Below, piece by piece: positions 1 to 64,000 of a stretch of 64,000 nt of DNA. How positions within the stretch are numbered: position 1 is the first letter of the stretch; every line of letters starts with the position of its first letter. Below the pieces are notes generated by a model. It saw only the letters and a program-made list of their open reading frames with translations, was not told the DNA's origin and did not search any database. Made by a program: the position numbers and the translations under genes. The DNA lies in the IMG/VR virus record IMGVR_UViG_3300023179_004149, positions 256,935-320,934 of that record; one strand, 5' to 3'.

Positions 1-30
1 TGGCGCTGAATACATTTTAAATAAATTCAA

Positions 31-546
31 ATGAATGCAAATCCTATTGTTGACGTTATAGAATTCATAGCCCCATACGAAGATGAATTATACGTTCTCT
101 TTCTGGGTGACTCACATCTTCCAGATGATGTAAATAAACTCAAAAAACAAATTAAAAAAACTAGGAAATCTTTACCTGGTTCACTACCCAATGTTAACTT
201 CGCCGAATTCACAACATCTGAGCTGTTCAGAAATAAAGCTAAAGAATATCTGGATTCAGAATGCTGCCTAATCATATTTGATTCTGAATTCTCCCAAAAC
301 ATAATTCAATATATCACCAATAAACTATCCGATGAAATGGAAGGTATGCTCATCAACAAATTCATCCTCCAAGCACCACAAGAAAAATTTATATTCGATC
401 TGCATTCAGTCGATGATGATACACTGAATGCTTTAGTCAACATCCTCGATCAAAAAACAACCGTATTCAACTACTACGTTAGCGGTGAATACCTCGGCGT
501 TTGGGTACTCGAATCTGACGAATTCAATCACCCTCTCTCACCTTGA
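31..546 (+). CDS. hypothetical protein
   Basis: 171-aa ORF followed by a terminator-like hairpin; converges on the minus-strand gene block. Confidence 0.7.
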   Translation: MNANPIVDVIEFIAPYEDELYVLFLGDSHLPDDVNKLKKQIKKTRKSLPGSLPNVNFAEFTTSELFRNKAKEYLDSECCLIIFDSEFSQNIIQYITNKLSDEMEGMLINKFILQAPQEKFIFDLHSVDDDTLNALVNILDQKTTVFNYYVSGEYLGVWVLESDEFNHPLSP

Positions 547-570
547 ATACATACCGCTTAGAATTCATAC

Positions 571-604
571 AACCCCATCCAGGATACGATGGGGTTTAAT
601 TTTT
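571..604 (+). terminator. intrinsic terminator
   Basis: AACCCCATC/GATGGGGTT 9-bp stem (571-579/588-596) followed by a T-rich tract. Confidence 0.6.
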
Positions 605-926
605 ATATACGAATTCAACCATCGTATCCCCATTTTTAAAAATTTTATAAAAAACATATATAAAATAGATAAATAGGTCAATATTTTTTATTATATTTTT
701 TGGTTTAAATTTCTGAATTCTGGCTATGGTTTTTATATGAATTCTGTGTGAAAAAGTGGGTAAAAGTGGGGAATTGTGTATGTATTCAAATCCTTGCTGG
801 TGGCTGCATTCAGGTTGTATTCATAGCGAGGTTGCATTCAGAACTCTAGGATCCCATGTGGGAGCGGCTTGCCGCCGATTTAAGGGTAGCATAAATCTCG
901 GTGGTTGTTATATTACACACCTATTA
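605..926. other. non-coding convergence zone, candidate replication origin or terminus-related region
   Basis: very AT-rich core at 631-712, GAATTC cluster, GC-skew inversion, GTG repeats at 10-nt spacing. Confidence 0.35.
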
Positions 927-1391
927 TCATCTGTTAAATGGTAGCGGTTTAGTTATAAATCTTGTGATTCGGTTAATTAAGAATGTTGCTGGTCTCGGAG
1001 GTAGTACTTCTACTACGAAGTGTTTACTGGGTTTCGCATAGGGTAGGTATTCGAGGGTATTTGGGTTTATTTCCAGGGAGTATTTTTGTTGAGCTATTAT
1101 ATATGTTAATTTGGTATTAGTATCTGTTACATCTAACCATTCTTCATAATAGATCTGGTTATCTATTTGTAATATGATATGGTGAGAGGTATGGGTGATG
1201 GGTATGTTTAGTTGGTGGGAGAGTGGGTAATTGTCTATGAGTGTATTAAGGTTTTTGAAGTGTTGTTTTGTTTTTAGGTTAATAATGGTGGATTCGTGTT
1301 TTTGGTTGGATTGGTGAAATGATATGAAGAGGTGATCTGTAGATATGATGAATTTGGGGTCTGTTAGTTTGAGATATTGTTTGATGTTCAT
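927..1391 (-). CDS. paralogue family A protein (MxxxQYL... family)
   Basis: MNIKQYLKL, IINLKTK, PLSHQLNIPIT and IYYEEWL motifs shared with neighbours. Confidence 0.75.
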   Translation of the reverse strand: MNIKQYLKLTDPKFIISTDHLFISFHQSNQKHESTIINLKTKQHFKNLNTLIDNYPLSHQLNIPITHTSHHIILQIDNQIYYEEWLDVTDTNTKLTYIIAQQKYSLEINPNTLEYLPYAKPSKHFVVEVLPPRPATFLINRITRFITKPLPFNR

Positions 1392-1394
1392 ATA

Positions 1395-1808
1395 TTAATC
1401 ATTAAATATTAGGTTATACTTATCGGTGGTTGCGATATCATGTATGACGTTGGTAAGATGAAGTGGGTGAGCTATCATGGCTCGGGTTTCGTATTTTCTG
1501 AGTTTGATGAATGTGTTGGTGATTTCGTGTTTTATTGGGAAGAGCCATTCTAGGTATACTAAGGTTGAATTTACTTTAATAGTAAGGACAGTTAGACTTC
1601 CGTTTAGGTCAGGTGGTATAGTGATTGGGTGTTTAATTTGTCTGGATAGGGGTAGTTTTGGATTTAGTTTAAGGTTTGTGATGATATGTTTTGTTTTTGT
1701 GTTGATGAGTGTATTTGGATAGAAGTAGTAGTCATCGAATGATAAATTGATGACGTGTGTTTGGTCGAGTCGCAGATATTGTAGTAGTGTTGAGTTAGCT
1801 GTTATCAT
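1395..1808 (-). CDS. paralogue family A protein
   Basis: TLLQYLRL, LINTKTK, PLSRQIKHPIT, VYLEWL. Confidence 0.75.
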   Translation of the reverse strand: MITANSTLLQYLRLDQTHVINLSFDDYYFYPNTLINTKTKHIITNLKLNPKLPLSRQIKHPITIPPDLNGSLTVLTIKVNSTLVYLEWLFPIKHEITNTFIKLRKYETRAMIAHPLHLTNVIHDIATTDKYNLIFND

Positions 1809-2286
1809 TGTTATTTAATATTATTGGGATCCTGCTCATATCGATAATGTTACCTGTGGGTATTAGGGAGTCGGTGAGGTATTCAGTTAATGATATTTTA
1901 AAGAGTAGGATCTCGCGTATGATTAGGTCCAATCTTCCATCATGTAACATTTGTTCTAGTTCATTTGTTGGGATTGGGTGTAATTGTACTCTTAGGACAT
2001 GTTCGTATTTCAATCCAAAGGGTAAATAGTAGTCGATGAGTTCATATATTTCTTGGTAAACGATTTGGTTATTGAGTGTTAGAGTGTTATTATAGTCTGT
2101 GGTGATGGGTAATTTGAAGTAGTTGGCGAGGGAAGTGTTTTGGGTTGGGATGTTTGGGTTGGTGACAATTTTTCTGTTATGTAGGGTCATGACGAGTTCT
2201 TCACCCATATGGTGTCGGATGAAGAGGTGTTCGTTTGATATGATGAAGAATTCTTCATTTATATTGAGGTATTCTTTGATGGTCAT
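1795..2286 (-). CDS. paralogue family A protein
   Basis: MTIKEYLNI, IISNEHLFI, SLANYFKLPIT, IVYQE. Confidence 0.75.
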   Translation of the reverse strand: MTIKEYLNINEEFFIISNEHLFIRHHMGEELVMTLHNRKIVTNPNIPTQNTSLANYFKLPITTDYNNTLTLNNQIVYQEIYELIDYYLPFGLKYEHVLRVQLHPIPTNELEQMLHDGRLDLIIREILLFKISLTEYLTDSLIPTGNIIDMSRIPIILNNNDNS

Positions 2287-2392
2287 GTTAATTTCGTTTT
2301 GCCAGTATGGGGGGTTATCTTTATTAAGGTCATCGAATGGTAGGTGTACCAGGGGACCTTCTGATTGTTATTTAAGGTAATTGAAGAATTCT

Positions 2393-2971
2393 TCATCTTA
2401 ATCTTTCATAACATCTAACGTTTTTTATGATTTTTTCTGTTTCGGGTAGATTTGTTGGGTGTATTATTTTGAATGATTGGTGTTCATGATCTCGTTCAAA
2501 GATGATTCCATTGGAGTCTATTATTTTCTTTATCCATTTTTCGGTTTCGTTCCAGATTATTTTTTGCCATTTGGTATCTTTATTTTTTATGGTTTTTTCG
2601 AATATGATAATTTGGTCATCGAATTGTTTGCCTGTTTTTCTTGTTTTATATAGTTTTATTTTTGTTTGGTTGGTATAAAGATATTTGATTATTTGGCATT
2701 GAATTTTTTTATTTAAGTTGGATGTGAGCCAGCCGATTAGTTCTTCCGTTTCCAAGTAAGATTTTATAAGGTGATTATTTTCATTTGTTTCTTGGAAGAT
2801 ATATAGTGTTTCGTTTATGTTTAATTGTGGTCTGAGTGGTTTGGTGTAATCGAGGGTGATTCGTTCCTTTGTTACGAGGTTAAGGACGATATCGTTATGT
2901 ATAAAGAAATGTTCGGGACTTGTTTTGAGGTATGTGTTTGGGTGTACCTTAATTAGCTGTGCGAGTGTCAT
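2393..2971 (-). CDS. paralogue family A protein (divergent)
   Basis: MTLAQLIKV, EHFFI, VLNLVTK, PLRPQLNI. Confidence 0.65.
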   Translation of the reverse strand: MTLAQLIKVHPNTYLKTSPEHFFIHNDIVLNLVTKERITLDYTKPLRPQLNINETLYIFQETNENNHLIKSYLETEELIGWLTSNLNKKIQCQIIKYLYTNQTKIKLYKTRKTGKQFDDQIIIFEKTIKNKDTKWQKIIWNETEKWIKKIIDSNGIIFERDHEHQSFKIIHPTNLPETEKIIKNVRCYERLR

Positions 2972-2983
2972 AGTTGTATTTCT

Positions 2984-3478
2984 TTATTGTAGCGGTTCAA
3001 CGATTTCTCCGTATTTTGCCAGGTCGAATTTGGATCCGTCTGGGTATATGGTATTAAAGTGTTGGGTCATTAGCAGTTTTTCTATTGGTTCTGTGTCGAA
3101 ATAATTTTTTTGGTGTGGGTGGAATTGCCATAGGAGTATGAGGCCTGTTATTTTTATTATACAGGGTTGACCTTTTATGGGTGTGGCCACAAATCTGTTT
3201 GGTTTTTCTATGATATGTTCGGTATATATTAGTGTACCTTGTTTATCCTTGATGATTAGTTGTGGTATTTCGTGGTTTTCTGGTATTGGTGTAGTGATAA
3301 GAACGACTGGTATTTTTAGAAGTTCTGAAAGTGATTGTGATCTGGTTGTTAGTTTGGCTGAGACATTATCCACCAGGTGTTTACGTTTAAACATAACGAG
3401 TTTATCACCGTAAGCGTAGAAGCTGTCGGTGATAAGGTTAAAATCTGGCGTTATGTTTAGGTATTGGTAGAGTGTCAT
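2984..3478 (-). CDS. paralogue family A protein
   Basis: MTLYQYLNI start (ATG 3478), SLSELLKIPV, LIYTEHI. Confidence 0.7.
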   Translation of the reverse strand: MTLYQYLNITPDFNLITDSFYAYGDKLVMFKRKHLVDNVSAKLTTRSQSLSELLKIPVVLITTPIPENHEIPQLIIKDKQGTLIYTEHIIEKPNRFVATPIKGQPCIIKITGLILLWQFHPHQKNYFDTEPIEKLLMTQHFNTIYPDGSKFDLAKYGEIVEPLQ

Positions 3479-3482
3479 ACAG

Positions 3483-4091
3483 TTAATCATTTATACTTTT
3501 CCACTTAGTATATATTGGTATTTGGTTTATTGGATCGTAGGTAAACAATCTACCATTCGAGTATTTCTCTTCTATTTTCCTACCTTGTTGATCATATTTT
3601 ACTTTTACCCAGGAAAGTTTTTGTTTTTTTGTACTATAGTTGGATTTAAATATAATATCACCGTGGGTATTATATGTTATAATCTCTTTATGTTTGAGTT
3701 TGAGTTTGTAGAGATTTTCGTTGTGGTTGTACATATGTGTGGTTGTACATATTGTTGAGAACCCTTTTTTATTTTTATAGTGTTCGAAGAAAGTAATGAT
3801 TGGGTTTTCGTTTAGGTTATTATTAATATATGTTTCCATGTATATGGTTTCCCGCAAATCTTTAATAACTTTTAATACCAAAGTATCAAATTCATCCGCA
3901 AACACTTTAAAATCTGGAATCAATTTGTTATCATTTAGGAAGCGCAAAAAAGCGTAATTTGGTTTGAAGTTGGTGACAACTGATTTGTTTAATGTATCAA
4001 TGATATGATCACCTATAATGGTAAGGTGATCAGCGTTTTTTATTGTTAGATGGGTATGTTCCGATACCCTTAAATATTCTCTGAGTGTCAT
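3483..4091 (-). CDS. paralogue family A protein with YD-like C-terminal repeats
   Basis: MTLREYLRV, IIDTLNK, TIYMETY; C-terminal TYNTHG/KYDQQGR/TYDP. Confidence 0.65.
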   Translation of the reverse strand: MTLREYLRVSEHTHLTIKNADHLTIIGDHIIDTLNKSVVTNFKPNYAFLRFLNDNKLIPDFKVFADEFDTLVLKVIKDLRETIYMETYINNNLNENPIITFFEHYKNKKGFSTICTTTHMYNHNENLYKLKLKHKEIITYNTHGDIIFKSNYSTKKQKLSWVKVKYDQQGRKIEEKYSNGRLFTYDPINQIPIYTKWKSIND

Positions 4092-4092
4092 A

Positions 4093-6394
4093 TTACTTAT
4101 AATTTACTTCGTGGTAAGTTACCTTACCGTTTTTGTGTGTTCGTTTATATCTTACCCATTCGCCAGTTCTTTGACCTTTGCTGTTGAGGATATTTCCAGA
4201 TTTGACGGGTTCGTCTACGTATATGTTCTTTACTTGTGAGTAGAGGTACATAAAGAAGAGGATGATGATTGTTGTGGAGATGATTATTAGGTATACCATA
4301 TTATGGTTTTAGGTTCAGATCAGTTAATGCTTGTTTGTAGCCCATTACATAACCATCTCTTAATTCTTGATTTCCATCGTATTCAACCCAAATGTTTGAT
4401 GAGATTACTTGTTCTTTAATCATAATGGGGAACTTATTATTTGCTGTTTCTTCTATTTTATCTTCGGTGGGTATAGCTGGTTTTAGTTGTTGTTTTTGCC
4501 ATTCGGCACCCAGTTTAAACATATATTCATAATTCTGAGCATGAATGGAGAATGGGCCGCCTGATTTAGCGGCTTCTTTGGCTGCGGTTTCGAGGGTTTG
4601 TTGTTCGAAAGCTAATTGTAGATTACCTTGAAGGTCTTTTATTGGTTGATTATAGTAATCAATATCAATACCACCCTCTACAGGTGAACCACAATCGATC
4701 CATGCCTGGACTGTTTCTTTAGATAATGGTAGTGTACCTTCTATGTTAGGATATGAAGCTATTACATTTTTATCATCATCACATAGAATTACCATTTGTC
4801 TTGGCTGCCAAACGTCAGGGATATAGTTTTCGTTATCTATTCTAAACTCACCTATTGTATAAAAACCAGGGAATTTGTAATATTTAAGAATTTGATTATC
4901 TAAATTTTGGCCTTCAATATCCAAAGAAATTGTTACTATCTCTACTTTTTTTTTCATACTATTATTTTTTAATATATTTGTATTTTGTACGAATTATTGC
5001 ATCGAGTTCTCTTAATCTTGCTGAGGTTTCACTATGAAAGCTACGTTTAGATAGGGGTATTAGTTCATTATTATAGATATCTTCCAATTCTAAGTGTGTT
5101 GTAGCTTCATTAATATTACCTTCTATAGCATCGGCGTCTCTAAAGAATTTAGTTGCTATATTGGTTATAAAATAGAGAGTACAAGAGACTATTAGCGTTA
5201 AAATTATGCTTATTAGCATTAATAGTTGTAAATCTGTCATAATACATGTTTTTAGTTGACTTCGGTAAGTTTGCCATTGGCTGGGATAAATACATCACGG
5301 ATCCAATCTTTTGATATGGTTGGTAGTCCTAGAGATTGGTCGGTTGATGCCACTATTTTTTTATTGTTGAAACTTGGCCAAGATTCAACATCATCGATAG
5401 AGCACTTTCTAACTTGATTAGAGTCATCAATATACCAATCACCAGTTACGATTTGTTCATCAGTTGTGAGGTGTATATGTCGTCTTGCTGAGTAACCCAA
5501 TACGTTATCTGGCTCTCTGGAATAGCTAGGGTCATGAATAACTTGTCTTATACAAGTGATGTTTTCGCCCATTTCTTCAATCCATATTGGGGCTGATTTA
5601 TCTTTGGTTTTCAGTAAAACGATCTGAGTTTTCATATTAGAAGTGGAAGTTTTTTGTTAAACGCTCTAAAATATATTGTTTAACGTTCGGAGCCAGGAGA
5701 ATAGCCCGATCCATTCCTATGTGTTCGGTATCAAAATATCCAGTTCCTTTGCAATTTTCGCAAAAGTAATCGGGTTCATCAGAATCGTTGGTTGTACATG
5801 ACCAGCATTGTTCTTGGCGAGTTTTGGTAACATTAGGTGTAACCCCAGAAGATCTTTCATATGAGAAACTAACCCAATGTGTTGATTCTGAGTCAACACG
5901 ATAAACTATACCGATGGAATCATGTAACATGAAAACGTTACCCGTTACGAATTTTCTGTTCATATTCCTTTTTTATATAGTTCATAGAATTGTGCTAAGG
6001 TGAGCCATTCGCCATTGTACATGAATACGTCTTCGGGTTTGCAGCACTCCATAAAGCAGTAGAAGTTAATGGCATGATTGTCGTCTGATGCGGAATCGGA
6101 CGGTTTGTGCTGCCATAATTCAGTAAGCGATTTGACAACAAAACTGTCGCACTTATCATTTATAGACTGCCTAGTATCAACCGAAGCTTTTACCTCATCA
6201 AATAGCTGGTTAACAATATTCATTGCAATCCGCTTTATGCTTTCCGCGTCGTTGCCCACCCGCTTCATCTGTTCGGAGTGGTAGTACTCGGCGTACTCTT
6301 CCATAGACTTTAAAGGGTTTTCATAATATGTCACTCGCCTTTCATATTTCTGGTTTAACCACTCATGTGCGGTCATTATCTTAATGTTGTTCAT
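4093..6394 (-). other. block of six small hypothetical CDSs (4093-4299, 4301-4957, 4962-5240, 5252-5635, 5637-5963 with CxxC..CxxCxGxG Zn finger, 5960-6394)
   Basis: tightly packed ORFs with 1-11 nt gaps or overlaps. Confidence 0.7.
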
Positions 6395-6463
6395 TTGTTT
6401 TACGATTTAGATTACAAAAATATGGAGAATCTTTCGATTCTCCAAGAGTCAGAACTTATATTT

Positions 6464-7351
6464 TTATATACCAACCATTTGTTTAAATTTGGCCATTTGT
6501 TTTTCGACCGAATTATTACCAATATCTTGTTGGGGCGTTGCCTTAAAGAATGTTTCCAGGTCGGCATCTGAGTATTTTAGTTTTATGTGATCGATGTATT
6601 TGGATCTGGCTTCTTTGGTAGAGAAGATTAAATCTTTTTCCCAATTTTTGTGCAGATACTGACTTGCGAATATGGTAACGCAAACGCCCGAGGTAATACC
6701 GTAAATTTTTTGTCCTGGGTCTGTAATTGTAACACCATCATACGTGATTAATTTGAAACGGTTATTTTCCTGATATTCTTTTGCTTTTTCATAGGATGAA
6801 AAGTAGTTAAGGGTTTCGGATTTTTTATGCATTCCGCTTTCCGTGTTTTTGTATATGTCGCCAGACTGATCTACGAACCAATAAGTGTCACCCAGTTTGA
6901 TTTCCACACCATCACTGGTTATGAAATAGGTTTTGTTTTTACGAACATATTGATCTCTGGCTTCTTTGGATGAGAAGATTTTCCACCCGTGTCCTGTATA
7001 ACTATTATTGATGTTTACTAGCTGACCACAAATTAGGGTACTCATATCAGTAAAATGATTCCAACACCAGCAAAGTGAGTTTGGGTAGATTGGTACACCA
7101 TCTTCGGAAGTGAATAAGGGCTGATTAGCCTCTATAAAGTCGCTGGCTTGTACAAAGATGTAACCACTTTCTGTTGGGTGTACTATTTCGCAGTTTTGTG
7201 CAGAAAGGATAACTATTTCATTCCAAGAATTGACAACCAGAGTAACCTTGACTCCGAGTATATCTCTCACCTTAAGTGCTTGTGCTTGGTTATGACACAT
7301 GATGCCTACACGGTCTTTGTTTTTTCTGATTTCTTTTAGATTGAGATTCAT
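6464..7351 (-). CDS. hypothetical protein with three internal ~55-aa repeats
   Basis: three copies of T.DGV.I ... FS[ST].E ... Y; own promoter at 7369. Confidence 0.75.
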   Translation of the reverse strand: MNLNLKEIRKNKDRVGIMCHNQAQALKVRDILGVKVTLVVNSWNEIVILSAQNCEIVHPTESGYIFVQASDFIEANQPLFTSEDGVPIYPNSLCWCWNHFTDMSTLICGQLVNINNSYTGHGWKIFSSKEARDQYVRKNKTYFITSDGVEIKLGDTYWFVDQSGDIYKNTESGMHKKSETLNYFSSYEKAKEYQENNRFKLITYDGVTITDPGQKIYGITSGVCVTIFASQYLHKNWEKDLIFSTKEARSKYIDHIKLKYSDADLETFFKATPQQDIGNNSVEKQMAKFKQMVGI

Positions 7352-7403
7352 TGTTTCTTTTTTTTTTACAAAGGTAAGTAAAAGTTTTTATTTTACCAAA
7401 TAA

Positions 7404-7664
7404 TTATAACCATTTGGGTGGTTCTTTTCTTAATTGTGAGCCAATGTATTTTCGCAATCGGTTGACTAATGTTGATCCAACACTTATGAGCCAGAAGATT
7501 ACAGTTGACCATGTTAAAAATAGGCTTAGGGCCAGACACTCCATTACGGACTCCCAGGTTTGTGGTGTAAAGTCTTTTCTATGTTTACGTCTAAGGATTA
7601 TAAAAGAGATCAGTACACCACTGAAGTAAGAAAGGAGTATATGTGTTAGTGTTACGTGTACCAT
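7404..7664 (-). CDS. small membrane protein
   Basis: two hydrophobic segments. Confidence 0.6.
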   Translation of the reverse strand: MVHVTLTHILLSYFSGVLISFIILRRKHRKDFTPQTWESVMECLALSLFLTWSTVIFWLISVGSTLVNRLRKYIGSQLRKEPPKWL

Positions 7665-7764
7665 ACTTTTTTGTGTTGGTTATGAATTTGTTTATCTTTT
7701 CGGTTTAGGTGACCTTCTTTTCTTAGGCGTTCGATAAATCTATTGCAAGGGTTGTAATTACAAG

Positions 7765-7855
7765 TGAGTTGTTGGGAGGGCGGTTGACCCGACCTTCGTG
7801 AGCCTGTAAGATCCGCTTTTTACGGGACCTCCCAACAACTCATCTTATGTTTAAG
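7765..7855 (-). ncRNA. candidate structured small RNA or leader
   Basis: perfect 15-bp stem 7765-7779/7828-7842 enclosing GCGG/CCGC and GATCTT/AAGGTC helices; directly downstream of a TATCTTTG promoter box (7861-7868). Confidence 0.5.
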
Positions 7856-7974
7856 CATCACAAAGATAGACAAATAAAATCAAACAGCAAAATCTTTTTT
7901 AGACGCATTTCCAATATTGTAAATTATGCTTTAATATGGTGGGAGTCTGGGTTCAAAAGATTTTGGATTTGTTA

Positions 7975-9835
7975 TTATTCGAATTTTAATGAGTTAATGA
8001 TGATTATTTGGTAACGGCTGTGGCCAGATGAATTTTCCAGTTCAGATATAAACGCTTCATAATTATGGATGGCGGTGGCAGTGGTTTCGGTTTTTTCTTG
8101 TACGAAGAAACACTGAGTCTGGTAATCGTTTGATTGCCCGTTTACCAACAAATACGTAACATGATATAAAACTGTTTTCATTTGTATTGATTTTTAGTAA
8201 AGATAGGGTGAATTTTACAATTCACCAAATTTATTTCGTGTAATTTATTTCCACCGCCGATAGTGCCACTTCATTGCTAACAGTATGGCCTCTTAATAAG
8301 TTAACAAATTCTTGGTTTTCTTCCGACAGGTTGTTATACCATTGGCAAGCACGTTCAAGTTTGGCTCCTTGTTCCTTTTCCCATCGTTGATACTCTGATA
8401 GGGTTTCCACCAGATCGTATGTAAAGGCGTTTAGAGCCCCAAATTTCTCGACTTGGGACAGGTATTCTAGAGTTATACCATCTCGCAGAACCTGGTCTAA
8501 TTTCGCCACACATTCGGTGAGAGGGAGGTCGTATAAATTAAAGTATTTCTTCACGGCTGCAAGCAATTGTGGCCGTGAAGTAGTTAACTTTATGTTGCTA
8601 ATTATGAACGCCATAATCATTACGAGTTATATTTCCAGATTGTGCCGATGGTTTGGCCGTTGTAGATGAGTGAACCAACGGTGATAGCTTCGCCAGTTGA
8701 GGTTGGGTGCCACTGGAGGATGCCGTTCTGTTCGAGCGCCTGGATTTCGTGGGTGTTGTCCACGTGTGGCGAGTACGGTAGCAGTTGTCCGTTGTAACGT
8801 TGGTGAATAAGGTCCAGCGCCCATAGATGTTCTGTATTGAACACCAGTTTATGATACCAATAGATGTTGGACAAGTGCTGGTGTTTTAGCTCATTTGTTT
8901 CAATTTCCCTTCCGTTAAAGGTTGTCCATGTTTCTGGGCGTTGTGTTACTTGGCGCATAGTTTTTTTATTTTGATAGTGCAAATATAGGAAGAAAAAATG
9001 AAACCACCAAATACAATCTTCGTATTAACATCTATCTATGTCGTACCAATCCATAACTTTTCTTTTAATTATATCCAACTCAACTGTGACATGATAGCTT
9101 TTGCCATACTCATCATCACCAACTAAAGTGAATAATACAGATCTCGAATCATTATCACCAACTAAAGTGAATAATACAGATCTCGAATCATTATCATCGA
9201 TATCGTCGATGGTTGTAATGTCAAAGTATACCGATTCTCCGTTATCCTTAAACAACTCCCACACTTTAATACCGTTAATTTCCGCGTCGACTTCTTTTTC
9301 CAGGACGTTGTAAATTATTTCACGTATTGTTTCCATATTATTTAATGTATGATTTTGCTTTTTGTAGTTTCTCTATGATCTCATCAATCACAGCTGGTGT
9401 GGTTTGGGGGTCTGGTTCATAGATAAGAACCATATCATCCTGGATGTCTTGCATCAGGTTGATATATAGTTTATCTTCGGTTTTGCTGAACTTATGGGTT
9501 AGTAGCCATTCTTTTAAGAGATTATTTACGATATTATCAGTGCCATCGCCCTCAACGGGTTCATCAAAGCCCGACCAAACCCTATCGGGGGTAATGCATA
9601 TGCTAAAACTTACTTCTTCATTCCGACTCCAATTGTTCCAGAACGTATGGCCATTTAAGACATAAGTTAATACATCGTTTCGGTTTTCGAGTTTTTGTGA
9701 TTCAAAAACAAACTCACCACAAAGCATGGTATCATCGAATAGATTATCATCTGATTTGCGTTGTTCGTTCAGGTAATCAATAATTTCGTTCCCGTTTATC
9801 TCGTGTAACGCACACGGTAGTGTTATCTTACTCAT
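7975..9835 (-). other. block of hypothetical CDSs (7975-8181, 8231-8620, 8620-8958, 9025-9336, 9338-9835)
   Basis: packed ORFs, two with adjacent promoters. Confidence 0.65.
9115..9192. repeat. 39-bp perfect tandem duplication (DNDSRSVLFTLVG x2)
   Basis: units 9115-9153 and 9154-9192 are identical and in frame. Confidence 0.95.
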
Positions 9836-10501
9836 CTTCTCTTTTTTCTATTGGTTCAATAAGAACATAACCTGTAACTTCTTTCATATAATCAAAGCCC
9901 AGGACATATTTTTTTTTCACGAAGTCGTAAACTATGCCAGATTGTTCAATCAGAAACGGGTTATGCGATATAACCAACACATTACATTTTTCTTTATATA
10001 CCGTGCGCCAGATGAAGTTCTGATATATGGATTGGTTTTTTAAAGATAACCCGTTATCCATTTCATCGAACACAAGGAGTGTTTTATTTGGTACTATCTT
10101 TGTTTCATGTTTCTGTAAGAACCTGACGATGTTTGATAATGATGACTCACCATGTGATAGGTGTCGGTTGGCAAACCCTCCAGATTCGATATATTCAACA
10201 GCATCAAACGATACCATGAAATCGTTGCTGTTATCCTTAACAGCATCAAAGAAGAAGATCTTGTCGTAATTGTGCTCAACTGTTATATGTTCTGCCAGCG
10301 CCTTGAAGTCAGTTTCGTGTAAGGATTTGGTAGGTCATCGTTTTTATAGCCTCTAAGAGCCTGTAAGAGCGATGATTTGCCGCAGCCATTCTCACCTACT
10401 ATGGTTACGAAACCCATAGGCTTTTTGGATATGTTACCGAAGTCGAAGACTTCTCCTTCCTTGAAGCACCTAAAGTCTTTAATTACTGTGATTTTCATCA
10501 A
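9828..10501 (-). pseudogene. ABC/AAA-type ATPase split by a 1-nt frameshift
   Basis: Walker A GENGCGKS in 10283-10501; SHGE signature, Walker B VFDEMD and ISH in 9828-10217; the frames join at GAC-CT near 10333 to read GYKNDD-PTKSLHETDFK. Confidence 0.75.
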
Positions 10502-10509
10502 TATTAAAA

Positions 10510-13500
10510 TTATTCGTATTCCTTTAAGCGTTTGTCAATCTTTGCTTGGTCACACTCATTCTCGAGCCTGGTTAAATTAGACCTATACTTCTCTATCAAG
10601 GTGGTGTATTGTTCCAATGTTATATCTTCCATGATGGAACCACATTGAATAACGAATCGGTGTTTATACTTATGTATGGTACACTGGTAGTCACGACTGA
10701 TTGTGCGTTTGAAGAAAAAGAGATATCTTTCTTTTTCATCATGTCTTCCAGTGACTGTTGATGCTTCGTCAAGCACATGCATATAGAAAATATGAACTGG
10801 TGGTTCATCTTCAAACTTAATTATAAGTTGGTTATGATACGCTGGTGATATCGAATTATTTTCTGGACAATATTTTCTATTGATCTTAGCAACAATATTG
10901 GATTGTTCGTTATAGCTTTTGAACGGCTTATTATTGTTAATAAAATTTACCGATACCTTGGTAAGAACATATTTGGAATCGTACATCAAATCGTTATCCC
11001 ATTTGATACTTGGTTTACGTTTACCCTGTGAACCATAAAATTGAACATCGTCAATGCAATGTGTGGCGAGTTGGAGAAGTTTTCCCATTGTTATTTGTTT
11101 TTATATTTTTATATTTTTCTAACCATTCATGGAAAGTGGAATCGGCCATATGTCCCATTACCATCTTCCAACATTCGTACATATCGTCATCAGTCCACCG
11201 CTTTGGTTTTTCGTAGGGGCCTCCGAATGGAGGGTTTTCTTTCGACCATTCTTCCAGGGTGAATCTGTGTTGCGCACAAGTGCTACATTCTTTTTCACAT
11301 CGTTGATTACCTTTCTCAGCATCTTCATGTTTGCAGGTGAAGTTATGCAGAACATTATCAATTTCTTCTTGTGTTGCCGATCTAAGGGCTATTTCATATA
11401 CGCCACAAGAAACATCATCAGGGAAATAAGCCAAGCCCCGATGAAATATCTGGGGTATCTGGAACGCCAAGATACCTTTTGTTGGTTGTTTCAACCCTTG
11501 TATCTTAAAAGTATAACCTTCAACATACCCACGACCACCGAAGTTCGGCTCAACAGAACTTCCGTTATGGAATCCAGGTATGCATGTTACCCAATCACCT
11601 TCGTTGTATTTTCTTGTCATGGATACAAAAGTAAAAAATTATTTTGGATTAACCAAATTCTTTTTTTGTTTGGGTTGACTATATTCATTAGTAAAAAATT
11701 CAGATAACCATCCGTTATCACGAGATATACGATAAGCAATGGATCTGCTATTCATGAAGAAATCTTTTACGGTATCGTATTTAGCGGCCTCTTTTTTACA
11801 AGCCCCATATGTCCAAGTACTCTCCCAGTACGGACTAAATTCGCTTTTTATTTCTTTCTCCGCTTTATAATAGTTTGATGTTAGATCACACTTAAACTTA
11901 ATCTCGTGTTCTTTACAAATGTAATAAAGGGTGGATAAACAATCAAAAAATGTGTTCAGGGGTTTATCTATACAGGACTCGGTAGGAGTATCATTGCTGA
12001 TATATTCCCTATATGCCGTTACCAAAGTATAAATAGTAAACGTGGTTGGTACATTATCGCTATATTTAATTTCACGTTCACATCTTAGATAATACTTACC
12101 AAATATATGTTGTATATCAACATAAAAGTGAACAATTAAATTTGGATCCTCTTTGTGTACTCGCAATATTTCCGTTAAGGAACGAGAGATATATTCTGAA
12201 AAGTCGACATATGTCTTCATATATACAGTAATTATTTTGGATTAATCAAATTAAATCTTTCTGGTGTTACCAGATCGCATGTAAATTCCCCTATTTGGTT
12301 TTCACCCACCCTTGAATAAAAAAGGTAAACATCGTCAGTCGGAACGTGTAGATACCATGGAAGACCCATCATAGCCGCTGGGTCTTTTCCGTTTATCAAC
12401 ATCTCTGTGCGTATAACGTGTTTATCGTAAGTTATTTTGAGCAGGTAATGTTTAATAAAGTTATCGGGTATCTCTATTGGCAACTGTAGTTGTTCATGGA
12501 GAGATGTCTTGTAGTCTAAGTTTTTTATATCTCGCCAGCTATCTTTGGTTTTAAGGTTCAGGAGTATGGTCTTATCATAATCTTTATGAAAATAATAATC
12601 GTTGAAATCCAGAGAGAACCTGTATTCGGGTATGCCGAGATATTCTTCAAATGTCATAACTTATAACTTTTTATCAGGTCTTCAGCCTGATCTTTTTGTA
12701 GTTCGGTAATTGGTTGACCTACGTTAGCTATAATAGTGTTGAGAAAGTCTTTAAGAGTGCCAGGATCGGTCGGATCTGGGTTGAGTGCCCTGATGTTATT
12801 GAACCTTGAATTGCTGTAGTTAAACGGTAAAGACGAGCCACTATAATTTATTATAGATATCGATTTTGTATCTGGGTCATTAAACAAAACAATGTTAGTA
12901 ACGACTCTCTCACCAAGTTCATATGTTATGCTATCACCAGATTTGAATAGACTTAAACGTTTCTCGTTTAGCTTTCTTTTTTTATTATACCACATACATA
13001 TTAAATTTCTTTTCTCCCGTGGGTTAATGTAACGTATTTATCTTTTCGATACTCTTCCCAAGTATCGTTCCACGGCCCACGGAACGTTAAAGCCCATGTG
13101 TCTTCATGAGATAGTACTTTATGAAAGTTAGTTCTGGCTGTGTATTTTGGTATTAAAGAGGGTGCGTAATCCTTTTCCTCACCGTTGAGTCTTATCTCGG
13201 TTACTTTGCCTTTTAACCACCAGGTTAAGGCATTAAAAGCATGATTATGGTATGCTTCACGTGTTCCCTTTTTAAAGTGTAGAATTCCTATTGAGAACAG
13301 AATCTTCCATTCAATTAGGAAATATCCTGTTACACCAGAGTCATTACCACCATCTGGTTTAACGTAAAGGAACCTCGGAAACCACTTGCTGTTGTATATT
13401 GTTTTAATCATTTTGTTGTTTTACTATTAATTATTTTTTACGTGCTATGGGTAAGCTCCAATCGGGTGAACCAGTACGTTTACATTGGCATTCTTTTTTA

Positions 13501-14638
13501 CCACAACCCATACAAAGACCCTCACGCAATCTTTTCTGTATCTTTCGATGTGCTGGTGAATTGGGTGATGCCATGTGGTCACAGTTGAAGTGACCACATG
13601 AGCATAGATCAATGCTCTTAACCCTTCGTTTTCTTTTTTTCCTGGTGTTTTGCATGTTATTTAATCTTTGCTCTTCATTAATTCGTTTAGTTCGGACTTA
13701 CTCATCAGTTGTTCGAGAACTGTCAAATAAGCGTTCTTCTTACCCTCGTAGTATATTTTATCGTAATAACAATCGTCCGAAGTATGAGCAACCAGGAGTG
13801 CTTCATTATATAATTTACAAGCTTCTTTATATAATATAACAAACTCGCTTTTTAGTTGTTCCCAACAACTAATAAAACCCTCACGTTCTTGATGATATGG
13901 GTTTACATAACCAATTTGTTCCACCCATACTTTTTCTGGGTAATTCTTTAACGCTGCTTTTTGTGCTTTAGTCTTTTTCATGTATTTTAAATACTATCCG
14001 TACACCTATAAAATATACAGCAATCTTTAATGGTTCTATAGTAACTTCTTGTAGCGTTCCTCTTGTGTGTGTAAGTCTGTCTGAGATTTCTGTTCTTTAT
14101 GGGCTTTACGCTCTTTTGCCAATTCGTTGACTTCTTCTTTGAGTTTTTTAATAAGTTTACACACATCGGCGTAATGATAATAAGCCCCGTTATGTGTCAT
14201 GATAGGTTTTATATCCTCTTGTTCCAAGATGAAGTTAGCTACGGGTTCTGGTTCTATCGATAGTTCATCGATTATTTGTTTATCATCAGAAAGATAATAG
14301 ATTTCTGATACGTTACCATTAAAACAAACACGATGATTAACACAACCACCAGCTACATAAGCCCTAACGAAATCTTTTGGTAAACCCTCAACCGAAGTAG
14401 GTAAATTACTTATATAATCTGTATTTATATAATCTGTTTTAATTGCAGATGTTGCAATTATATGACCTTTTGAATCGTATAAATCTAAGGCGCAGAGCAT
14501 GAATTGTGGTATACAACCAAATGTGGCTTTTGCTACCTGATACCTTCTGGGCCTTTCTTTAATGTCGTAGAAGATGTCACCCTCGTAAATAAACATATCA
14601 GTTCCGAGTTCGGTTAGTTTTAATTCTATTTTAGTCAT
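10510..14638 (-). other. block of hypothetical CDSs (10510-11088, 11051-11620, 11639-12220, 12654-12995, 13001-13411 cupin-like, 13431-13655 Cys-rich, 13661-13981, 14036-14638)
   Basis: packed ORFs; 13001-13411 has YHNH...FHKV. Confidence 0.65.
12232..12657 (-). CDS. paralogue family A protein (dispersed copy)
   Basis: MTFEEYLGI, LDFNDYYF, LLNLKTK, SLHEQLQLPI. Confidence 0.7.
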   Translation of the reverse strand: MTFEEYLGIPEYRFSLDFNDYYFHKDYDKTILLNLKTKDSWRDIKNLDYKTSLHEQLQLPIEIPDNFIKHYLLKITYDKHVIRTEMLINGKDPAAMMGLPWYLHVPTDDVYLFYSRVGENQIGEFTCDLVTPERFNLINPK

Positions 14639-14688
14639 AAGATTTAATGTTTCTGATAATATTGATTAATTGCTATAACCTGTCTCAA

Positions 14689-15798
14689 CTATTCATAATT
14701 ACGGATTGCTTTAATCGTTGGAAATCGTGGTACACCTGCTGGTGTATAGTTTTGGAACTTCACCGTTGCCAGCTTGCCGATGTACTTATCTTTATTGGTA
14801 AGCAGTTCCTTGTAATAAGCCTCACCACCAATAGCTGTTGATTTGAAGGTGTCACCGTTTTCATTGAGTTTCAGTATCATGTAACCAGCCATACCTGACC
14901 TATTACCAACACCCTCAACGATGTCCAGGATCTCGAACTCAGCATCCTGAAATTCTTTTCGCTTCAACAGGTTATCTGTACGCTTCTGCTGGTATGCTAC
15001 ATTATTGCGTACCATAATACCTTCGTAACCCAGTTCGAGGAACTTATCATAGATTTCATCCAGCTCGAACTCATTAAAGACAATGTATGTTGGACAGCTA
15101 ACGATCATCGGATTGTTCAGGCTTTTAATCATTTGTTTCACTTTCTTCATCCTGTCGAAGAACAGCATCTCTGGTTCATCCTTGAAGAAGACATCATATA
15201 TATGATATTGTAATACCTTAGCGCTTTCAATCAGATCTTCTGTTGTTGGTTTGGACTTACGAGCCAGAGAGATGATCCTATCAAAGTCGTGTTTCAATTC
15301 ATGGTTATAAATCTCACCATCCAGCACAATGTTATCAGTAAGAAACGGTTTAACCGCTTCAAACAGGTGTGGTACCGATAGCTGCGGTCTACCTTCCCTT
15401 GACAGTTGTTTATTTGCCAGAGTTGTGTTAGAACGCACACCATCGAACTTAGGTTGTACGGCACATGGGTACTTTATCTTGTGCTTAAATTTGCTATACT
15501 CCTTTGCCAGCATAGGTTCAAACTTATCAGATGCGTCAATCTCATTGAGATCATACACATAACCCTTGTCGAGTTTCAGTTTGATCTTGGCATTGGTTTC
15601 GAGCAAGGCTTGCTGTGCGCCAGAGGTTTCTGACTTTTTGCCGACATTCTTAGGGGCACATATAGTTGGTTTAGATTGTGTCATCTTCCCACCATGTTGA
15701 CCTTCAATCGTATAAAACAGGTCGTTCTCCTGAACGATTGTCCATTCTTGAATAGCACCAGTTGATGTACGGCTGTATAAAGTTACTTTAGTTTGCAT
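14689..15798 (-). CDS. lig: ATP-dependent DNA ligase
   Basis: PMLA, QPKFDGVR (KxDG), LDGEIY, YEGIMVR, LLKRK, PRFP; start MQTKV just downstream of the promoter at 15817. Confidence 0.95.
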   Translation of the reverse strand: MQTKVTLYSRTSTGAIQEWTIVQENDLFYTIEGQHGGKMTQSKPTICAPKNVGKKSETSGAQQALLETNAKIKLKLDKGYVYDLNEIDASDKFEPMLAKEYSKFKHKIKYPCAVQPKFDGVRSNTTLANKQLSREGRPQLSVPHLFEAVKPFLTDNIVLDGEIYNHELKHDFDRIISLARKSKPTTEDLIESAKVLQYHIYDVFFKDEPEMLFFDRMKKVKQMIKSLNNPMIVSCPTYIVFNEFELDEIYDKFLELGYEGIMVRNNVAYQQKRTDNLLKRKEFQDAEFEILDIVEGVGNRSGMAGYMILKLNENGDTFKSTAIGGEAYYKELLTNKDKYIGKLATVKFQNYTPAGVPRFPTIKAIRNYE

Positions 15799-15892
15799 TT
15801 GCTTTAGTTTTGAGTACAAAAGTAAGCGTAAAAAACGAGAAAACCAAATTTTTTGTTGGAAAAGTGTAATATTTATGTAGAAGCACAAAAAT

Positions 15893-16273
15893 ATGACTAA
15901 ATTATTAACCCAACAAGATATGATAAAAATGGGAGCAACTGGTTCTTTGAGTAGTGCCTATGACACATATATTCCAGTTGACAAGATCGAAGGGTTAGAC
16001 CCAGAACCAGCCGATTGGACTGATGATGCTGGTAATGTGAGATCCTATGAAAGAGGGGAAATAATAAAAACACCCATTGAAGTGATCTATAATGCGAGAA
16101 ATAACATATATTATCTTCAAAATGGTAATCATCGGGTGAAACAAGCTAAACTAAATGGTGATATGTATATCAGGGCTTTTGTGCAACCCGATAAAGGTAA
16201 AGTCGGCCCAATAAAGCAACTTAGCGAACATATCAATAAGATGAAAAAACTAATGGGTTTACTATCGGATTAA
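15893..16273 (+). CDS. ParB/sulfiredoxin-like domain protein
   Basis: PIEV...YYLQNGNHRV motif; C-terminal LSEHINKMKKLMGL; TATTTAT upstream. Confidence 0.6.
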   Translation: MTKLLTQQDMIKMGATGSLSSAYDTYIPVDKIEGLDPEPADWTDDAGNVRSYERGEIIKTPIEVIYNARNNIYYLQNGNHRVKQAKLNGDMYIRAFVQPDKGKVGPIKQLSEHINKMKKLMGLLSD

Positions 16274-16955
16274 ATTAATCACCTTCCCTTTGTTATGTGA
16301 TACAATATAGTTAACCGCGTCTTCCTGGGTCTTAAAGTTCTTTATCGACTTATATTTTTTAATCGGGAACCACCAGAATAAGAATCTCTTTTTTAAATGA
16401 TATTCTTTAATAAGAACAATCGGGAAAAACTCCATATCCATATAAAATTCGTCGGGTTGTGTATGTTCATACCTATAGGACGTATCAATCTTATATGTTG
16501 TGGAGAAGATCATATACCAGTTACATATCTTCGGTATTTTCATTAGTAAAATATGGTTTGTATTTTATCTCAACAAATTCATATACGTCATTATCGTATG
16601 TGATCTTAACCAGATTCTTCACAGCATTAACCACTTCAATGGTGCATGATTCAATCTGTTCTTTAACCTCAACATCATCATACTCAGATGATAGGTATTG
16701 AGCCAGCAGTTCTTTAAGTTCTTCCTGTGTGTACGTCATTTGATAAATATTAGTTTACTTATTTTCAAATAGTTTTTTTAACGTCAAAGCCAAATAAGGT
16801 AATGTTATCATATATAATAATAACCACCAATATGAATGGTAATGATCCACTAAAAAAGCGGGGCCTAATATGCTAAACAACATACTACTTAGTAATAAAA
16901 TACCTAATACGATAGTGCGCAACAATTTAAAGTACTCAATTAAAAACTTTATCAT
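16262..16955 (-). other. three small hypothetical CDSs (16262-16543, 16521-16739, 16755-16955 membrane)
   Basis: packed ORFs. Confidence 0.6.
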
Positions 16956-17581
16956 ACGAGTTCGATTTGTTCTTCAACTTTATCAATTAAAAAATACCGA
17001 TATTCGCCATCCACTTCAACTTCATCGAGCCATTCTTTAAGGGGTTCAAACAAGGCTGTATCCAGGCGTTTTCCGCCGTTTACACACAGATATGGTTTGT
17101 TAGCTATGAGCATCGGAATAACGTCTATTTTCGCATCTAATAGGGCTTTATAAGGTATTAACCGCTCTGGTTTATTTCCCTTAAAGACGTTGCACTCAAT
17201 ACACATGATCTGATAGTTACTCAGACTATCCTTACCACCTTTTGAACGTGGGTGAATGTGATCGATTGACATAGCAACCCCATCATCTGTATAAAGATCC
17301 CAATGGCGATCAGCACCTCTATTTTTTTCATTAACATGCTTACCTTCGCCAAGACAAAATTGTGTACCAACACGCCCACAACACACACAAGTTGTGTTTA
17401 ATTCAGCGAGGTCGGCGAGGTTATGCTTCCTATCTCTGCTATTCTTTCGGGGTGAGGTTCTAATAAAATCAATACCCTCCTGTAATGGTTTTGTTTCGAT
17501 TATTGTATATCCGAAGTCGAGCATATACCGCTTTGGTATATAAACCTTCGGGCCAGACTTCTTCTTTTTCTTTTTACTCAT
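16952..17581 (-). CDS. HNH endonuclease
   Basis: CVCCG, SIDHIHPRSKGGKDSLSNYQIMCIECN; start MSKKKK at 17581. Confidence 0.9.
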   Translation of the reverse strand: MSKKKKKKSGPKVYIPKRYMLDFGYTIIETKPLQEGIDFIRTSPRKNSRDRKHNLADLAELNTTCVCCGRVGTQFCLGEGKHVNEKNRGADRHWDLYTDDGVAMSIDHIHPRSKGGKDSLSNYQIMCIECNVFKGNKPERLIPYKALLDAKIDVIPMLIANKPYLCVNGGKRLDTALFEPLKEWLDEVEVDGEYRYFLIDKVEEQIELV

Positions 17582-17606
17582 GGTGTAAATATAGACATAA
17601 AAAAAG

Positions 17607-17630
17607 AAACCACCAAATATTTGGTGGTTT
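17607..17630 (-). terminator. 24-bp perfect palindrome, terminator whose 3' arm is the -33 box of the HNH promoter
   Basis: AAACCACCAAAT/ATTTGGTGGTTT followed by a T-tract and TATATTTA. Confidence 0.6.
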
Positions 17631-17658
17631 TTATTTAGAATTTTATTTATAGTTTTAT

Positions 17659-18309
17659 TTACCCGTTGCATTTACCTGTTGCGTTCCTCACGAACTCGAT
17701 GATGTCTTTCATTGCACCGTATTCTGGGTTAATGAACCCACCGATGATATCCTCATATGTGCAACAGAACACAATTGTTGCGGTTAACACAGTTATTGCA
17801 GATGCTATAGCTAATAAAACGCTAGTTACACCTTTGGCGCTATCATCGAGGTCAATGTTAAACGACTCCTTACCGCTACCATCGGGTTTATAACCACACT
17901 GTATAAGATGCGACATATATGTCTTACTAGACTGCGTGTAGAAGATATACGCTAAAACGAAGAGTATAATAACCAGAATAAGATCTGATACAGCCTTTAC
18001 GACCTGTTGTTTAACCAATACAACATATACGTGTTCAGCGCCAACTTTAAGACCGTTGGCAAGACCAGCGATACCTGACTTTACGTCATTATACATGATG
18101 CGGAAGTTGCTTGATGTGTCAACAATCGCAATGCCAGTTTTAACGGCGGCCTTACCGCTGTCTATTACATTACCGATTACTTTTGTACCATCCGAGGCAA
18201 CCTGTTCAATTTGGTCAGCTGCGGTAGTTCCGTGCTTCTTAGCGTAAGTAGATGTGGTAAAACCGATGCTCAATATAAACAGGAGAGCTGCTGTAATGAA
18301 GTTTTTCAT
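17659..18309 (-). CDS. membrane protein with signal peptide
   Basis: N-terminal signal, two TM helices, GFINPEYGA. Confidence 0.7.
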   Translation of the reverse strand: MKNFITAALLFILSIGFTTSTYAKKHGTTAADQIEQVASDGTKVIGNVIDSGKAAVKTGIAIVDTSSNFRIMYNDVKSGIAGLANGLKVGAEHVYVVLVKQQVVKAVSDLILVIILFVLAYIFYTQSSKTYMSHLIQCGYKPDGSGKESFNIDLDDSAKGVTSVLLAIASAITVLTATIVFCCTYEDIIGGFINPEYGAMKDIIEFVRNATGKCNG

Positions 18310-18392
18310 AGTCTTTCTTTTTTGTTTTTTAATTTTGATAATGCAAAAGTACTAAAACTTTTAACACCAACAAATATTTAGTTGTATATTTT

Positions 18393-19051
18393 TTATAGTA
18401 ATAATTCTGATTCTGATTCTGGCGCTGGCCAGTTTATTTTGGTCTCAGACTCGACAATGGTGCAGCTGGTGGGGTAACACGCCACGGTTTTATGATCGAT
18501 ATTAAGTGTACCATCATAAAAGTGATATACACCCTCATCGTAAACATTGTGTTCCGCTATTACTGTTCGAGTGAATGTACCACCACCAGGGTGCATTATC
18601 GTTAACTCAAATTTGGTTTTATTAGTCATCGGAATAATTTTTTATTTGTTCAAATACTTCTTTTAGTTTATGGTAGATCTGGTCGAGTTGTTCAACAGAT
18701 TCTATTACGTATTGACCAGATGTATCAGTTTTAAGTATAATATATCCCTCCTGGTTGTTTACTTCAACGTCCAAGTAATCACCATCATTCTTAAAATGGA
18801 ACTGGTCAACGGCAATAATCAGTTTAGCACTCTCGCCCATATCTGTCATAATTTACTTTACCACCCATACCACCGAAGTTAACAGTAGAACTACCATCAA
18901 AGTACTGTGTTACATCATGTTCCGAACCACTGGGTCCTATCTCTGTTCGGGTTTTTGAAAACTCATCAACAAAGGTATCATCCTCTGTTGCACGTTGGGC
19001 GAAGGTACGTTTGTCTTCGCCCTCAACGTGGAGATAATAATAGCAAAACAT
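18393..19051 (-). other. three small hypothetical CDSs (18393-18629, 18622-18849, 18824-19051)
   Basis: overlapping ORFs. Confidence 0.55.
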
Positions 19052-19221
19052 TAGTATTGGATTTTTAAGATGTCCAGAATAACCCATACCACGTTAGCAA
19101 TGGCCATGATTTTCAAAATAATCGCCACTATCTTGTTAAAGTTTAATTTAGCAACAAGCGTGAAACCAGCGGAAACAAGTACCCAGATATAAAGTACGAT
19201 GTGCATAATTGTTTGTTCCAT
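19051..19221 (-). CDS. 56-aa two-TM membrane protein (not in ORF track)
   Basis: MEQTIMHIVLYIWVLVSAGFTLVAKLNFNKIVAIILKIMAIANVVWVILDILKIQY; promoter at 19238. Confidence 0.65.
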   Translation of the reverse strand: MEQTIMHIVLYIWVLVSAGFTLVAKLNFNKIVAIILKIMAIANVVWVILDILKIQY

Positions 19222-19257
19222 ATGTCTATTTTTTTAACAAAAGTAAGTAATATTTTG

Positions 19258-20283
19258 TTACCAACCAAATTTATTTTTGATTGCTGTCCTGGCTTCCGTG
19301 TATCTATTAACCCAGCTGCCACCGACCTCAACAAACGGCAATTCCTTGTCGGTAAGTACTTGTTTAATTTTATTATAATGGTTCCGCCTTTCATTAAGAA
19401 ATTGACGTGTGCCGTCCTGTATCGCATCACAATCGGGTTTTAACAGAATATACAAATCATACCGTTTACCTTCTTTCTCGATATCATTTAATATTCTATC
19501 AATTTGGCATCTCGAATCTCGTAATTCTGGTATGGTTTCTTTTGGGTGATACATGTCGAAGAATATCTTTGTTGTAAGAATCTCAGTATCAGAGAACATG
19601 AGTTTATTAGCTTGTTTAACCAATGTATCTTCCAGTAATTTGTGACCAGTCGCAATACGGATAAAATCCTCTTTGGTTACCGATTCATTTTCTTCCCATA
19701 CGGTTCTACCATACTCTTCAACGTAGACTGTATCGTACACCTTTGCTAATTGTTTGGTTAACATGGACTTACCACATGACTCAGGACCCATAATGGCTAT
19801 TCTTTTGACAAAATAGGGTTTAACGTGGTCTGGAATGTAATCCCACATGGCAAACGGATCTTTCCTCACCAATGTACCTGAAACAGGCACAATATTGCGA
19901 CCTATATCAACCAGGTGGTGTTTAACACCAAGGTATTGAGCATAGGGATCACCGTAACTTTCTGATGTGAAGATAACATCAATGTCAGGACAGAACCTTT
20001 TAGCCACCCCTACCCAAATGTCCCAGAAGTGTTCAGGGTCTTCCTCTGGTGTTTGAGGTAGTACTTCGTTGATCCAGCATACTGTTACATTAGGGTAGGT
20101 ACGGTACTCATCCTTAACCCATTTGTACCTGATCTCTCCAGGTATTGGTTCAGTTGGTAATGTTCCAACAACCACCGTAACCTTCTCAGAGTGGGCAATC
20201 GCTGTACCAATCAAGAACTGGTGGCCGTCGTGGAACGGCATTGCTTTCATTAAAACATACCCCGATTTATATTGCTTTTCCAT
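19258..20283 (-). CDS. nadR: NadR-type bifunctional NMN adenylyltransferase / ribosylnicotinamide kinase
   Basis: PFHDGH (HxGH), FTSESYG, VSGT, Walker A GPESCGKS, EEYGR, DTE, QDGTR; no HTH domain. Confidence 0.9.
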   Translation of the reverse strand: MEKQYKSGYVLMKAMPFHDGHQFLIGTAIAHSEKVTVVVGTLPTEPIPGEIRYKWVKDEYRTYPNVTVCWINEVLPQTPEEDPEHFWDIWVGVAKRFCPDIDVIFTSESYGDPYAQYLGVKHHLVDIGRNIVPVSGTLVRKDPFAMWDYIPDHVKPYFVKRIAIMGPESCGKSMLTKQLAKVYDTVYVEEYGRTVWEENESVTKEDFIRIATGHKLLEDTLVKQANKLMFSDTEILTTKIFFDMYHPKETIPELRDSRCQIDRILNDIEKEGKRYDLYILLKPDCDAIQDGTRQFLNERRNHYNKIKQVLTDKELPFVEVGGSWVNRYTEARTAIKNKFGW

Positions 20284-20795
20284 TCTTTGTACCCAAAATA
20301 AGCGTTAATTAAAAATATTGTATAAAGTCCAGTGGACAACCAATGTTTGCCCTGAATGAACAAGATGATGTATAAAATGTTAACAAAGCCCCAATAACCC
20401 CATGATTCAAGTTTTTTCTTAGCTGTTAGATACAGAGCGCATATGCTGATGGTGGTTGTTGTTATGTCTAATATCGACAAGTTAAAATCATATAATTGAT
20501 TGATAACATATATGAACGCGATACCAAACATTATAGCACTTAGTTGTATAGATATTGCTATATTATCGGAAAGTGTAACTGTTTTACTATCTGTCTGTTT
20601 CCAGTTAACCCAACCATAAATTGATTGGGCAATGAATAAGACCTGGAGCATCATGTTTGCCCATGACTTGTCTTCCTTGAAGAGGAAGAAGTAACACCCT
20701 GTGCCGATTAATCCAAATAACCAACACCAGATGTTTTGTTTACGAGTTAAGAATACCGATGTTAATGTAAACAGAACGGCTACTATCTCTAACAT
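20250..20795 (-). CDS. pnuC: PnuC-family nicotinamide riboside transporter
   Basis: multi-TM; QNIWCWLFG, SIYGWVNW, KKLESWGYW, YFGYKEW. Confidence 0.9.
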   Translation of the reverse strand: MLEIVAVLFTLTSVFLTRKQNIWCWLFGLIGTGCYFFLFKEDKSWANMMLQVLFIAQSIYGWVNWKQTDSKTVTLSDNIAISIQLSAIMFGIAFIYVINQLYDFNLSILDITTTTISICALYLTAKKKLESWGYWGFVNILYIILFIQGKHWLSTGLYTIFLINAYFGYKEWKSNINRGMF

Positions 20796-22798
20796 TATAA
20801 TTTCATTTTAAGTGATAATGAATAACCCAACCATTCGCCGACATAGTATGTTGGTTCTGATGTAACACCCGCAGGTATGTAATACTTCGAGTTTAACATA
20901 TTTACAATCTTAAATGACAAGGTGGCATTTTTAAACCCATAGTCAACAAAACAATTAGCCACTGTGTATGATCGACTCTCGTATTGAGTTTGTCCCAGGT
21001 TCATTGGCATCGCCGATATAAACTGTGAGTTAACACCAGTTGTAATCCGTTTGTTGTTGTAAACCACACCACATGACATCAACGCTTTAGGTGCAAATGG
21101 TATAGCCGCCACTGGTGTATTGTGCGAAGATACACTATTATGTTGAAGACTGGCGTTAAAGAAAAAGTTAAAATGGTTCATCTTTACTTTGATGTTGGTT
21201 TCCAGGCCATTTCTCATAGTCATATCAACCGCTTTTTTCATCATAAACCCAGAGTATGAATCAATTATACCAGTCGCAACATATTCGTTATGTATTACCA
21301 TCATATAAACATTTGCATTGATATCCAGATATTCTGTCTTGTGGTTAAACCCAAGTTCGATATCAAACACCTGTTCAGGTTTCAGTTTAATACTATCGTT
21401 CTTAAGAAACTTAGTGTTGTCTGGATTACCGTAACGCAGGCTACTGTCAGCTTGTATGATATTCTGTATCATATCAGTCCTTGTTGGTTCCCTTTGGGTA
21501 ATACCTGCCGTCATGTATATATCATTGTTATCCCCTGTTGTCGTCTTAAACCCCGCTTTAGGGTTCAGGAACAGCCAGTTATATGTCTTTGACTCTGTTG
21601 CATTAAACCATACAGAACGAACTTGGACATCATAAAATATGTTAGTAAACTTACCTTTGTGCATACCTTTGATATACCCGATAACATCTTTCTTATAACC
21701 CCAGTTCTGATATGTCTGACAGTTCTGAGCATAATCGTAAAAACCACCGTTATCTTGACCTATATGCTTACGGCTGTATATGTTGGTGTTCACACCTATG
21801 TTTGTGACAATATATTTACCGTAGATTACCATGTTACTCATAGCACCATACTGATAAGAATTAACGCCGAACAAGCAACCTGCCGTGTTATATGTACCAT
21901 TTATATTGTTGAAGTAAACCGATGTGTTAAAATGCCTCTTAGCGTTAGCATAGTTAACCCAGTTCAACACAACCATGTTCTGATTGAATGTGTCTCTGTC
22001 TGTAATAGCATTAAGATTTGTAAGATAGTTGCCATCAATCAGTGACTTTGGTACCCCATAGAACGCCAGTTCGTTACGTATAACACCGCTGAAACCATAC
22101 AACCTAAATATGTTATTTTTCTTAAAGTAACCAAGTGAGTAATACACTGAACCACCATTGTTACCACTGTGGTCTTTAAACCCAACGTTGTATTGGTAGT
22201 TTGCTCCAAGTTGGAATGCCAGACCATTAGGCTTAATACCCGTGGAATAGAACCCGCTGGCATAGTGACCTGGGTTACGAGCCTTTAGTGTTGTTGAGAT
22301 CTCCAGGCCAGTGTCGGTCATGCTACGTGTCTCCATATCAACAGAACCACCTATGGATGTTGTACCATACTTTGATGTACCAACACCGCGCTCAACGGTG
22401 ATATTGGAAATATAGTTATAGAAACCTGGCATATTGCTGAAATAGATGCCCAAGTCTTCCATCTCGTTCATCGGGATGCCGTTCATATTAAAGTTAATAC
22501 GTGTCTGGTCTAGGCCACGCATACGCATGTATGAGTAACCATTACCTTGGCCATTGTCAGACTGTGCGTAGATTGATGGTACTGCTTTGTCCAGAACATA
22601 GAACGGGTCTTTCTGCATATTCAGATACGAATACTCAGATGTGCTGAACTTGGTTTGGGATATCGGCAATAAAGATGATGCGGATATGCCCACCACTTGC
22701 ACTTCTTTAAGGGTGTCTTCTTTGGTTTTGCTCAAAGAGTCCTGTGCGTTTGCTCCGAATGCGAGAGCCATAAGTACGACTAATAATATCTTTTTCAT
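20795..22798 (-). CDS. TonB-dependent outer-membrane receptor
   Basis: signal peptide, LKEVQVVG TonB-box region, plug GYSYMRMRGLDQTRINFNMNGIPMN, ERGVGTS, NPKAG, LKPEQ, beta-strand C-terminus. Confidence 0.9.
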   Translation of the reverse strand: MKKILLVVLMALAFGANAQDSLSKTKEDTLKEVQVVGISASSLLPISQTKFSTSEYSYLNMQKDPFYVLDKAVPSIYAQSDNGQGNGYSYMRMRGLDQTRINFNMNGIPMNEMEDLGIYFSNMPGFYNYISNITVERGVGTSKYGTTSIGGSVDMETRSMTDTGLEISTTLKARNPGHYASGFYSTGIKPNGLAFQLGANYQYNVGFKDHSGNNGGSVYYSLGYFKKNNIFRLYGFSGVIRNELAFYGVPKSLIDGNYLTNLNAITDRDTFNQNMVVLNWVNYANAKRHFNTSVYFNNINGTYNTAGCLFGVNSYQYGAMSNMVIYGKYIVTNIGVNTNIYSRKHIGQDNGGFYDYAQNCQTYQNWGYKKDVIGYIKGMHKGKFTNIFYDVQVRSVWFNATESKTYNWLFLNPKAGFKTTTGDNNDIYMTAGITQREPTRTDMIQNIIQADSSLRYGNPDNTKFLKNDSIKLKPEQVFDIELGFNHKTEYLDINANVYMMVIHNEYVATGIIDSYSGFMMKKAVDMTMRNGLETNIKVKMNHFNFFFNASLQHNSVSSHNTPVAAIPFAPKALMSCGVVYNNKRITTGVNSQFISAMPMNLGQTQYESRSYTVANCFVDYGFKNATLSFKIVNMLNSKYYIPAGVTSEPTYYVGEWLGYSLSLKMKL

Positions 22799-22813
22799 TT
22801 CGATTTTTTTTTG

Positions 22814-22845
22814 CAAAAATAAGGTGGATTTCTCAATCCACCAAA
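22814..22845 (-). promoter_or_regulatory. terminator-promoter cassette copy 1 (drives the TBDR-pnuC-nadR operon)
   Basis: TTTG-GTGGATTGAGAAATCCACCT-TATTTTTG. Confidence 0.75.
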
Positions 22846-22866
22846 TTAATCTGTGCTATTTTTTTT

Positions 22867-23331
22867 TTACATTTCTTTACGAATGTCTTCGATTGTCTTA
22901 ATTTTACACTTCTCTTGCAGGTATTTATTGGCCTCTTTACGTATATCCTCAGCAGCGGCAATCATCTCATCGTAGTGCGCCAAAACCGCTTCATTATCGG
23001 GATGATATAACATATAGTGCTTCTCATGGTACTTGGATAATTGATACTTTTTACCTTTATTATCCTCATAAACAAAAACACCATCTTTACGGCAGCCGAT
23101 GATCTTAATCTTGTCTTTACCAAAGTACATGCGGTGATCTGGTGTTGGTACAATATAATATGGTTTGAAAGTATCATTTTCCTTAACGAACTCATCAATA
23201 CGTTTCTTTACTGATGCGTATGATCCTTTCTCAATCTCAAGGTCGTGAAGATTGGAGTATGCTGTGAATTTCTCAGTTTCGGTATCAAAGGATATTTCCC
23301 ATCCTCTGTACTTATCTACTTCTGTTCTCAT
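22867..23331 (-). CDS. hypothetical protein
   Basis: 154-aa ORF with own promoter. Confidence 0.7.
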   Translation of the reverse strand: MRTEVDKYRGWEISFDTETEKFTAYSNLHDLEIEKGSYASVKKRIDEFVKENDTFKPYYIVPTPDHRMYFGKDKIKIIGCRKDGVFVYEDNKGKKYQLSKYHEKHYMLYHPDNEAVLAHYDEMIAAAEDIRKEANKYLQEKCKIKTIEDIRKEM

Positions 23332-23350
23332 TGATTATTGTTTTAGGGTA

Positions 23351-23382
23351 CAAAAATAAGGTGGATTTTTCAATCCACCAAA
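23351..23382 (-). promoter_or_regulatory. terminator-promoter cassette copy 2
   Basis: TTTG-GTGGATTGAAAAATCCACCT-TATTTTTG. Confidence 0.75.
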
Positions 23383-23411
23383 TAAATAATTATAAATAAT
23401 GTAATCATAGA

Positions 23412-23897
23412 TTATTCAGTCGGTGGTCGAGCATATCCGTTAACACCGTGACCAATGTTTATGTTGAGATCCTGAGTATCGGGAACTTTACAAAGATTAT
23501 GTAAATATTTTGTTACATATTCTTTCTTGGTTTCGGGTAAATCCTCAACCAACCAATCCAAGTTGATTTTCATGGTTCCAATCATCCCCCCAGCATAACT
23601 CTCAAAACCCGAAAAAGAAACTCTGAAAAACTCACTGGTTTTTGTGGCTGAGTATAATCTCTCAAATGATATTGATTCAAGATCCGTTTCAAACCTTGCA
23701 TTAATCAATTCCAGAATATTAAAATTGTTGCTGGTGATATAAAATTCCATAGACCGCTTGCCTGTTAACAGGTGTAACAACAAGTGTTCTCCAGTAACGG
23801 CCTCATAATAATAGAAGTCGTTAAAGTTGAGGGTTAATGGAAAGTCCTCGTCATTAAGTTTTATATATCTACCAATTGTTTGTTTCATAGTCAACAT
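23412..23897 (-). CDS. paralogue family A-like protein (divergent)
   Basis: TIGRYIKL, LTLNFNDFYYY, LLLHLLTGK. Confidence 0.55.
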   Translation of the reverse strand: MLTMKQTIGRYIKLNDEDFPLTLNFNDFYYYEAVTGEHLLLHLLTGKRSMEFYITSNNFNILELINARFETDLESISFERLYSATKTSEFFRVSFSGFESYAGGMIGTMKINLDWLVEDLPETKKEYVTKYLHNLCKVPDTQDLNINIGHGVNGYARPPTE

Positions 23898-24243
23898 CCG
23901 ACCCCAGGGATTCTGTAATCCACATCGGGTGTCGTTGGTTTAGGCGATAATCTTTCGATTATCGCATTATAAAATTTTAATCTCTTGTTGTAATACAACA
24001 ACAAATTGATGTTTTTGTCGTCTTTACCTTTACGTTCCATCCATTTTTGTGTTTCTTTGACACTTAGCTGTGCGCTATTCAATATGGCTTGCTTTAGATC
24101 AAAGGTGCTTGGTTTATTGGAATCGGTTCCCATACCAAAATTAACCCTTATACCTTTATGTGTCATTGTTACCCGAACATCCAAAGTACCCTCAATGGCT
24201 TGTTCGTCATATATGTCTTTGATTACTTTTAACGGATCCATCA

Positions 24244-25272
24244 TTAAAACACAGATGTAAAAGATAATTGGTGTAGTTTGAATTTCAGGTTTTCATAGAT
24301 TAATATGAAATTGTTTGCATCCTGTTTGATAACCGTTGCATCATCCATGTTTATCTTCACCGAATAATCATCTTCGTTTTCCACTGGAAGGTAATACGTA
24401 TCGTCACGATGGATGGTAATATTTTTTGCGTCGGTTGACATTAATAGATCACGGCATAAATAATCTTTACCATCATATACCTCGTAAACCTTATATCTCT
24501 TAGGTTCACACCTCAGATTCAAATACCTACCAACTGTCAGCGCGTCCTCATTGAATAGATTCATTTCTTTAATAAGGTTAACTAACAAATCGAAAGTACA
24601 CATGTTGATCTTTTCAAAGAATACCCCGATACTATCTTTGTGTCCCTTGTTAATCAACATATCATCAATAACACTATTCATGGTCTCCTGATCCAGGTCG
24701 GTGTAATCCTTGCGGTATTTGATACGGTTCAATCTGTTTACAAAGTACTCATTCAGTTCAAAGGTGTTCACCGTCAACAAAAATATTAACTTTGTGTTAT
24801 AAGCCCCGTCCATCAACGATAAGAAATCGTTGGCTTTGTTTCTTTCCGAGTATTCGCTTTGTTTATACACTTTCTCGAACTCATCAATGAATATAATACA
24901 TTCACCGATCTTAGGGTTTACCAGGAAATTAATAAATCCTGAGCCATCAAAAGGTTCATTTATTAATATTACTGGTAAATTAGCTTCAATGCAGAACTTT
25001 TGTGCTGTGATCGTTTTACCACCGCCTTTGAGGCCTGATAAGATAATACCCATATTCTTATGAGCGTTATACTTATATGATTTTAACCATCGGTGAATAA
25101 TCCCATGATCCCCATAAACTTTAGGTGGTAATACGAAATCATTTTGTTTGATGAGGAAATACTCATTCTCACGAGCATTATAATTGAGTTGATAAACACC
25201 CACTGGTAATTTATCATATGTGTTCGTAATATCCATTAATACGAACTTATTGTCGGTTTGTATAACTGCCAT
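24244..25272 (-). CDS. AAA+ ATPase
   Basis: GLKGGGKT, IFIDEFEK, LSLMDG, LTVN, NRLNRI. Confidence 0.9.
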   Translation of the reverse strand: MAVIQTDNKFVLMDITNTYDKLPVGVYQLNYNARENEYFLIKQNDFVLPPKVYGDHGIIHRWLKSYKYNAHKNMGIILSGLKGGGKTITAQKFCIEANLPVILINEPFDGSGFINFLVNPKIGECIIFIDEFEKVYKQSEYSERNKANDFLSLMDGAYNTKLIFLLTVNTFELNEYFVNRLNRIKYRKDYTDLDQETMNSVIDDMLINKGHKDSIGVFFEKINMCTFDLLVNLIKEMNLFNEDALTVGRYLNLRCEPKRYKVYEVYDGKDYLCRDLLMSTDAKNITIHRDDTYYLPVENEDDYSVKINMDDATVIKQDANNFILIYENLKFKLHQLSFTSVF

Positions 25273-25342
25273 ATGTTATATGCTTTTCTAGCGAATAGCC
25301 AGCGATGTTGAATGTTATGTATTTATTATTATTATTATTATA

Positions 25343-28300
25343 TTACTTTTGTAATATAATCCAGTCGTAATGTGGTACGACTTTGTCCAGTTTTTCTTTT
25401 TGCCCTTGTGCTTCTGTTAGCGTTAAGAGTGTTGCTTTCTCGATTTCTTTTGTTGTTTCGAGATTGTAGTTTTTCATAGCTACAAAATAGCTACCGAAGG
25501 ATGATTTAATTACTTGGTTCTTTTCCATTATATTCTTTTTAATGCGGTTTCAAATTCTGTTAACAAAAATGGCAATGTAAACTTTGGGTTATACATGATA
25601 ATATTATCAGTTTTTTCATATACCCAATCAATTGCCTGGCTCCATACTGGTGCTGACACTCTCGTTGGTATCAAGTTATGGTTTGCACCAAACGGATGTT
25701 TTACTTCAAACGTGGGTATATTTGTGTGTTTCTCTGGTTCGGTTAAACTGACCTTGAAATGATATATACAATCCTTATCAAAACCTTTCGATTTCAACAG
25801 AGTGGCTATCTCATATGAGACCCATATTCGTTTTTCTTTTATTATCAGCAAATCGTTGATTTTCATTAGTACTTATTAGATAACTTAATAATCAGATCAC
25901 AATCTTCTCGTGTGATTGACATGTATCTTCTGGATAAGTTCAGAAGTGCCTTATTGTGTTCGACTTCCATCTGTGTTTGTTTGTACCCTGGGCTAACAAA
26001 CAGCGTAAGCAACTCACGTTTTTCGTCATTTTTGTTATCTTTTAACACGGCCTCAACATCGGCAACATCCATGCTTTTTAATAATTCCCTAAGAAGGGAT
26101 TGTCTTTCTCGTCTAGATGCCTCGTAAACGATTTCGTCCTCGTCAACATCAAATCGTAATGTTATACTCATTGTTTTTTGGTTTTATTCCAAACCCATCT
26201 GGTTCGGGTAAAGTAATAAGTTGCTCCCTCTTTGTAGGTAAAGTATGTCTTACCATCCATTAAGTTTATGTCCTCAACCTCACCATCTTCATATTGGATG
26301 ATAACGGTGTAATCTGTATGTTCCGATCGGTGATCATAGGTAATGAGGGTCTTTTTACAGATGCCTTTTATCTCATAGGTTTCTGTGTGTTCTTGTACAA
26401 AATATATCAGACCAGTAAGTGAGAACACCGCAATTATAACCCATAAAAAAGTTTTCATATTAATCTCTACGTTTTATGTATGTACACACCCACTTAAACA
26501 CATCATCAAGACCACCAATCTCTGATAGTATTTCCACCATTTCATTATCGTTTAATAGCTTCTCGACAAAGCTACGCTTACCGTTGGTCATTGGTGGTAA
26601 CGAGTTATTTTCTTGCATCCACTTAAACCACTCATCATAGACATCCGATTCTCGTTTATTCGGCTCAATATTATCAATGACGATATGAGTGGGTTCAATT
26701 ACAAACAACTCATCAATAGGATTGTGGAAACCCCAGTCGATGTTTTCTTTTGTTAGTTTTGTTGTGTTAATATTTCGTTTAAACTCTTCAAAGCAATGTC
26801 TCTTTCAGGCTTACTACCATACTCAACATACAGAGTATTTGGTATTTGATCGCCCCATTTTGGGTCTTTCAGTTCTACCTTTATATAGAAGGAATAACAA
26901 CCACTAATATAGTGCCGAAGGTAATCTTCTTTATAAAAACCAATACTACCATCGGATGTGGTAACGTATGTCTTTTTCTTTCTTCTGAAAGGCCACATAT
27001 TACTTTATTTGTGTTGTTGATGCGTCAATGATAACAATCTCGTCAGCCAGGAAGACATACGATTTGCTTTTGGTTTTGTGCTTGAGACCCCTGGCGTGGC
27101 ATTTAACAATGGCACGATCCTTACGCTTGAACCTTGAAAGATAAGCCAGAGCGTTCTCATACCCATCAATGATATGAAGACCAGAGGTATATGATGCTCC
27201 CTTTCCATCGATCACATTTTCCTTTATTTCTGCTTTAATGGTCTTACCTATAGGTAAGAGCCTGGTGCCACCGATGCCGTGAAATAACGTCAGGAATTGA
27301 CCTTTATCGTTAACTTCAACGATCTTGTAATATACCTTGCTGGAGAAACGCGCCATCTATTTTTAGATTAGGATACAAAAGTAGGTAATCTTTTCCAAAC
27401 CACCAAATTTATTTTGTCGCTTTGAAGCTATAATACTTCTGTGTTTGATTTAGGTACAGGCATATCGTATTCTCTACGATATGGTTCCTCATGGTTCATA
27501 CCCGCAAGGAATATCTCAACCAGTCGGTCTTTAAAGTGCGATTTTGGATAGTTCTTCTCCACCCATTCGGTTGCAATGGCTAATTTCTTCTTATCCAATT
27601 CCTCAATCTGGTTTAGATCGGTGAGGATGAAGGTTTGGTTGATAAAGGCAGCATCGGCCTCTTTTTTAATATCAAACGCTGGGTAATTACCACTACGTAT
27701 AATGGCAACCAGGTTCCAGAATGGTGTTAGTTTGTTCCTGATATCAGCAACAAGATTCTCTGTCTCGCTAAAATTCATCTGTTATTTTTTATTTATCTTA
27801 AATCCTTGCGGATAATACATCATAGTTGTTTCATCTGGGCAGTCAACCACACCAGTACACATGAATGGTTTCTTATGAAACTCGGCTAGGGTCATAGTCT
27901 CAACCTTTCGACCCCACTTCTCGGCATCACTAAACTCTTTCTTCACAACCCTATCCGTTTCAACATATTCTAACACGGAAACCTTTTCAACGGTTTGTCC
28001 GCACTGGCAATAATACACTTTGACCATTTTAGGGTCTTCTGTTACAACTCTCTTATCCATTTGAACCAATTGTATATTGTAGTGGCTGGGTGTAATTCTT
28101 TACGCGTCTCTATTATTTTAAATGTTTTTTAGTTCTTCCAACATTTCCATTTCCAGGTCATGTTCTTTGAACGATCTCAACATGCTTAACATGAGAAAGT
28201 TATCGTTATCCAAGTGAATGAGGTTCCATAAAACACTGTCCAAGGAACCACTAATGTTTTTTGTTTCCACATTCTGGCGTTTAGCTTTTAACTCGTGATA

Positions 28301-28708
28301 ACGTTTGTAGTTTTCGGGGTGGGTTCGCCTGAAATACTCATATATGGTCAAATTAGGTTCTGCTCCCTCGAGTTCTGGATTAACTTTTCGCCATTCAGCA
28401 TTAATATTTTCAGCCAGAGTAATCAGTTCCGTTTCTTCCTCTAGGGTCAGTAGTGACTCTCTGGTTGTTTTGGTACAACCAGAGAAAAAGTCAGTCTGTC
28501 GTATACTCTTATGGAATAGATAAAACCATATTTGTTCTTCTTTAGGTGAGTTTTTTTGATTAATATATTCACTGTAAAGCCATTCAAATGTTGATTCAAG
28601 TGATTGAATACTCTGTATCTCGAAAAGCCTGTAATAACAAATACCAATACTATCGGTGGCATTTCTTAACTTATCGAGAAATATCTTTACTAACAATTGC
28701 TTATCCAT
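25343..28708 (-). other. block of about 10 small hypothetical CDSs
   Basis: 25343-25528, 25528-25866, 25866-26171, 26168-26458, 26460-26708, 26753-26998, 27000-27356, 27428-27778, 27782-28060, 28118-28708. Confidence 0.65.
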
Positions 28709-28710
28709 AA

Positions 28711-28890
28711 TTATTTACTCGGCATTAATGCAAACATGATCAAATAGAGCAAAAAACCACCACCACCTACAAGGAATAGAAAGAGGAATATAGCTCTGAT
28801 AATAATAGGATCAACCTCCATATAGTCGGCGATACCTGCGCAGACACCTGCGATCTTTTCGTTTCTTTTGTTTAGCGTTAAACGTTTCAT
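28711..28890 (-). CDS. pspC: PspC domain protein (59 aa, not in ORF track)
   Basis: MKRLTLNKRNEKIAGVCAGIADYMEVDPIIIRAIFLFLFLVGGGGFLLYLIMFALMP matches the PspC pattern. Confidence 0.9.
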   Translation of the reverse strand: MKRLTLNKRNEKIAGVCAGIADYMEVDPIIIRAIFLFLFLVGGGGFLLYLIMFALMPSK

Positions 28891-28897
28891 ATGTATT

Positions 28898-29467
28898 TTA
28901 TTTAAGATAGTTATTCAATTCTTTTCTCAGAGCTTCTTTGGTGTTAATACCATTATGCTTCAACATACCAACCAACATATTTATAAGATCGACATAAGCA
29001 TAATCTGGCATATACGCCGACCTCATTATGTTGTAGCTGATATCGGACAACCCGAACTGGGCCTGGTACTGCTTAAACTTCATAAAAGCATAGCGATTTG
29101 CAACATCTTCTATATACTTAAGTTTAGAAGCAACAGATAATGCTCCGTTATTTAGAGCATCAAACCAGATGTTGGTAGCGTGGTCGGTGCCGTACTTACG
29201 AAACTGTAACTGGTGTGCTGATTCGTGGAAGGTGATAAAAACGATGTCCGATAAGCTAACGTGATTATCAGCGATAAAGATATCTCCGTTTTCTTTTGAA
29301 ACACCACCTGCTGGTATATCAAAATGCTTAAACGCTATGTTCTTAGCACCGCACTTCTTAACGTCTTTCAATAAAGCGTTAATTACGTTTGCATGGTTGT
29401 TGTCAGTTAAACCCAACAGCCTCTTCTTAAATGCGGCGATTCCTTTCATTGTTATTATTTTCAACAA
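28898..29467 (-). CDS. HExxH metallopeptidase-like protein
   Basis: FHESAH and IEDVANRYA; true start probably internal (MKGIAA). Confidence 0.55.
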   Translation of the reverse strand: MLKIITMKGIAAFKKRLLGLTDNNHANVINALLKDVKKCGAKNIAFKHFDIPAGGVSKENGDIFIADNHVSLSDIVFITFHESAHQLQFRKYGTDHATNIWFDALNNGALSVASKLKYIEDVANRYAFMKFKQYQAQFGLSDISYNIMRSAYMPDYAYVDLINMLVGMLKHNGINTKEALRKELNNYLK

Positions 29468-29496
29468 AAATAAGGTGGATTTTTCAATCCACCAAA
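29465..29496 (-). promoter_or_regulatory. terminator-promoter cassette copy 3
   Basis: identical to copy 2. Confidence 0.75.
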
Positions 29497-29501
29497 TTTA
29501 T

Positions 29502-29804
29502 TTAAAGACCACAAAAACCTTCATCGTCATCATCGTCATCTGGGGTTTTTCCTGTATCCAAAAACGGTAGTGATAACAGGGCTTTAATTCGTCGTCCAAG
29601 TTCAAATGCTATATGAGGTGCTAGTAGCGTCATTTCCATGCTTGTTACTTTTTCTACTTTGTTGTAGCGGTTTACATAAACCTCAGTACATACCTTACGC
29701 ACCAGCGCATCCAAAGGTATAAACTGGTTTTGTAGTTCCTCGGTTATCTGTATCAACTCATCGGTTGTAAGCGAAGAAATCTTTTCTTGAAGTGTCGGTA
29801 GCAT
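29502..29804 (-). CDS. hypothetical protein
   Basis: start MLPTLQ downstream of a TAGATTTG promoter box. Confidence 0.6.
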   Translation of the reverse strand: MLPTLQEKISSLTTDELIQITEELQNQFIPLDALVRKVCTEVYVNRYNKVEKVTSMEMTLLAPHIAFELGRRIKALLSLPFLDTGKTPDDDDDDEGFCGL

Positions 29805-29949
29805 AACTTTTAATTTAGATTGCAAATCTACAACTAATTTGTAGATTTAACAACCATCTCGATTAATTTTTTTATTTTTAATATAATTGTCTCAAATTAG
29901 CTACATGGATGATCCGTATATTCGGAATAAAACGATAATCGCGCTTTAC

Positions 29950-30246
29950 TCATAATACTTTGATTACTTTTCCGTAAACTTGTTTTGTCCATCCATTAAC
30001 ATACCCATGATTATTACTGATCTGACAACCTTTATCGTCATTTTTTGCTGTAACCAAATGGGTAAAATAATTACCTCTACATTTACAATAGACAATATCA
30101 CCCACTTCAACCGATTCCCAGGTCGCAGGTTCAACCACGTGTTCCTGACCCGAACGAATTAAGGGAACCATTGAGTTCCCTTTTTCACTGGTAGTGAAGG
30201 TTTCGCCATTTTGTAATCTTTCGAGTTTATAATTTCTACGTCCCAT
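29950..30246 (-). CDS. S24/S26 peptidase-like protein
   Basis: GNSMVP, VGDIV, THLV. Confidence 0.7.
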   Translation of the reverse strand: MGRRNYKLERLQNGETFTTSEKGNSMVPLIRSGQEHVVEPATWESVEVGDIVYCKCRGNYFTHLVTAKNDDKGCQISNNHGYVNGWTKQVYGKVIKVL

Positions 30247-31129
30247 TAGCGAAATTCAAGTTTTTCTTTTGCTTCATATGCTGCCATACAACCATCTATG
30301 AAGGTTTGTGTTTTTTTACGGAAATTACCAATATGACCACCTAAATCCACATCTTCTGGTATAGAGTCTAATATTTTTTTTAAATCCTCTGCCAATGGTT
30401 TACATGCTTTCCAGTTAATGTAACCTTCACAATCTGAGTGGGTAAGAAGTGTAAAGAGTGGCCTTTTTTTAAGGCATGACCATTTGATTGGTAGCTGGGC
30501 TTTTAATCGCCTCAATTCAGCCATAGCTAATTCATCCCCATTAGGGAATTTAAATTCCAATAGACTAAAGGCGCTATCTTTATCATAAAAATATTCCATG
30601 TACTCTAAAGGTGGTAAACCAGCATACTTAGCTAATTCGCAACGCCATCTATGAAATGCACTATATGCACCATGCCAGGCTCCATGTGTAATATCTAAAC
30701 CCATGATTATTTTTTTGTTTTCTTTTTAATATATGCTTTCACGGCATTAAATGATTTATGACATGCCAAGTGTATTACCCTGGGATATTCATTATTACAA
30801 CATTTGTCATAGGTTTCATAGTCACCCACTTCACGAGCGTTTTGCCAATTAACAAATTCCCCAGTCGTAGGGTCGAAATAACTTTCAAGATATTTGTTAC
30901 CATCCATGAAGAAGTGATCCCATGATGATGAACCAATTATACGATAGTTTTCTTTATAAAACTCATCTGGCTGTTCCTGTAGAAACAACATATAGGAATA
31001 AAAATCAATAATGATATTGCCTGAGTCGAAGCACTTTGTTCTTTCTTGACCGTTTTCTTGATACTTTAGTACGATTGATTCGTAAGTACTTTGCTTTGGC
31101 TCCGTGTATCTTATTGTGCTGAATGCCAT
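30246..31129 (-). other. two hypothetical CDSs (30246-30704, 30707-31129)
   Basis: packed ORFs. Confidence 0.7.
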
Positions 31130-31274
31130 CTCTTAATGATTTAATAATTGCTAATGTTGTGTTAGGCCACTTTTCGGGATAAACATATTTCAGAGTAATC
31201 TCGTCAAAGGTAATTAATTTATCGAATAAAATATCTCTGGCTAAATTAATTACTGACAACCAATCTATAAGAGC

Positions 31275-31307
31275 TTCACTTTAGCGTCTACATTCCGCCA
31301 CCTGACC
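31275..31307 (-). pseudogene. 5' half of a tRNA-Leu-like RNA (truncated)
   Basis: GGTCAGG-TG-GCGGAATGTAGACGC; no T arm or CCTGACC 3' strand downstream. Confidence 0.65.
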
Positions 31308-31343
31308 AACTTACCTGTCTTTCCAGGTTGTCATTAATTAAAA

Positions 31344-31736
31344 TTACTTATTTAAAAAATCAATAAGTTGATCCATGTCTTCAAACCACATACCCCCATT
31401 TTTTCTGACCATTTTACCCACAGCGTTAAGAGCTTTGATTTGATGTGTTTCAAACGCCACCCCATCATCATTATGAGTGTATAAGAAGATTGTCTTATTT
31501 GGGCGCTTATTGGAATCATCCACAACCTCAGCAATCGAATAAACACCTGTCATTTTTGGCGTTATGACATATAGACAATAATCAGATTCTTCACGTGCTT
31601 TTAATTCTCTTTGATAAGCCTCATCGTTCCAATCGGGAACAACTGGATTAAAACAATCTGCGTTTGTTACCTTTTCAAGTAAAACATCACGCCAACATGA
31701 ACCGTTACAGGTTCCACCTAAAAATACTGTTTTCAT
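31344..31736 (-). CDS. nucleoside 2-deoxyribosyltransferase-like protein
   Basis: VFLGGT..S.WR, FNPVV.DW, E...RE, GVYSIAE. Confidence 0.8.
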   Translation of the reverse strand: MKTVFLGGTCNGSCWRDVLLEKVTNADCFNPVVPDWNDEAYQRELKAREESDYCLYVITPKMTGVYSIAEVVDDSNKRPNKTIFLYTHNDDGVAFETHQIKALNAVGKMVRKNGGMWFEDMDQLIDFLNK

Positions 31737-31766
31737 TTTTTATATATTTTAAAAGTTTATTATTTT

Positions 31767-31893
31767 TAATCATACACAATTACTCTTAACCCCCTGGTAT
31801 TCACAAGCCCTAATTTGTGTCGCCAGATTCGAACTGACCCCTAATTGTGAGTGCATCTAAAGAGCGCGTGGATGCTTCCTCGTTGTATGATTA
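31767..31893 (-). ncRNA. candidate 127-nt ncRNA with a T-loop hairpin
   Basis: 10-bp closing stem TAATCATACA/TGTATGATTA; internal GCATC/GATGC and TCACAA/TTGTGA; GTCAG-TTCGAAT-CTGGC. Confidence 0.55.
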
Positions 31894-31896
31894 TTG

Positions 31897-32178
31897 TGGT
31901 TGAGACAGGGTTCGAACCTGTAGTGTACTTGGACCCAGTAGTTACTGCTTATCTGGGCGAGTTCCCATGACTCAGACTCACACCCAAAATGCTTCGGTTT
32001 GCAATCATCCTACACATCGGTATCACTGGTACTCCAGCACCCGCAAAGCCACTTCCTTGTCAATTCAAGGTACGTCCAGTTCCAATTGCCTTTGTTATTC
32101 GAAGTCTGCGTTCTTCTTATTCAGTACCTAACTCAGTTTCTTTTTTCGTTAGTGCGTCTGCCATTCCGCCACTCAACC
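31897..32178 (-). ncRNA. 282-nt tRNA-Leu-like RNA with a giant variable-arm insert
   Basis: acceptor GGTTGAG/CTCAACC + A discriminator, D arm GCGGAATGGCAGACGC, anticodon stem CTAAC/GTTAG with 15-nt loop, 203-nt arm closed by GTACT/AGTAC, T arm ACAGG-TTCGAAC-CCTGT. Confidence 0.8.
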
Positions 32179-32183
32179 GTTTT

Positions 32184-32256
32184 AAAAAAAAACCTGACAC
32201 TCTTACCGCTGGGTATGCGGAACAGGTTTTACTTTTTCTAAATGACCCTTCCTGTT
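32184..32256 (-). promoter_or_regulatory. terminator/antiterminator element upstream of the tRNA-like RNA
   Basis: AAAACCTG/CAGGTTTT+T tract competes with AACAGG/CCTGTT. Confidence 0.5.
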
Positions 32257-32267
32257 TCTCTAAATAA

Positions 32268-32598
32268 TGTCCCCGATTATCCCTGATGAGTTGCAGAGCA
32301 TAGTAACCATCCCTCGGATCTTTCTACTTTCCCTATCTTTCAAGGTATCCTCAGATTTCTTCGAACATACCAGCAAAGTTACGTGCCAGCCTCACTGTCG
32401 AAGTACAGTGTATATCATACGGTTAATCAATGTCCGCATGATTTGAATGTTTATACAGCACTTACTTAGGCACCTAAACCCGAAAACATTTAAACGGGTA
32501 CTCTTTTACTTTGTGTAGCCTCCCCCATAGCCGATGAAGCCTTCTAAGTCTGGTTCACACTGTCCATACCAATCGAGTGAATTGGTTTTGTGGGGTCT
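32268..32598 (-). ncRNA. candidate large structured ncRNA (~330 nt)
   Basis: no ORF of 60 aa or more; at least 7 hairpins, including ATCATGCGG/CCGTATGAT, CACTGT/ACAGTG, ACCAAT/ATTGGT. Confidence 0.55.
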
Positions 32599-32605
32599 TC
32601 TTCTC

Positions 32606-33198
32606 TTAGCCTAAGAAAGCTTTTAACTCGTCTGCATAAATGTTACCACAGTAACGCTCATTACCCATACTACCTTCATAAAGACGGTGTTTTAAAGCCG
32701 CTATATTGGTTTCTTCTGGGTTCCACTGACCCTCAAGGCCATAGCAAGAACAGTGACTGCCATTCACCTCATACAGCTTGCCATCCTTCTCAAAGAGAAC
32801 AAAGGCATCACCATTGTAATCCTGATATGAGTAAGACGCGAAAAGTACATTGACATCGGCTAATGATGTTTGAAAGTCATTTTCTAGAGCCTCTTTGGAG
32901 GACCAGTCATTTAAAAATACTGGTGTTTTATTTAACAAGTTTTTCATAATTTTATTGATTTTTATAGCTACCACGCAAGCATTTCATTTGCCGAAACTAA
33001 CTTCTTGTTTTACTTCGCTACAATTATGATGTTTACACCTCTGGTTGTAGCGTACTTGATGGCCCGACCAAGTAAATCTGTTTCCGTTTCATCAAAAGCG
33101 CTATGGTGAAGTATAATATCCTCAACATTATTTTCTTTTGCTTGTCCAACGGCCTTTGCAAAATCGGGTAATTCTTTTTCGATATCTGTGTTGAACAT
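32606..33198 (-). other. two hypothetical CDSs (32606-32947 with GSHCSCYGLE; 33010-33198)
   Basis: ORFs. Confidence 0.7.
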
Positions 33199-33207
33199 GG
33201 TGATGTG

Positions 33208-33654
33208 TTATTTAATAGTTTCAAATGTTGTTGGTGGAAGATCATCATTGGTTTTGAATGAAGCCCAGTTGAATTTGGCGCTCTGTGCGTTATAGTCAGC
33301 AACTATGCTGTTACGCTGTGATACGGTTGCGGTAACCATCTGATCCTGGAGATCAACCTTGTCCTGGTATTGTTTCCTTGTTACAGGATCCCACGACTTA
33401 TGGTCTTTACCGTTGTCGGCCTCGAACTGGTTCCTTATACCATCACGCAATGTTTTGGCGTTTGTGATGTCCTGATCCATTTTCTGGATACGGGCTGACT
33501 GGTTTTTGAACCACTCATACTTTTTCAGCATAGCTGATGGGTCATATTCCTGGTGTGCGGTCTCAACACCATCATTAACGAACCTGCATGAACTGGTTGT
33601 AATATAAAGACCAATGAGTATAAACCCTGTGATAACTAATAATAGCTTTTTCAT
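33208..33654 (-). CDS. putative lipoprotein / membrane-anchored coiled-coil protein
   Basis: signal peptide ending TSSC; helical body. Confidence 0.6.
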   Translation of the reverse strand: MKKLLLVITGFILIGLYITTSSCRFVNDGVETAHQEYDPSAMLKKYEWFKNQSARIQKMDQDITNAKTLRDGIRNQFEADNGKDHKSWDPVTRKQYQDKVDLQDQMVTATVSQRNSIVADYNAQSAKFNWASFKTNDDLPPTTFETIK

Positions 33655-33743
33655 TTGTTTTTGGTTTTTAAAGTGGTGATGTGCTGAGTAATGTTTTCTC
33701 CATGTCTATACACCAGATAATTTCCCTCACCCCAATGTTATTA

Positions 33744-34370
33744 TTATTTTGTTTCGCCTTTCATTTTGGCTTCTTGTTCTTTTTGCCATTTCACAGCTTC
33801 TTCATTTGCTCTGTATAAACCCGTTATTTCATCAACAGGATTTTTGATATCGATTGGTATGTTTGACAGTAAGTAACCTTCACCTTTTTGATAATAATTT
33901 CCATATGGGTCAAACCAGTAAACATATGGGTCTGAATTGCCGTAAGTTCCATCGATCTGAATAAGTTCTGTGGTACGCTGACCCCCAGGTGTTTTAGCAC
34001 CGTAATAGGTGTCGATACCCTGGCCGTTAGCCATACCAGCTGAACATGATGTTGGTTCAAGACGTTTACCAGAACTTGTAACCTTGCAGCGAACAGGTGT
34101 ACGGAGATACATACGGCCATTCATATCAACCAGGTGCATCCAGAGTATTTTAGTCGGATCAGATGTGATCTTTTTCTGGTCGAGAATGTTTTGTTGCTCT
34201 GTGGTGTTATCATCGGCGTTTGTAGGAATGTGGAACTCTTTTGATATGTTCATAGTTATCGCGCCCGAACTGGACTCTTGCGGGAGTCTTGTTTGAACAG
34301 GATCATCGCATGATGTCATTAATGTGCTCAAAGACAGTGGGAGAGCTACCAACAAGATTAACCTTTTCAT
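33744..34370 (-). CDS. lipoprotein
   Basis: MKRLILLVALPLSLSTLMTS-C lipobox; promoter at 34397. Confidence 0.7.
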   Translation of the reverse strand: MKRLILLVALPLSLSTLMTSCDDPVQTRLPQESSSGAITMNISKEFHIPTNADDNTTEQQNILDQKKITSDPTKILWMHLVDMNGRMYLRTPVRCKVTSSGKRLEPTSCSAGMANGQGIDTYYGAKTPGGQRTTELIQIDGTYGNSDPYVYWFDPYGNYYQKGEGYLLSNIPIDIKNPVDEITGLYRANEEAVKWQKEQEAKMKGETK

Positions 34371-34969
34371 TTTCTGTTTTTTAATTTTGAAGAATACAAA
34401 AGTAGAAGAAGTTTCTGATTCTACCAAATTTTTTTCTGATTTTTATTTATTACCGTTTATCTTTTCCTTGCGTTTAATGTAGCTCATCACCTCACTTAAA
34501 CCGAAATAACTATGCATCATTACACATATAACAATGAATGAAGTTTTACGCCTAAGTTTTTCATTGGTTTTCTTATTGATGAGAACCCAAACACAGGTAT
34601 CATGATCATAATGCCAGGAATAATGTCTGCGGAAACGTTTTAACCATCTGATTCTCATAGTTATGTCGTTTATATATGATCATAAATTTAAAAAGAAGAA
34701 TAATACCTTGTTAATTACCTTTGTTTTTCTTTCAGCTTTTCACGTTTTTCACGCTTCTCAACTTTGGTTACCAACCCCTTTATCTCAGCTACTTTAGCTT
34801 CAACTGACTGGGTATCACGAACATTCTTTTTCCACTCAGACTTTGGTGCAAAACTTGCACGTCCGAAACGCACTTCATTATCAGCGTAATCATTGGTTAC
34901 CTTTTCAAAAGTACCGTCTGCCTTTTTTATGACTTTCATCGTTTTTTTTGTTTTTACAAAATTAAGTAA

Positions 34970-35542
34970 TTAGTTTGAGTTTAACAAACTTTGGCGACTA
35001 ATTTCTTTTTTTAGTTTTTCCCTGGCTGAGTTTATATACCATTTGGATGTTCCTACAGAGATCTCAAACATTTCGGCTATTTCCTTATGAGCATACCCCT
35101 CGTAATATAAGAGGAAGATTGCCTTTTCCTTATCAGTTAAAGCACCATCAATGATACCCATGTAGTCGACAATAAACATATCTTCCTCACCCTTATTAAC
35201 TGAGGAATTAGCATATACAACTTTATCAGTGCCAAAAGCATCATCGCTTACGTCATCTACATACATTACAATGTTCTTAACGTTCTTATCAAAGAAATCG
35301 TAGATGTAATTTCTAGCAATGGCTTTTAACCAACCACCGAATGATCCGATGAATGTATAAGATTCAATCTTTTTGAATGCCCTTTGAAAGGAAAGGCTCA
35401 TTATCTCATCGACATGATCCGTCTTATTCATTCTAGCAATAATATACGATCTCATTTCGTTCTTATACATTTCAAATAGCTGGGTTTGAGCCCTTTGGTC
35501 TTGCTTACGACAAGCCAATATCAATTCATTCTCACGTTCCAT
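34970..35542 (-). CDS. ECF-type RNA polymerase sigma factor
   Basis: DQRAQTQLFE, GSFGGWLKAIARN, YEGYAHKEIAEMFEISVGTSK region-4 HTH. Confidence 0.9.
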   Translation of the reverse strand: MERENELILACRKQDQRAQTQLFEMYKNEMRSYIIARMNKTDHVDEIMSLSFQRAFKKIESYTFIGSFGGWLKAIARNYIYDFFDKNVKNIVMYVDDVSDDAFGTDKVVYANSSVNKGEEDMFIVDYMGIIDGALTDKEKAIFLLYYEGYAHKEIAEMFEISVGTSKWYINSAREKLKKEISRQSLLNSN

Positions 35543-36000
35543 TATACACCAATTACACGGTTAATAACTGTTTTTACCAGAGCATTGTCGGCACGGCCAG
35601 CGTACTGCTTATTAAAAGCGCCCATGGTTTTACCAGCCAACACATTAGGATTGGTCACCACACCATCCAAGGTAGGTATAATAGTACGTACAGCGGTTTC
35701 AATCTCAGCTTCGCTCATCTGGGTTGGGAGGTAATTAGTAATAACCTGAACTTCCGCCAATTCTTTTATGGCCAGATCATTACGGTTACCCTTGAGGAAA
35801 GCATCAGCCGATTCTTTACGCTGCTTGATTGCTGTATTTATAACTTTGATGATAGCTGCTTCTGCGAGTTCGGTATTACCGTTAGCTTTTTCGGCTTCGG
35901 TAATTTTTGCTTTCAACGAACTCAATGCGGCCTTAGCCGTTTCATTTTTATCCTTCATTGCCGTTACGAAATCAGCTTGGATTTTTGCTTTGATACTCAT
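35542..36000 (-). CDS. yqeY: GatB/YqeY domain protein
   Basis: AMKDK, KQRKESADAF, YLPTQMSE, GRAD. Confidence 0.9.
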   Translation of the reverse strand: MSIKAKIQADFVTAMKDKNETAKAALSSLKAKITEAEKANGNTELAEAAIIKVINTAIKQRKESADAFLKGNRNDLAIKELAEVQVITNYLPTQMSEAEIETAVRTIIPTLDGVVTNPNVLAGKTMGAFNKQYAGRADNALVKTVINRVIGV

Positions 36001-36313
36001 AGCATTAATTATTTAGAGTACAAATATAGGTCGTTTATTTCAAACCACCAAATTTATTGTCAATTATTTTTACCTATTAACCTAACCGCTTTCGCTGGTA
36101 TGCTCCTGGTGGCGTTATTCAAGGTGTTAATAATCAAACCCTTATCTACACCAGCGTTTAGTTGTTCTTGAATCTTATCCTTAAGATCCAATAAATCCAC
36201 ATATATGGTGTCGTGTAATATGCGATGTTCGTTTTTACTTAACGGCATATGTATTATGATTTGTTATTCTATGAATGAAACGGGATATCTTGGTTGATCC
36301 AGCAAAATATATT

Positions 36314-37216
36314 TTACCGTATGAGTTCTCTTTTTTTGAAATATTCTTTGATAGTCATATCATTCCAGTCAGTTTTATCTGGGTTACGACTTGAAGGTGC
36401 GAAATATCCATCCACCGCATTAATATAGAAGCTATGCTCACCATTGTTAAATATTGACCAGTTTTCATCGGTGAAAAATCGGTTTATCTTTAACTGTTCT
36501 AATGCGAGATTATCAAATGATACAACATCAAATTTATTAAACAATTTGTGAACCCACCAAATCCATTGCTTAATATTTTTGGTTACGTCATCCGTTTTTG
36601 AATTGAAATAATTAACACCATATCCGAATGTTTTATAACCGAGTATGAGGATCTTCTTTACACCGTTATCAACCAACGCCTCAACCTCAGCATAGGTGTC
36701 AATACCAGCGATCACATGGAATACAGTATTACTGTAATCCAATAATTCCTGGGGAACATTCCATTTTAAACCACCACGATATGAGATACCGAGACCTTTG
36801 ATCATATCAGACTCGATAGCTTTATTAAGCAATTGTAGGTCACGTTTAAGGTGACCCTGGTTGATGGTAAGGTTGCAAATATAACCCTTGCATTTCGCCC
36901 ACCAAAGAAACTCAAATAGGTTATCGGTTAATTCGTTAGCCCCTATAGCCAATTCAATACCTTTTGGTAAATCATATAATTTATCTCTCAAATGTAGATA
37001 ATCACACTCCGTACCATCTTGCAATGCCGACTCATGACAGAAGCCACAAAAGCCTGGTGTACCATCGGCTTTGGCACCGAACGCACAACGAGTCATAGTC
37101 CTGATATCTATATTTAATGGATAATCGAGTTGAAGAGTATCTTCATACTCAACAACCCGACTACCATTATTACCAATGCTAACTAAAGCATTACCGTTGT
37201 TATATGTGTGTAACAT
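36314..37216 (-). CDS. radical SAM-like protein
   Basis: PLNIDIR, C...CGFCHE, ELAIG, VSFDNLALEQL. Confidence 0.7.
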   Translation of the reverse strand: MLHTYNNGNALVSIGNNGSRVVEYEDTLQLDYPLNIDIRTMTRCAFGAKADGTPGFCGFCHESALQDGTECDYLHLRDKLYDLPKGIELAIGANELTDNLFEFLWWAKCKGYICNLTINQGHLKRDLQLLNKAIESDMIKGLGISYRGGLKWNVPQELLDYSNTVFHVIAGIDTYAEVEALVDNGVKKILILGYKTFGYGVNYFNSKTDDVTKNIKQWIWWVHKLFNKFDVVSFDNLALEQLKINRFFTDENWSIFNNGEHSFYINAVDGYFAPSSRNPDKTDWNDMTIKEYFKKRELIR

Positions 37217-37252
37217 TGTTTCTTATTTCTTGCAAAGAAAAGAAAACTTTTG

Positions 37253-38167
37253 TTACTTTCCAACTTTTTTCTGCTCTATTTTTGTAAGTAAATATTTAAC
37301 CCTGCGGGTAAATACATCAGCCTTTTCCCGCTTTAATTTTTCTTCGATTTCTTGGCACTTTCCATACCCTTCTTTCGACCAATCCAAAGATTTATTTGCT
37401 GGGTCTTGGTTATACAACTCACGAGCCGCATTCCAGGTATTTTTTGTAAAGATAACTTCTTTTTCCTTAGTGTCGATACTACTATTTCGCCATGAAACGA
37501 ATTCGAAGTAATCATTACCTCGATGAATTTGTGCATATATTGACACGTCATCATCAAAATATAAACCATTACCGTGGTCATACAATTTAACATCACATAA
37601 TATTGCCCGTAAGCCGTCTTCAATTTCTTCTGTTGTTGGCTCATTAAGGAACTTAGTTGTTTTACCGTATCCTTCAACCTTAAGCTCGTATTTGTACTCT
37701 GGAAGTATCATACGATTACCCTTAATCTCAGGCACATGGTAGAATGTTGGGTCTGCTGTGCTATTATCGTTACCGCCGAACAACCATGAGTTCTTGTTAA
37801 ATATGAAGCTCTTAAGTTCTTCACGGTTACTTGGAGCTGTACCATATGATTCATGGTCAATATAACCATCTTCACAATCAAAAATGACTTCTTCAGCACA
37901 CGTCATTTCCTTAATGACGTCAACCAACCTCTCCATAAGGTCTCCGTTACCGTAAAATGATTGTGCTGCGTAGTTTGCTTTGGTTAAAGCATCATTGTGC
38001 TTGAACCACTCCCAACCAAATTCACCACCCGTTAAAAGAATCTGGCCGTTTTGGTCTGGATACAGGGTATCCAATACGAAGTCTTTGCTGTCATCAGCAA
38101 CTGATACACTATGTGCACTTGATGAGTTAGTTTCAAACACCCCCGTTCTAATTAGTTGTTTTTTCAT
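37253..38167 (-). CDS. hypothetical phage protein (FETNSSS.HS family)
   Basis: IRTGVFETNSSSAHS, GEFGW, YIDHES, GNDN. Confidence 0.7.
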   Translation of the reverse strand: MKKQLIRTGVFETNSSSAHSVSVADDSKDFVLDTLYPDQNGQILLTGGEFGWEWFKHNDALTKANYAAQSFYGNGDLMERLVDVIKEMTCAEEVIFDCEDGYIDHESYGTAPSNREELKSFIFNKNSWLFGGNDNSTADPTFYHVPEIKGNRMILPEYKYELKVEGYGKTTKFLNEPTTEEIEDGLRAILCDVKLYDHGNGLYFDDDVSIYAQIHRGNDYFEFVSWRNSSIDTKEKEVIFTKNTWNAARELYNQDPANKSLDWSKEGYGKCQEIEEKLKREKADVFTRRVKYLLTKIEQKKVGK

Positions 38168-38404
38168 TTTTATTTTTTTTAAAGTTTAACATCTCAACTT
38201 CTTTTGTTTCATTAGAAGTTGGTTTTTGCTAGTTTTATACAAGCTGACCTGAGTTCATCAATTGAATTGAAATTTAGTTCTATAGCTAGGTCGGCGATGC
38301 TTTGTACATCACCCTCTAACCAGTGAAAGAAAGTGACATTTGAATTTGATTGTCTGTACTTCTGGTAGTACTGCTCCAGTGTGTTCTGTGTTACCATCAT
38401 ATTA

Positions 38405-38812
38405 TTATAGTATTTTTATTGTTGGAACTTGTTCCATCACATTATCAATCCAGCGATCCAATTCATCTTCTGTATTGAAAAATTGTGTTGTTTTTTTACC
38501 ATCGGCCAAATTAATTTCAACATGGGGATAGTAATATATCACCGAATCGGTTGGATCAATGTAAGCATGATGTTCGGCCAGATATTCAATCAGTTTCTCA
38601 CCTGTGAGATACAGGGATCCGTTAAATGTTTCTTCACAATAACCACTAACAGTTACTGGTGTTTTTCCCAGTATACGGTTCCAAAATCCACCGTTTTCGA
38701 CCCATGTTTTAGCCTTAAGCGTTTTAGGGTAAAGCTGTGTTTTGCGGTAAAGCTGTGTTTTGCGGTGTCCCTTTATGTAGGTAATTTGTGCAAGATTGAT
38801 GTATAATACCAT
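38405..38812 (-). CDS. hypothetical protein with 18-bp tandem duplication
   Basis: RKTQLY x2 (38728-38763); own promoter at 38833. Confidence 0.65.
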   Translation of the reverse strand: MVLYINLAQITYIKGHRKTQLYRKTQLYPKTLKAKTWVENGGFWNRILGKTPVTVSGYCEETFNGSLYLTGEKLIEYLAEHHAYIDPTDSVIYYYPHVEINLADGKKTTQFFNTEDELDRWIDNVMEQVPTIKIL

Positions 38813-38864
38813 TGTTATGTCGTTTTAGAATACAAAAGTAAAATAAAAAATGGAAAGAACCAAA

Positions 38865-39470
38865 TTAATCTTCAAAAAGATTAATCAAATACTGAAACAT
38901 CGGGGCATACATCATACAAACCTCAGCGTTGAAGTATTGACTATCTTCGCCCCAACCTAACTGAGCCATGAAGTCTTTGTTTTCTTTTTTGTACATTTCA
39001 AACTGACGGCTTTGCGTCATTTTAGAATATCGTACATTTGCTATGCGGTCACACATCTTAACAAATACCCCACCCTTAGTTTCACGGATACCCTCATAGT
39101 ATTTAGCATTAGCACGTTCTTTCCTGGTCTTACCCTTCTCGTTGGTAACGGCATATATGACATCAGCCGCACCCTGTCCAAGCTGGTTCTTTACGTCATT
39201 ATAGCTTGTACGGGTATCCTCAATCAAATCATGACCCCAAACAGCCTTACGACAGATTTCCCTTAAGGTTTCAGTTGTCTCACTACTTTTATCATATTCA
39301 CGCTGTCCAGTGAAGTAATCAACAGTGTTGTCAAGTATATGCTCAAACTCAGCTGCCACCTGGTCAGCCATGCGAAGATGAAATTCATATGGAAGATATG
39401 TATCATACATATGATTTGTTTCCTTGTGTTTAGCAATACACCATTTTTCGGTTGAATAGAATTGACTCAT
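38865..39470 (-). CDS. HD-domain hydrolase (SpoT/Mesh1-like)
   Basis: PYEFHL, GHDLIEDT, VKMCDRIAN. Confidence 0.8.
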   Translation of the reverse strand: MSQFYSTEKWCIAKHKETNHMYDTYLPYEFHLRMADQVAAEFEHILDNTVDYFTGQREYDKSSETTETLREICRKAVWGHDLIEDTRTSYNDVKNQLGQGAADVIYAVTNEKGKTRKERANAKYYEGIRETKGGVFVKMCDRIANVRYSKMTQSRQFEMYKKENKDFMAQLGWGEDSQYFNAEVCMMYAPMFQYLINLFED

Positions 39471-39518
39471 AAAATAATATTTGCTTTAAAGATACAAAAT
39501 AAAATTGAGAAAACCAAA

Positions 39519-39881
39519 TTATTGTATGATAAAATAAATTTTCTCTGGAAAGTTACCAAATACCATTGGATGTTTAGTAACATCACATAACCAGATTTCA
39601 AAATTATATTCAATACCATTAAATGTGGATAATTTATACCAGGCACCAGTACCATATTCCCAGCTCTCCAAATCACCTAATCTAACTAAATCAAGGCAAG
39701 TTGCACCAGAAAGCGGTATATCTGCAAGAATAGTCGAAATTCTATCGTTATCTTGCGCCAAAATATCAAGAAAATGGTCTGCGCCCGCTACCATCTGTAA
39801 ATCACTCTTATCGCCCTGCCACCCTGGTATATCAACAAACCAACCTTGTTCGTCTTTGTAAAAATCAAAAGTTCGTATCAT
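39519..39881 (-). CDS. hypothetical protein (DUF6717-like)
   Basis: WFVD, MVAGADHFLD, IWLCDVT. Confidence 0.55.
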   Translation of the reverse strand: MIRTFDFYKDEQGWFVDIPGWQGDKSDLQMVAGADHFLDILAQDNDRISTILADIPLSGATCLDLVRLGDLESWEYGTGAWYKLSTFNGIEYNFEIWLCDVTKHPMVFGNFPEKIYFIIQ

Positions 39882-41089
39882 AAAAGGATATTTTCTATTT
39901 CACCGCTTCTGATCTTGGTTGATGATATATCATCCATCGGCAGATCGCTGTATTTGAAGTTATATAAGTGCTTACCATAAATTGGTATCATCTCACCAAA
40001 ATGCTTTGTTTCGGATTGTCGGCTGGTTATGTACCATTCAACGCCCTGGAAATTAAAAACGTATTCGCAAATAGCCTGTTCACGGCTACCAAAGTAACCG
40101 TCCCAATCCCTAAAAAACCTTTCAATGGTATCCTCACCTATTGGGAATATGATGTTAAGCGTCTCGTAATACTTACGTATCCACTCTACGTTTTTATGGA
40201 ATAATCCGCTTTTAGTTATTATTACATAATAACCGTGTTTTGTTAGGTTTTTAACCCTTTCTTCCAGGACGCCAGTGCTGTTTACCCCCTTGTCGCAGGT
40301 AACCTGCGACAAAACAAGCACGTGTGGATAGTCAGGATACTGTTTCTTGGTGTTTTCGGCTATCTTCTTGTGCATTCTATGAAAAGGATTATAACTACCC
40401 TTCTGCATGATTATACCCTTCGTTTCCCCCTTATTTAAACGTACAATGTCCTCAAAGCGGATCATCTCATTATCAGGAGTAAAGCACAAATAGTTATCGT
40501 TGTCATTCGTGTCGTTATTTATAATAAGTGTAGCCTCAATGTTTTGTTTTAATTCAATTACACCCACACCATTACGATGCGACTCCCAGATAGCATCAAC
40601 AACACCAATAGTCAATGAAGGTGAGTAAAAATGCCTTTCAATAATCTCCATCAGAAGAGTCTCGATCAAACCAATTAACGGTTTTTTCGCTATATACTTT
40701 TCGTAAAGCGAAATATGATAAATTGTATAATGTGGTTCACCATTAATTAACTGACCGATACCAAAATAACCGTGGGTTATTTTATTTTTATCACCCAACT
40801 GAAATGATGAAACAAAGGTTATGGTTTTATCACCAAATTGAATATGATTTCTGGTGAGTTCTGATCTCATCACGTAATACACAAACTCGTGGCTCACACT
40901 ACGCACATCCTTAGTGGATGGGTAATCAAAGTGTTGTGCCTCTTTTGAGTAGGGTTGCTTACCGTAGAGCACCAGCTGGCTGGCACCTGTTGTACTAAGG
41001 AATTCGTTTATCAATAATGCGCCATGTCCACATTCTATGATCGTAGCTTTATAGCCGTCATTTATGAGATTCTTAACTATTTGTGACAT
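39878..41089 (-). CDS. CinA/PncC-like domain fused to NadD-like adenylyltransferase
   Basis: N-terminal ECGHG...GAS...PYSKE...SVSHE; C-terminal GSYNPFHRMH, IGEDT, ISSTKIR. Confidence 0.65.
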   Translation of the reverse strand: MSQIVKNLINDGYKATIIECGHGALLINEFLSTTGASQLVLYGKQPYSKEAQHFDYPSTKDVRSVSHEFVYYVMRSELTRNHIQFGDKTITFVSSFQLGDKNKITHGYFGIGQLINGEPHYTIYHISLYEKYIAKKPLIGLIETLLMEIIERHFYSPSLTIGVVDAIWESHRNGVGVIELKQNIEATLIINNDTNDNDNYLCFTPDNEMIRFEDIVRLNKGETKGIIMQKGSYNPFHRMHKKIAENTKKQYPDYPHVLVLSQVTCDKGVNSTGVLEERVKNLTKHGYYVIITKSGLFHKNVEWIRKYYETLNIIFPIGEDTIERFFRDWDGYFGSREQAICEYVFNFQGVEWYITSRQSETKHFGEMIPIYGKHLYNFKYSDLPMDDISSTKIRSGEIENILL

Positions 41090-41149
41090 AAAAAAAGTGC
41101 CGTCTTTAAGGACAGCACAAAAGTAGTGAATTTATTTGATAAAACCAAA

Positions 41150-41539
41150 CTATTTTTTGTTTTCGTCGAAATGATAGTTGAAAATTTTACATTCTCGGTT
41201 CAACTTACTCAAGTCTGGAAACGTAACATCACCAATACTGTTGTTGTTAATGTGCGAAATATGCAATTCAGTGAATAAATGACAATACTTCTCGTATGTC
41301 TTTTTCCCGCCAATACACCAATCAATCTCATTTACTTCAAGAATCATTTTCGATCTGAGATCCTGGATAACTTCACGATCTTTTAATTTGGGTAACCCCT
41401 GTAAGGTGTTATAACCCACCAGTAGTTTCTTACCGAGTGTCATGGATTTGAAGTGTTTTAAATCTTCGGATGAGTACCATAACATTTTATTACCCAACCC
41501 GATGAATCCTACATTGTTCACGGAAATGATGGCTCTCAT
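41150..41539 (-). CDS. folA: dihydrofolate reductase
   Basis: IGLGNKMLW, EDLKHFK, GYNT, LKDR, IGG, GDVTFP. Confidence 0.9.
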   Translation of the reverse strand: MRAIISVNNVGFIGLGNKMLWYSSEDLKHFKSMTLGKKLLVGYNTLQGLPKLKDREVIQDLRSKMILEVNEIDWCIGGKKTYEKYCHLFTELHISHINNNSIGDVTFPDLSKLNRECKIFNYHFDENKK

Positions 41540-41948
41540 GAATTGTCTTTTAATTGTTTCAATTTATTTATTGTACCATCCTTATGGTGTTCAACTAACC
41601 AACCCTCATCATCTACGTAATACATTGGCTTGTCTTGACCCCAGGTATCATCTTCAATCTGTTTGCGAAATGACGCATTAAACTCTTCCGATTGAAGTGC
41701 TTCAATTATATTATCAGTTTCTTTTTCAAAATCATCGATAGCGTCATTCGTTTTAACCTTGAAATCATCTTGGTCGTCATACATCACAACGATTTCTTTA
41801 TTTTTTTGATCTACCATTAGTGTGGTGATCGGACTATCTACGCGATAGAAATATTCTTCATTTAACGTACCAACTTTTCCGTTTACAACCGTGTGGTCGT
41901 TATATTCTTCTGGTAAGCTGTTTATCCAGTTTTTTAGTTCGTTGAGTG

Positions 41949-42237
41949 TCATTTTTTGTAATTATGTAGTTTTGTCATCAATGAGCCGATAGCATCTTCA
42001 ATGTTATTAAAAAAGGGTATATTGTTTCTTGAACAGAAGATTTTAACATTCCCTCTACGATAGAACCCTGGAGGACAACAAACAATCAATCTCATTGTAA
42101 TCACAAACATCTTTGAGTGATTTAATGAAGAATAGATCTTCGTATGAATTAATTCGCTCAGTTATCACTGGATAACTAAAGTCTGTTACCTGAGCATAAA
42201 CCCCACCATCGGGATATTTACCGCGTGTATATTGCAT
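41949..42237 (-). pseudogene. deletion chimera: N-terminus of a PRPP-synthetase-like protein joined out of frame to the C-terminus of a nucleoside deoxyribosyltransferase-like protein
   Basis: YPDGG...RINSYEDLFFI, then IVCCPPGFYRRGNVKIFC in another frame; ATTG-ATTG at the junction 42083-42090. Confidence 0.7.
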
Positions 42238-42291
42238 GTTTTTTTTTAGAGTACAAAAATAAGAAAAGAAATCGAGGCTACCAAATTTTTT

Positions 42292-42870
42292 TTAGTTATC
42301 AAACCAAAAAACGACCCTGGCAACATAGTCACCTGTTGACTCCAGCACTTTCATCGCAGCCAATAATGCTTTATATTCAATTGGTTCACCCCATGATACA
42401 TCCTCCGAAAGGGTTTTATAGTTCACCAATGCCTTTTCATATTCTTCGGTTGTTAACCACGAGTGCGAATGCCAATCAGGATGGGTAACAAACCTCGGCA
42501 CACCATTTCGGTATATTATAGTTTCTGGCCAGCTACCCGAAGCCCATTTTTGGGCTTGTTCAAGACTAACCTCGTTATCACTTGGTTTAGTACCCTCATT
42601 AGCAATGCGTATATATGCATCATCGGCGGCGGAATAACCCATATCATCATACGGCAGCAAACCTTTTCGTTCCGTACCATTCGGATAATTACTCCTCACA
42701 CCTTTCGATAAAATACCAAACATAGAGTAGTTACGCCCTGGGTTAATGCAACCACCAAATGTTCGCCAATACTCATTTACTGTTGTATCACCCTCTGCTT
42801 TCTTTTTTCTCGTTTCTTCTAAACGCTGTTTATCTGTGTACTCAATGTACATATGAATGTCTGTACCCAT
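42292..42870 (-). CDS. hypothetical phage protein
   Basis: MGTDIH, RNY, DWHSHSWLT, VFWFDN. Confidence 0.7.
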   Translation of the reverse strand: MGTDIHMYIEYTDKQRLEETRKKKAEGDTTVNEYWRTFGGCINPGRNYSMFGILSKGVRSNYPNGTERKGLLPYDDMGYSAADDAYIRIANEGTKPSDNEVSLEQAQKWASGSWPETIIYRNGVPRFVTHPDWHSHSWLTTEEYEKALVNYKTLSEDVSWGEPIEYKALLAAMKVLESTGDYVARVVFWFDN

Positions 42871-42891
42871 AATATTTATATTTTTTTATTA

Positions 42892-43341
42892 TTAAACATC
42901 AAAGTTTTCACTGCCGTTCTTGCCAGCTGTCTTTATCCGCATCATAGCTATTGATAAGATAGCCATCGCTTCCATCAAACCAGTACGGTCATCCAGTAAA
43001 TGGTTGTAATATATTTTACGTTCATTGCCGTAAGGTAGGTCTATCGGATTTTCATTGATGCTATCAACCTCAAAACCACCTGTTTCCTTACAGTAATTGC
43101 GAATGTATTCAAATCGTTCGGGTTTACATGCTGAGAAGATAACAATATATGCACCGAGTGCTTTGGCCTCCTTGATTAGTTTGAATACTTCCTGATAATT
43201 GAAATCATCGAACTTCCAAGGTGAAATGGTATCGTCAAAGTCAACGCATAAAATAATTTTTTTATGCTCTTTCCATTCCCTAACTAATCTTGAAATATAT
43301 CTTTCCATATTAGGATGATACTCATAATTAAAACTTTCCAT
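42892..43341 (-). CDS. HAD-superfamily hydrolase
   Basis: VDFDDT, KIY...LDDR; start MESFN at 43341. Confidence 0.75.
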   Translation of the reverse strand: MESFNYEYHPNMERYISRLVREWKEHKKIILCVDFDDTISPWKFDDFNYQEVFKLIKEAKALGAYIVIFSACKPERFEYIRNYCKETGGFEVDSINENPIDLPYGNERKIYYNHLLDDRTGLMEAMAILSIAMMRIKTAGKNGSENFDV

Positions 43342-43444
43342 ATGTTTCTTTTTTTCTTCTAATTTAGAATTTGGAAATAAACCATCGTATGATGGTACAC
43401 ATTGGTGGTAGATTGATGTACCAAACACGGTTCTTCCGCATTTA

Positions 43445-44041
43445 TCACATATCCAACTCGTTTACAAACTCCTCAACAGACGGAAGGTTATTCAGATCGT
43501 AGGTTTTCCTGTGTTTTACAGGTTTGTATTCACTTTCGTCAGTCATCCTGACTTTAGCAAAGCGCTCACCTTCACCCAGGATTTCTTTATTAAAACCCTC
43601 ATAAACCTCAAAGGTCATTTTATCCAGGTCAACCACGTAAGCCCATTCACAGAATAAACTATCAGCAGCAAACGTCTCTTGGTTAACCAATCCAAGTATC
43701 TCAAACTCATGGCGTTTTGTTAGCGTTGATAACGGAACCTTCTCTGTTAAAGCACCATACATTACAGCCTCCAGAATCTTAGCACCCCAGTCACGACTGA
43801 GATAGGGGTGGTCTTTAAAAGCATCGTTGCTTTTGTTCAACTCATCAATTTCTTCATTTGTTAGCCACCTGAGTGCGTTTACTTTCGATCGGAAAGTTTC
43901 GATCTGACCATCATCAATTATCTTTTTTAATGTGGTTAGAGCGTTAACACCTTGTCCTGATGGATAATGATCCCATTGTCCATATTGTGCTACCTTAGTT
44001 TCATTTCTCGAAACGATCATTGTTAAACCCCTTGTACCCAT
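43445..44041 (-). CDS. hypothetical phage protein
   Basis: MGTRGL, QYGQWDHYP, FCEWAYVVDLD. Confidence 0.7.
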   Translation of the reverse strand: MGTRGLTMIVSRNETKVAQYGQWDHYPSGQGVNALTTLKKIIDDGQIETFRSKVNALRWLTNEEIDELNKSNDAFKDHPYLSRDWGAKILEAVMYGALTEKVPLSTLTKRHEFEILGLVNQETFAADSLFCEWAYVVDLDKMTFEVYEGFNKEILGEGERFAKVRMTDESEYKPVKHRKTYDLNNLPSVEEFVNELDM

Positions 44042-44202
44042 AAATTTTTTATTTTAGTTAATAATATTTTTCTCCCAGAATTTGTAACCTAACAAAAACA
44101 ATTATTCTCTTTAAGAAACTGGTGCAACCATTTACTGGCTTTGTAACGCTTCTGTTATCTTTTTACAAAGGTAATTAATTAATCTGGTATTTACAAATAC
44201 TA

Positions 44203-44517
44203 TTATTTTTTCTTTTTGAAAGAAAAGTAAGCGTTGTAAGACTCGTTATAACCTGGTTGATCGAATGTAACATTCCAGCCGATCTTACGGTAGATATCCT
44301 CAACATCAAGCCAATGATTATCGAAGATTTCTTGTCTACCGATAGTTTCATCTTCGGCCATGATTGCCTTTATCACCTCTTCTTGCTCAACCGTTGACTC
44401 ATACCCGTCAAATTTCTTTACTATTAGTGTATTAAATGCTCGAATTACAGCATCGGGTAGTGTTTCAAGTTTCTTATCGACCACCTCTTGTGGTGTAATT
44501 GGTTGTATGGTTGCCAT
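44203..44517 (-). CDS. hypothetical protein
   Basis: 104-aa ORF. Confidence 0.65.
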   Translation of the reverse strand: MATIQPITPQEVVDKKLETLPDAVIRAFNTLIVKKFDGYESTVEQEEVIKAIMAEDETIGRQEIFDNHWLDVEDIYRKIGWNVTFDQPGYNESYNAYFSFKKKK

Positions 44518-44520
44518 GTG

Positions 44521-44651
44521 TTATTTTATTAATTCGTTTTTTTCAAGTTTCTTGGATATCCAGTGACCATGTGAGTTATTCAGCATCTGTCGGAACTCTG
44601 GTCTTACGCATTTCTGAACTGATCACGTGTGAGTAACTTATACTGTTTCAT
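44521..44651 (-). pseudogene. deletion remnant: gene head joined to a gene tail
   Basis: promoter + MKQYKLLTRDQFRNA* overlapping out-of-frame VRPEFRQMLNNSHGHWISKKLEKNELIK*. Confidence 0.55.
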
Positions 44652-44714
44652 AACGATGCAAAAGTAAGTAAAACTTCTGAAACCACCAAATAAAAAACCG
44701 TGATTTCTCATGGT

Positions 44715-45305
44715 TTAATCAATATTTAATAGTTTTTTCTTTACCATCCTTATACCCAGGACTGTTCCATCTGGGGCTTTAACTTCTTCTCGCACCACTT
44801 CTTCTTTAAAGATTGGGATCGCTTTACCATTATTGATAACGCTTATCGGCTGATGAATATCGAAATCCAGATTTGGCTCAAACACATCCTCATTATTCAA
44901 GTTTTCCATTTCGGTTAACATCATTTCATGATTTTTGGTTTTTAACTTTTCAGAATCGATTTCAACCAAACCATTTTCAAAGGTTTTACCGCATATATCG
45001 CATTGAGATATCTTAACAATCCGACCCACACCCTTCCACTCAATCCTATCAAGATAAGTACCGTCGGAAGCTGGTGTTCCATCATCATTAAAGTGAGTAC
45101 AGGTCGCCTTTAAAAGCTCAATGCTTTCTTCGTATGAGCGTATATGGTTTTTTCGGACTTCAATCATCGCATCCGTCTTGCGCTTTAATTCTTCTGTTAA
45201 TTTTGATATATCCCGATCAATCCATTCAATTGATCTGTAATATCTTAATAAATCGGGGCTATTGGCCGAAAATGGATTACTTGGTGTTACTTTTAAATCT
45301 GACAT
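44715..45305 (-). CDS. hypothetical protein
   Basis: 196-aa ORF with C.H and CDIC. Confidence 0.65.
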   Translation of the reverse strand: MSDLKVTPSNPFSANSPDLLRYYRSIEWIDRDISKLTEELKRKTDAMIEVRKNHIRSYEESIELLKATCTHFNDDGTPASDGTYLDRIEWKGVGRIVKISQCDICGKTFENGLVEIDSEKLKTKNHEMMLTEMENLNNEDVFEPNLDFDIHQPISVINNGKAIPIFKEEVVREEVKAPDGTVLGIRMVKKKLLNID

Positions 45306-45337
45306 ATTTCACAATTTTTATAAAAATAAAACAAGCG

Positions 45338-45481
45338 TTAGTGATGGGGATGTATGGGCTTATCTTTTAACAATTCAATTATTTCAGTAATATGATATGG
45401 TCTAAATTCTGGATGGCCGTCTAATCCAACGTTCATAGAACGATAACCATTCAAAAATCTGTCGTTTGGTTGTGGGTGCAA
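45338..45481 (-). pseudogene. displaced duplicate 3' end of the metallophosphoesterase
   Basis: LHPQPNDRFLNGYRSMNVGLDGHPEFRPYHITEIIELLKDKPIHPHH*; 43 bp identical between 45388-45430 and 46432-46474. Confidence 0.9.
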
Positions 45482-45543
45482 AAATATTTTTTTTAATATT
45501 TAACATTATTAAGGTTCATACTATTTATATGTAAATATACATT

Positions 45544-46413
45544 ATGAAACAGAGGTTTACACATGAAGAATTAGAATTTTTATTTAGTGAATATCCAACA
45601 AAAGGTATTAAATATTGTGCTGAGTTTTTAAATAGAACTGAAATAAGTATACAACGTAAGGTTAGTAAGCTTAAATTAAAAATAAATGATACATCGAAGA
45701 AAGAACGTCAGCGAATAGCTGGCAAAAATCGTGATGTTTATAATAAAAAACATAATATAAATGAAAATATGTTTTTTATTATAAACGAACCAATTGTCGC
45801 ATATTTCTTAGGTTTATTGTGGTCAGATGGTCATATCATATCAAAAGGTTCGGGTAAGGAGAACTCAATCAAAATCGAAGCTAAAAAAACTGATTTAATC
45901 GAGATCATAGATGATTTAAGCTTATTGGGGAAATGGACTGTTAGTTACAGGAAGCGTCCTGGCCGTCAAGAACAGATGCTAGTATGTACCAGTAATCGAA
46001 AATTAGTTGATTTTTTAGTAGACCACGGATATCTAAATAAAAAAATTGAATCGGCTGATAAAATTTTAAATAAAATACCAGATAAATTAAAACATTATTT
46101 TTTTAGGGGCTTATCGGATGGTGATGGTTGTTTTTACCAAAATATTAAAAATAGATGTACACAATATACAATTCACAGCACATATGAACAGGATTGGTCA
46201 TATGTTGAGATTCTATTTAAATTTTTAAATATAAAATATAATATTCTAAGAATAGATAGGTTATATTCAAAATCGTCAACAATTAGAATAACCGATAAAA
46301 AAGATATTATTAAATTTGGTAATTATATATATTTTGGTGGAAAATTTGGTTTCTCAAGAAAATATATGAAATTTAAAACAATTAATGATGGGTCTGAATT
46401 GGTTTGTCTTTAA
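45544..46413 (+). mobile_element. free-standing LAGLIDADG homing endonuclease
   Basis: AYFLGLLWSDG and FFRGLSDGDG; opposite strand, lower GC, TATTTAT upstream. Confidence 0.9.
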
Positions 46414-46995
46414 GCAATGTTATTATTTCACTAATATGATATGGTCTAAATTCTGGATGGCCGTCTAATCCAACATCCATACTTTTAAACCCATTAATAA
46501 ACCTATCTTTGGGTAACGAGTGGCAGTGTCCGTAAAGCATATACCAACCTTTGTGGCAACCTTCCCATTCCCTGATAGGATAGTGATCCATCACGAACAT
46601 ATCGTTGTCAATTTGAACCACCAATCGGGTCGATACTGATGTGAAACAATTTTTAATGTTATCACGATTCATTTCAATGTGTTTATCGTGGTTGCCCAGA
46701 ACCAGGTGGACTTCATCACAGATAATTCGATCCATAAACAACTTAACATTTTCAAAACCACCAAAAGCAACATCGCCCAGGATGAAGAGCACGTCTTCTT
46801 TCTTTACGTTAGTGTTAATGTTATTGACCAGCGTGTCGTTGTGATGGGTAATTGACTTAAAGTCACGGTCAGCACCCGACTCCCATGAACTCAGGCTCTT
46901 AATAAGGTTTTTGTGGGAATAGTGCGTTACGTGTCCGAGGTAACCCACACATTTCGTGCAGAACCCTCGGACAAATTGGTTTTAAATTTTAACAT
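46382..46995 (-). CDS. calcineurin-like metallophosphoesterase, interrupted by 5 extra nt in the DxH motif
   Basis: MLKFKTNLSEGSARNVWVTSDT* (46995-46927), then HYSHKN...LGDV...GNHD...DHYP...GHCH...DVGLD. Confidence 0.85.
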
Positions 46996-47028
46996 ATGTT
47001 ATTTCTTTTAATTTTATTATTTAAGCCC

Positions 47029-47460
47029 TTAGTTATATTCCTTTAAAGAATTTTTTAAGGACTCACGTTCAAGTATTGTTTTTTTCTTATCATAGTTCTT
47101 CTTACCTCTTGATACGGCGATCTCGCACTTTATTATTCCACGATCATTCAAAAATATTGAAACGGGAACGATGGTCATGTGTTTCTCCAACTTGGATTGT
47201 ATCTTGCGCAACTCCTTCTTATTCAAAAGAAGCTTTTTCAGCCTGTTCGGGTCATGCTCAAAAAACTTATTGTTGCTACGTATAAGAAAGTTAGTTATGA
47301 AGAGTTCATCCTTCACAAAATAACAAAAGGCATCCACAACGCTGGCCTCACCCGCCCTTATCGCTTTCACCTCCGATCCGAGTAATTGGAGTCCCGCATT
47401 ATATTTATCCAGGAATTCGTAATCAAATCTCGCTTTCCTATTCTCAATTAACGTTTTCAT
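47029..47460 (-). CDS. smpB: SsrA-binding protein
   Basis: ENRKARFDY, AGLQLLGSEVKAIR, HDPNR.KKLLL, GKKNYDK. Confidence 0.95.
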   Translation of the reverse strand: MKTLIENRKARFDYEFLDKYNAGLQLLGSEVKAIRAGEASVVDAFCYFVKDELFITNFLIRSNNKFFEHDPNRLKKLLLNKKELRKIQSKLEKHMTIVPVSIFLNDRGIIKCEIAVSRGKKNYDKKKTILERESLKNSLKEYN

Positions 47461-47493
47461 GCTACAAATTTAGACAATATTTTTCAAAAAACA

Positions 47494-47524
47494 AAAAACC
47501 CCACAAAAAAATTGTGGGGTTTTT
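47494..47524 (-). terminator. intrinsic terminator abutting the smpB promoter
   Basis: AAAACCCCACAA/TTGTGGGGTTTT. Confidence 0.75.
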
Positions 47525-47539
47525 CGAGTTATTCGGAGT

Positions 47540-48052
47540 CTACTGCAAATTTTTTAATTTATATAAAGTTGAGTTAATTAACTCAACAATTGTATCTATT
47601 TGGTTTTGGATGTACGATTCTTTAATGCTTGATCTGTTCATCTCAATTAAACCTTCCAGTTCGGTAAAATAAGCTATCAAATCTTGTACAGAGGTAAAAT
47701 CTTTATATTCTATTGATTTATAACCAGTTACAATACTGTATTTACCTTGATAGCTTTCAATTAAGCCATCTAAAAGTTCTTGAATACCAGTATAATATCC
47801 GTTTAAAGCCATATGTGCAGCAAATGAGCCAGCGCCAACTGTCTGTAAGTGGAATATGTGTGCCTGCACTTCTGAACTGAATAATGCGGATACTATCATT
47901 TTAAAGTTATCCATTGCTGGATCCGAACCACCTGGTACGCTCATTGGCATTTCTGGTTGACCAACTATCGGAGTTTCTGGCGTTGGCTGAGTCGGCATTG
48001 GTGTCGGGATGGCGTTTTTTGCCATACCCACTATTTTGTCTTTTAAGTCCAT
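47540..48052 (-). CDS. ferritin/Dps-like four-helix protein (DUF5856-like) with Pro-rich N-terminus
   Basis: QAHIFHLQT, AAHMAL..YY, LIESYQG, IQNQID, TLYKL. Confidence 0.75.
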   Translation of the reverse strand: MDLKDKIVGMAKNAIPTPMPTQPTPETPIVGQPEMPMSVPGGSDPAMDNFKMIVSALFSSEVQAHIFHLQTVGAGSFAAHMALNGYYTGIQELLDGLIESYQGKYSIVTGYKSIEYKDFTSVQDLIAYFTELEGLIEMNRSSIKESYIQNQIDTIVELINSTLYKLKNLQ

Positions 48053-48078
48053 TTTATAAGTTTTATATAAATAGTCTC

Positions 48079-48681
48079 CTATTTATATAAATTCTCATCA
48101 TAAAAAGGCCCATCGACTTTATAGTAAACTTCCCATATGGGTTTTTTTAATAATTCAATCGCTTTTTCAACGTCCGAATCATCCAAACCTGTTTTCTGGC
48201 TGGTTTTGATGAAGTGTTCCCGCTGGTTATACAGCATGTCGGAATCATCATCAAAAATAACATAGTTATCCACCTCAGACTTTTCAGCATACTCTTTCTG
48301 GGTTTTTAATGACCAGTTTATCCTTTGAAATTTATGTTGACGCAACCAATGCTCAATCTCACAACCTCTGGGTATTGTATAACCCGAAATTCCGCCAAAA
48401 TAATCTGTTTTATCCAACAAGTGGCCCGTTATACCTACCTGTGCAAAAAGCTCTCGTAATTCGTCTATTGTTCGGATTAAACGCCATGTTGAACTCAACA
48501 CTATCTCGGCACCAGTTGCATCGGTAATTTTATTCAACTTCGCAACGATACTCGGTGAAAATTCATCATAAGGATAATCTCTGGTTTCTTCACCAGCTTC
48601 AATACGCCGACGGCGCTCAACGTACCAATCGTTACAGTTGAGAACACCGTCGATGTCCAAAAACACAATTTTCTTTTTCAT
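48079..48681 (-). CDS. HAD phosphatase (HAD_SAK_2 RNA-repair type)
   Basis: FLDIDGVLN, VLSSTWR, RGCEIEHWL, YVIFDD. Confidence 0.85.
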   Translation of the reverse strand: MKKKIVFLDIDGVLNCNDWYVERRRRIEAGEETRDYPYDEFSPSIVAKLNKITDATGAEIVLSSTWRLIRTIDELRELFAQVGITGHLLDKTDYFGGISGYTIPRGCEIEHWLRQHKFQRINWSLKTQKEYAEKSEVDNYVIFDDDSDMLYNQREHFIKTSQKTGLDDSDVEKAIELLKKPIWEVYYKVDGPFYDENLYK

Positions 48682-48682
48682 G

Positions 48683-49534
48683 TTAAAGTTTTGAGAATCT
48701 GTTTGCATTTCGCTCAGCGGCTTCTTTCAGATATTCGATAACCGCAGGAACTTCATGTTCCTCGATGTTTTTAATATAAACACCACGCGATGCTCCTTTT
48801 CTTGGATGAAGTATCCAGAGTTGTAGACCAACCCTTGCGTCTGGTTCATCGTAGATGCGCCCGTCAACACAATGTTCGCAATGGCCATATACACCCAGGC
48901 GCTTTGCCCTGGTTTCAATACATATCCACCTGTTGATGGCATCGTGATGATGGATACCTTTAACATGCTGCGCCTGGTTGATAGTTTCAGCTTTCGGCAT
49001 TTCAGGTTTTTCACAGTCAACCCATTTGCGGTCTTTCCATTCACCACTATCATCCATGAACATCCATTGATTACGGTTTTCATCAAAACGATACCATTTG
49101 CCGCCTGGCATAAAATCAGATAAGCGACCCTGCTTAACTAGTTCATCAACCTCGTCTTGGGTGAGCTTATCATGCCATTTATCAGCTGGGTTTGCTTGAT
49201 GACTAAAACCATAAAAATCATTTGATATCTTTAATGTGGCGGGATTTAAACCCTCACCATTACAGTGTGGGCACTCGTGGTTTTCACGATATAGGTTGAA
49301 ATAAAAGTTAACCAACTCGTTGTATTCATCCAACTTGAAATGATCGGCAAAAGTTTTCAACTCAACAGGGGAATCCCAACCCTCACCTTTTTTTTTCCAC
49401 ATGTAATCTTCACCATTACCCCAATGGGGGTAATCTGGATTTTTTTCCAGTAATGCTATTTGCCACGGTTTGGCGTTAAGTTTGTTTAGTGACTTAACGT
49501 CATACTCATCATTCATGTTTGGTACTGTGCGCAT
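48683..49534 (-). CDS. hypothetical protein with split DnaJ-like Zn finger
   Basis: CPHCNGEG and CEHCVDG. Confidence 0.65.
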   Translation of the reverse strand: MRTVPNMNDEYDVKSLNKLNAKPWQIALLEKNPDYPHWGNGEDYMWKKKGEGWDSPVELKTFADHFKLDEYNELVNFYFNLYRENHECPHCNGEGLNPATLKISNDFYGFSHQANPADKWHDKLTQDEVDELVKQGRLSDFMPGGKWYRFDENRNQWMFMDDSGEWKDRKWVDCEKPEMPKAETINQAQHVKGIHHHDAINRWICIETRAKRLGVYGHCEHCVDGRIYDEPDARVGLQLWILHPRKGASRGVYIKNIEEHEVPAVIEYLKEAAERNANRFSKL

Positions 49535-49578
49535 TGTTATATCGTTTTAGAATACAAATATAGGGTAAGATTTTGAAA

Positions 49579-50576
49579 CTACCAACTTTTTTTTCTACCC
49601 AGGCTTAAATTTTCTATGATTCTGATTTCTTTGTTGTTCAACGACCATATCTCACCATTCTCCATGGCACATGTAAATAAAAGATCATGCTCTTGTGAAT
49701 AATCAATCACAAGAAAAGCATAACCTTTCATGTTATCGGAAACCCGAACGATTGGGATTGTTGGATTAAGTTGTAATATCATTTTTATGTACCACTATAT
49801 TTTTACATCAATTCGGTAAGCAACTGGTATCATGTACATATAATCACTCTTATATGATGAGCTGGCATACTTTTGTTTGATAACCTTTTCAAAGGTTCCG
49901 TCAAAGTTAATGTTCTTAATTGTTCCGTTATTATAGATAACCTTTAAGTTTCCGTTACGTGGAATTTTATTGAGATCAAAACACCAATTTTTACGTTCAT
50001 CCAGGATGGATGTGAGAATGTAAATTTTAACCCTTGCTTCATCAGCAGCATTACCATCACGACTTACAACACATGTTCTGAACCCACCCCATTCATGGTC
50101 AGGCTTACAACATAATTCATTAACAGTTTCACCAAACACATGGTGTTCAGTTTTTCTGTCTGGGGCATAGATAACCATATGATTCAATATTTTATTGATT
50201 GGGTTTTGCCTACCGTATAACCACACCCCATCACCAATATGTACCTGTTTTAAGCCAAGGTTTAATATTTCCCTAGTATACCCCGAACGTTTGGATGTCA
50301 ATTTTTCTGAATATCGTCTCATTTTACATATTTGGTTATCATTGTTAATAATAAAAACCCAACACCATTTTACTTTTTATTCTGTTAGTTTTTGTTAAAA
50401 TAACAGAATTTGGATTCCTTTTCCGTTAAACCAACACGATGTTTTATATTATCTTTTGTTTTAACGACAACAAACCCATCCTTACCTGTTGTTTCGTCAA
50501 CCGTACCCGTTTGCTTGGCTTCCAGAAAGTAGAATTCAACCACTTGCCCAACCTTATAGTTTGTAATCTCGTCCAT
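49579..50576 (-). other. three hypothetical CDSs (49579-49782, 49795-50322, 50385-50576)
   Basis: packed ORFs. Confidence 0.6.
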
Positions 50577-51070
50577 TACCAGTTATCTTCTTTTCGTAAA
50601 TAAGCAATAACTTTCTTCCACGTTTCAAACCCTGGCTGACCAAAGTGAATATGTTTCCCAACAAATCCATCAACACCATGTTTAATGCGATCATCAATAA
50701 GATAATCACCCATTAATAAGTTTTTGTGGTGTGATAATATCAACCTCTGCTCAGCATTGGGTCCCAACACACGTTCAACCCATATACGCTTATCGGAATA
50801 TGATTCAGGTAAACCCCACATTGGGGTTGACAACATGTAAACATCATAGTGTTCGCATAAGAGGTTGAATGACTCTATGGCGTCCTCTATTGGATCCAAA
50901 TCGTGAAATATCCTACGACCAGCATCGCTTTGGCAAAATGAATCCACGGCATCTTTGCGCTCTTTTGAGCCTGGGGTATAATTAAGTAGTTCTGGGTGCA
51001 GCTCAAATAACGTCTTTTCAAAATCAGCAAGTACGCCGTCCATGTCTAAATAACAAATTTTCTTTTTCAT
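50576..51070 (-). CDS. 5'(3')-deoxyribonucleotidase (NT5C, HAD)
   Basis: YLDMDGVLADF, LSTP, GDYLIDDR. Confidence 0.9.
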   Translation of the reverse strand: MKKKICYLDMDGVLADFEKTLFELHPELLNYTPGSKERKDAVDSFCQSDAGRRIFHDLDPIEDAIESFNLLCEHYDVYMLSTPMWGLPESYSDKRIWVERVLGPNAEQRLILSHHKNLLMGDYLIDDRIKHGVDGFVGKHIHFGQPGFETWKKVIAYLRKEDNW

Positions 51071-51071
51071 G

Positions 51072-52054
51072 TTAATTCCACCAAGTTTGTAAATAGCGTT
51101 GTAATAATGTAAATAATATTCTATTAGCTTTTTCATGTAGATAATACCCCATGTTCATAGCTATTGTTCGTTTAGTATTGTTATCAAAGATGTATTTATC
51201 TGTCTTTGTAACTTCACGATAAGCATGGGGGTATTTTGCAAAAAATGAATCAAAATCCTCTGAAAGAGTCTCAATTATTAATGTTGAACACCCCCGCATA
51301 TTGTCATGAACCTCATCACCTATATCCTTAAGATCTTCTTTGGTTATCGGGTCAAAACGCATTTCAGTTTTATGGTAATTCATATAGATACTCTGATAAT
51401 GTTCTTCTGATACGAGTTTCATTAAACGCACGGCAAGTTCCATTCGCTGAGCATCACGTATATGATCAACATGAATGCCCTTTTCTCTTATGTACTTAGC
51501 CTGGAACAAAATTTTATTTATCATCAAAGTCCAAATATAATAGTCGTCCCAATCACGGTCATTCCATATAACTGGAAACCAACGTATTAAGTTCTTAATA
51601 CCTTTGATGAAATCTTCATGATAGTACCTAGCTTCATATCTCCACCATATTGAAAGTTTATTCCATATGGTTAGTTTATTTTCTTCTTTTGATTCCATAT
51701 TCTTTGTATTATCTTTTTTGTTCGAGTTTCCGTTTCGGTGAAACGATCGGCCAATCGTGAACACATTGCGGTAAAACCATTATTTTCAGGTTTATATAAA
51801 GTAATATATGATCTGATATTACTTATAATGGATGGATTGTCCTTAGCCATTTTATAAAAAACACCACCAAACACACGTCTGTTTAACACGTTATATTTAC
51901 TACCATCATATTCAGCCACACGATAGGTTGCGTTTAATTCCTTATCGGAGATAAGAATATCAAATAAACCAGTCTCCTGGTTTACCAGGATAATCCACAG
52001 TGTTATTCCCTCTTTTGTATCGTGAAATAGGGTTTTATCTTTTGGTATTTGCAT
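51072..52054 (-). other. two hypothetical CDSs (51072-51698, 51671-52054)
   Basis: ORFs. Confidence 0.65.
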
Positions 52055-52059
52055 TTTTA

Positions 52060-52200
52060 TGGTTTTTAATTGTTGATGTCCGACACCAACAACCCATCAA
52101 AACTTAATTCACATCGAGCCCTTAACGTGGAGTACTGTCACAATTACGGGCGGGAATCAGCCAGCTTTTTCTTTAACCCTTCGTCATATGAATCTCACTT
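52060..52200 (-). ncRNA. candidate structured leader / cis-regulatory RNA
   Basis: GC-richer 160-nt intergenic region with ATTCATAT/ATGTGAAT, GCCC/GGGC and TGTTGGTGT/ACATCAACA helices. Confidence 0.35.
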
Positions 52201-52214
52201 CTTTGGAAAGCGAT

Positions 52215-52751
52215 TTATGCATTTTCTCCATTGAGGTGTTTAACAATATCCTCAACTTTATCAGATAACTTAGTATTTATATCAGACCAATCACCGTCAA
52301 CCCAAACGAAGTTGTCTTTCGATACGGGTATGGGCCATTCTTCTATTCGTGCCCTCTCAAAGTATTCTTCGAGTCCCATGTCGTCCACAGCAACCCAGGT
52401 ATCGATGAGGTCTTTATTACCCTGAACCCAGCGCATTATTTGATACGCTCTATCCATTTCAAGATTAGTACTCATTTTTATTTTGTTACCATCAGTCATA
52501 CCGATGATTACATTGGGTATGCCGTAATGAACGAATATCTTACCCAACTGAACTATGCTATAGTGATACTTCCAGTCCGAACTGATCACCACCTTAGCGC
52601 CCGTTCTACGAATGATCTCAGCTAACGCATCGCATTCTTGTTTAACCCATGGATACGGCATAGATATATCGTCTATCTTAAAACGACCATCCATCCATGT
52701 CCCGTATGCTAATGGGCCATCAACGTCTACAAAAATTATTTTCTGTTTCAT
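52215..52751 (-). CDS. HAD phosphatase (HAD_SAK_2 type)
   Basis: FVDVDGPL, VISSDWK, WVAVDDM. Confidence 0.8.
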   Translation of the reverse strand: MKQKIIFVDVDGPLAYGTWMDGRFKIDDISMPYPWVKQECDALAEIIRRTGAKVVISSDWKYHYSIVQLGKIFVHYGIPNVIIGMTDGNKIKMSTNLEMDRAYQIMRWVQGNKDLIDTWVAVDDMGLEEYFERARIEEWPIPVSKDNFVWVDGDWSDINTKLSDKVEDIVKHLNGENA

Positions 52752-52963
52752 TAGCTTTTCTTTGAATAAGAGGAAGAGCTCGGGTATGACAACAGTCCGA
52801 TAAGAACTTTGATACCCAACGCTTGCCAGAACGTTATTTTAGCCAGCATCGGTATTGCTGGTACCAGGTAGAAATTCCACAACCACATGATCGGGAAAGC
52901 AACAATTACCGAGATTAAAATGAGTAGTGCTATGACCATCAACGCAGCAATGACTTTTTCCAT
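52751..52963 (-). CDS. small membrane protein
   Basis: MWLWN...ITFWQALG. Confidence 0.65.
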   Translation of the reverse strand: MEKVIAALMVIALLILISVIVAFPIMWLWNFYLVPAIPMLAKITFWQALGIKVLIGLLSYPSSSSYSKKS

Positions 52964-53034
52964 TTTTTTGTTTTAATTGTTAATAATGATTAGAATACAA
53001 AAGTAGTTCTTTTTTTTGACACCACCAAATTTAT

Positions 53035-53406
53035 TTACCAATTTAAATTTGCTAGTAACACATAAGTGATAATTAATTGATAGGCATGAATCACCTGATC
53101 GAAACCCACAACCACAAATCCATTATGATAGTCCTGAGCATCAAAGAACTTCTTTGATATGCGACTGGTTGTGTAATCGGTAATCCAGTGAGCCATAAAG
53201 GTAATAATGCTAAAATTCATAGCCATGAGCCAACTACCGTTGTATGCCCACATAGCAAAAAACCAAGTTAATGCATATGTACCCACATGGTAAGTTAGGT
53301 AAAGGTTTGAAGATGATTTTTTTATAGCTTGGTTGTGGGTTTGCAATGCAAAGTCGGCGAGGAAATGTACTATAATCAAGAATAGTACTGTTTTTAATTC
53401 AATCAT
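53035..53406 (-). CDS. DUF3307 membrane protein
   Basis: HFLADFALQ, H..TY, HWITD, DQVIH. Confidence 0.8.
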   Translation of the reverse strand: MIELKTVLFLIIVHFLADFALQTHNQAIKKSSSNLYLTYHVGTYALTWFFAMWAYNGSWLMAMNFSIITFMAHWITDYTTSRISKKFFDAQDYHNGFVVVGFDQVIHAYQLIITYVLLANLNW

Positions 53407-53948
53407 AAATTTACTATTTTTTTTGTTTTATCTGGTTTGGAATATACTATAGCTTTTGGTTTTATAACATAAGGTTTACTCTTCTCAATTCTCTTCACAA
53501 CCTCATCACCAAGACCAGGATTCAGATAACCAATAGTTGCATGTGGATGATATTCAGGGAATTTGTTGGTGTGTGGGAACTTTGTTAATATGTTATTCAC
53601 ATAATGCAGATCCTCTCCGTCAACGTCAAATTTTAATACATCAAAGTCTGGATTCTTAAATAATGAAACATTAGTAAGTGTTATATTATCGTATGGCCTA
53701 ACAAGGCAAGCATCAAGAACATCATCATCGTTTATCTCATCTGTATGCAACCCAAATAATAAAGTTATATGTGGTTCGTGTTCTAGACCATAACCTCCTG
53801 TTTCTGGGGCATATAATTCATGTGGTTGTATTAATTCATGTAAAGATTTCATTTCTGGATAATCAAAATATAGCATGGCGCAACCGTACTCATATCTATT
53901 ATCTTTTTTTTGTTCAACAATTTTTGCAATTTTTTTTAAAAAACTCAT
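53403..53948 (-). CDS. 2H phosphoesterase (Acb1/gp57B-like or LigT-like)
   Basis: two HxT motifs, PHITL and PHATI. Confidence 0.8.
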   Translation of the reverse strand: MSFLKKIAKIVEQKKDNRYEYGCAMLYFDYPEMKSLHELIQPHELYAPETGGYGLEHEPHITLLFGLHTDEINDDDVLDACLVRPYDNITLTNVSLFKNPDFDVLKFDVDGEDLHYVNNILTKFPHTNKFPEYHPHATIGYLNPGLGDEVVKRIEKSKPYVIKPKAIVYSKPDKTKKIVNL

Positions 53949-54412
53949 AACTTGCAATATAATCTGTATTTTTGTAGTTGTTTATTTTTATCTTCTTCCA
54001 AAGAATATGGCTGGGACACAGCAAAACTAATTTTGGCTTTAATGTCTTCACTCGGTAAAATACGTGATACTATTGCTAATTCCCCTAACGATAAATCAAA
54101 AATGGTGAAATTAGACAATTGGTAAGTTTCTGATCCTAAATCAGAAATAATTGATACGGGATGATAACTTAAATTAAAGCAATATCTTACCTGGTTTCGT
54201 GTAATTATACGCTCAGTTATTAAATAATCAATAATCTTTCCAACCCTACGGGTTTTATACCAGTTTGGTATATGATTATCTTTTGTATCCAGAGCGTGTA
54301 CCATTGCAAACGTAAGATGATCCACTTCATATACATGAGCTAAAATATTTCGACCTTGTTCAATGATAAAATTATTAATGTTCATTAGACAAAAGTACTA
54401 AATAAAATTGAT

Positions 54413-54872
54413 TTAACCAACTATCATGTACATTCTTTCTTCATACGCAATTAAACCAACACCAGGTTCAATCGGTTCTTTAGTAAAGACGCAATATGGG
54501 TGGAGCATTTTGCGATATTTCTTATCAACCCCACACCACACCATTTTATTGCAAAATGCCACCATCATTCGTTAACTTCTTTACTATTATGTATTGTATT
54601 ACTTTCCTCCGCTTTAATAAATCAACCATAGTCGCTTTGGTAATTACTGAAAACTCGGGCCCAGCTATACCATCTGGTTTTATCTTAAACAAAAAATCAA
54701 ATTCTTCTGGATTGAACACCCAGTCTTTATTTATAACCTTAATAAGACGTACTTTTGATAATTGTTGATAAAACAAGTCAACCTCATCATAACATTTTCT
54801 TAGTGCTTTCACACATGCTTTAAAGTACTGTTCATCCACATTGATTTTAACATAACGCTCATCGCTTAACAT
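54413..54872 (-). pseudogene. hypothetical gene probably split by a +1 indel in a T4 run
   Basis: 54546-54872 continues as GI-CNKMVWCGVDKKYRKML... if one T at 54553-54556 is removed. Confidence 0.45.
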
Positions 54873-54873
54873 A

Positions 54874-55452
54874 TTATATTATTTTGTCAACAAAACCATG
54901 TTTTTGTCCAGTTTCAGCAGTCATATACCAATCGTATTTATTTTTCTTATGGTCGTCCAGCTGTTTTTTCTTGAGTTTACTCTTGGCCAACAGTTGACTA
55001 TCATACATAGTCATAATTCGTTTACTCTCTTCGATATTTTCAGATAAAGCGGTTATTTTTTCGTATGTTGGCTGATCCAGGATTTCGTGATACATGAATG
55101 AGGCAAATCTATTTGCCACACGGTAATTTCCGCTTACAAATATCAACAGAGCCATAGACATAACCGAACCATAAGCATATGTATAAACTGGTGTTTTAGA
55201 GTTCTCAATAATACCAATAATTGCAAAACCATCATACACACTACCACCAAAACTATTAATGTATAGTTTGATGGGCTTTCGCACATAATCTTTAACTGTT
55301 TCCTCCTCATAATCATCATATTCGTTTATATGCAATATAAATCGCATTACATCGTATGCGGAGGACTCATCAATATCACTACTAAGCACAAATGATCTCG
55401 AGGGTTCATCCTCAAAATCATACAGTTTATTTTTTTTCCATTCGGTACTCAT
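54874..55452 (-). CDS. clpP: ClpP-like protease subunit
   Basis: PIKLYINSFGGSV, VMSMA, FMYHE, WYMTAE..GFVD. Confidence 0.9.
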   Translation of the reverse strand: MSTEWKKNKLYDFEDEPSRSFVLSSDIDESSAYDVMRFILHINEYDDYEEETVKDYVRKPIKLYINSFGGSVYDGFAIIGIIENSKTPVYTYAYGSVMSMALLIFVSGNYRVANRFASFMYHEILDQPTYEKITALSENIEESKRIMTMYDSQLLAKSKLKKKQLDDHKKNKYDWYMTAETGQKHGFVDKII

Positions 55453-55749
55453 AATTCAACCAGGGTTTAACTTGTTGTTCTTTGATGGCTAACGCTATCT
55501 TATTGTAATTATCATTATAGAATTTCTCGCCTTCTGGTGAATCAGCCCAGAATAAAAAATCAATTTCTGATTCAGTTTCCCTAACTATTTTAAGAGCTTC
55601 GTTCCTGTCTTTCTTTAAAAAAGAAATGTTAACATATTTAATCAAAAACTGATTATCAACCTTTGACCAATATGCTAACACCCCTGATTTTTTCTTATCG
55701 GTTATTCTTTTTCGTTCTATTACTTCCTCAATATAAACCTTCTTTTTCA

Positions 55750-57102
55750 TTAATTAGATTCTTCCATATCAACAGCATCTGTATCTTTGATAAGTGACTC
55801 CAAAACTTTGAATTCGAATGACTTATGCTTGTAAATTCTTGGTACGAGACCAGATTCTAACCTAACACAGACACCTTCTCTGATGTGGGTCTTATCAACA
55901 ATTGATGCTCCTTTAGAATAAATATCTACTTCATTCAACAGAAAATCCTGGAAGTCACGATCGTCATTAAAAAAACGCCCCTTTAATTCTTCGTTGGCTT
56001 TTAATTCACCAACGGTGAAACGAGCAAGCTCTGGAACATGCTTTACACCCAATTCATTACAACGTCTCATAACGTCATCCCATGAATAGTCCACCGACTG
56101 ACCATCGACATTAGTCATCGTCATACGATAAACATAAACATCAGATGTTCCTTCCACACAACCATATGAATAAATCATATGTGTGTTATTACCCTTGTTT
56201 GAGTATTTTTGAGTAAATTCTTTGTCTTTAAGTGCGGTTGTATCAACCGCTGGCATGATTGGGGTTGATCCATTATCATAACCCACGATTTCTAGGTAAA
56301 CGGTTTCGCCTTTTCTAAGGTTTCCTTTAAACAAGTTGAATGCCTTTTCTCTGATAGTTGGATCGTGGTACTGAGGTCCGTCACGCTTAGATTCTTCTAA
56401 GACAACCCTACGTGTACCGTTAAGGTATGTCCACTCATTTTCGTCAATTTTAAGCCCCAGCCATTTAAGGATGGATTCATACCATTTATATTTACGAGAG
56501 GTCATAACGTTACCAACACGATGTGATGTACCATGAAGCTTTTCCGTGATAATAATTAAATCATTCGGTCTCACTTCGTGCGTAGAACGTCCAAAGTGTG
56601 ACGTGTCAATATGTTCCTTGAACATGATTGATGTCTTTGCGGTCTTTGTCTTTTTTGGTTGGTTCTGCTGAGCCGCTTTTATGGTTGACGGGTTGATGTA
56701 TTTGTTACAGATAGGTATACCCTTAATTGTGTCAAATTCATAACCTTCTTTCAATAACTCAGCAGGTAACTTGTTGATGAAGCTGAAACATGACATCGGT
56801 ATCCAGAATCCATCAGATATTTCACCTCTGAACTTCTGCGCCCTAACCCTACGGTTCACCTCGAACATACCTGGTTTATCGTTAGGATCGGAATTCATCG
56901 TTCTTTCCCTGTATAAGTTGTTAGCATGGGCAAACTCATGGCTCAACTGACCGTCGCTGGGGAAATAAACCCCCAGATCATCATCCTTATTATCCAATCC
57001 AACAACCACCTGATTGCCGTGGCAGGTCGCCAACTTTACCTTGTCAGCGTTTGGATGCTTTCTTACATTTCTTAATCTTGTCACAATAGCTAAATACGCC
57101 AT
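55750..57102 (-). CDS. RNA ligase, DRB0094/Rnl5-like
   Basis: N-terminal OB (HPNADK), ITEKLHGT, YLEIVG, REGVCVR, YKHKS. Confidence 0.85.
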   Translation of the reverse strand: MAYLAIVTRLRNVRKHPNADKVKLATCHGNQVVVGLDNKDDDLGVYFPSDGQLSHEFAHANNLYRERTMNSDPNDKPGMFEVNRRVRAQKFRGEISDGFWIPMSCFSFINKLPAELLKEGYEFDTIKGIPICNKYINPSTIKAAQQNQPKKTKTAKTSIMFKEHIDTSHFGRSTHEVRPNDLIIITEKLHGTSHRVGNVMTSRKYKWYESILKWLGLKIDENEWTYLNGTRRVVLEESKRDGPQYHDPTIREKAFNLFKGNLRKGETVYLEIVGYDNGSTPIMPAVDTTALKDKEFTQKYSNKGNNTHMIYSYGCVEGTSDVYVYRMTMTNVDGQSVDYSWDDVMRRCNELGVKHVPELARFTVGELKANEELKGRFFNDDRDFQDFLLNEVDIYSKGASIVDKTHIREGVCVRLESGLVPRIYKHKSFEFKVLESLIKDTDAVDMEESN

Positions 57103-57147
57103 AATCTATTTTTTTACAAAAGTACTAAAATAATTTGACAAAAACAA

Positions 57148-57174
57148 ATAACCCCAGAAATAATCTGGGGTTAT
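57148..57174 (-). terminator. intrinsic terminator abutting a promoter
   Basis: ATAACCCCAGA/TCTGGGGTTAT. Confidence 0.7.
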
Positions 57175-57176
57175 GT

Positions 57177-57503
57177 TTATATTCCGAAGTTAGTTTTCAT
57201 TTTTCCAACCAACTGGGTTTTCGGAACAAACCCCTTCATTGAATCTACCTTCTGCCCATTTTTAAAGAAAAGGATGGTTGGAATCGATGTAATTCCGTAT
57301 TCAGTTGATAACTCTGCTGCGTTATCAACATTTACCTTTACTATTTGTACACTATCCATTTCACTAGCAACAATATCTAAAAGTGGTGATAATTGTTTAC
57401 ATGGGCCGCACCAGGGTGCGTAAAAATCAACCAATACATTTGGTGTGCTGGCTACTAAGTTATCAAAATCTGCTTTTGTTTCTATATACTTTACCCGCCT
57501 CAT
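57177..57503 (-). CDS. trxA: thioredoxin
   Basis: VDFYAPWCGPCK, SIPT. Confidence 0.95.
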   Translation of the reverse strand: MRRVKYIETKADFDNLVASTPNVLVDFYAPWCGPCKQLSPLLDIVASEMDSVQIVKVNVDNAAELSTEYGITSIPTILFFKNGQKVDSMKGFVPKTQLVGKMKTNFGI

Positions 57504-57505
57504 AA

Positions 57506-58285
57506 TTAGTGTTTTACGTCTACTGAACTGTTTCTCTGGTCATCGGAAAATTCCAGATCTTTAGCCATCATATCCATAGTAGCTGCGCTATATGTAACAG
57601 TGTCATCTATTTTCATTCTATTCAAGTACTCCATTTTAGAAGCTCTCATGCTGCTAACATTACTTGACACGTTAGCAAATGCCATGGTTGTGTGGTTAGC
57701 GTCTGCTGTGTATGTCAAAGCATTTGAACCCCCGATACCATAGTTTTTAGCTACAATTACCGCATCCTGATTAGCACCTAGATAAACGAATTTCCATTGC
57801 TTATCTTTTTCACAGGCACGGATCATTTTCTTAACTGCTTCACCCGTGTATTCACGGCTTGAATTTTCATCACCATCGGTGATGATTACAAACGTAACGT
57901 CACGATCAGTGTTAAGTTCGTTAATTGTCTTACCGATAGCATCGTGTAAGGCTGTCATACCTCTTGGTACAAAGCTTTCACCAACTACCAGGTCAGTTAC
58001 TTCTTCAACAGGCGTTGATTTATAATGTACTTCGTATCTATCATCAAACTGTATGAGCGTAATGAACGCCTTACCCTCTGCATTTTTTTGTTCGTTAATG
58101 AAGTTATTATAACCCTTTACGGTAGCATCCTGGATACTTGTCATTGAACCAGAACGATCCAGTACAATTACCACATCGGTTTCGCCTAACTTCTTTTCAG
58201 CGTCCACCACTGTTATTTTTTTCTTAGCTACCTTTTTTGGTGCTGCTACTTTTTTTTCTGTTGACTTTTTCTTTGCTGTCGCCAT
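57506..58285 (-). CDS. vWA domain protein
   Basis: MIDAS DRSGSM, TALHDAIG, ITDGDENSS, YLGANQDA. Confidence 0.9.
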   Translation of the reverse strand: MATAKKKSTEKKVAAPKKVAKKKITVVDAEKKLGETDVVIVLDRSGSMTSIQDATVKGYNNFINEQKNAEGKAFITLIQFDDRYEVHYKSTPVEEVTDLVVGESFVPRGMTALHDAIGKTINELNTDRDVTFVIITDGDENSSREYTGEAVKKMIRACEKDKQWKFVYLGANQDAVIVAKNYGIGGSNALTYTADANHTTMAFANVSSNVSSMRASKMEYLNRMKIDDTVTYSAATMDMMAKDLEFSDDQRNSSVDVKH

Positions 58286-58295
58286 TTGTTTCGTT

Positions 58296-58835
58296 TTATT
58301 TTTTATTTATTATATGCTTAGCCAATTTTCGTAATTCGCTTGTTTCAACCATTATGAAACGATCTTTCCTGTCTTGACGATGATAGAGCTTATATAATTC
58401 TGGATTTTTGAACGGCTTAACTACTGGAATTTGGTTTCTATATTTCTCGGAAAACTTGATTAATTCTTTTCGATCTATAACCAGCCATTCCTTATTCGTT
58501 TCAAATGAAACATAGTCAGATTTACCATATAACCAACCTGTTTTTCCGATTACGTTTTGAAATTCGATGTAATGTATCGAATCATCGGGTAATTTACCCC
58601 TGGTTTTGCTTTTAATGCTTTTTACATCGTAAGTGGTATCCAATTCATTTCTACCCCAAATAATAAGTGGACAATTTGGGTCTTCAGGTACCAATTTTAA
58701 GTCCCAGTGCTCCCACATATCCTCATTTCGAGTGGCTGCGAAAACATTGCCGTATTCTCTTAAATAGTCACTGAATTTTTTTTCTACGGCTTTACCATCA
58801 TCAAGAAATTTCTGGTATTGCCAGGAACTTGTCAT
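58296..58835 (-). CDS. PD-(D/E)xK nuclease-like protein
   Basis: E...HWD...YDVK, IEFQNV.G..GWLYG. Confidence 0.55.
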   Translation of the reverse strand: MTSSWQYQKFLDDGKAVEKKFSDYLREYGNVFAATRNEDMWEHWDLKLVPEDPNCPLIIWGRNELDTTYDVKSIKSKTRGKLPDDSIHYIEFQNVIGKTGWLYGKSDYVSFETNKEWLVIDRKELIKFSEKYRNQIPVVKPFKNPELYKLYHRQDRKDRFIMVETSELRKLAKHIINKK

Positions 58836-59364
58836 ACAACTTCTTTATCATCTCAGCATCATATAAACAATTATGCTGATTTATTTTATCATCCAACCCC
58901 AGTAAGGCATGTCTATTTTTCTTGGGGTTTATGCCAATAATTCTCAATGCCGTAAATATATCAAAAGCTTGGTAAGAAGTAAAGTTACTTGGCATTTTTC
59001 TCATCGGAGAACCCATACCTAATAAATCCATGAACAAAATCCAGTCATACGCTATTGTATCACCCCAAAACTCAATCTTTTTGAACTGACGTAACCACAT
59101 ATGTAATATAGTGGATATGCGCTCTTTATCATTCTTAGCGTATGTAATTTTCTTTTCTGTATTCGCCTCAAAAAAGACATTCACATCATTCCACTTTAAC
59201 TTGCTAATAACGTGTTCATTGATCCAATGATCACATTGTGATTTATCATAATCATTGAACTCAGCATAAAACTTATCCCCATGTTCACTCACCAGTCCGA
59301 TGGATATGAGGGTTGTGTTTTTGTGTAAACCTGTAAACTCGGTATCTAAAAAACATCTTATCAT
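58801..59364 (-). CDS. DEDDh 3'-5' exoribonuclease-like protein
   Basis: FLDTEFTGL, AYDW, HNCLYDA. Confidence 0.85.
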   Translation of the reverse strand: MIRCFLDTEFTGLHKNTTLISIGLVSEHGDKFYAEFNDYDKSQCDHWINEHVISKLKWNDVNVFFEANTEKKITYAKNDKERISTILHMWLRQFKKIEFWGDTIAYDWILFMDLLGMGSPMRKMPSNFTSYQAFDIFTALRIIGINPKKNRHALLGLDDKINQHNCLYDAEMIKKLYDKFLAIPEIS

Positions 59365-59771
59365 AACTTAAATTCAAACCTTTTCTTCATTTTATCCACG
59401 ACCACATCTGGGACGTTGTGTATGTTCACACCACCATGACGGTTTTCAACAACAACGGAGAAAACCGTGTATCCGTATTTCTTAGCTAACTCAAAATACG
59501 GTTCCATTTCCCATTCCTGGGTAAACGTGTTAGATACCGCAAACTTAGGGTAAAATTGGTCGTTCTTCATGTATGCTTCAACGTTGTTACGACACCATTC
59601 GTGCGCATCTTTTATTTTAGATGGATCCCATTCGTATGCCCCAGTGTCCTTGTTGATAAAAAACTTATCAGCTTCGCATACCAGATAATCAGCGCCACCC
59701 ACCAATTCCTTGGCGAACGTACTCTTACCCGAACCAGGACAACCACGTATAATATAAAGTATTTTTTTCAT
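59361..59771 (-). CDS. P-loop polynucleotide-kinase-like protein (AAA_33)
   Basis: RGCPGSGKST, EADKFF, VSNTFT, HNVP. Confidence 0.85.
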   Translation of the reverse strand: MKKILYIIRGCPGSGKSTFAKELVGGADYLVCEADKFFINKDTGAYEWDPSKIKDAHEWCRNNVEAYMKNDQFYPKFAVSNTFTQEWEMEPYFELAKKYGYTVFSVVVENRHGGVNIHNVPDVVVDKMKKRFEFKL

Positions 59772-59774
59772 GTG

Positions 59775-60254
59775 TTATGCTAATTTAAAGTTTGAGATGA
59801 ATTCTCTTCTATTGCGAATATCCTCGCCACCTATGCTTTTAACCCATTCGTCTTTGTAATTAGGATAATCCCTATTGTGTACACCAGGATAGGTTAATTC
59901 CATCCACTTTTTAAAGTCTGGGTATTTCTCTTTATTCCAAACCCTTTCATCTAATAGGAATGAAGCGGCTGATAACGAGAAGTTTAGATCTGGTTCATGG
60001 AACTGAACGAACTTGAGTCCGATCTTTTTCATTTCTTCGCAGTTCATAATCATATCGCCAGAACCACCGCCAGACAATAAGATAACCGTCTGATCCTTTG
60101 AAGCCCATTGCTGGAAATCCTCATCGTTGAAGTGCTTTAAAGCATATCTTATGCTGGCGTGATACGCCTGTATTCCCTTCTGAATACCTGACAGTGAATA
60201 AAGAACTAAAGAATACATTCTGAGTTCTAAACCGTCATTTTTTCTATTTTCCAT
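59775..60254 (-). CDS. Pth2-like peptidyl-tRNA hydrolase fold protein
   Basis: MY.LV, Q.GIQA.HA, W....TVILL, F.EPDL. Confidence 0.6.
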   Translation of the reverse strand: MENRKNDGLELRMYSLVLYSLSGIQKGIQAYHASIRYALKHFNDEDFQQWASKDQTVILLSGGGSGDMIMNCEEMKKIGLKFVQFHEPDLNFSLSAASFLLDERVWNKEKYPDFKKWMELTYPGVHNRDYPNYKDEWVKSIGGEDIRNRREFISNFKLA

Positions 60255-60274
60255 CTTAACGTAGTTAGTTTAAG

Positions 60275-61173
60275 TTAAAATATTTCAAGTTGTTTTAACA
60301 TTACATCGATCTCAGTCAAATGAGACTTTGTAAATGTATTGGTTATATCTATATCTGAGGGGTTTATTACCCTCGGCCCACCAGGCATTTTACCATGAGC
60401 GACACCTATTAATTTTGTCTGATTTTCATATATCAGGAGAATGGGTGCGTACATGTCAAAATACTTTTGACTTTCAGTTATATTACCAGGAATCGCCAAA
60501 TCCCAATTAGTTTTGGTATTACCTAAAAGTTCAAAAAGATGTTTTACATTTTTTGGTTTTCTGTATATGTATGCCATGATACAATAATAGTTAAAAAAGT
60601 TTACACTTCCAAATGGTTTTAAAAATATGTAACGACAACATCTTCCTGTTTAACCCCCAGCATTACTTTTGCTGTTAATGGCTTGAAAGGTTCGATATCA
60701 GGGTTATATTCCCTACTCACATATTGAAATCTATCCAGGTCATCAATATACTGTGAATAGAAAGTATTAATCATTACGATTTGTTGTTTTGTAATCTGTG
60801 CAACTAAGATATAGAACAAAAATCCCTCATCATTTACAATAAAGATGGTGTTATTCCTAAAGTTAAACGCAAAGAAGTCAAAAAGCGCATCATTAAGTTG
60901 TCCCTTATATTTCGCAGGATCTAATTGATAAAGAATAGCCATTTGACTTAAAAACAACGGATACTTTGTAATACCCCTACTCGATTTAGATTTAGGATTA
61001 TACTTCGGTATTTCCGTATCCATGTTTGCATAGTCGCTTAATTTGCTACCATAAAACAATTCAAACATAACGTTTGAATTTAGATCTATATAAGACTCTA
61101 ATAATTTCATATAGAGTAATGTGTCATGTTTGAATTGTTTTAACGACTTATAATTAGGATTTTCGCGTCTCAT
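60275..61173 (-). other. two hypothetical CDSs (60275-60577, 60619-61173)
   Basis: ORFs. Confidence 0.6.
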
Positions 61174-63247
61174 AATATTTAATTCTGAAATCTATCAACA
61201 TTCTGTTAACAAAATCCTTATCTATCTTATTGGGTAGATCGGAATTAGCATATAACTCATCCAATAGTTTTATCTTTGTTTCAGCTTCCAGTAACAGAGC
61301 TTCGTACTCCATCTCACCGTTCCTAATTAACATCAATTCAGCGGCATCTGGGCGCTTTACCATAACCTTCTTTTGTTCGGCTATCTCAGTTGCCATACGA
61401 ACCAACCTAATACAGTGCATCATGTTTTTACTATTCCCATGAAATGCCATTTTATTAGCATTTCTTGTTATCAAGATTGAATTTGGAACCTCGAAACATA
61501 CGATATTTTCATTATCAACAATTCGCTTTGTCCAACCGAACACTCTTTTATTGTTCTTATTTATACACTGGGTTTGTTTTTTTTGTTTGGATATAAACAA
61601 TTGCTTAGTACTCACATATGGGTAAAACTGCGTATTATATCCGTTTAAGGTTAATAATGTGTGTAATTGATCAACCAATACCCCAGAATTAGAATAATAA
61701 ACAGTATGTCCTTTTTTATGGATGTGACCATCGCCAGAAACTAATGCGTCTAATAAAATATCGACCTGTTCATTTGATAATGATAAATAATAAGACGGTA
61801 ATGTTTTATTTCTACAATATTCACCACATTCGTTTTTAATGATATCAGCCAATTTGGTATCGTAAATATTATATGTTGTTTCCAACCTACCTTTCCTTTC
61901 ATGAGTATACTCATGAATATTATATTTATCACGAATTAAAGATATCAATTCTCTAAATCTTCCATCTTTGACTTGACTTAGACTTATACCTTTAACCAAA
62001 CCTTTTTCATTCTTTATTAAAGACCCTTCACTAATATATAAACCTATTAATATTAACAATTCATTACTTATAACTATACCGCCATGCGTTGAGCCAGGTG
62101 CGTTAATTAAAATATGCTTATATGATTTTTTATTGGTAAAGAAATCATTAACCGTTTCAAAATAAAAGTCAGATGATCGTGATGTTTTAAAACCATTCTT
62201 TAAACTTCTTGCTGTGTTTGCAACAAATAATTTATGATTACCCGTTACAGAAAATTTAGTGTATCTATTTTCGAACGTAAAAATATCACCAGAATAAGAA
62301 TCTTTGATCCTATTAGTATATTGTTGCCATTCAACTAATAACGTTTCGGGGTTAATTGTACCTATATAGTCGTTATGTGTCACTTCATCATATTTTTTCC
62401 ACCCATTATAGGTTAGAAATTCAGTCTCCGACTCTAAGTAACAGTCATAACCCTTACCGTGTTCCATATTGGTGTTATACCTGTGCTGGTTTTTCTTTTC
62501 TTCCCAGTCCCAATACTCTTTGTAATCCTTGCAGTATTTGGTATAACCATCTTTGTTGTAGATCATGGTGGCTATCGGTGTCTCGCCTTTTGGGATGGAT
62601 GATAAACGAACTTCGTTAGATGTACCGTCCTCATTTTCTATACCACGATAACCTAACGAGATCTGATGATCATCATAAAACAAAGCATAAACATCTCTGG
62701 CGTGTGGTACGTTAACCAAACCACAATATTTTTGGTCATAACCGTTAACACTTAAAAATGTCTTTAGTGATACCGTATCACACCCATCGATTACATGACA
62801 GAAATCCAAAATACCTTTACGCTCTTTAGGCATTGGGTTTACAATCTTCTTGTTTAACCCCCTGGCTTTTTGTATCTGTGCCACAGCATAGCCACCGAAT
62901 GAATCACGGCATACTTTGCTGATGAAGTCACCCTTATGTTTAAGGATTTCATCAAACAACGGATGTTTATATATGATGTTTTCCTCTGGTATGTTGAACA
63001 ATTCTATAATGTTCGGGTTCTGAGCCTGTAACAGCTGTAAGAACCTGCCGATCTCATAATAAACCGAGTCATTGGTGGCATCAGAAACCTGTTCAATATA
63101 ATTGAATCCATAAAGGTTCTCCTGGGGTAGTATATATACCCCCCTGTAATCGAAATCGGACATTGGCTTATGTGTACCATAAGCGCGTGAGCCTGATATT
63201 ACCTCAAAGAGCATTAAGCCCTTATCTCTCAAATCTTGTATTGTCAT
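61154..63247 (-). CDS. Pol-beta-superfamily nucleotidyltransferase (RlaP/YcgL-like) containing an intein
   Basis: GSRAYG...SDFDYRG, NPNIIE, GYA; exteins rejoin as GYD|SKNMMHCIRL (360 aa spliced). Confidence 0.85.
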   Translation of the reverse strand: MTIQDLRDKGLMLFEVISGSRAYGTHKPMSDFDYRGVYILPQENLYGFNYIEQVSDATNDSVYYEIGRFLQLLQAQNPNIIELFNIPEENIIYKHPLFDEILKHKGDFISKVCRDSFGGYAVAQIQKARGLNKKIVNPMPKERKGILDFCHVIDGCDTVSLKTFLSVNGYDQKYCGLVNVPHARDVYALFYDDHQISLGYRGIENEDGTSNEVRLSSIPKGETPIATMIYNKDGYTKYCKDYKEYWDWEEKKNQHRYNTNMEHGKGYDCYLESETEFLTYNGWKKYDEVTHNDYIGTINPETLLVEWQQYTNRIKDSYSGDIFTFENRYTKFSVTGNHKLFVANTARSLKNGFKTSRSSDFYFETVNDFFTNKKSYKHILINAPGSTHGGIVISNELLILIGLYISEGSLIKNEKGLVKGISLSQVKDGRFRELISLIRDKYNIHEYTHERKGRLETTYNIYDTKLADIIKNECGEYCRNKTLPSYYLSLSNEQVDILLDALVSGDGHIHKKGHTVYYSNSGVLVDQLHTLLTLNGYNTQFYPYVSTKQLFISKQKKQTQCINKNNKRVFGWTKRIVDNENIVCFEVPNSILITRNANKMAFHGNSKNMMHCIRLVRMATEIAEQKKVMVKRPDAAELMLIRNGEMEYEALLLEAETKIKLLDELYANSDLPNKIDKDFVNRMLIDFRIKYYETRKS
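61433..62443 (-). mobile_element. 337-aa intein with LAGLIDADG endonuclease
   Basis: starts CYLESETEFLTYNGW, block B VTGNHK, LIGLYISEG and LDALVSGDG, ends VCFEV...FHGN before +1 Ser. Confidence 0.9.
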
Positions 63248-64000
63248 AGATAGTCTTTTTTATATTTTAATAATGCTATGTCTTTCATTTTGCATTCCAG
63301 TTCGATGTCAACGGGAATATCAAAGTTCTCAAATCGTTCATGAAGAAACTCAGTGTGTGTACGCTTTGTTTCCTTATCGTCTTCATACAATTTGGCCGAC
63401 GTAGAGTGATGACACAATGGTTTAACGTTACTCCAGGTTGAAATAGCTAATTTGAATGTTTCTTCCCAGGTCATGTCGCCAGGGTGACATTGATAGTGCA
63501 AAGAATCTGGTATGATCGGTATGTTGATGTTTTTGTGTACCATATCATACAAATGCTTCACAGTATACTGCGCTTCCTTATCATCGTTTTCAATAGTTAA
63601 GCGTTTCTTGGTACTTTCGCTAAGGCGTTGAAATCCAATACAAAAACGAGCAGCCGCATCTTCCAGTGTAGGTTTGGTATTGCTCAGATGGATATTGATG
63701 CCGTAAAATGGTGTTTGTGGCAATTCCATCATATCCAGGATTTCAGCATGTCTGTCCAACTCGGTAATTGACATATCGACTGTCGCTGGGTTCTCAGAAG
63801 CGATTACACAAAACTGACCAGGGTGAAAACCAACACGCATGTTGTTCTCCATGACAAATTGACCGATCAGTTTGCACTGAATCTTGATTTTGGCATAATT
63901 TGGTAGATCAACCATACGATAGTGCGTCATCCAGGGAAACATATCACTGGACATACGGTAAACCATAATACCATTATATAGGTTATACAAAATCAAGATT
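63244..64000 (-). CDS. uvsE: UV-damage endonuclease (5'-truncated by the window edge)
   Basis: YRMSSDMFP, FHPGQF, INIH, LTIENDD, DSLH, HHS, ECKMKD. Confidence 0.9.
   Translation of the reverse strand, partial: ILILYNLYNGIMVYRMSSDMFPWMTHYRMVDLPNYAKIKIQCKLIGQFVMENNMRVGFHPGQFCVIASENPATVDMSITELDRHAEILDMMELPQTPFYGINIHLSNTKPTLEDAAARFCIGFQRLSESTKKRLTIENDDKEAQYTVKHLYDMVHKNINIPIIPDSLHYQCHPGDMTWEETFKLAISTWSNVKPLCHHSTSAKLYEDDKETKRTHTEFLHERFENFDIPVDIELECKMKDIALLKYKKDYL

Follow-up and report, generated by a model that had tools for sequence, protein, structure and literature searches.

The window, that is, the whole 64,000-nt stretch of DNA analysed here, corresponds to the final 64 kb of a 320,934-bp phage record in IMG/VR (genome GC content, 34.5%). 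On its minus strand, a gene encoding a calcineurin-like metallophosphoesterase, with smpB as its upstream neighbour, is interrupted within the codons of the DxH metal-binding motif (Table 1). The short upstream frame, ORF1, opens with ATG at 46995-46993 (coordinates rechecked) and retains VWVTSD, the beta-1 and motif I residues of the intact homologues. The downstream frame, ORF2, is open down to 46382 and encodes the GD, GNHD and GHxH motifs, in agreement with the claim of an earlier note on this DNA that the remainder of the gene is intact. The order of motifs is that of the calcineurin-like metallophosphoesterases (DxH, GD, GNH(D/E), H, GHxH; PF00149/PF12850, phrog_547), with the DxH motif being complete only when a hop joins ORF1 to ORF2. 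At the junction, the minus strand reads ..VWVTSDT-ACG TAA CG-CAC..; the ACG on which ORF1 ends is followed by an in-frame stop, and a second ACG, which shares the A of the TAA, precedes CAC TAT TCC CAC.

The junction is preceded by a large hairpin. Its outer 9-bp stem pairs TGTCCGAGG (46973-46965) with CCTCGGACA (46940-46932) and is extended by an inner 7-bp helix, in which 46962-46956 pairs with 46950-46944; the 3' arm consists of the T-S-D codons and the first base of the take-off ACG. The minimum free energy (MFE) of the hairpin is -24.5 kcal/mol (z -3.95), and none of 200 shuffled sequences folds as well. The stem 9-mer has no second copy in the 321-kb, 34.5% GC genome, and no Rfam 15 covariance model matched positions 46700-47200 at E <= 1. 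The stop, the 5-nt gap and the GC-rich stem that ends on the take-off codon all lie on the minus strand where the earlier note had placed them. The competing hairpin that it had drawn across the stop (GTTAC/GTAAC plus GTG/CAC) likewise exists in the window, but is not conserved among relatives.

Table 1. Features of the interrupted phosphoesterase locus (positions in the window)
Feature	Position	Strand	Remarks
smpB, upstream neighbour	47029..47460	-	Pfam PF01668, E 3.7e-43
Relic of the 3' end of a LAGLIDADG homing endonuclease gene (..IKRNNIC*)	46989..47013	-	overlaps the ORF1 start
ORF1, element-borne surrogate N-terminus, 22 codons (MLKFKTNLSEGSARNVWVTSDT)	46930..46995	-	ends on the take-off codon ACG 46932-46930
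5' hairpin, 42 nt	46932..46973	-	outer 9-bp stem and inner 7-bp helix
In-frame TAA stop	46927..46929	-	immediately 3' of the take-off codon
Coding gap TAACG, 5 nt	46925..46929	-	last 3 bases are the proposed landing ACG, 46927-46925
ORF2, metallophosphoesterase body from the His of DxH (CAC 46924-46922) to the stop	46382..46924	-	Pfam PF00149/PF12850; phrog_547, E 9e-36
Second, different LAGLIDADG homing endonuclease, P0002, 289 aa	45544..46413	+	Pfam PF14528, phrog_4645; overlaps the phosphoesterase 3' end
Displaced duplicate of the phosphoesterase 3' end	45338..45481	-	79% nt identity to 46382-46514

At its other end, the phosphoesterase gene meets a convergent LAGLIDADG homing endonuclease gene (P0002), and the displaced duplicate of the phosphoesterase 3' end was left behind by the insertion of this endonuclease. 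A P0002-like arrangement is also found beside an uninterrupted phosphoesterase gene in the contigs encoding P0006, one of which (2710 nt) carries a 289-aa LAGLIDADG ORF; two of these contigs (L008 and L009) contain the start of a convergent ORF, matching the arrangement of P0002.

The closest relatives of the window protein are intact proteins of 196-198 aa, including P0004 (89% identity) and P0005 (84%), which read ..IWVTSD(I/T/P)HYSHKNL; ORF2 itself is 89% identical in amino acid sequence to P0004, and D-x-H was found in every intact homologue examined. Among the 80 IMG/VR loci closest to the window protein, none (0/80) is interrupted, and neither are the inspected homologues from cultured and GenBank phages (Flavobacterium immuto, Cellulophaga phi17:2 and others); the genes of Stenotrophomonas Ps15, Acidovorax ACP17, three faecal 'Bacteriophage sp.' records and LR756504 are uninterrupted as well. 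At the DNA level, the window is 84-90% identical to the intact loci L003 and L007, and the homology sets in precisely at the first base of the His codon (46924), with none detected upstream of this position as far as smpB. Taken by itself, the latter comparison suggested a private frameshift at a recombination junction, a candidate that was rejected since the device recurs in other phages. A template-switch mutation as the sole origin of two 'insertions' that had appeared specific to the window was discarded too, the same arms being found in other phages.

Relatives of the interrupted site were sought in IMG/VR with three patterns: the first consisted of the two stem arms, the second of the arms and the stop, and the third, agnostic with respect to the hairpin, of TCN GAY ACN TRA CN CAY followed by the H-x-x-H-x-N spacing. 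Altogether, 23 distinct cassettes were recovered, that of the window and those of 22 other uncultured phages, on IMG/VR contigs from more than 20 metagenomes. Because the patterns fixed TCN GAY ACN, the stop and H-x-x-H-x-N, counts at those positions are subject to ascertainment bias. The hairpin-agnostic pattern returned 17 loci, all of which (17/17) proved to be true members with the hairpin. Full-text searches found the cassette described nowhere in the literature searched.

The members share a common layout, in which the hairpin is followed by a Thr codon (ACN), one or two stops, a gap of 5, 6 or 9 nt that ends in a Thr-like codon, CAY and an open gene body. A stop (TAA, TGA or TAG) follows the take-off ACN in 23 of 23 cassettes, although both search patterns that included it demanded a stop at this place. 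Among the 5-nt gaps, TAACG of the window is accompanied by TAACT, TGACT, TAACA, TGACA and TAATT; the 6-nt gaps are TGAACA and TAGACC, and the 9-nt gaps, TAGTAAACA and TAGTGAACT, each contain two tandem stops. The bodies are open frames of 173-220 codons with the catalytic motifs, except that two contigs end too early to judge, and the encoded phosphoesterase bodies are mostly 26-56% identical to one another. Thus, the stop and the gap are conserved in relatives, a point that the earlier note had proposed to check, and its alternative of a simple inactivating mutation, if taken as a one-off event, is contradicted by the 23 distinct versions of the cassette. The same note had held that its reading would fail if the 5 nt were absent from the reads or unique to this genome and no full-length product were made. 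In exact and degenerate searches with the window's own junction (TCGGACACGTAACGCACTAT in IMG/VR and TCNGAYACGTAACGCAYTAYTC in JGI metagenomes), only the window's own contig was matched, so that TAACG as such is unique, but equivalent gaps occur in other phages. The phosphoesterase gene often lies among RNA-repair genes (HAD_SAK_2, PNKP and RNA ligase).

The landing codon is ACN in 22 of the 23 cassettes and ATT in the remaining one (L043). For the 5-nt gaps, a pattern requiring C at the second base of this codon retrieved 17 loci, all of them real, whereas a pattern excluding C retrieved just one real locus; the third base varies (T in 13, A in 3 and G in 1). The variation is thus codon-like, with the third base behaving as a wobble position, which supports a role of the triplet as a codon. 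This test is not decisive, because the landing codon is historically the resident Thr codon of the gene at the junction (see below), and for the same reason history, and not selection alone, accounts for the presence of ACN here.

All 23 cassettes have a hairpin equivalent to that of the window. Ten of them that were folded yielded MFE values of -17.7 to -24 kcal/mol (z -4 to -7), compared with -4.6 +/- 2.7 kcal/mol, and -10.6 at best, for the corresponding region of 49 distinct intact homologues. Depending on the member, the 5' arm is read in one of three frames, as x-S-E-G (LSEG), N-V-R-G or S-P-R. In the 3' arm, the codons are nearly fixed as ACC (22/23), TCG (23/23) and GAC (21/23), whereas many synonymous codons are used at the matching positions of 50 intact homologues; in the window genome, these three are rare choices, making up 20%, 11% and 21% of their own codon families, respectively. 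Compensatory changes in the outer stem comprise G-C to A-U in L171 and L176, where the Asp codon is GAT and its partner A, and G-C to C-G in L165, where the Thr codon is ACG and its partner C. In addition, G.U replaces A-U in 8 members. Although its sequence and length vary from member to member, the inner helix is formed throughout, and a compensatory C-G to A-U swap separates the window from L164.

In the outer stem, 94.9% of the cells are paired, as against 19-49% when the partner is slid. The covariation there is thin: the sequence is almost invariant, with 3 double changes, and the 2 cells scored by the covariation tool relate to part of the stem only, because MAFFT misaligned the short-loop members; the stem pairs were therefore also tabulated by anchoring on the take-off codon. 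The compensatory changes that the earlier note had expected in orthologues are hence present in three members and in the inner helix, against the background of an outer stem that barely varies. Taken together, the 5' arm conserved through three frames, the fixed codons of the 3' arm and the compensatory changes argue that the hairpin is selected at the nucleic acid level. Conservation of the outer stem could also partly reflect common descent or a role at the DNA level.

The origin of the cassette is apparent from a comparison of filled and empty alleles. At the DNA level, L164 and the intact allele P0021 (loci L181 and L182) have bodies that are 100% identical; P0021 represents the empty site and reads MKFNSNERNIWFTSDTHYSHKNL. 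Relative to L181/L182, the filled loci L163/L164 carry an insertion of ~985 nt within the DxH codons, upstream of which the resident N-terminal part of the gene (..WFTSDTH, followed by a stop) has stayed in place. In L163, the inserted element encodes a 295-aa LAGLIDADG homing endonuclease, the stop codon of which overlaps the new start, ATGTTAAAA. In both L163 and L164, this is followed by a surrogate N-terminus, MLKFKTNTSEASARNLWFTSDT, with the hairpin inside it, and then by ACG TGA, after which the resident sequence resumes at ACA CAT TAT. The element ends in ..ACC TCG GAC ACN plus one or two stops, directly abutting the resident Thr-His codons. This filled/empty comparison (L163/L164 versus L181) indicates that the take-off codon and the stop were contributed by the element, and that the landing codon is the resident Thr codon.

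The same endonuclease family (37-45% identity; Pfam LAGLIDADG_1/_3) is encoded directly upstream of 7 cassettes, namely those of L163/L164, L019, L170, L173, L174, L175 and L029, the last being cut by the contig end; no adjacent endonuclease was found in the other members, including L166 and L172, the sisters of L170. The features of a free-standing LAGLIDADG element are all in evidence, that is, empty and filled alleles, a LAGLIDADG ORF and recurrence at one target. At the level of sequence, these comparisons show the cassette to be the right-hand end of a LAGLIDADG homing endonuclease element inserted in the DxH codons.

Directly after smpB, the window keeps the last 7 codons and the stop of such an endonuclease gene (24 nt), in which the residues and the ATGTTAAAA overlap are those of the gene for the 295-aa endonuclease in L163; from 47013 on, the window is homologous to L163. 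Judging from this remnant, the window holds a relic of the element from which the endonuclease has since been deleted, with the cassette persisting. A remnant of a deleted mobile insert had been listed by the earlier note among the alternatives to a hop. The insert is borne out, the cassette being the right junction of the element, and such an origin is compatible with the hop rather than a rival to it. The window cassette is 88.7% identical in nucleotide sequence to that of L163/L164, against only 63% for the gene bodies, and the window is accordingly a mosaic of an L163-like cassette and an L003/L007-type body, with the breakpoint at the gap. An intron or intein in DxH was considered for a pond-metagenome relative in which 995 nt replace window positions 46925-47035 and was rejected, since L003 shows an endonuclease gene between smpB and an intact phosphoesterase gene. 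The link to smpB that the earlier note had suggested was not upheld, because adjacency to this gene is confined to the window's own clade.

Sequence comparisons within one clade bear on whether the interrupted gene is still used. L166, L170 and L172 share an unusual long-loop version of the cassette, and the three cassettes are no more alike than the bodies (70-82% versus 74-87% nt identity). Because the similarity of the cassettes does not exceed that of the bodies, the cassette was inherited with the gene in this clade. The bodies of L166 and L172 differ by a dN of 0.069 and a dS of 0.573 (dN/dS 0.12); the two remaining pairs have dN values of 0.13-0.14 and a saturated dS. These values are indicative of long purifying selection on a gene that would be unreadable without recoding.

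This clade weighs against the likeliest of the alternatives, namely that the site is a junction scar only. On that account, the stop and the extra bases would simply end the small ORF of the element and the phosphoesterase would be inactivated; any full-length protein would come from adventitious low-level hopping, and the open frames would reflect recent insertion or re-invasion of intact genes. The identity of the L164 body to an intact allele does point to a very recent insertion in that case, the window's 5 nt have no exact counterpart, and most homologues are uninterrupted (80/80 of the nearest and all cultured phages examined), the gene being accessory. However, in L166, L170 and L172 the cassette has diverged together with a body that shows a dN/dS of 0.12 at synonymous sites at or near saturation, and nearly all of the 23 bodies are open in AT-rich genomes, the two others lying at contig ends. 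Moreover, the surrogate N-terminus retains the beta-1 and motif I residues of the enzyme, and the conservation of the 5' arm across three reading frames would be pointless in a dead gene. We therefore regard a mere scar as unlikely.

We consider it probable that the site is a programmed 5-nt translational bypass cassette, the surviving right end of a homing endonuclease element. In all gap classes, hopping from the Thr codon to the one that precedes His yields S-D-T-H with no extra residues, and when L164 is joined likewise, its sequence from the Thr on is that of intact P0021. The stop-hop from one Thr codon to a matching one, first proposed in the earlier note, is thus favoured by the 23 cassettes with their open bodies and their gaps of 5, 6 and 9 nt. 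Only a hop would restore D-T-H everywhere, because a frameshift fails in the in-frame classes and readthrough fails in the 5-nt class. In the window, the frame has to change by +5, equivalent to +2 or -1, whereas the 6-nt and 9-nt classes need no change. Stop readthrough or reassignment is at odds with the shifted frame of the window, the use of all three stops and the occurrence of tandem stops.

Under the bypass reading, the ribosome would translate the 22-codon surrogate ORF, unwinding the hairpin, and come to a pause when ACG, paired with peptidyl-tRNA(Thr), occupies the P site and TAA the A site. Once the tRNA has let go of its codon, the mRNA would advance by 5 nt and the tRNA would re-pair at the overlapping ACG, whereupon decoding would restart at CAC to produce a single protein with the exact S-D-T-H-Y-S-H sequence; the predicted junction peptide is NVWVTSDTHYSHK. 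Refolding of the GC-rich hairpin behind the ribosome would be the likely forward driver. With the P-site codon as reference, the 3' arm spans positions -8 to +1, and the hairpin must therefore be melted at take-off. The role of the hairpin in driving the hop is accordingly put forward as a model, because the 3' arm is still inside the ribosome at this stage and a 5-nt movement would re-form part of the stem only. The efficiency of the hop could be low. A tRNA with an 8-nt anticodon loop, encoded elsewhere in the genome, was considered as a possible agent of expanded-anticodon hopping and set aside, as it is more likely of the Tyr than of the Thr type. As for purpose, the inserted bases and the synonymous changes in the recoded arm would prevent the endonuclease target from being restored at the junction; by analogy with T4 gene 60/mobA, for which such a purpose has been proposed, the most likely function of the arrangement would be to protect the junction from self-cleavage while the enzyme keeps its exact active site. 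The role in controlling enzyme synthesis that the earlier note had put forward stays conjectural.

Other translational routes to a product are less plausible still than a scar, and we judge them improbable. They comprise a -1 frameshift (5-nt gaps) or readthrough (6-nt gaps), which would give D-T-x-T-H, and termination-reinitiation or a two-piece enzyme made of the 22-residue peptide and an N-truncated body. An upstream duplex and a stop in the A site are features of prfB-type frameshifting that the cassette shares. No slippery sequence (X XXY YYZ or CUU-UGA-type) is present at the window site, however, and the products would carry D-x-x-x-H, or lack the Asp, in place of the D-x-H of every intact homologue examined; in the window, a plain -1 shift would yield D-T-V-T-H and so break the motif, as the earlier note had pointed out. 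The 9-nt class, with its two tandem stops, is a further obstacle. Reinitiation could draw on the GTG at 46948, which opens the body frame of the window 24 nt before the His codon, and an NTG is present there in 12 of the 23 body frames. This NTG is a by-product of the Trp codon, and starting at it would omit the catalytic Asp. In the other 11, including all members with in-frame gaps, neither ATG nor GTG nor TTG occurs in the body frame on the way from the preceding stop to the His codon.

Removal of the gap at the nucleic acid level, by RNA processing and religation or through a subpopulation of genomes without the gap, seems very improbable. The frequent location of the gene among RNA-repair genes would suit such processing, and the inspected sequences are assembler contigs, which drop minority variants. 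Nevertheless, we know of no mechanism in bacteria or phages that excises 5-9 nt beside a hairpin, and Rfam gave no match; nor would removal give the matched Thr codons and the obligatory stop any role. Furthermore, only the interrupted form was present in three assemblies of the source reads: the TAACG gap is carried by the JGI contig, by the ENA MEGAHIT contig L005, which is 100% identical to the window over 3567 nt, and by a 16-kb Logan contig of the probable source run, which has a word depth of 18 and no differences from the window. Verification of the 5 nt in the reads, as the earlier note had advised, is hence achieved at the level of contigs, that is, of assembler consensus. With three assemblers concurring at a depth of about 18, and with 22 other cassettes from other samples sharing the architecture, a sequencing or assembly artefact, for which nothing speaks beyond the general prior for metagenome contigs, can be considered negligible.

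To our knowledge, natural programmed bypassing occurs in very few systems: T4 gene 60 and its homologues, Magnusiomyces mitochondrial genes, and phiHau3 as a candidate. The bypass of T4 gene 60 is associated with the mobA element (Huang et al. 1988; Bonocora et al. 2011; bioRxiv 10.1101/2022.08.31.505936), and its cassette 'remains unique' according to Manning & Atkins (bioRxiv 10.1101/2022.08.31.505936). The likeness to the present cassette is considerable. In both, a stop follows the take-off codon, a matched landing codon directly precedes the codon at which decoding resumes, and the mRNA is structured; both also involve a homing endonuclease element that interrupts a phage enzyme gene at a conserved metal-binding motif and supplies coding sequence in replacement. 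In many instances the bypass has outlived the endonuclease ('hit and run'), and either arrangement may plausibly serve to protect the junction from self-cleavage.

The two systems show no sequence homology, and they differ in the enzyme (metallophosphoesterase versus topoisomerase II), the endonuclease (LAGLIDADG versus the HNH-type MobA), the length of the gap (5-9 nt versus 50 nt), the take-off codon (Thr ACN versus Gly GGA) and the structure, which is a large hairpin 5' of take-off in the cassette and a take-off stem-loop containing the codon and the stop in gene 60. The gap Shine-Dalgarno element of gene 60 has no counterpart in the cassette. The nascent chain at the hop is short in the cassette, because the hop lies only 16-32 codons from the start. 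The hallmarks of the homologous T4 gene 60/MobA family (a topoisomerase II large subunit, a gap of ~50 nt, GGA/GAY and MobA) are absent here, and the cassette is, on the available sequences, analogous rather than homologous to T4 gene 60/mobA. For gene 60, a forward role of mRNA refolding has been argued (bioRxiv 10.1101/2024.12.09.627546).

Individual aspects of the cassette have further parallels. In the terminase gene of Streptomyces phage phiHau3, a candidate bypass of 10-nt inserts has been described, with a 5' stem-loop as the proposed stimulator (PMC10732093). Like the cassette, it combines a short gap in a phage gene, a proposed 5' stem-loop and a landing codon near take-off. It differs in having a rare UUA rather than a stop in the A site, in its proposed sensing of a host tRNA, in the lack of a link to homing endonucleases and in the gene concerned. 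The free-standing endonuclease gene mobE in nrdA of phage Aeh1 is reported to split its host gene and supply new termini (PMC3045599). It resembles the cassette in that an endonuclease gene lies inside a conserved enzyme gene that is rescued without an intron or intein. The outcome in nrdA is two polypeptides that reassemble, whereas the cassette has a body without its own start and a junction with a stop and a matched codon.

The geometry of the window is exactly that of the +5 stop-hop in E. coli, in which the peptidyl-tRNA moves from the codon before the stop to a nearby match. Such +5 and +6 stop-hops were reportedly observed at a low level in E. coli by Weiss et al. in 1987, and low-level stop-hops in the same bacterium are also said to have been found by O'Connor et al. 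in 1989. Those events are inefficient and occur in synthetic or chance contexts, with no conserved stimulator and no natural gene dependent on them.

On balance, we lean towards the view that the cassettes form an independently evolved, widespread family of ribosome-hop devices, in which a LAGLIDADG endonuclease invades DxH together with its own 'translational splice'. With similar caution, the parts of this splice may be given as a surrogate N-terminus, a hairpin of 31-66 nt behind the P site, a stop and a gap of 5-9 nt. If this view holds, a refolding 5' hairpin and a stop in the A site would suffice for efficient and obligatory bypassing, and the 50-nt gap, the take-off stem-loop and the gap Shine-Dalgarno element of T4 gene 60 would be dispensable for it. 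Bypassing would then be a general third route, besides introns and inteins, by which homing endonucleases enter essential motifs.

Comprising 23 natural variants and three gap lengths around a simple, conserved 5' hairpin, a second family of unrelated origin would provide a minimal and easily mutated model of recoding, in which the drivers of take-off, forward movement and landing could be tested, especially the refolding of mRNA at the ribosome exit. Furthermore, gene callers label genes of this kind as truncated or as pseudogenes, so that the annotation of phage metagenomes would miss functional enzymes. Most broadly, such a family would show that evolution can repeat the strategy of pairing homing endonucleases with bypassing, which would then be no oddity of T4.

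The phosphoesterase gene, a metallophosphoesterase gene with its DxH motif split at the proposed hop site, has been invaded at its 3' end too. A different LAGLIDADG endonuclease gene overlaps its last 32 nt, and beyond this endonuclease lies a displaced, diverged copy of the phosphoesterase 3' end (79% nucleotide identity). The surrogate C-terminus is supplied by the 3' LAGLIDADG element as an in-frame fusion, without a gap. The same 3' endonuclease layout was found in the contigs carrying the intact homologue P0006 (L008 and L009 included), in which the phosphoesterase gene is uninterrupted. Contigs 100% identical to three segments of the window were recovered from run X2, a freshwater metagenome of 2011 and an independent sample taken years earlier, at low depth and with the hop site outside contig coverage.

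A more distant member of the cassette-linked LAGLIDADG family (27-35% identity) is encoded in phage locus L003 (IMGVR_UViG_3300017917_002458), between smpB and an uninterrupted phosphoesterase gene, and a pond-metagenome contig has this same layout. The L003 phosphoesterase carries the motif C-S-D-P-H in place of T-S-D-T-H. This may be either a variant of the target or a solution that does without the cassette.

Coordinates of the features described
Feature	Sequence	Position	Strand
Invaded 3' region of the phosphoesterase gene	window	45338-46413	
Displaced copy of the phosphoesterase 3' end	window	45338-45481	minus
3' LAGLIDADG endonuclease	window	45544-46413	plus
Segments matched by run X2	window	46372-46699, 46772-46868, 47163-47336	
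smpB; DUF5856; HAD domain of 'Swiss Army Knife' RNA repair proteins	window	47029-49534	
Relative of the cassette-linked endonucleases	L003	2050-2919	
tRNA, anticodon CUA	own genome outside the window (G000:C1)	16062-16135	
tRNA-Thr(UGU)	own genome outside the window	29021-29093	
85-nt tRNA	own genome outside the window (G000:C1)	29515-29599	

Among the cassettes, those of L043 and L037 (reverse strand), which come from Shine-Dalgarno-using contexts, carry GGAGG or AGGAG just 5' of the hairpin, a few bases upstream of an out-of-frame AUG within the hairpin 5' arm. This combination could serve as an internal SD-like stimulator or as a decoy start. With ATT as its landing codon, L043 also stands alone among the cassette members.

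The 9-bp arms of the cassette hairpin recur in two separate sets of loci. An unrelated GC-rich hairpin of 42 nt, with the loop GCTCAGGGGCAGCGTTTCCGTCAC and adjoining ..GGAGGAAAACGATA, is recurrent in small viral contigs (L011, L013, L014, L016, L017, L030, L033, L036, L038, L044 and L049), and a terminator-like hairpin followed by a T run is present in L015, L023, L028, L035 and L050. The 9-mer is probably common to the cassette and both sets by coincidence.

The phage genome encodes 31 tRNAs. One, with the anticodon CUA, is amber-suppressor-like and was assigned to 'Pyl' by ARAGORN. Another, 85 nt in length, was called Thr|Tyr; its variable arm is long and its anticodon loop has 8 nt (C-C-U-G-U-A-A-C). 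A Tyr-type tRNA carrying one additional base in the loop is a more likely identity for it than a tRNA-Thr.

The genes neighbouring the phosphoesterase are of translation-rescue and RNA-repair type, both in the window (smpB, DUF5856 and the HAD domain) and in loci L010, L169, L172 and L176; in other phages, RNA ligase, AAA_33 kinases and PNKP-like kinase/phosphatase take these places. This neighbourhood suggests that the phosphoesterase acts on RNA ends.
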